A stretch of 17,520 nt of DNA from Nitrospinota bacterium (GCA_036231405.1 JAZAHK010000022.1:1-17520); one strand, 5' to 3'; shown: positions 1 to 17,520, counted from the stretch's first letter. Numbers and translations: made by a program. The notes: a model not told the origin generated them from the sequence alone.

Positions 1-711
1 AAGGGAATTGGTTTTGCTATAACGGAAGTTCTGGCTACTTCGGGGGCAAAAGTCGTTATTTGTAATCGTAATGAAGAAGAGGGAATAGGATCTGCAAAGA
101 AAATAAAAGAGAAAGGTTTCGATGTTGATTTTAAATCAATGGATCTTTCCATCCCTTCTTCTATTAAAGAAACTATTCAAAATGTGAATTCAGAAAATGG
201 AAAGATAGATGCTGTAATTAATAGTGCTGGACATCTGATTGTTAAGCCTGCGATAGAATATGGAGTGGAAGATATCGATGAATTGCTGCAAATCAATCTT
301 AGAGGTGCTTTAGTGCTAGCACAGGAAGCTGCGAAAGTAATGATTCCTAACAAAGGAGGTAAATTAGTTTTTGTTTCTTCTATTCTGGCAGAAAGGGCAG
401 TTCCAAATCAAGCTGCATATATTGCGACAAAGGGAGGAATTGCAGCATTAACAAAGGCGTTGTCTATAGAGTGGGCAAAATATAATATTCAAGTGAATGC
501 TATTGCTCCGCAGCTTACAAGAACGCCGATGACTGAAGGTTTGTTTTCTGACCCTGATAAAATGAAATCGGTTATAGAAAGAACCCCTGCGGGTAGAGCA
601 GGAGAACCTAGTGATGTTGCAGGGCTGGCTAAATTTCTGTGTTCTAGTCAATCTGATTACTTAACAGGTCAACATATTTGTGTAGATGGTGGAAGGAGCG
701 CAAGCGGATAA
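1..711 (+). CDS. Short-chain dehydrogenase/reductase (classical SDR, FabG/gluconate-5-dehydrogenase-like), 5'-truncated by the window edge
   Basis: Frame 1 is open from base 1 (KGIGFAITEVLATSGAKVVICNR..., tail of the TGxxxGIG Rossmann motif), upstream of the ORF-track Met at 139. It also has NSAG (NNAG-like), catalytic S..YIATK, VNAIAPQ and a C-terminal YLTGQHICVDGG. Confidence 0.93.
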   Translation, partial: KGIGFAITEVLATSGAKVVICNRNEEEGIGSAKKIKEKGFDVDFKSMDLSIPSSIKETIQNVNSENGKIDAVINSAGHLIVKPAIEYGVEDIDELLQINLRGALVLAQEAAKVMIPNKGGKLVFVSSILAERAVPNQAAYIATKGGIAALTKALSIEWAKYNIQVNAIAPQLTRTPMTEGLFSDPDKMKSVIERTPAGRAGEPSDVAGLAKFLCSSQSDYLTGQHICVDGGRSASG

Positions 712-741
712 AAAAATAGCCCTACCAATAAGATAGGGCTA
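711..741 (-). terminator. Rho-independent terminator of the tctBAC transcript (possibly bidirectional)
   Basis: Inverted repeat TAGCCCTA (717-724)/TAGGGCTA (734-741), followed on the minus strand by a run of T (A-run ending at 716). It lies between convergent genes. Confidence 0.8.
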
Positions 742-760
742 CTCTAATGTATAGATGAAT

Positions 761-1747
761 CTACTTCTTTTTCACTCCGATGCTAGCTAGAATTTTTCCA
801 AATGCAGCATGTTCATCAGCGAAGTCTTGTTTTAAAGCAGGTCCCCAGAGAGGAGATGGTTTCTCACCCATCTTCTTTAGGAGTTTTATGTACGTTTTAT
901 TTTTCACTAACTTTTTGAAAGCAGAAACTAGAAAATCAATAGTTTCCTTAGGTGTTCCCTTTGGAGCGATGATTGATCTTTTCGAAGCCAATACAAAATC
1001 CACGCCGTTTTCAATCATAGTAGGCACTTTTGGAAACATTTTAATTCGTTTCTTTGAACAAACTCCAAGGATCTGAACTTGACCTCTCCTATAACGACCA
1101 AGTGTTCCGCCAGTTGCTGGCAATGCGCCAAACGTATCAATATGTCCACCGAGGCCAGCTCTATATGCAGGACCACCACCTTTAAAAGGAATATGTTTAA
1201 TTTTCGCGCCCGTATCAGCCATGATTTTTAAAAGCATAAGATGACCTGTTCCGTAGATTCCGGAAGAACCATAACTAATTTTGCCTGGATTTTTCTTTGC
1301 CGCGGCTATGAATTGTTTAAATCCTTTCCAAGGCTGAGATGCCATAGCTGCCATCATATAATCAGCTTTTGTAAACATGAAAACGAATTCAAAATCGTTA
1401 AGTGGATCATAACCCATTTTTCTTACGTGTGGTCCAATAGTCAGATGAGATGCAGAAGACATTAATAGTGTATGCCCATCATTTTTCGCTCTCTTAAGAG
1501 CATGCATCGCTATCTTTCCACCACCACCAGGCATAAGTTGCACGATCATTGGTTGTCCAAGATAATCATAAGCAACAGAAGCAACAGCCCTTGTATTCAA
1601 GTCATGCGATCCACCTGCACCAAGAGGAACAATCACTTTGATTGGTTTCCAAGGGAATTTTCTCGCATGTGAATCTCCCAAACCCATAAAGAGTGTGGTT
1701 AAAGAAAGTGCGAGTACAACGACCAACAAAAACTTAAATTTACCCAT
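761..1747 (-). CDS. tctC: Tripartite tricarboxylate transporter substrate-binding protein (TctC/Bug family)
   Basis: Start reassigned to ATG 1747 (MGKFKFLLVVVLALSL..., signal peptide, AGGAG Shine-Dalgarno just upstream); the ORF-track start at 1807 overlaps tctA. Motifs FPWKPIKVIVPLGAGGSHD, PGGGG, DGHTLL, GSSGIYGTGH, HIPFKGGG, PKVPTM, APKGTP. Confidence 0.93.
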   Translation of the reverse strand: MGKFKFLLVVVLALSLTTLFMGLGDSHARKFPWKPIKVIVPLGAGGSHDLNTRAVASVAYDYLGQPMIVQLMPGGGGKIAMHALKRAKNDGHTLLMSSASHLTIGPHVRKMGYDPLNDFEFVFMFTKADYMMAAMASQPWKGFKQFIAAAKKNPGKISYGSSGIYGTGHLMLLKIMADTGAKIKHIPFKGGGPAYRAGLGGHIDTFGALPATGGTLGRYRRGQVQILGVCSKKRIKMFPKVPTMIENGVDFVLASKRSIIAPKGTPKETIDFLVSAFKKLVKNKTYIKLLKKMGEKPSPLWGPALKQDFADEHAAFGKILASIGVKKK

Positions 1748-1776
1748 TGCATTTTCTCCTTTATTAAAGAATGAAT

Positions 1777-3267
1777 CTATTCTGCAGCAACTTTCGGTTT
1801 TCTCCAAATACTTAATCCTAAAATTACAGCAGCTAAAATAATAAAAAACAGTGAAATTGGTCTTGTGAAAAAGACAGTATAGTCACCTCCTGAAAGTAAT
1901 AGAGCTTGCTTGAAGGAACGTTCTGCCATAGGGGTGATGATATATGCAATTACTAGTGGAGCAAGTGGGAACTTTAATTTTCTAAACATATACCCAAATA
2001 ATCCAGCGAGTAAAGCTAATTCAACATCTCCAAGATGGTTGTGGTAAATGTATCCGCCTACTACACAAAAAAGAAGAATACATGGAATTAAAATTGCTTG
2101 ACGTATAGTAACAACCGCGGCAAAAAGGCCAGTCAGTAACCAACCCTGTACAAGCATAATAGGATTCCCGATAAGCAGGAGTGTGAAAATAGCATACATA
2201 GTCACTGCATTTTCTTCAAATAAAGAAGGTCCGGGCCTAAGTCCCTGCGCGATGAAAGCTCCCATTAAAATCGCAGCGGTTCCACCTCCAGGAATTCCTA
2301 GTGTCAGAGTAGGAATAAGGTCAGCACCTGCTACAGCGCTATTTGCAGCTTCAGCAGCGGCAACCCCTTCGTAACTTCCTTTCCCGAATTCTTCAGGTTT
2401 TTTTGATGCTCTTTGTGCAGCTCCATATCCTATGAAGGTGGCTATCGAAGAACCCGTTCCTGGGATCGCTCCTACGATAGTTCCAATAATCGAAGAACGG
2501 AAAATAGTGCGTCTTGATTCTTTAAATTCTTTCATCTTCAATGAACGCCCACCTTTTAAGTGAGCGATTGCGGGTTTTTGGGCAAGTACAGTAAGTTTCT
2601 TCTCAACTTGTATGAGTACTTCACTTATAGCAAATATTCCAATAAGAAGTGGGACTAATCCTATTCCTCCTTGTAACGTATCATAGCCGAAGGTAAATCT
2701 CTCGGATCCCGTTACAGCATCAAAACCAACTGCTCCAATCAATAAACCTAAAAGAGCTGAAATAATTCCTTTAGGAACCGAAGCACCAGTCACACTGGAA
2801 ATAACAGTTAGGCCCATTACCATCAATCCGAATAAATCTGCGGGTCCAAATTTTAAAGCTAAAGCTGCGATTGGTATGGCAGCAACAATTAATGCAATAT
2901 CACTGAAAGTATCGCCTAAAGTGGAAGAGTATAGAGCCATCTGTATTGCACTTTTTGCCTCCCCTTTTTGTGCGAGAGGATAACCGTCGAGACATGTAGC
3001 AGCAGCCGGTGGTGTCCCAGGGGTGTTGACAAGTATCGCAGGAATAGATCCTCCAAAGAGTGCACCTTTATGTACCCCAAGCAAAAATGGAATTCCAAGT
3101 TCTGGGGCCATGAAAAAAGAAAAAGGTACTAGGATGGCTGTAGCCATAACGCCAGTGAGTCCAGGAATAGCGCCAACAGTAATACCTGCAAAAACACCGA
3201 TAGCAACCATCGCTATAGCCTTAAAAGTTAAGGCTAAAAGAACACCCTCTAAGATTTGATCTATCAT
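1777..3267 (-). CDS. tctA: Tripartite tricarboxylate transporter large permease (TctA)
   Basis: 496 aa polytopic membrane protein with the TctA repeats GITVGAIPGLTG / GTIVGAIPGTGS, GGSIPAILVNTPGTP, DGYPLAQKGEA, EAANSA and PTLTLGIPG. Confidence 0.95.
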   Translation of the reverse strand: MIDQILEGVLLALTFKAIAMVAIGVFAGITVGAIPGLTGVMATAILVPFSFFMAPELGIPFLLGVHKGALFGGSIPAILVNTPGTPPAAATCLDGYPLAQKGEAKSAIQMALYSSTLGDTFSDIALIVAAIPIAALALKFGPADLFGLMVMGLTVISSVTGASVPKGIISALLGLLIGAVGFDAVTGSERFTFGYDTLQGGIGLVPLLIGIFAISEVLIQVEKKLTVLAQKPAIAHLKGGRSLKMKEFKESRRTIFRSSIIGTIVGAIPGTGSSIATFIGYGAAQRASKKPEEFGKGSYEGVAAAEAANSAVAGADLIPTLTLGIPGGGTAAILMGAFIAQGLRPGPSLFEENAVTMYAIFTLLLIGNPIMLVQGWLLTGLFAAVVTIRQAILIPCILLFCVVGGYIYHNHLGDVELALLAGLFGYMFRKLKFPLAPLVIAYIITPMAERSFKQALLLSGGDYTVFFTRPISLFFIILAAVILGLSIWRKPKVAAE

Positions 3268-3746
3268 TTAAGGAATAACTCCCCTTCTGGAAGTATAACT
3301 TTGAAGCTGTACCAAAAAAAATAATTCAAAAAGAGAGGAAAAAGTAGAGAAGTAGGTATTACATAACGCCAGTCTCTCAAACCAAGAAGGACAATAATAA
3401 TCGCCATAAAGACAGGAGTGCTAATCGAGTATCCAAAATATCTCAAAGAGATTACGTACAAATACGATAAAAAGAAAACGAAGACGACTCTTGATATAGC
3501 ACTTTTATAATCGTCCCCGTAGGTTTTTTCGTCTGTTTTAAATTTTATTGAGGCAATCAAAAGTGACACAGATGCAATAGCTAGAATAAAAACAGTTAAA
3601 CGCGGAAAAAAATCAGGGTGCAGAACCGCAGGTGTATTTTCTTCGATTGGAATAGAAGAAATGATTTGCGTCGGAATTATATAAAAGTAAGAGAAAAAAC
3701 TAAATCCGAGCAGAACGATACTGATTATAATAGAGCCTTTGCGCAC
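3264..3746 (-). CDS. tctB: Tripartite tricarboxylate transporter small permease (TctB)
   Basis: 160 aa, about 4 TM helices, PDFFP motif, FGYSIST and C-terminal F..ILPEG. GTG start; ATGA overlap with tctA. Confidence 0.85.
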   Translation of the reverse strand: MRKGSIIISIVLLGFSFFSYFYIIPTQIISSIPIEENTPAVLHPDFFPRLTVFILAIASVSLLIASIKFKTDEKTYGDDYKSAISRVVFVFFLSYLYVISLRYFGYSISTPVFMAIIIVLLGLRDWRYVIPTSLLFPLFLNYFFWYSFKVILPEGELFLK

Positions 3747-3771
3747 CTTGATCCCTTGCTCTTCTTTAATG

Positions 3772-3809
3772 AATGTATAATGTATAGGACATAAAAATTT
3801 CTAAGTCAA
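3772..3809 (-). promoter_or_regulatory. Putative sigma70 promoter for tctBAC, with a tandem TATACAT repeat over the -10/+1 region
   Basis: Minus strand reads TTGACT (3809-3804), 17 nt spacer, TATACA (3786-3781), within TATACATTATACAT. Confidence 0.5.
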
Positions 3810-3834
3810 GTAATTAGAATGCTCCGTAGGAAAA

Positions 3835-4629
3835 CTACTCACCTTTAAAGTCAGGCTTTCTTTTTTCCATAAACGCTGTTCTTCCTTCTTTATAGTCCTT
3901 ACTGTTAAAGCATGTCTGAGACATTTCGCTTATTTTTCCCATATTTCTTTTTGATTCGTCTTCACGAGTTTGATCTATGGAGAATTTAGAAGCCATTATA
4001 GACAAAGGTGCATTTTCAGAAATAACGTTAGCGTAATCTCTGATCACCTGTTCCAAATCATCTTTGGAAGTTACTTGATTTACAAGCCCAATTTGCAGCG
4101 CTTCTTGCGCGGTTAGTCTCTTGCCAGTAAATAGAATATGTTTTGCAAAAGAAGGACCGACTAAATCAGATAGTCTTTTTATACTGTCAAAACCATAAGC
4201 AATACTGAGTCTAGCTGCAGGAATCCCAAGTTGTGAATCGTCAGAAGCTATACGTATGTCAGCCTGTAACGCGATTCCCATACCTCCCCCCAAGCAGTAT
4301 CCTTGAATCATTGCAATAAGAGGTTTTGTCAGTGTCCCTAATTTTTCCCTTGCATTTGAAGATATTTTTTCATATTCCTGAGCCGCGGAGGCATCAGCAC
4401 GGTTTTTTTCAAATTGTGATATATCCGCACCAGAAACAAATGCCCTGTCTCCTGCACCTTTCATTACGATTAACCTGACATTTTTATCTTCTTCAAAAGC
4501 GCTCAGAATTTTCTCTACTGCTTCCCACATTTCAAGTGAAATAGCATTTCTTTTTTCTGGGTTATTGAAAATCATCCATCCGATATGGCCGTCAACTTCA
4601 GCAATCATTTTGTCCGTGTTTAAATCCAT
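3835..4629 (-). CDS. Enoyl-CoA hydratase/isomerase (crotonase) superfamily protein with a non-canonical active site
   Basis: NNPEKRNAIS, AFVSGADI (oxyanion loop), KPLIAMIQGYCLGGG, DIRIA, GLVN and EGRTAFMEKRKPDFKG motifs. Confidence 0.93.
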   Translation of the reverse strand: MDLNTDKMIAEVDGHIGWMIFNNPEKRNAISLEMWEAVEKILSAFEEDKNVRLIVMKGAGDRAFVSGADISQFEKNRADASAAQEYEKISSNAREKLGTLTKPLIAMIQGYCLGGGMGIALQADIRIASDDSQLGIPAARLSIAYGFDSIKRLSDLVGPSFAKHILFTGKRLTAQEALQIGLVNQVTSKDDLEQVIRDYANVISENAPLSIMASKFSIDQTREDESKRNMGKISEMSQTCFNSKDYKEGRTAFMEKRKPDFKGE

Positions 4630-4674
4630 TTTTTAACCTTTTATTAGAAATGAGTTAGAAATTTTATTGAATTT

Positions 4675-6999
4675 TTAAGTTTCCATTATTTCAGGAGTTT
4701 GGAAAGCTGTGACTTCGGGAAGTTTTTCAGTGAATTTACTTACTTCTACCAATGTACTATGTGAGGATGGTCCTTGTGAAAGACTCGAAGTTCCTTTGTC
4801 GAGAGTCAATACATTTGGGTTTCCGTGTTTATCTAGAGAACCCGGCACTCCAGGCTCAACAGGATCAAACCATGCTCCTGTGTAAATTTGTATGACACCT
4901 TCTCTTATATCTTCACTTAGACTTGCCCCTGCTAGAATACTGCCTCTTTCGTTGAAGATTTTTATGACATCTCCATCTTCTATCCCTCTCCGTGATGCTT
5001 CTTTCGGGTGTATGACAGCAGGTTCTCTTCCTTTGATTTTAGTTGAAAGACTGCAAGAACCGTGGTCCATCTGACCATGTAATCTATTTTTAGGTTGATT
5101 GGAAATAAGATGGAGTGGAAATTGTTTTGCAATATCAGAACCTAGCCATTCGCTAGGTTCAATCCATTTTGAATGAGGTGGACAATCCTCGTAGTTGAAA
5201 CTTTCTAGGGTTTTGGAAAAAATTTCTATTTTTTTACTTGGAGTATTGAGAGGAAATTGTTCTGGGTCGTTTCTGAAATTTTCAAAAAGAACAAATGGTT
5301 TGTTTGGCGTCTCTATTTTTATGTGACCATTATTCCAGAATGTATCAAAGCTAGGATATGAGAATCCGTTTTCTCCTGCATCTTCTTTGCATTCATTGTA
5401 CAAATATTTGATCCACTGCGTTTCATCTCTTCCTTCTGTATAATCTTCTTCGAATCCTAATTTATTAGAAAGTAGAGAAAAAATTTCATAATCGCTCTTC
5501 GCGGTCCCAACTGGTTCAATGGCTTTTTGCATTGCAATGATGTATGTGTCTTTACTTCCAGATCCTATATCGTTTCTTTCCAGTGTCGTTGTTGCCGGTA
5601 ATATAATGTCTGCGTGTTTTGCTGTGGATGTCCACCATGGGTCGTGGACAATTACGGTGTCAGGTTTTTTCCAAGCCTCGATAAGTCTATTTAAGTCCTG
5701 GTGATGATGGAAAGGATTTCCGCCGCACCAGTAAATGATCTTTGTTATAGGGTAGGTCCTTTTTTCTCCATCAAAGTCGTAAGATTTTCCAGGATTAAGG
5801 AAAAGGTCTGCTATACGAGCTACAGGAATATAAGAATTGATTGGATTGTCACCAGTAGGTAGTTTTGGGGTAGGAAAATTTTCGTTTTGGATGCCAATTC
5901 CTCCCATGCTTCCGTATCCAAAAGCAAATCCTCCTCCTGGTAAGCCTATCTGTCCGAGTATCGATGCAAGAGTTATCGTCATCGAAAAAGGTTGTTCTCC
6001 AAATTCAGCTCTTTGGAGAGACCAATTTGTGGCGATCATGGTTCTTGAAGATGCCATCTTTTTGGCCAAAAGCAGAATTTCTTCTTCAGGAATCTCCGTT
6101 ATAACAGAAGCCCATTTTGCATCTTTAGGTTGACCGTCGTTAGTTCCTAATAAATAAGGTTCAAATTTATCGTAACCTATACAGTTTCTCTTTAAAAAAC
6201 TTTTACTATGTAGATTTCCTATTACGAGAGTATGGGCAAGGCCAAGCATAAGTGCTGTGTCAGAATTCGGTCTGATTTGCAACCATTTTGCATTTGTGAA
6301 TTTTGGAATATCAGAACGAAGAGGGCTAATATTAATGAATTCAACTCCTTTGTCTTTGGCTTTTTTCAACCATTCTTCTGTTGAATGTTCAGCTATTCCT
6401 CCATTCATGACTTGATTATTTTTTACGGGGATACCCCCGAAGAGAACCATTAGTTCAGTGTTCTCTACAACACTGTCCCATGAAGTGGTTTGACTGGAGC
6501 AGACCGAGTTTGTTCCAACTAAATATGGGGTTATCGCATATCCTGCGGAAATGCTATAGGTAAATTTCTGATCTGTGAATCCGCCGAACAAATTAAAAAA
6601 TCTTTTCAATAAACCCTTGGCATTATGAAATTTACCAGCACTTGCCCAACCATAGGAACCGGCAAAAATAGACTCGTTGCCATGTTCTTTTTTTACTCTC
6701 TTCAGTTCATCTGCAATTAGGTCAGTAGCTGTTTCCCAAGAGACAGGAATGAATTTTTCTTTTCCCCTATCAGCTTTGCTCTTCTGAGGGCCTTTTTCTA
6801 GCCAGCCAGAGCGTACCATGGGACTTGATACACGGGTTTTTCCGTAGATGGAATTTGGGATAGAATTTAGAATAGGAGATGGACAAGGATCGTTTTTGAA
6901 AGGCCTAACCTTCGTGAGTTTACCATCTTCAACAATAGCATCGAACGCACCCCAGTGAGATGAATGATGGTAGGTTTTTTCTGTATTTACTGAATTCAA
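4675..6999 (-). CDS. Cytoplasmic molybdopterin (bis-MGD) oxidoreductase, BisC/TorZ/DMSO-reductase type (S-/N-oxide reductase)
   Basis: 774 aa, TTG start with AAGGA upstream. Motifs SHWGAF, PMVRSGWL, GSYGWASAG, TYS (Ser Mo ligand), GGNPFHHHQD, ADIILPATTTLERND, RLHGQ and C-terminal GAWFDP/HGNPNVLTLDKGTS. No twin-arginine leader and no N-terminal Fe-S Cys motif. Confidence 0.93.
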   Translation of the reverse strand: MNSVNTEKTYHHSSHWGAFDAIVEDGKLTKVRPFKNDPCPSPILNSIPNSIYGKTRVSSPMVRSGWLEKGPQKSKADRGKEKFIPVSWETATDLIADELKRVKKEHGNESIFAGSYGWASAGKFHNAKGLLKRFFNLFGGFTDQKFTYSISAGYAITPYLVGTNSVCSSQTTSWDSVVENTELMVLFGGIPVKNNQVMNGGIAEHSTEEWLKKAKDKGVEFINISPLRSDIPKFTNAKWLQIRPNSDTALMLGLAHTLVIGNLHSKSFLKRNCIGYDKFEPYLLGTNDGQPKDAKWASVITEIPEEEILLLAKKMASSRTMIATNWSLQRAEFGEQPFSMTITLASILGQIGLPGGGFAFGYGSMGGIGIQNENFPTPKLPTGDNPINSYIPVARIADLFLNPGKSYDFDGEKRTYPITKIIYWCGGNPFHHHQDLNRLIEAWKKPDTVIVHDPWWTSTAKHADIILPATTTLERNDIGSGSKDTYIIAMQKAIEPVGTAKSDYEIFSLLSNKLGFEEDYTEGRDETQWIKYLYNECKEDAGENGFSYPSFDTFWNNGHIKIETPNKPFVLFENFRNDPEQFPLNTPSKKIEIFSKTLESFNYEDCPPHSKWIEPSEWLGSDIAKQFPLHLISNQPKNRLHGQMDHGSCSLSTKIKGREPAVIHPKEASRRGIEDGDVIKIFNERGSILAGASLSEDIREGVIQIYTGAWFDPVEPGVPGSLDKHGNPNVLTLDKGTSSLSQGPSSHSTLVEVSKFTEKLPEVTAFQTPEIMET

Positions 7000-7121
7000 T
7001 ATTCACAATTCCTTTTGTTTATCTTTAGTGATATTTAATGATAGAGTTTTTAGTATTGAATATCAAATTTTTTGTCGTTTTTTATCTTTTTTAAAATAGA
7101 TGTATAGGAGAAAATTGTTTT

Positions 7122-8309
7122 ATGAGAAGACAACCTTCCAGAGCAAATCAGAATTGGATTTTTGATAATTTCCTGAAGTTATCGGACAACGAGGATGTTT
7201 TGCATCCCGGAATACTCGGTATTCGCTATTTTAGGGGATTTAAACACCAAGACTTAGAGGCAGTATACCAGAGGATTACAGGAAGACGTTCTATCCCTCG
7301 ACTATGGGCTAGGCAAGCTTCTATTCAGGAACAAAAAGGAGAGGAAGCTTTAAAAGCCGACCATACGCAAAGTGCAGCGGGACATTACCATAGAGCTGGT
7401 CTTTGTTTTGGAAGAGCACAACATCTTATTCCTGTAGATGGTCATCCAAAGAAAAAAGAATATTATGAAGGATTGCAAAGATGTTATGGAAAATTTAGAG
7501 AGATACATGGTGGTAAAATAACAAAACATGAAGCTGAATTTGAAGTTGGGAAGAATACTTATTTTTATTTCTGGCCAGCTGAAGGAGATGGGCCGAAGCC
7601 CACAGTTCTTTTGATTCCTGGAATGGATATGGTGAAGGAAGATGCAATTGCAGACCCTTGGCAGAATGTTTTCCATCAACGTGGCATGAATGTTTGTGCG
7701 ATGGATGGTCCAGGTCACGGGGAATGTAATATGAATCAAGTCTGGGTGGACCAAACAAATTTTGCTAAAGCTGGAAGCAAAATCATCGATTTTTTATGCG
7801 AAAGAGATGATGTGGACAGTTCGAAAATTGGACTATTTGGACAGAGCATGGGAAGCAGGTGGACTGTTGAAATAGCAGCTCACGACGATCGTGTTAATAC
7901 CGTAATAGGGCAAATGGCAAATGTAGGTCCATCCGATATTATCTTCAACCATGCACAGCCTAATTTTAGGCGTATTTATATGTATATGTCTAATATCCTT
8001 GATGACGATAAGTTTGATGAATTTGTAGAAGAAAGAGACAATATTTGGCATGGCGTTGCAGAAAAAATGAAAGCAAATTATTTACTGGTAGCAGGTGATA
8101 TGGATGAATTATGTTCCCCAGAGGATATACATGAGTTTCTTGACGTGTTGAATTGTCCAAAAGAGCTTTGGCTTTATGAGGGGGTTTTTCACCCCATGGG
8201 TGAAGTTGCAGCGGATATGTATCCTGCTATCGCAGATTGGATGTTGCATACTCTAAACAATGGATTATCAAGCGACCATGACAATAGGGTAGTTGTTCCA
8301 GAAGGTTAG
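7122..8309 (+). CDS. Alpha/beta-fold serine hydrolase, FrsA / 2,6-dihydroxypseudooxynicotine-hydrolase-like
   Basis: AGGAG SD; helical N-terminal domain (W...A...E..GEEA...HTQSAAGHYHRAG), PTVLLIPGMD..KE, MDGPGHGE, nucleophile elbow GQSMG (S242), and putative D328 (GDMD) and H357. Confidence 0.85.
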   Translation: MRRQPSRANQNWIFDNFLKLSDNEDVLHPGILGIRYFRGFKHQDLEAVYQRITGRRSIPRLWARQASIQEQKGEEALKADHTQSAAGHYHRAGLCFGRAQHLIPVDGHPKKKEYYEGLQRCYGKFREIHGGKITKHEAEFEVGKNTYFYFWPAEGDGPKPTVLLIPGMDMVKEDAIADPWQNVFHQRGMNVCAMDGPGHGECNMNQVWVDQTNFAKAGSKIIDFLCERDDVDSSKIGLFGQSMGSRWTVEIAAHDDRVNTVIGQMANVGPSDIIFNHAQPNFRRIYMYMSNILDDDKFDEFVEERDNIWHGVAEKMKANYLLVAGDMDELCSPEDIHEFLDVLNCPKELWLYEGVFHPMGEVAADMYPAIADWMLHTLNNGLSSDHDNRVVVPEG

Positions 8310-8381
8310 AATGCTCTATTGTATTGTATCTATTCCCCAGAGTGATCTTTATAATTTCTGCCAATACGGAGTTTAATAATT

Positions 8382-8828
8382 TTGTCTGCTATCATAGGAG
8401 TAATTGGAGATTCCAATCCATCAAAGGAAGTGTATGAACTAGCAGTGGAAACTGGTCGTGAAATTGCAAGAAGAAAAGCTATTTTAGTTTGCGGCGGCCT
8501 TGGTGGAATCATGGAAGCAGTTTCTATGGGCGCAAAAGAATTAGGTGGAATGACAATCGGCATTTTACCTGATTATGATATTTCTAAAAGTAATGAATAT
8601 GTAGATATTCCTATAGCGACAGGCATGGGGCATGCAAGAAACGTCATCATAGCTGCAACCGCTCATGCTTTGATTGCATTGCCAGGTTCTTATGGAACTC
8701 TCTCTGAAATTTCTCATGGACTCAAACTTGGGAAAAAAGTCGTAGCTCTTGGAAGAGAAGAAAGCCCGCCTGATGTTGTTCTTGCGAAAAATCCGCAGCA
8801 TGCTGTTGAGTTAGCTTTAGATGTTTAA
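8382..8828 (+). CDS. TIGR00725-family / LOG-SLOG superfamily Rossmann-fold nucleotide-binding protein
   Basis: IIGVIG, ILVCGGLGGIMEAVSMGAKELGGMTIGILP, IATGMGHARNVII and PGSYGTLSEI (LOG-like PGGxGTxxE). TTG start. Confidence 0.88.
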   Translation: MSAIIGVIGDSNPSKEVYELAVETGREIARRKAILVCGGLGGIMEAVSMGAKELGGMTIGILPDYDISKSNEYVDIPIATGMGHARNVIIAATAHALIALPGSYGTLSEISHGLKLGKKVVALGREESPPDVVLAKNPQHAVELALDV

Positions 8829-9540
8829 GTTTTTCGCTTTTCTCCTTGTTTTTTTTATTTCCTCTTGTTCTTTTTATGAAAGTCCAAGATATACATCTTA
8901 CAAACAGAGAGGGACATATCACTACGTAAAACGTGGAGATACTCTTTGGAAAATTTCAAAAAGATATCGAATCGATATAGAACAGTTAGCTGTTTTAAAC
9001 GGAATTAAAAATCCAAACAGATTGAAAGTAGGCAAGAGAATTTTTATTCCAAGACGTTCGTTTCGCCATCTAAGTAGAATCAAAAGTTACGGAAAAAGAA
9101 GGAGTCATCCGCTATGGACAAAAAAGAAAGCCTTTAGAACCAGAGCAATAAATAATAGTGGAGTAAAATTTAAGTGGCCTGTAAAGGGAAAGGTTGTGAA
9201 GAAGTATGGATACTATGATGGTGTGAAGTTTGAAGGAATTATTATACGAACCAAAAAAAGAGAGACGATAAAAGCATCTGCCCCAGGAAAAGTGATTTAT
9301 AGTAGTTGGGGTCCTGGAAGCTATGGAAGGATGGTAATTGTTCGCCATGCCGGCGGAAGATTTCATTCTGTATATGCTAACAATTCGAAGAATCTTGTGA
9401 AATTAAATGATGCCGTTTTCACAGGTACTCCTATTGCTAGAGCTGGAATTTCTAGTTATAAGGGAAAATCGACGTTACGTTTTGAAATTCGATACCGTAC
9501 AGTGCCTAAGAATCCTATATCTTACTTACCTAGGATGTAA
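8821..9540 (+). CDS. LysM + degenerate M23 domain lipoprotein (NlpD-like amidase activator)
   Basis: Lipoprotein signal ending ISSC; LysM YHYVKRGDTLWKISKRYRIDIEQLAVLNGIKNPNRLKVG; M23 fold FKWPVKGKV...ASAPGKVIY...YGRMVIVRH...FEIRY...NPISYLP. Confidence 0.9.
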   Translation: MFKFFAFLLVFFISSCSFYESPRYTSYKQRGTYHYVKRGDTLWKISKRYRIDIEQLAVLNGIKNPNRLKVGKRIFIPRRSFRHLSRIKSYGKRRSHPLWTKKKAFRTRAINNSGVKFKWPVKGKVVKKYGYYDGVKFEGIIIRTKKRETIKASAPGKVIYSSWGPGSYGRMVIVRHAGGRFHSVYANNSKNLVKLNDAVFTGTPIARAGISSYKGKSTLRFEIRYRTVPKNPISYLPRM

Positions 9541-9558
9541 TTAGTAGAAAGGAAAAAA

Positions 9559-10083
9559 ATGGACAAAGTGAAAGATCTTCTTTCCTTTATTAGAGATGTC
9601 CCTGATTTCCCAAAAGAGGGAATTATTTTTAAAGATATTACCCCTGTATTGATGAATCCAGATGCGTTTAAATTTGCTATTGATTCGATGGCGAAACCTC
9701 TGCAGGATGAAAAAATTGATTTAGTGGGAGGGGTTGAAGCAAGGGGATTTATTACCGCAGCATCTCTTGCTTATAAATTAGGTGCAGGTCTTGTTTTGGT
9801 TCGAAAACCAGGGAAACTTCCGTGGGAAAAAGAAGCAACGACGTATGAATTAGAGTATGGGACTGACACATTAGAAATACATAAAGATGCAATCAGTCCC
9901 GAAATGAACGTATTGATTGCAGACGATCTTGTCGCAACAGGAGGTACTGCAAAAGCATGTATAGAACTGGTGGAAAAAGTAGGGGGGAGAGTTCACTCCT
10001 TATCCTTCCTCATAGAACTTTCTTTTCTAAATCCTAAAAAAAATCTTTCGGATTATACAATTCATTCGGTGATAACCTACTAA
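9559..10083 (+). CDS. apt: Adenine phosphoribosyltransferase
   Basis: IRDVPDFPKEGIIFKDITP, EARGF, VRKPGKLP, YELEYGTDTLEIH and the PRPP-binding VLIADDLVATGGT; AAGGA SD. Confidence 0.97.
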   Translation: MDKVKDLLSFIRDVPDFPKEGIIFKDITPVLMNPDAFKFAIDSMAKPLQDEKIDLVGGVEARGFITAASLAYKLGAGLVLVRKPGKLPWEKEATTYELEYGTDTLEIHKDAISPEMNVLIADDLVATGGTAKACIELVEKVGGRVHSLSFLIELSFLNPKKNLSDYTIHSVITY

Positions 10084-10668
10084 ATGGATGCTCTGCAAAA
10101 TTTTAAAAAAATAGATCCAAGAAGAGCGGGATATCTGCAATTTGCTTTAAGGGCAATGATTGTATTGCAAGTATTGGGATATTTTCTGATATTTTTCGGT
10201 GTACTTGGTCCAAATATGCCTGGAGAAAATGGATTTTTTGCTAGTATGGCAGAACGTTTAGTAAAACCTTCTAAGTTTGATCAACTTCATGAAAAGTTCA
10301 ATAAAATTGATTTGCAAGAGAAAGTAGCAAGAAAAGCAGGAATTTCTAAAGCTAAGGCTGGTCTAGCACTTAAGGCTATCCAAGAGGAATTTAACTTATC
10401 TCTAGAGAAAAAAAGAAACCTTATTTCAATGCATAGCTTATTCGGAAGTTTTTATAAAGACCTTGTAAAATTAACGAAACAGATTCTATCCGTATCGGTT
10501 GCAATGTCTTTACGATTAGCCGCTGTATCCACAGGTCTCATTATTATTTTGTCTGGAGGCTGGATAAGAAGAAGAATTCGCAATTGGTTAATACGTTTGA
10601 AAATGAAAACTACGGAAGAAAAGATCGAGATATTAGAAAAACGTATAATTGAATTAGAAAAAAAATAA
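10084..10668 (+). CDS. Hypothetical two-TM membrane protein with an HU-like helical insert and a C-terminal coiled-coil-like tail
   Basis: ATG directly follows the apt stop (TAAATG). Hydrophobic segments at about aa 20-42 and 134-160; PNMPGxxGF motif shared with the next gene; tail EEKIEILEKRIIELEKK. Confidence 0.8.
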   Translation: MDALQNFKKIDPRRAGYLQFALRAMIVLQVLGYFLIFFGVLGPNMPGENGFFASMAERLVKPSKFDQLHEKFNKIDLQEKVARKAGISKAKAGLALKAIQEEFNLSLEKKRNLISMHSLFGSFYKDLVKLTKQILSVSVAMSLRLAAVSTGLIIILSGGWIRRRIRNWLIRLKMKTTEEKIEILEKRIIELEKK

Positions 10669-10717
10669 TTATAAAGTAAGTTTAAATCTTCGTAACTATA
10701 GAGAATATTGGAGTAAA

Positions 10718-11131
10718 ATGATTACTTTTTCAAAAGTTTTGATTAAATGCCTCTTGCCTATTCTAATTCTTGCTTATGGTCTTTTGTTTTCAGGAATTAC
10801 AGGTGGATGGCCTCCTAATATGCCTGGCAATGATGGTTTTTATGCAAAGTTGGCAAAAAAAATCGTTCATTCTAGTATTGCAGATCAATTTCCTTCACTT
10901 AAAAATGAAAAAAAGACGAGGGATTTTATAGGTGATTTGTTTAAAAGAAAGCTAATGATAGCTGGAAGAGAGGCAGTTCTTGGACCTTTTATAGCAATGG
11001 TTGAAGTCCTATTGAGAATCCTTGCGATAATGACAGGGATTATCTTAATTTTATTAAATATACATATAAGAATGATTTTTTCAGAAAAAAGAATTAAATA
11101 TCTAGAAAATAATAATATTACTAAAATATGA
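10718..11131 (+). CDS. Hypothetical two-TM membrane protein, paralog of 10084-10668
   Basis: GGAG SD. PPNMPGNDGFYAKLAKKIV aligns with GPNMPGENGFFASMAERLV, LRILAIMTGIILIL with LRLAAVSTGLIIIL, and SEKRIKYLE with TEEKIEILE. Confidence 0.8.
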   Translation: MITFSKVLIKCLLPILILAYGLLFSGITGGWPPNMPGNDGFYAKLAKKIVHSSIADQFPSLKNEKKTRDFIGDLFKRKLMIAGREAVLGPFIAMVEVLLRILAIMTGIILILLNIHIRMIFSEKRIKYLENNNITKI

Positions 11132-11180
11132 TTCTGCCAATAAGTTCCTGATTTTGCATATGATACGTTTGAAGCATATT

Positions 11181-11576
11181 TTAAATAACCGCTACTGCAT
11201 CGATTTCCACCAAAAAATCAGGATTGGCTAAACCAGCACAAACAATCAATGTGCTTGTAGGTGGATTTGATTTATCCCAGTACTGAATTCCAAGCTCTCG
11301 AGCAGCCTGTGTGTACTCCTTCCCAACTACATAGGTAGTGACTTTTACTAAATCTGATAAAGTGGCCCCACCTTCCGCTAAAACTTCTTTTAAATTTTTG
11401 ATGACCTGATTGCTTTGTGCGTCAAAATCACCAACGCCAATTATATTACCCTCCTTATCGGCAGATACTTGTCCAGCGACAAAAATAACACGTTTCGCTT
11501 CGTCAATAGCGATACCATGTACGTAATTTGCAAATGGAATGTGTAGCGACTGAGGATTATAATTTTTGCGTTTCAC
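11181..11576 (-). CDS. Rid (YjgF/YER057c/UK114) family protein, Arg-less subgroup
   Basis: GTG start with AAGGA SD. Motifs YVHG, IFVAGQV, NLKEVLAEGGATLSDLVKVTTYV and PTSTLIVCAGLANPDFLVEIDAVA. Confidence 0.9.
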   Translation of the reverse strand: MKRKNYNPQSLHIPFANYVHGIAIDEAKRVIFVAGQVSADKEGNIIGVGDFDAQSNQVIKNLKEVLAEGGATLSDLVKVTTYVVGKEYTQAARELGIQYWDKSNPPTSTLIVCAGLANPDFLVEIDAVAVI

Positions 11577-11671
11577 GATCGATTTGTCCTTTTATCTATT
11601 CATTATGATTGCGGATATATATCCGGTATTATAGGATAATTTTTCTTCGAAGGATAGACTTTTGTGGATAT

Positions 11672-11748
11672 GTCCCCGTAGCTCATCTGGATAGAGCGCA
11701 GGATTCCTAATCCTGAGGCAGCAGGTTCGAGTCCTGCCGGGGACACCA
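11672..11748 (+). tRNA. tRNA-Arg(CCT)
   Basis: Acceptor stem GTCCCCG/CGGGGAC plus ACCA; D arm GCTC-ATCTGGATA-GAGC; anticodon arm CAGGA-TTCCTAA-TCCTG (CCT at 11706-11708); T arm GCAGG-TTCGAGT-CCTGC. Confidence 0.97.
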
Positions 11749-11759
11749 AACTCACTTTC

Positions 11760-11838
11760 TCTGAAGCCCATGAAATAAGGGTTTCAGACAGATTGCGCTT
11801 TTTTCGGAGATTGAGTGTTACACTTTTCGTTACACTTT
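11760..11838 (+). repeat. Hairpin plus tandem 10-bp direct repeat downstream of tRNA-Arg (att-site-like)
   Basis: TCTGAAGCCC-N9-GGGTTTCAGA (11760-11788, one G-T pair) and GTTACACTTT twice (11817-11826, 11829-11838). Confidence 0.6.
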
Positions 11839-11843
11839 CAAGA

Positions 11844-12122
11844 TTATTCACCGCGATAAGTATCATAACTGTTTTCAGGTTCACCTAAATAAAGAAATAT
11901 CCACCAAATCGGAATTGATATAAAAAATGCCAACCAAGGGTGAGAAAATTTTGCCCAATCCCACAACCATAAAGGCATATCGGTGAAAGCCATTAAGCCG
12001 CGAACAAACGCATAACCCACTCCATCTATAAAGTGTTTAAAAAAATCATGGGCACTGAATGCATTAATTAAAGAGATAATTGAATGGATAAAAAATAACA
12101 AAAGCCCCCAACCCACACTCAA
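11844..12122 (-). CDS. Small hypothetical membrane protein, possibly a 5'-truncated remnant
   Basis: 92 codons, aromatic-rich with hydrophobic segments. TTG start without an obvious SD; a hydrophobic reading (RKILEYFAIGFL) continues upstream in another frame. Confidence 0.45.
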   Translation of the reverse strand: MSVGWGLLLFFIHSIISLINAFSAHDFFKHFIDGVGYAFVRGLMAFTDMPLWLWDWAKFSHPWLAFFISIPIWWIFLYLGEPENSYDTYRGE

Positions 12123-12273
12123 AGGAAACCGATGGCGAAATACTCAAGTATTTTCCTATCTCAAAAGATACAAAGAGAGGCAAGAACGACTTGCTTTTAT
12201 AGAGAAGGAATACGAACCAGTTTGGGGAAAGATGGAAGTTAGGTGGGAGAAGAGTTAAAGATGCATCCAGTCT

Positions 12274-12669
12274 CTAATAACTACATATTTTTTTTATAGC
12301 AATATCCCAACTTGATTCAGGAGGATAATATTTCCAATTCTTATCAGCATTAGAGTTTGTAAAAAAATGTGGTTCTTTACCCATTGATGTTTTGTACCCA
12401 ATCCAACTTAGACGTTTATAACCATTAGAATTACAATCTATTTTCATATAAGTCTTAAGTGAAAGTATCCCGGATTCTTTAAAAGGTTCGACATAGTCAT
12501 CTAACGACCAAACATAAGTGTATCCTTTACTTTTTTTTATGGATTTAAAATCCACATAGAAGGTGTCTCCATCCACACTTTCACTCACCTTCGTCCATTT
12601 TGCATAGGATGGTGATGAGAACATTACTGTTGAGAATAGTAGTGTGAATATGAGAGTTAGTTTTTTCAT
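12274..12669 (-). CDS. Secreted protein resembling the surface-adhesin E family
   Basis: Sec signal MKKLTLIFTLLFSTVMFSSPSYA, then W..V....GDTFYVD..SI.....Y.YVW, KIDC, W.Y.PPES and a terminal IC (two Cys). The family was recognised by pattern only. Confidence 0.6.
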   Translation of the reverse strand: MKKLTLIFTLLFSTVMFSSPSYAKWTKVSESVDGDTFYVDFKSIKKSKGYTYVWSLDDYVEPFKESGILSLKTYMKIDCNSNGYKRLSWIGYKTSMGKEPHFFTNSNADKNWKYYPPESSWDIAIKKICSY

Positions 12670-12779
12670 TCTTTTAGTATGGCAAAAAAACTAGAAAAAA
12701 ACAGTTTTTATGCCCTCTTTGGGTGATAATGTTAATTCACAGTTACAAATCACTCTGTCACCGAAAATTAAGACCCCTA

Positions 12780-13676
12780 TTAAAGGCGATAAAATTTCGC
12801 TGCTGTATTGTGAAAAAAAGCTTGCTGTTCTGATTCAGATCGAGTTGTTAGTATTTCCTTACAAGCGCCTACAAGATCATCATAACGGGCCCATAATTTT
12901 TCAAGTGGAAAGTTACTCCCATAGAAACACCTGTTCGCTCCAAAACGATCCAATACATGATCGAGCACAATACGCATATGGTCGATATCACACTTGGATG
13001 TAAAAAAATTCAATCCCGAACATTTAATCCAGAAATTAGGAAAAGGTTCGAGATGCTCTAACCCTTCCTTCCAAGCATTCACTGTCGATTCATCATCCGA
13101 AGTTAGCATGCCACCGTGTACAAGACAAAAATTTATGTCTGGGTGATTACTCAGCAGTTCAGCAAAGTGGACAAATTGGTGGGAAAAGCCCTGTAACTCA
13201 AAATGCATATCGAATGTTTTAAGTAATGCAATCGAACGCTGAAATTCATCAGTTAGGCACAAATCAGGCCTATCTGTCCTACAGCGAAGCGGTTCACCTT
13301 CCCAAAAATGAAGTTGATGTCTAATACCACGAATGTTTGGAAATTTAGAGTGTTCTTCAAACACTTTCTCTATGTCTGGATTTGTCATCGTCGCATCTCC
13401 AACGATCGCATGTGGGAATCCCGTTCGATCTGCCTCTGATTGCAACCAATTGGTTTCCTCTACTGGATGCATAGGATCGTAGTTCGCCTGCACATGAACA
13501 GATTTGATGACGTTATTATTTCCAAAGTCTTCACAAAGATCTTCTACTAAATAATCTTGTCGAAGGCCACTATAATCATCTCCATACATTTTAGGGGTCA
13601 TCGGCGCAGCCAGCCATGGGTATTTCTTCCAATGCCAGAGATGGTGATGACTATCGATAATAGGACCTTGGTACAT
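12780..13676 (-). CDS. Amidohydrolase_2 / COG3618-type TIM-barrel hydrolase (sugar-lactonase/LigI-like)
   Basis: IIDSHHHLW, SVHVQA, ETNWL, RGIRHQL, LVHGG, IKCSG and FGANRCFYGSNFP; GAGGA SD. Confidence 0.9.
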   Translation of the reverse strand: MYQGPIIDSHHHLWHWKKYPWLAAPMTPKMYGDDYSGLRQDYLVEDLCEDFGNNNVIKSVHVQANYDPMHPVEETNWLQSEADRTGFPHAIVGDATMTNPDIEKVFEEHSKFPNIRGIRHQLHFWEGEPLRCRTDRPDLCLTDEFQRSIALLKTFDMHFELQGFSHQFVHFAELLSNHPDINFCLVHGGMLTSDDESTVNAWKEGLEHLEPFPNFWIKCSGLNFFTSKCDIDHMRIVLDHVLDRFGANRCFYGSNFPLEKLWARYDDLVGACKEILTTRSESEQQAFFHNTAAKFYRL

Positions 13677-13951
13677 AGTTGAATCCTCTGTTGGTTTTTT
13701 AAAATAATAACATAAATTTTTATTGAAATATTTTTATTATTCATTTAATGGTGTTTTCGTTGTTTTAAAGGGTGAAAATGACGCAAATTTATGTTTTATA
13801 CAGTTGAGCGTTGCAAACACCATTATGACGTTTCAACGTAAGCCATCAAAGATAAAGGGATTCAAGGAAGAATATCTGTATATATAGCGGGATTGAAATT
13901 ATCCATCTAGTGGTACGTTCTGTCCGAAAAGCAAACATGCTTTCCGTAAAA

Positions 13952-15439
13952 CTATTCTTTGCCACGCCTAAAGATGCCATCATAAAAGGTGTAGATCACG
14001 ATAATTATGAGTATCGTGCCTATGGGCCTATCTATGATGACAGTCCACCATTCTTGATCTTCAAATACCATTAAAGCCCTTCGTAAATTTTCATCTGCAA
14101 GGGGCCCAAGAATTACTGCCAAAACCATTGGGGCAAGAGGAAATCCAAAACAGTGGAGAATATAACCTACAATTCCTGAGATCAGCATCAAATACACATC
14201 AAAATAGCTCAAACTAACAGCGAAAGATCCCATTACGCAAATTGGTATAATAAGCGGCATTAAAAGTGTGCGTGGTAAACTAAATAATTTGACACACGGT
14301 TTTATCAATGCGATGGCCATACCGTACATTAAGAAGTTAGCTATTATCAGACCTATATAAATAAAGAAAATGATGCCTGGATTTTCTGTCTGTATTGTTG
14401 GTCCAACAACGACATTTTTCATTTCCAGAGCTGCCAAAATCGCTGCTGCCGCTGCATTGCCAGGTATGCCCAGGGTGAGTGTAGGTAGCATTGAACCGCC
14501 AATATTAGCGTTGTTGGCAACTTCGGCGCAAACAATTGCTTCATAAGAGCCTTTCCCCCATCGTTTACGTTCTTGTGCTTTTGCTCTTCTACGGCCTATG
14601 TCATAAGATAAAAAAGATGCAACGTTGGCACCAGCCCCTGGTATGGCACCTATAATAGTACCTATGATCCCTGAACGAAATGCCGCTCGACTATATCCTA
14701 TTAATTTTTTCAAAGGCGGGATAATTTTTCCTACTTCACTTGGTATTTTCGGAGGGCTATTTTGAGGTAGGACCTTAAGAATTTCTGTTAAGCCAAATAA
14801 GCCTATAAGCAGGGGAACATAGCTTATTCCATCTTCTAAAGTACGGATGCCGAATGTAAAACGCGTTACTCCATGAATTGCATCAACCCCGACAAATGAA
14901 ATCATTAAACCAATCCAGCCTGAGATCCAACCCTTAATAGGCATATCACCAGCGGCCATTGACCCACAAATGGCAATACCCCACATTGACAGGAGGAACA
15001 TTTCCCAAGATCTGAATTGCAATGCAAGAAAGAGAATAGCGGGAATAAATGCTATCAGTAAAACGATACCGATCCAATTCCCCATAAAAGAGGCCATGAT
15101 TGCTGTACCAAGCGCTAACCCACCTTGACCTTGTTGAGCTAGTTTGTGGCCTTCAATCATTGTTGGAACTGCATCTGGCGTTCCTGGTATGTTAATCAAA
15201 ACAGCGGAAATTGCTCCGCCAAACACGCTTCCAGTATACACTCCTAGCATAAACATAATTGCTACATGTTGAGACATTCCAGTTGAAAGACCAATCAAAA
15301 GGGCCATTGCCATAGTGGTTGAAAGGCCAGGCATAGCTCCCCATATTATTCCAAGTGTGACGCCTAAAAGGCAGACCCATAGCATCCATAATTGAAAAGC
15401 AATTGCCGCTTGGGATAAGATTTCGTGAATTTCAAACAT
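13952..15439 (-). CDS. tctA: Tripartite tricarboxylate transporter large permease (TctA), second copy
   Basis: Start reassigned to ATG 15439 (MFEIHEIL..., 495 aa), just after the tctB stop; the longer ORF-track start overlaps tctB. Motifs GIIWGAMPGLS, GGAISAVLINIPGTP, GTIIGAIPGAGA, EVANNA and PTLTLGIPG. Confidence 0.94.
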   Translation of the reverse strand: MFEIHEILSQAAIAFQLWMLWVCLLGVTLGIIWGAMPGLSTTMAMALLIGLSTGMSQHVAIMFMLGVYTGSVFGGAISAVLINIPGTPDAVPTMIEGHKLAQQGQGGLALGTAIMASFMGNWIGIVLLIAFIPAILFLALQFRSWEMFLLSMWGIAICGSMAAGDMPIKGWISGWIGLMISFVGVDAIHGVTRFTFGIRTLEDGISYVPLLIGLFGLTEILKVLPQNSPPKIPSEVGKIIPPLKKLIGYSRAAFRSGIIGTIIGAIPGAGANVASFLSYDIGRRRAKAQERKRWGKGSYEAIVCAEVANNANIGGSMLPTLTLGIPGNAAAAAILAALEMKNVVVGPTIQTENPGIIFFIYIGLIIANFLMYGMAIALIKPCVKLFSLPRTLLMPLIIPICVMGSFAVSLSYFDVYLMLISGIVGYILHCFGFPLAPMVLAVILGPLADENLRRALMVFEDQEWWTVIIDRPIGTILIIIVIYTFYDGIFRRGKE

Positions 15440-15447
15440 TTTTGATT

Positions 15448-16062
15448 TTAACCTGAACCTGGGAGGAGAATTTGAAATCCATCCCTGAATATGATGGCGA
15501 GTGATACGACAATACCAGTGGCTACTAAGAAACAATTGAGAACATTGGATCGCCAAAAGTAACGTAGTATGAAATAGACAAAGGGAATTGAAATTAGTTC
15601 AAATCCTGAAAAACGGAATGTATAAAAGTTAGTCTTGAAACGCAAATCTAGATCCATTTGGCCCAAAACAAAAACATAGGTTCCGACAATAATCATTAGC
15701 ATTAATGTTCGACGTGACTCAGTATTTAGAAAAGAATCCTTAAAGCTTTTAAGACTTTTGCTTTTCAGCATTTCTTCTATGCCATAACGGCGTTTGGTTT
15801 TAATAAAAAGACCTATGGCCATTAAAGTGAGGCTTGCACCAGTAAAAAATGGTAAAAGCCCAGGCGCGGTTGATAAATCTGCGGGGGAACCTAATTTGAC
15901 TGATGTATACATCGTGATTAATCCAAATAAAGCAATGATGATAGATGCAATAAAATCTTTTTGCGGGCTTGAACGTTCTCCACCGCCTTCTTCTCCGGTG
16001 AATACCCCTTGTTCTAGGCTTTCAATATCTGCATCAATCCTGGATTTATTTTGTTCTGCCAT
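15448..16062 (-). CDS. tctB: Tripartite tricarboxylate transporter small permease (TctB-like), second copy
   Basis: 204 aa, about 4-5 TM helices, APGLLP motif and C-terminal F...FQILLPG; lies between tctC and tctA; has an acidic N-terminal extension. Confidence 0.8.
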   Translation of the reverse strand: MAEQNKSRIDADIESLEQGVFTGEEGGGERSSPQKDFIASIIIALFGLITMYTSVKLGSPADLSTAPGLLPFFTGASLTLMAIGLFIKTKRRYGIEEMLKSKSLKSFKDSFLNTESRRTLMLMIIVGTYVFVLGQMDLDLRFKTNFYTFRFSGFELISIPFVYFILRYFWRSNVLNCFLVATGIVVSLAIIFRDGFQILLPGSG

Positions 16063-16109
16063 CTTTATATAACTTTTTTAGGTAATGAATAATTTTAATA
16101 TATTAAAAT

Positions 16110-16150
16110 AAAATCGAGTGGGTCACATTTCTAGTGAGCCACTCGATTTT
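16110..16150 (-). terminator. Intercistronic stem-loop / partial terminator after tctC
   Basis: AAAATCGAGTGG-G-TCAC-ATTTCTA-GTGA-G-CCACTCGATTTT: a 16-bp stem with one mismatch, with T-rich tails on both strands. Confidence 0.8.
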
Positions 16151-16180
16151 TATAACTATTTCTTTTTGTAGAATTTATGC

Positions 16181-17239
16181 CTATTTAGGCGCATTATTTT
16201 TCCACCAAGCCCCAAAGTTTGCTGGAGATGGTAAACCCAGCTGCGCTGGTGATTTTGCGTTTTTGATTTTCAATTTAGCAAAAGTAGCAGCTGTAGACAC
16301 CTCTACTTGGGCGGCCCGGCGATCGGCATCTTTGCCTAGACGGATATCAATATCAAAGTACTTCTTTTTTGCGATTTTAGCAAAAGCAGCAGATTTCACG
16401 CCTTTAACAAAAGCTTTTTGAATTTTTGCTTGTATTGCTTTTGGGACACTGCGGAGCATAGCAAGGTTGTAAATTCCAGAGAATGGCAATTGACTTTTGA
16501 TTTGCGGCAAGTGGTTGCCAACAGATTTTAGAACCGTTCCATTCTTAAGGGTGATATCTTTAGCGCCAGTTTGTTGCATGTTAATGAGTTTGCCGGCACG
16601 TATATGCTCTATATGTTCATGAACTCCCCCACCTGCGATCATGGACTCACCATTCAATCCGGCTAGTGTGGCATTTTTGCCACCTTTGTAAGGTAAATAT
16701 TTCAGTGTGACTCCAGCTGAAACAGCAACACTCGCAGCTAGTTCGTGCCAGAGGCCACCTGTTCCCGAGGTTGAAATACTAATTTTCCCAGGGTTAGCTC
16801 TTGCGGCCGCAATGATATCTTTAAAACTCTTGAATTTTGAGTCAGGACGAACAGACCAACTACCAAGTGAGTTAGCTGCTTGCATATATTGCCAATCCCG
16901 CCAAGCACGAGATTTGGTATGTCCCATAACGCTTGCGTATTTATTGTAATTAGCTGCTCCCAACAAAGTATAGCCATCAGCTTTCTTGCCAAGGACATAT
17001 TTTGTTGCTTTGCCACCTACATTGCCTGGTTTGTTGATTACGTTAATAGCCCAGCCAGTAGATTTTTTCATTTCGCCAACGATAGTGCGTAAAACAGTAT
17101 CTGTACCACCACCAGCTCCATACATCACAACAACTGTAATGGGACGTTCTGGCCACTCCGCCTTAGCGGATGTGGGTTGAAACGCCATAGCGACTACACT
17201 CATCGCTACCATAATTAATGCTAATTTGAAACTTTTCAT
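16181..17239 (-). CDS. tctC: Tripartite tricarboxylate transporter substrate-binding protein (TctC/Bug family), second copy
   Basis: Signal peptide ending AKA; WPERPITVVVMYGAGGGTD, NKPGNVG, ADGYTLL, NPGKISISTSGTGGLWH and YLPYKGG; GGGG(A) SD. Confidence 0.93.
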   Translation of the reverse strand: MKSFKLALIMVAMSVVAMAFQPTSAKAEWPERPITVVVMYGAGGGTDTVLRTIVGEMKKSTGWAINVINKPGNVGGKATKYVLGKKADGYTLLGAANYNKYASVMGHTKSRAWRDWQYMQAANSLGSWSVRPDSKFKSFKDIIAAARANPGKISISTSGTGGLWHELAASVAVSAGVTLKYLPYKGGKNATLAGLNGESMIAGGGVHEHIEHIRAGKLINMQQTGAKDITLKNGTVLKSVGNHLPQIKSQLPFSGIYNLAMLRSVPKAIQAKIQKAFVKGVKSAAFAKIAKKKYFDIDIRLGKDADRRAAQVEVSTAATFAKLKIKNAKSPAQLGLPSPANFGAWWKNNAPK

Positions 17240-17271
17240 TAGAAGTTCCCCTATAAAATAAAAAAAATCTG

Positions 17272-17312
17272 AGTATTTCAGAAATACTAATCTTGTGATG
17301 AAAAGAAGTCAA
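17272..17312 (-). promoter_or_regulatory. Sigma70-type promoter of tctCBA with an overlapping palindromic operator
   Basis: Minus strand TTGACT (17312-17307), 17 nt spacer, TAGTAT (17289-17284). The perfect palindrome AGTATTTC-N-GAAATACT (17272-17288) overlaps the -10 and the expected +1. Confidence 0.7.
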
Positions 17313-17520
17313 TGGATGTAATTAGCAATATGAAATGATCTGTATGGAAGGAGAGTTTTCTCGGATACAGAATTAAAATAATGATCATTCCAAGATGTGA
17401 GGAAGATTTTATGTCCGAAGGTGCTGAACCCAATTAATTTTAGGGCCTCAGAGAAGGGCAACGTCTAGAAGGACTTCTACCCGTTGACCCCCAGGGATGA
17501 TCCAGATTTTTGTTGGCGCT

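Follow-up and report, generated by a model that had tools for sequence, protein, structure and literature searches.

Probable in-frame capture of an HU-derived helical hairpin by a two-transmembrane protein in one lineage of Nitrospinaceae

Introduction

The N-terminal helical stalk of the nucleoid protein HU is the element through which HU dimerises. The reuse of segments smaller than a domain by unrelated proteins is an established concept in protein evolution, and the sub-domain origins of protein architectures are usually inferred from ancient, blurred similarities. At the level of DNA, microhomology-mediated templated insertion and template switching are well known among the errors of replication and repair. 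Fusions of HU to membrane segments have also been described, namely bacterial HU-CCDC81 proteins with a transmembrane (TM) segment and SPOR or LysM domains, and halobacterial HU proteins with N-terminal TM helices (PMC5499826). In the HU-CCDC81 type one or more HU domains precede the TM segment, and a SPOR or LysM domain usually occupies the C-terminus (PMC5499826). In the part of that study on which we draw, the membrane-anchored HU proteins are presented as carrying one or two complete, cytoplasmic HU domains and are proposed to act as nucleoid tethers (PMC5499826).

Here we analyse a stretch of 17,520 nucleotides from a Nitrospinota bacterium (GCA_036231405.1, JAZAHK010000022.1:1-17520), below called the window, in which a preliminary description had noticed HU-like helices embedded in the loop of a two-TM membrane protein. 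Our main reading, to which we assign a probability of roughly 0.8, is that this segment is a lineage-specific, in-frame capture of HU-derived sequence and is not a DNA-binding module. That the insertion derives from HU at all we regard as very probable. Beyond what had been described, the analysis points to the lineage's own HU gene as the donor, delimits the copied block as exactly codons 4-36 and shows its left junction to lie on a 7-nt microhomology. It further indicates that the insert is both species-specific and old, and that the recipient is a lineage-specific duplicate which has lost three hallmarks of its family.

Results

The host open reading frame, P0001 (10084..10668, + strand), encodes a two-TM protein of 194 aa whose small family occurs only in Nitrospinaceae. 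The start codon immediately follows the stop codon of apt (9559-10083), an adenine-phosphoribosyltransferase-type gene (Pfam Pribosyltran). Hydropathy and charge counts place TM1 at residues 17-42 (10132..10209, + strand) and, in conjunction with alignments, TM2 at residues 132-159 (10477..10560, + strand); the 19-residue Kyte-Doolittle means rise to 2.26 in the former and 1.94 in the latter, and the loop between the two is 89 residues long. TM2 is followed by a cytoplasmic tail (10561..10665, + strand) that is highly conserved with the orthologues and consists of a basic juxtamembrane stretch and then a charged amphipathic helix. Over aligned columns P0001 is 75-79% identical to its orthologues, with hardly any change in the cytoplasmic parts at either end, and the general architecture of the two-TM family is present: the conserved N-terminal cytoplasmic segment, TM1 and TM2, the basic juxtamembrane stretch and the charged C-terminal helix.

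Lysine and arginine residues number four in the N-terminal 16 residues, none in the 15 residues after TM1, two in the 15 before TM2 and six in the 15 after it. Because of this distribution and the long-established positive-inside rule, both termini of P0001 are expected to be cytoplasmic and the loop to face outward. The periplasmic placement of the loop, which had been proposed earlier on the same rule, thus stands as a prediction (the counts of 4, 0 and 6 put the loop outside the cytoplasm) made from a hand count of charges rather than with a trained predictor.

The host family is small. A search of 1.84 billion proteins returned five representatives at E ≤ 0.001, none of them an HU protein; one of the five, a 1009-aa repeat protein (P0011), looks spurious. 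The family occurs at four loci in 185,579 species genomes, all of them in Nitrospinaceae/Nitrospinae, and in seven of 61 genomes of relatives, the bacterium's own genome included. The members considered here are P0003-P0009 and those at loci L007-L012 and L021-L031. Insert-free members belong to no Pfam or NCBIfam family, and an insert-free orthologue compared with the ESM Atlas matched only unnamed clusters, with scores ≤ 0.83. Synteny is conserved and involves a LysM/M23 gene, apt and a RidA-like gene; at the congeneric loci L007 (G003) and L009 (G001) the family is represented by a single-copy gene lying between apt and the convergent RidA-like gene.

Next to P0001 lies a tandem paralogue of 137 aa (10718..11131, + strand), which has no insert, keeps the GGWPP and AG motifs and the TM2 glutamate, and has lost the basic juxtamembrane stretch. 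A whole-genome search found one family copy in each of three congeners and no second. The paralogue matches the congeners' gene with 42-43% identity (E from 1e-22 to 1e-24), versus E = 1.7e-6 for its match to P0001. Three hallmarks of the family, GGWPP after TM1, (Q/I/D)AG before TM2 and a TM2 glutamate four residues before an invariant arginine, are kept in all eight other rows of the family alignment (A2). They are missing from P0001 and its allele P0002 alone: the GWP of GGWPP has gone just after TM1 through a 9-nt deletion, MQAG has gone upstream of TM2 through a 12-nt deletion between 10464 and 10465, and the family-invariant TM2 glutamate has become alanine at residue 140 (10501-10503). 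The lost hallmarks, taken with the lineage-specific duplicate, suggest that the capture occurred in, or was tolerated by, a copy that had come under changed constraints after the duplication.

The insert itself is an in-frame block of 99 nt (10306..10404, + strand) whose residues 75-107 correspond to HU codons 4-36 and comprise helix alpha1, a G-I-S turn and helix alpha2. Its limits are given by a 33-codon gap in the orthologues, by the DNA alignment and by the codon match to HU; in the DNA alignment with three orthologues it appears as a single clean gap of 99 nt. The site falls where the loop is Pro-rich and its conservation lowest (A2). Separately, we note that the same region of the loop contains in-frame stops in two other genera.

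In the preliminary description the segment was taken for an insertion relative to the adjacent paralogue, and it proves to be one relative to all orthologues as well. A word-index search retrieved six relatives, five of which (148-170 aa) lack the 33-residue block, the sixth being P0002, which is 97% identical to P0001 and has it. All three congeneric genomes encode a 170-aa orthologue without the block, in conserved synteny; each also has a separate HU gene of 90 aa, and it is this gene that residues 72-116 of the query match. The block is absent from eight of the ten rows of A2, among them the tandem paralogue and two members with no more than 29-33% identity, and it was found neither in the additional family members at the other loci examined nor in five loci from a scan of metagenome contigs. 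Retention of the insert by homologues, a point raised earlier, is thus confined to the P0002 allele among the family proteins seen. The best explanation of this distribution is a capture that would have happened once, on the branch leading to the host species.

Generic libraries (Pfam, NCBIfam, PDB) returned HU as the sole type of match, weakly and in every case below the curated cut-offs. Residues 72-123 (10297-10452) read in the P0001 translation exactly as they had first been quoted. In a phmmer search of the PDB the best match was E. coli HU-beta (2o97_B, E = 0.63), with residues 73-112 aligned to HU 2-41; the 18 identical positions that we counted by eye in this alignment agree with the earlier estimate of about 18. 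The Pfam profile suggested as a check, PF00216 (Bac_DNA_binding), matched over profile positions 2-50 only, at 15.4 bits (E = 0.023) with the whole of P0001 and at 19.0 bits (E = 0.0017) with a 65-aa piece, and both scores fall under its gathering score of 22.4. The NCBIfam HU-beta model NF007945 scored 18.2 bits (E = 0.0028) against a cut-off of 157. When the 37-aa segment was compared by tblastn with the bacterium's own 2.09-Mb genome, the best non-self match was an HU gene (C5:15483-15563; 37.4 bits, E = 2.7e-6, 17/27 identical). An hhalign comparison of residues 66-130 with an alignment of seven HU/IHF proteins, four from the own genome and three from congeners, gave a probability of 95.2 (E = 2.8e-8) and aligned residues 72-109 with HU 1-38, where the alignment stops. 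A search with residues 70-112 among proteins shorter than 106 aa yielded no candidate with three common 5-residue words; the genus HU shares three overlapping words, so this is a weak test.

AlphaFold2, run on the single sequence of residues 64-128, produced a model with a mean pLDDT of 76 (79-88 over the insert) with two helices, one at residues 74-85 and one starting at residue 89, on either side of a break at residues 86-88 (G-I-S). These positions match what we take, from HU structures, to be alpha1, the turn and alpha2. Past residue 107 or so the predicted helix continues into host sequence with falling confidence. Foldseek found no PDB match for this model at E ≤ 0.001; ranks 1-33 were nearly all HU/IHF chains, aligned over 38 columns with an rmsd of 0.9-1.2 Å (probability 0.84-0.99, E 0.26-1.7), a ranking to be read in the knowledge that AlphaFold2 may recall HU from its training and that Foldseek also scores sequence. 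The monomer is thus predicted as helix-break-helix with HU/IHF as its top structural matches, in agreement with the preliminary description, and not as a continuous helix or coiled coil. A full-length AlphaFold2 model built with a ten-row family alignment had a mean pLDDT of 58 and a pTM of 0.21 and was used neither for tertiary structure nor for fold search. We consider the best explanation to be that the insert adds a folded helix-turn-helix hairpin to the loop, as modelled.

Divergence was estimated by the Nei-Gojobori method. Between the insert and the four HU genes of the genus dS is 0.91-1.40 and dN 0.30-0.35; between the HU gene of the host species and those of the congeners dS is 1.41-1.71. 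For the host gene, the species differs from the congeners by dS 1.11-1.88 and dN 0.14-0.17, a dN/dS of about 0.1, while the values among the congeners are dS 0.43-0.71 and dN 0.02-0.03. Since the dS of the insert is similar to the interspecies dS of HU and of the host gene, the capture is old and dates to around the split from the sampled congeners. At a dN/dS of about 0.1 the host gene is no pseudogene.

The two halves of the insert have evolved differently. In the first 19 codons (alpha1, the turn and the start of alpha2) dN is 0.15-0.18, as against 0.56-0.72 in the last 14, where 10 of the 14 residues have been replaced by our hand count. Because HU itself hardly changes in the copied region (dN 0.00-0.04), nearly all of these replacements fall on the insert branch. 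If about half of the dS also lies on that branch, the first half would have evolved at about one third of the neutral rate and the second at a roughly neutral rate, an estimate that comes from few sites (33 codons). This pattern is best explained by moderate purifying selection on the first half and by extensive rewriting of the second, which would no longer have the packing partners that it has in HU, so that the insert appears to be partly constrained.

Contigs of four seawater runs, each from a different study, were compared with the window. Those of X1, X2 and X4 run through the insert uninterrupted by a gap or joint, and those of X10 do not cover it. X1 shows no difference from the window and may represent the source sample, whereas X2 shows 21 differences over 1,115 nt. 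Six of the seven listed X2 differences inside the gene fall in the 99-nt insert (three synonymous ones, plus A82S, K91E and A98V), a clustering with a binomial P of 1.4e-4 given that the insert makes up 17% of the length and that differences near contig ends were excluded; P0002 adds one further replacement, at residue 3. Within the species no other part of the gene varies as much as the insert, an observation that is also compatible with weak constraint. Ongoing gene conversion toward HU was considered as a source of these variants and dropped, as they point both ways relative to the HU sequence.

Most likely the insert serves as a structural extension that the protein tolerates, and possibly as an element of self-association, in a gene copy that a lineage-specific tandem duplication had freed. 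A selected role for the hairpin, for instance in dimerisation, in place of that of a tolerated passenger is an idea that we put forward only tentatively. In its explicit form, in which the HU stalk pairs the periplasmic loops of two copies, or of P0001 and a partner, and is kept by selection, we think it unlikely. It draws on the low dN of the first 19 codons, set against a dS of at least 0.9, on the fairly confident prediction of the hairpin, and on the retention of K3, K18 and L36, the positions within HU 2-38 that are invariant in the seven-protein HU/IHF alignment and of which the insert keeps all three. However, the stalk of HU pairs in the context of a beta-sheet, which is absent here, the second half of alpha2 is the part that has been nearly all replaced, and the within-species differences concentrate in the insert. 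A prediction of a two-copy complex of residues 64-128, run without controls, scored 0.25 against a mark of 0.32, which weighs neither for nor against pairing. We give still less weight to the further proposal that the stalk is a working periplasmic association module which altered the assembly or partners of the membrane protein after duplication and motif loss. If true, it would make this a living, datable case of a new architecture arising by sub-domain capture from an unlinked housekeeping gene.

The bacterium's own genome contains four HU/IHF genes above the Pfam cut-off. One of them, the resident HU gene at C5:15480-15749, is closest to the insert, with 18/37 aa and 72/111 nt identical compared with 6-12 aa and 42-54 nt for the other three; it lies outside the window on another contig. 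Across 61 genomes arranged by kinship, HU genes of the genus score 26.6-28.8 bits against the insert; the maximum is 21.7 for the next genus, about 17 for other members of the family and 16.5 for genomes outside it, and all 51 phylum genomes examined give the same picture of the donor. As it is the genus itself that has the nearest HU genes, a resident donor is favoured, and we judge it probable that the lineage's own HU gene, rather than a foreign one, supplied the insert.

A foreign donor, whether the HU gene of another organism, of a phage or of a plasmid, or the import of a whole insert-bearing allele, is improbable. It would accommodate the fact that the insert is no closer to the HU of its own genome than to that of the congeners (20/37 aa and 71-75/111 nt), and that its likeness at HU positions 35-38 is to the latter and not to the former. 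All best matches nevertheless lie within the genus. A tblastn search of 50,697 phage and 72,556 plasmid records gave no match at E ≤ 10, though a 37-aa query detects only a much closer donor, and a search of the 1.84 billion proteins with the whole of P0001 returned no HU representative at E ≤ 0.001. The equidistance is accounted for equally well if the ancestral resident gene was captured early: with a resident donor, it fits a capture near the species split, before the resident HU changed at positions 35-38, though an unsampled relative may instead have been the donor. Synonymous sites are near saturation, which limits the precision with which the donor and the date can be named.

For the junctions, present-day congener sequences stand in for the ancestral ones. 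At the left junction (10300..10305, + strand) host codons 73-74 coincide with HU codons 2-3 and read AAT AAA here and CAT AAA in the congeners. The 7-nt word CATAAAG is common to the host site in all three congeners and to the HU gene in three of the four genus genes, the fourth having CAC; a 7-mer match at a random pair of positions in the host and HU genes has a frequency of 1.6e-4 to 2.7e-4. The congeners' host site runs from CAT AAA straight on to GAG/GAA AAA AAA AGA, and the HU gene from ATG CAT AAA to the copied block, which starts with GTT/GTA and ends with TTA/CTA/CTC before an A-rich run. At the right junction (10405..10416, + strand) the host resumes with GAG AAA AAA AGA. Here the donor has the copied block followed by an A-run (AAAAAA in two congeners) and the host a G followed by an A-run, an A-rich near-microhomology that is suggestive and inexact.

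The best explanation is that codons 4-36 of the resident HU gene, which encode the N-terminal bihelical stalk (alpha1-turn-alpha2), were copied in frame into the host gene, at the Pro-rich linker that is the least conserved part of the loop predicted to face outward. The copying may have been a microhomology-guided templated insertion, by template switching or break repair with the HU gene as ectopic template, and perhaps proceeded via the abundant HU transcript or the gene itself during break repair. We would put a microhomology-mediated mechanism at a little short of even odds.

Could an Ala/Lys-rich amphipathic helix merely have come to look like HU, by chance or convergence? The marginal scores in the generic libraries and the abundance of A, K and L in the segment invite this explanation, but we hold it to be highly improbable. 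In 100 composition-preserving shuffles of the segment the best tblastn scores had a mean of 21.1 bits (sd 1.3) and a maximum of 25.8, and never reached the observed 37.4; the hhalign probability is 95%; the match is collinear from HU residue 1 or 2, with boundaries that are those of the indel against all relatives; and the best match is the genus's own HU, with the kinship gradient described above. Since the shuffles, the hhalign result and the coincidence with the indel all concur, the resemblance is beyond chance, and the alpha1-alpha2 likeness first noticed by eye is real.

The resemblance is limited to these helices. With the downstream FGSF residues added to the query, tblastn gave 38.1 bits in place of 37.4, and even this small gain required gaps. 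Given that the HU alignment stops at position 38, and that a related hydrophobic-Gly word occupies the equivalent place in the orthologues, FGSF belongs to the host family and not to HU, as the preliminary description had cautioned. That description was also right about the missing DNA-binding arm: there is no GRNP motif in the 194 aa of P0001, which likewise has none of the beta-sheet, beta-arm, RNP motif and C-terminal helix of HU, and neither model contains a strand. Because these elements are missing and the loop is predicted to face outward, a role in DNA binding or as a nucleoid tether is very unlikely, and the product of the insert is very unlikely to act on DNA. The membrane-anchored HU-like tether that had been contemplated, with a cytoplasmic loop that binds DNA or pairs with free HU and so ties the chromosome to the membrane, can hardly be upheld. 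Membrane-anchored HU proteins do exist (PMC5499826), and pairing of a resident-HU fragment with HU is conceivable in principle; against this, nothing beyond HU position 38 is homologous, both models are all-helical, the charges place both termini inside and the loop outside, and the known tethers, as far as that source presents them, carry whole HU domains (PMC5499826).

Finally, neither an ancestral origin of the segment followed by loss in the relatives nor a chimera of the assembly has anything in its favour beyond the small size of the family, and both are highly improbable. No other member seen has the insert, not even the distant ones or the paralogue; the insert resembles HU at the level of the genus and not deep HU; and it must be real DNA because P0002 and independent contigs of three studies carry it, with substitutions of their own.

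Discussion

The practical reach of this finding is modest, since it concerns one species-level lineage of uncultured marine Nitrospinaceae. It does carry a warning for annotation: a membrane protein with a weak HU match does not necessarily bind DNA. In a non-exhaustive survey of the literature we found no bacterial case of a protein that had gained a fragment of an unlinked housekeeping gene.

Like the membrane-anchored HU proteins, in so far as the source describes them, P0001 joins HU-derived sequence to TM segments (PMC5499826). It differs from them in having, in place of complete domains, a 33-residue sub-domain fragment between two TM segments that is predicted to face outward, and Pfam finds no SPOR or LysM domain in it. 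Compared with HU/IHF proteins (PF00216), residues 72-109 correspond to the bihelical stalk, and the modelled hairpin superimposes at about 1 Å over 38 columns; P0001 is without the beta-sheet, the DNA-clasping arm, the RNP motif and the C-terminal helix, and its score is sub-gathering. The insert thus descends from an HU gene, and P0001 is not an HU-family protein by its defining features.

As in templated insertion and template switching, a short block matching an ectopic template is flanked by 6-7 nt shared at a junction; here the process would have to be reconstructed solely from extant sequences, the right junction lacks an exact match and the donor is on another contig. The closest conceptual parallel is with sub-domain reuse, in that a structured segment of about 35 residues is found in two otherwise unrelated architectures. 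What sets this locus apart from cases blurred by age is that the event is still legible in extant genomes, from which the probable donor, the recipient, the direction of transfer, its approximate date, the junctions in the DNA and the differing fates of the two halves can all be read.

Loss of family hallmarks and the tandem paralogue

Beyond the HU-derived insert, copy 1 of the two-TM gene (10084-10668) departs from its family at three sites. A 9-nt deletion at 10209/10210 removes GWP of the invariant GGWPP motif, a 12-nt deletion at 10464/10465 removes MQAG, and a Glu to Ala replacement (10501-10503) alters the invariant acidic position of TM2. All three changes are common to copy 1 and P0002, the 97%-identical insert-bearing allele. 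The source genome also carries a tandem paralogue on the forward strand (10718-11131); searches of three congeners found no second copy there. The paralogue retains the hallmarks gone from copy 1, yet is without the basic juxtamembrane stretch: the losses in the two genes are complementary.

Within-species variation

Comparison of the window with contigs of the seawater sequencing run X2 revealed differences in both genes. In the paralogue, 9 positions differ, falling in 7 codons, with 6 replacements and 1 synonymous change, so the paralogue is either evolving fast or subject to diversifying selection. Within copy 1, such differences are concentrated in the insert (10306-10404), where 6 of the 7 that were listed from X2 are located. 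Half of these (3 of the 6) are synonymous, and the other 486 nt of copy 1 have no listed synonymous difference. The within-species insert variants displayed no consistent shift toward the HU sequence.

Gene neighbourhood

Upstream of copy 1 and of the apt gene directly 5′ to it lie a SLOG/LOG-like (LDcluster4) gene (8382-8828, + strand) and a LysM + M23 peptidase gene (8821-9540, + strand), the former overlapping the start of the latter by 8 nt. The order LysM/M23-apt-two-TM is kept in the two congener loci with genes listed (L007 and L009). Linkage to apt is not conserved throughout the family, since in a distant member (locus L010 of genome G008) the gene, ORF 1180-1719 of that locus, is preceded by a large ORF (93-1166) in place of apt. 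Two distinct gene sets for a tripartite tricarboxylate transporter (TctC/TctA/TctB), both on the reverse strand (761-3746 and 13952-17239), also lie within the 17.5-kb window, together with genes for an enoyl-CoA hydratase, a molybdopterin oxidoreductase (4675-6999) and an Adhesin_E-family protein (12274-12669).

Interrupted homologues in other genera

The two-TM homologues of two other genera in the family (L011 of G009 and L012 of G019) contain one or two stop codons in frame, located in the same linker region as the insert site. This leaves two adjacent ORFs, the N-terminal half being 88-98 aa long and the C-terminal half 93-95 aa; the gene is either split or a pseudogene.
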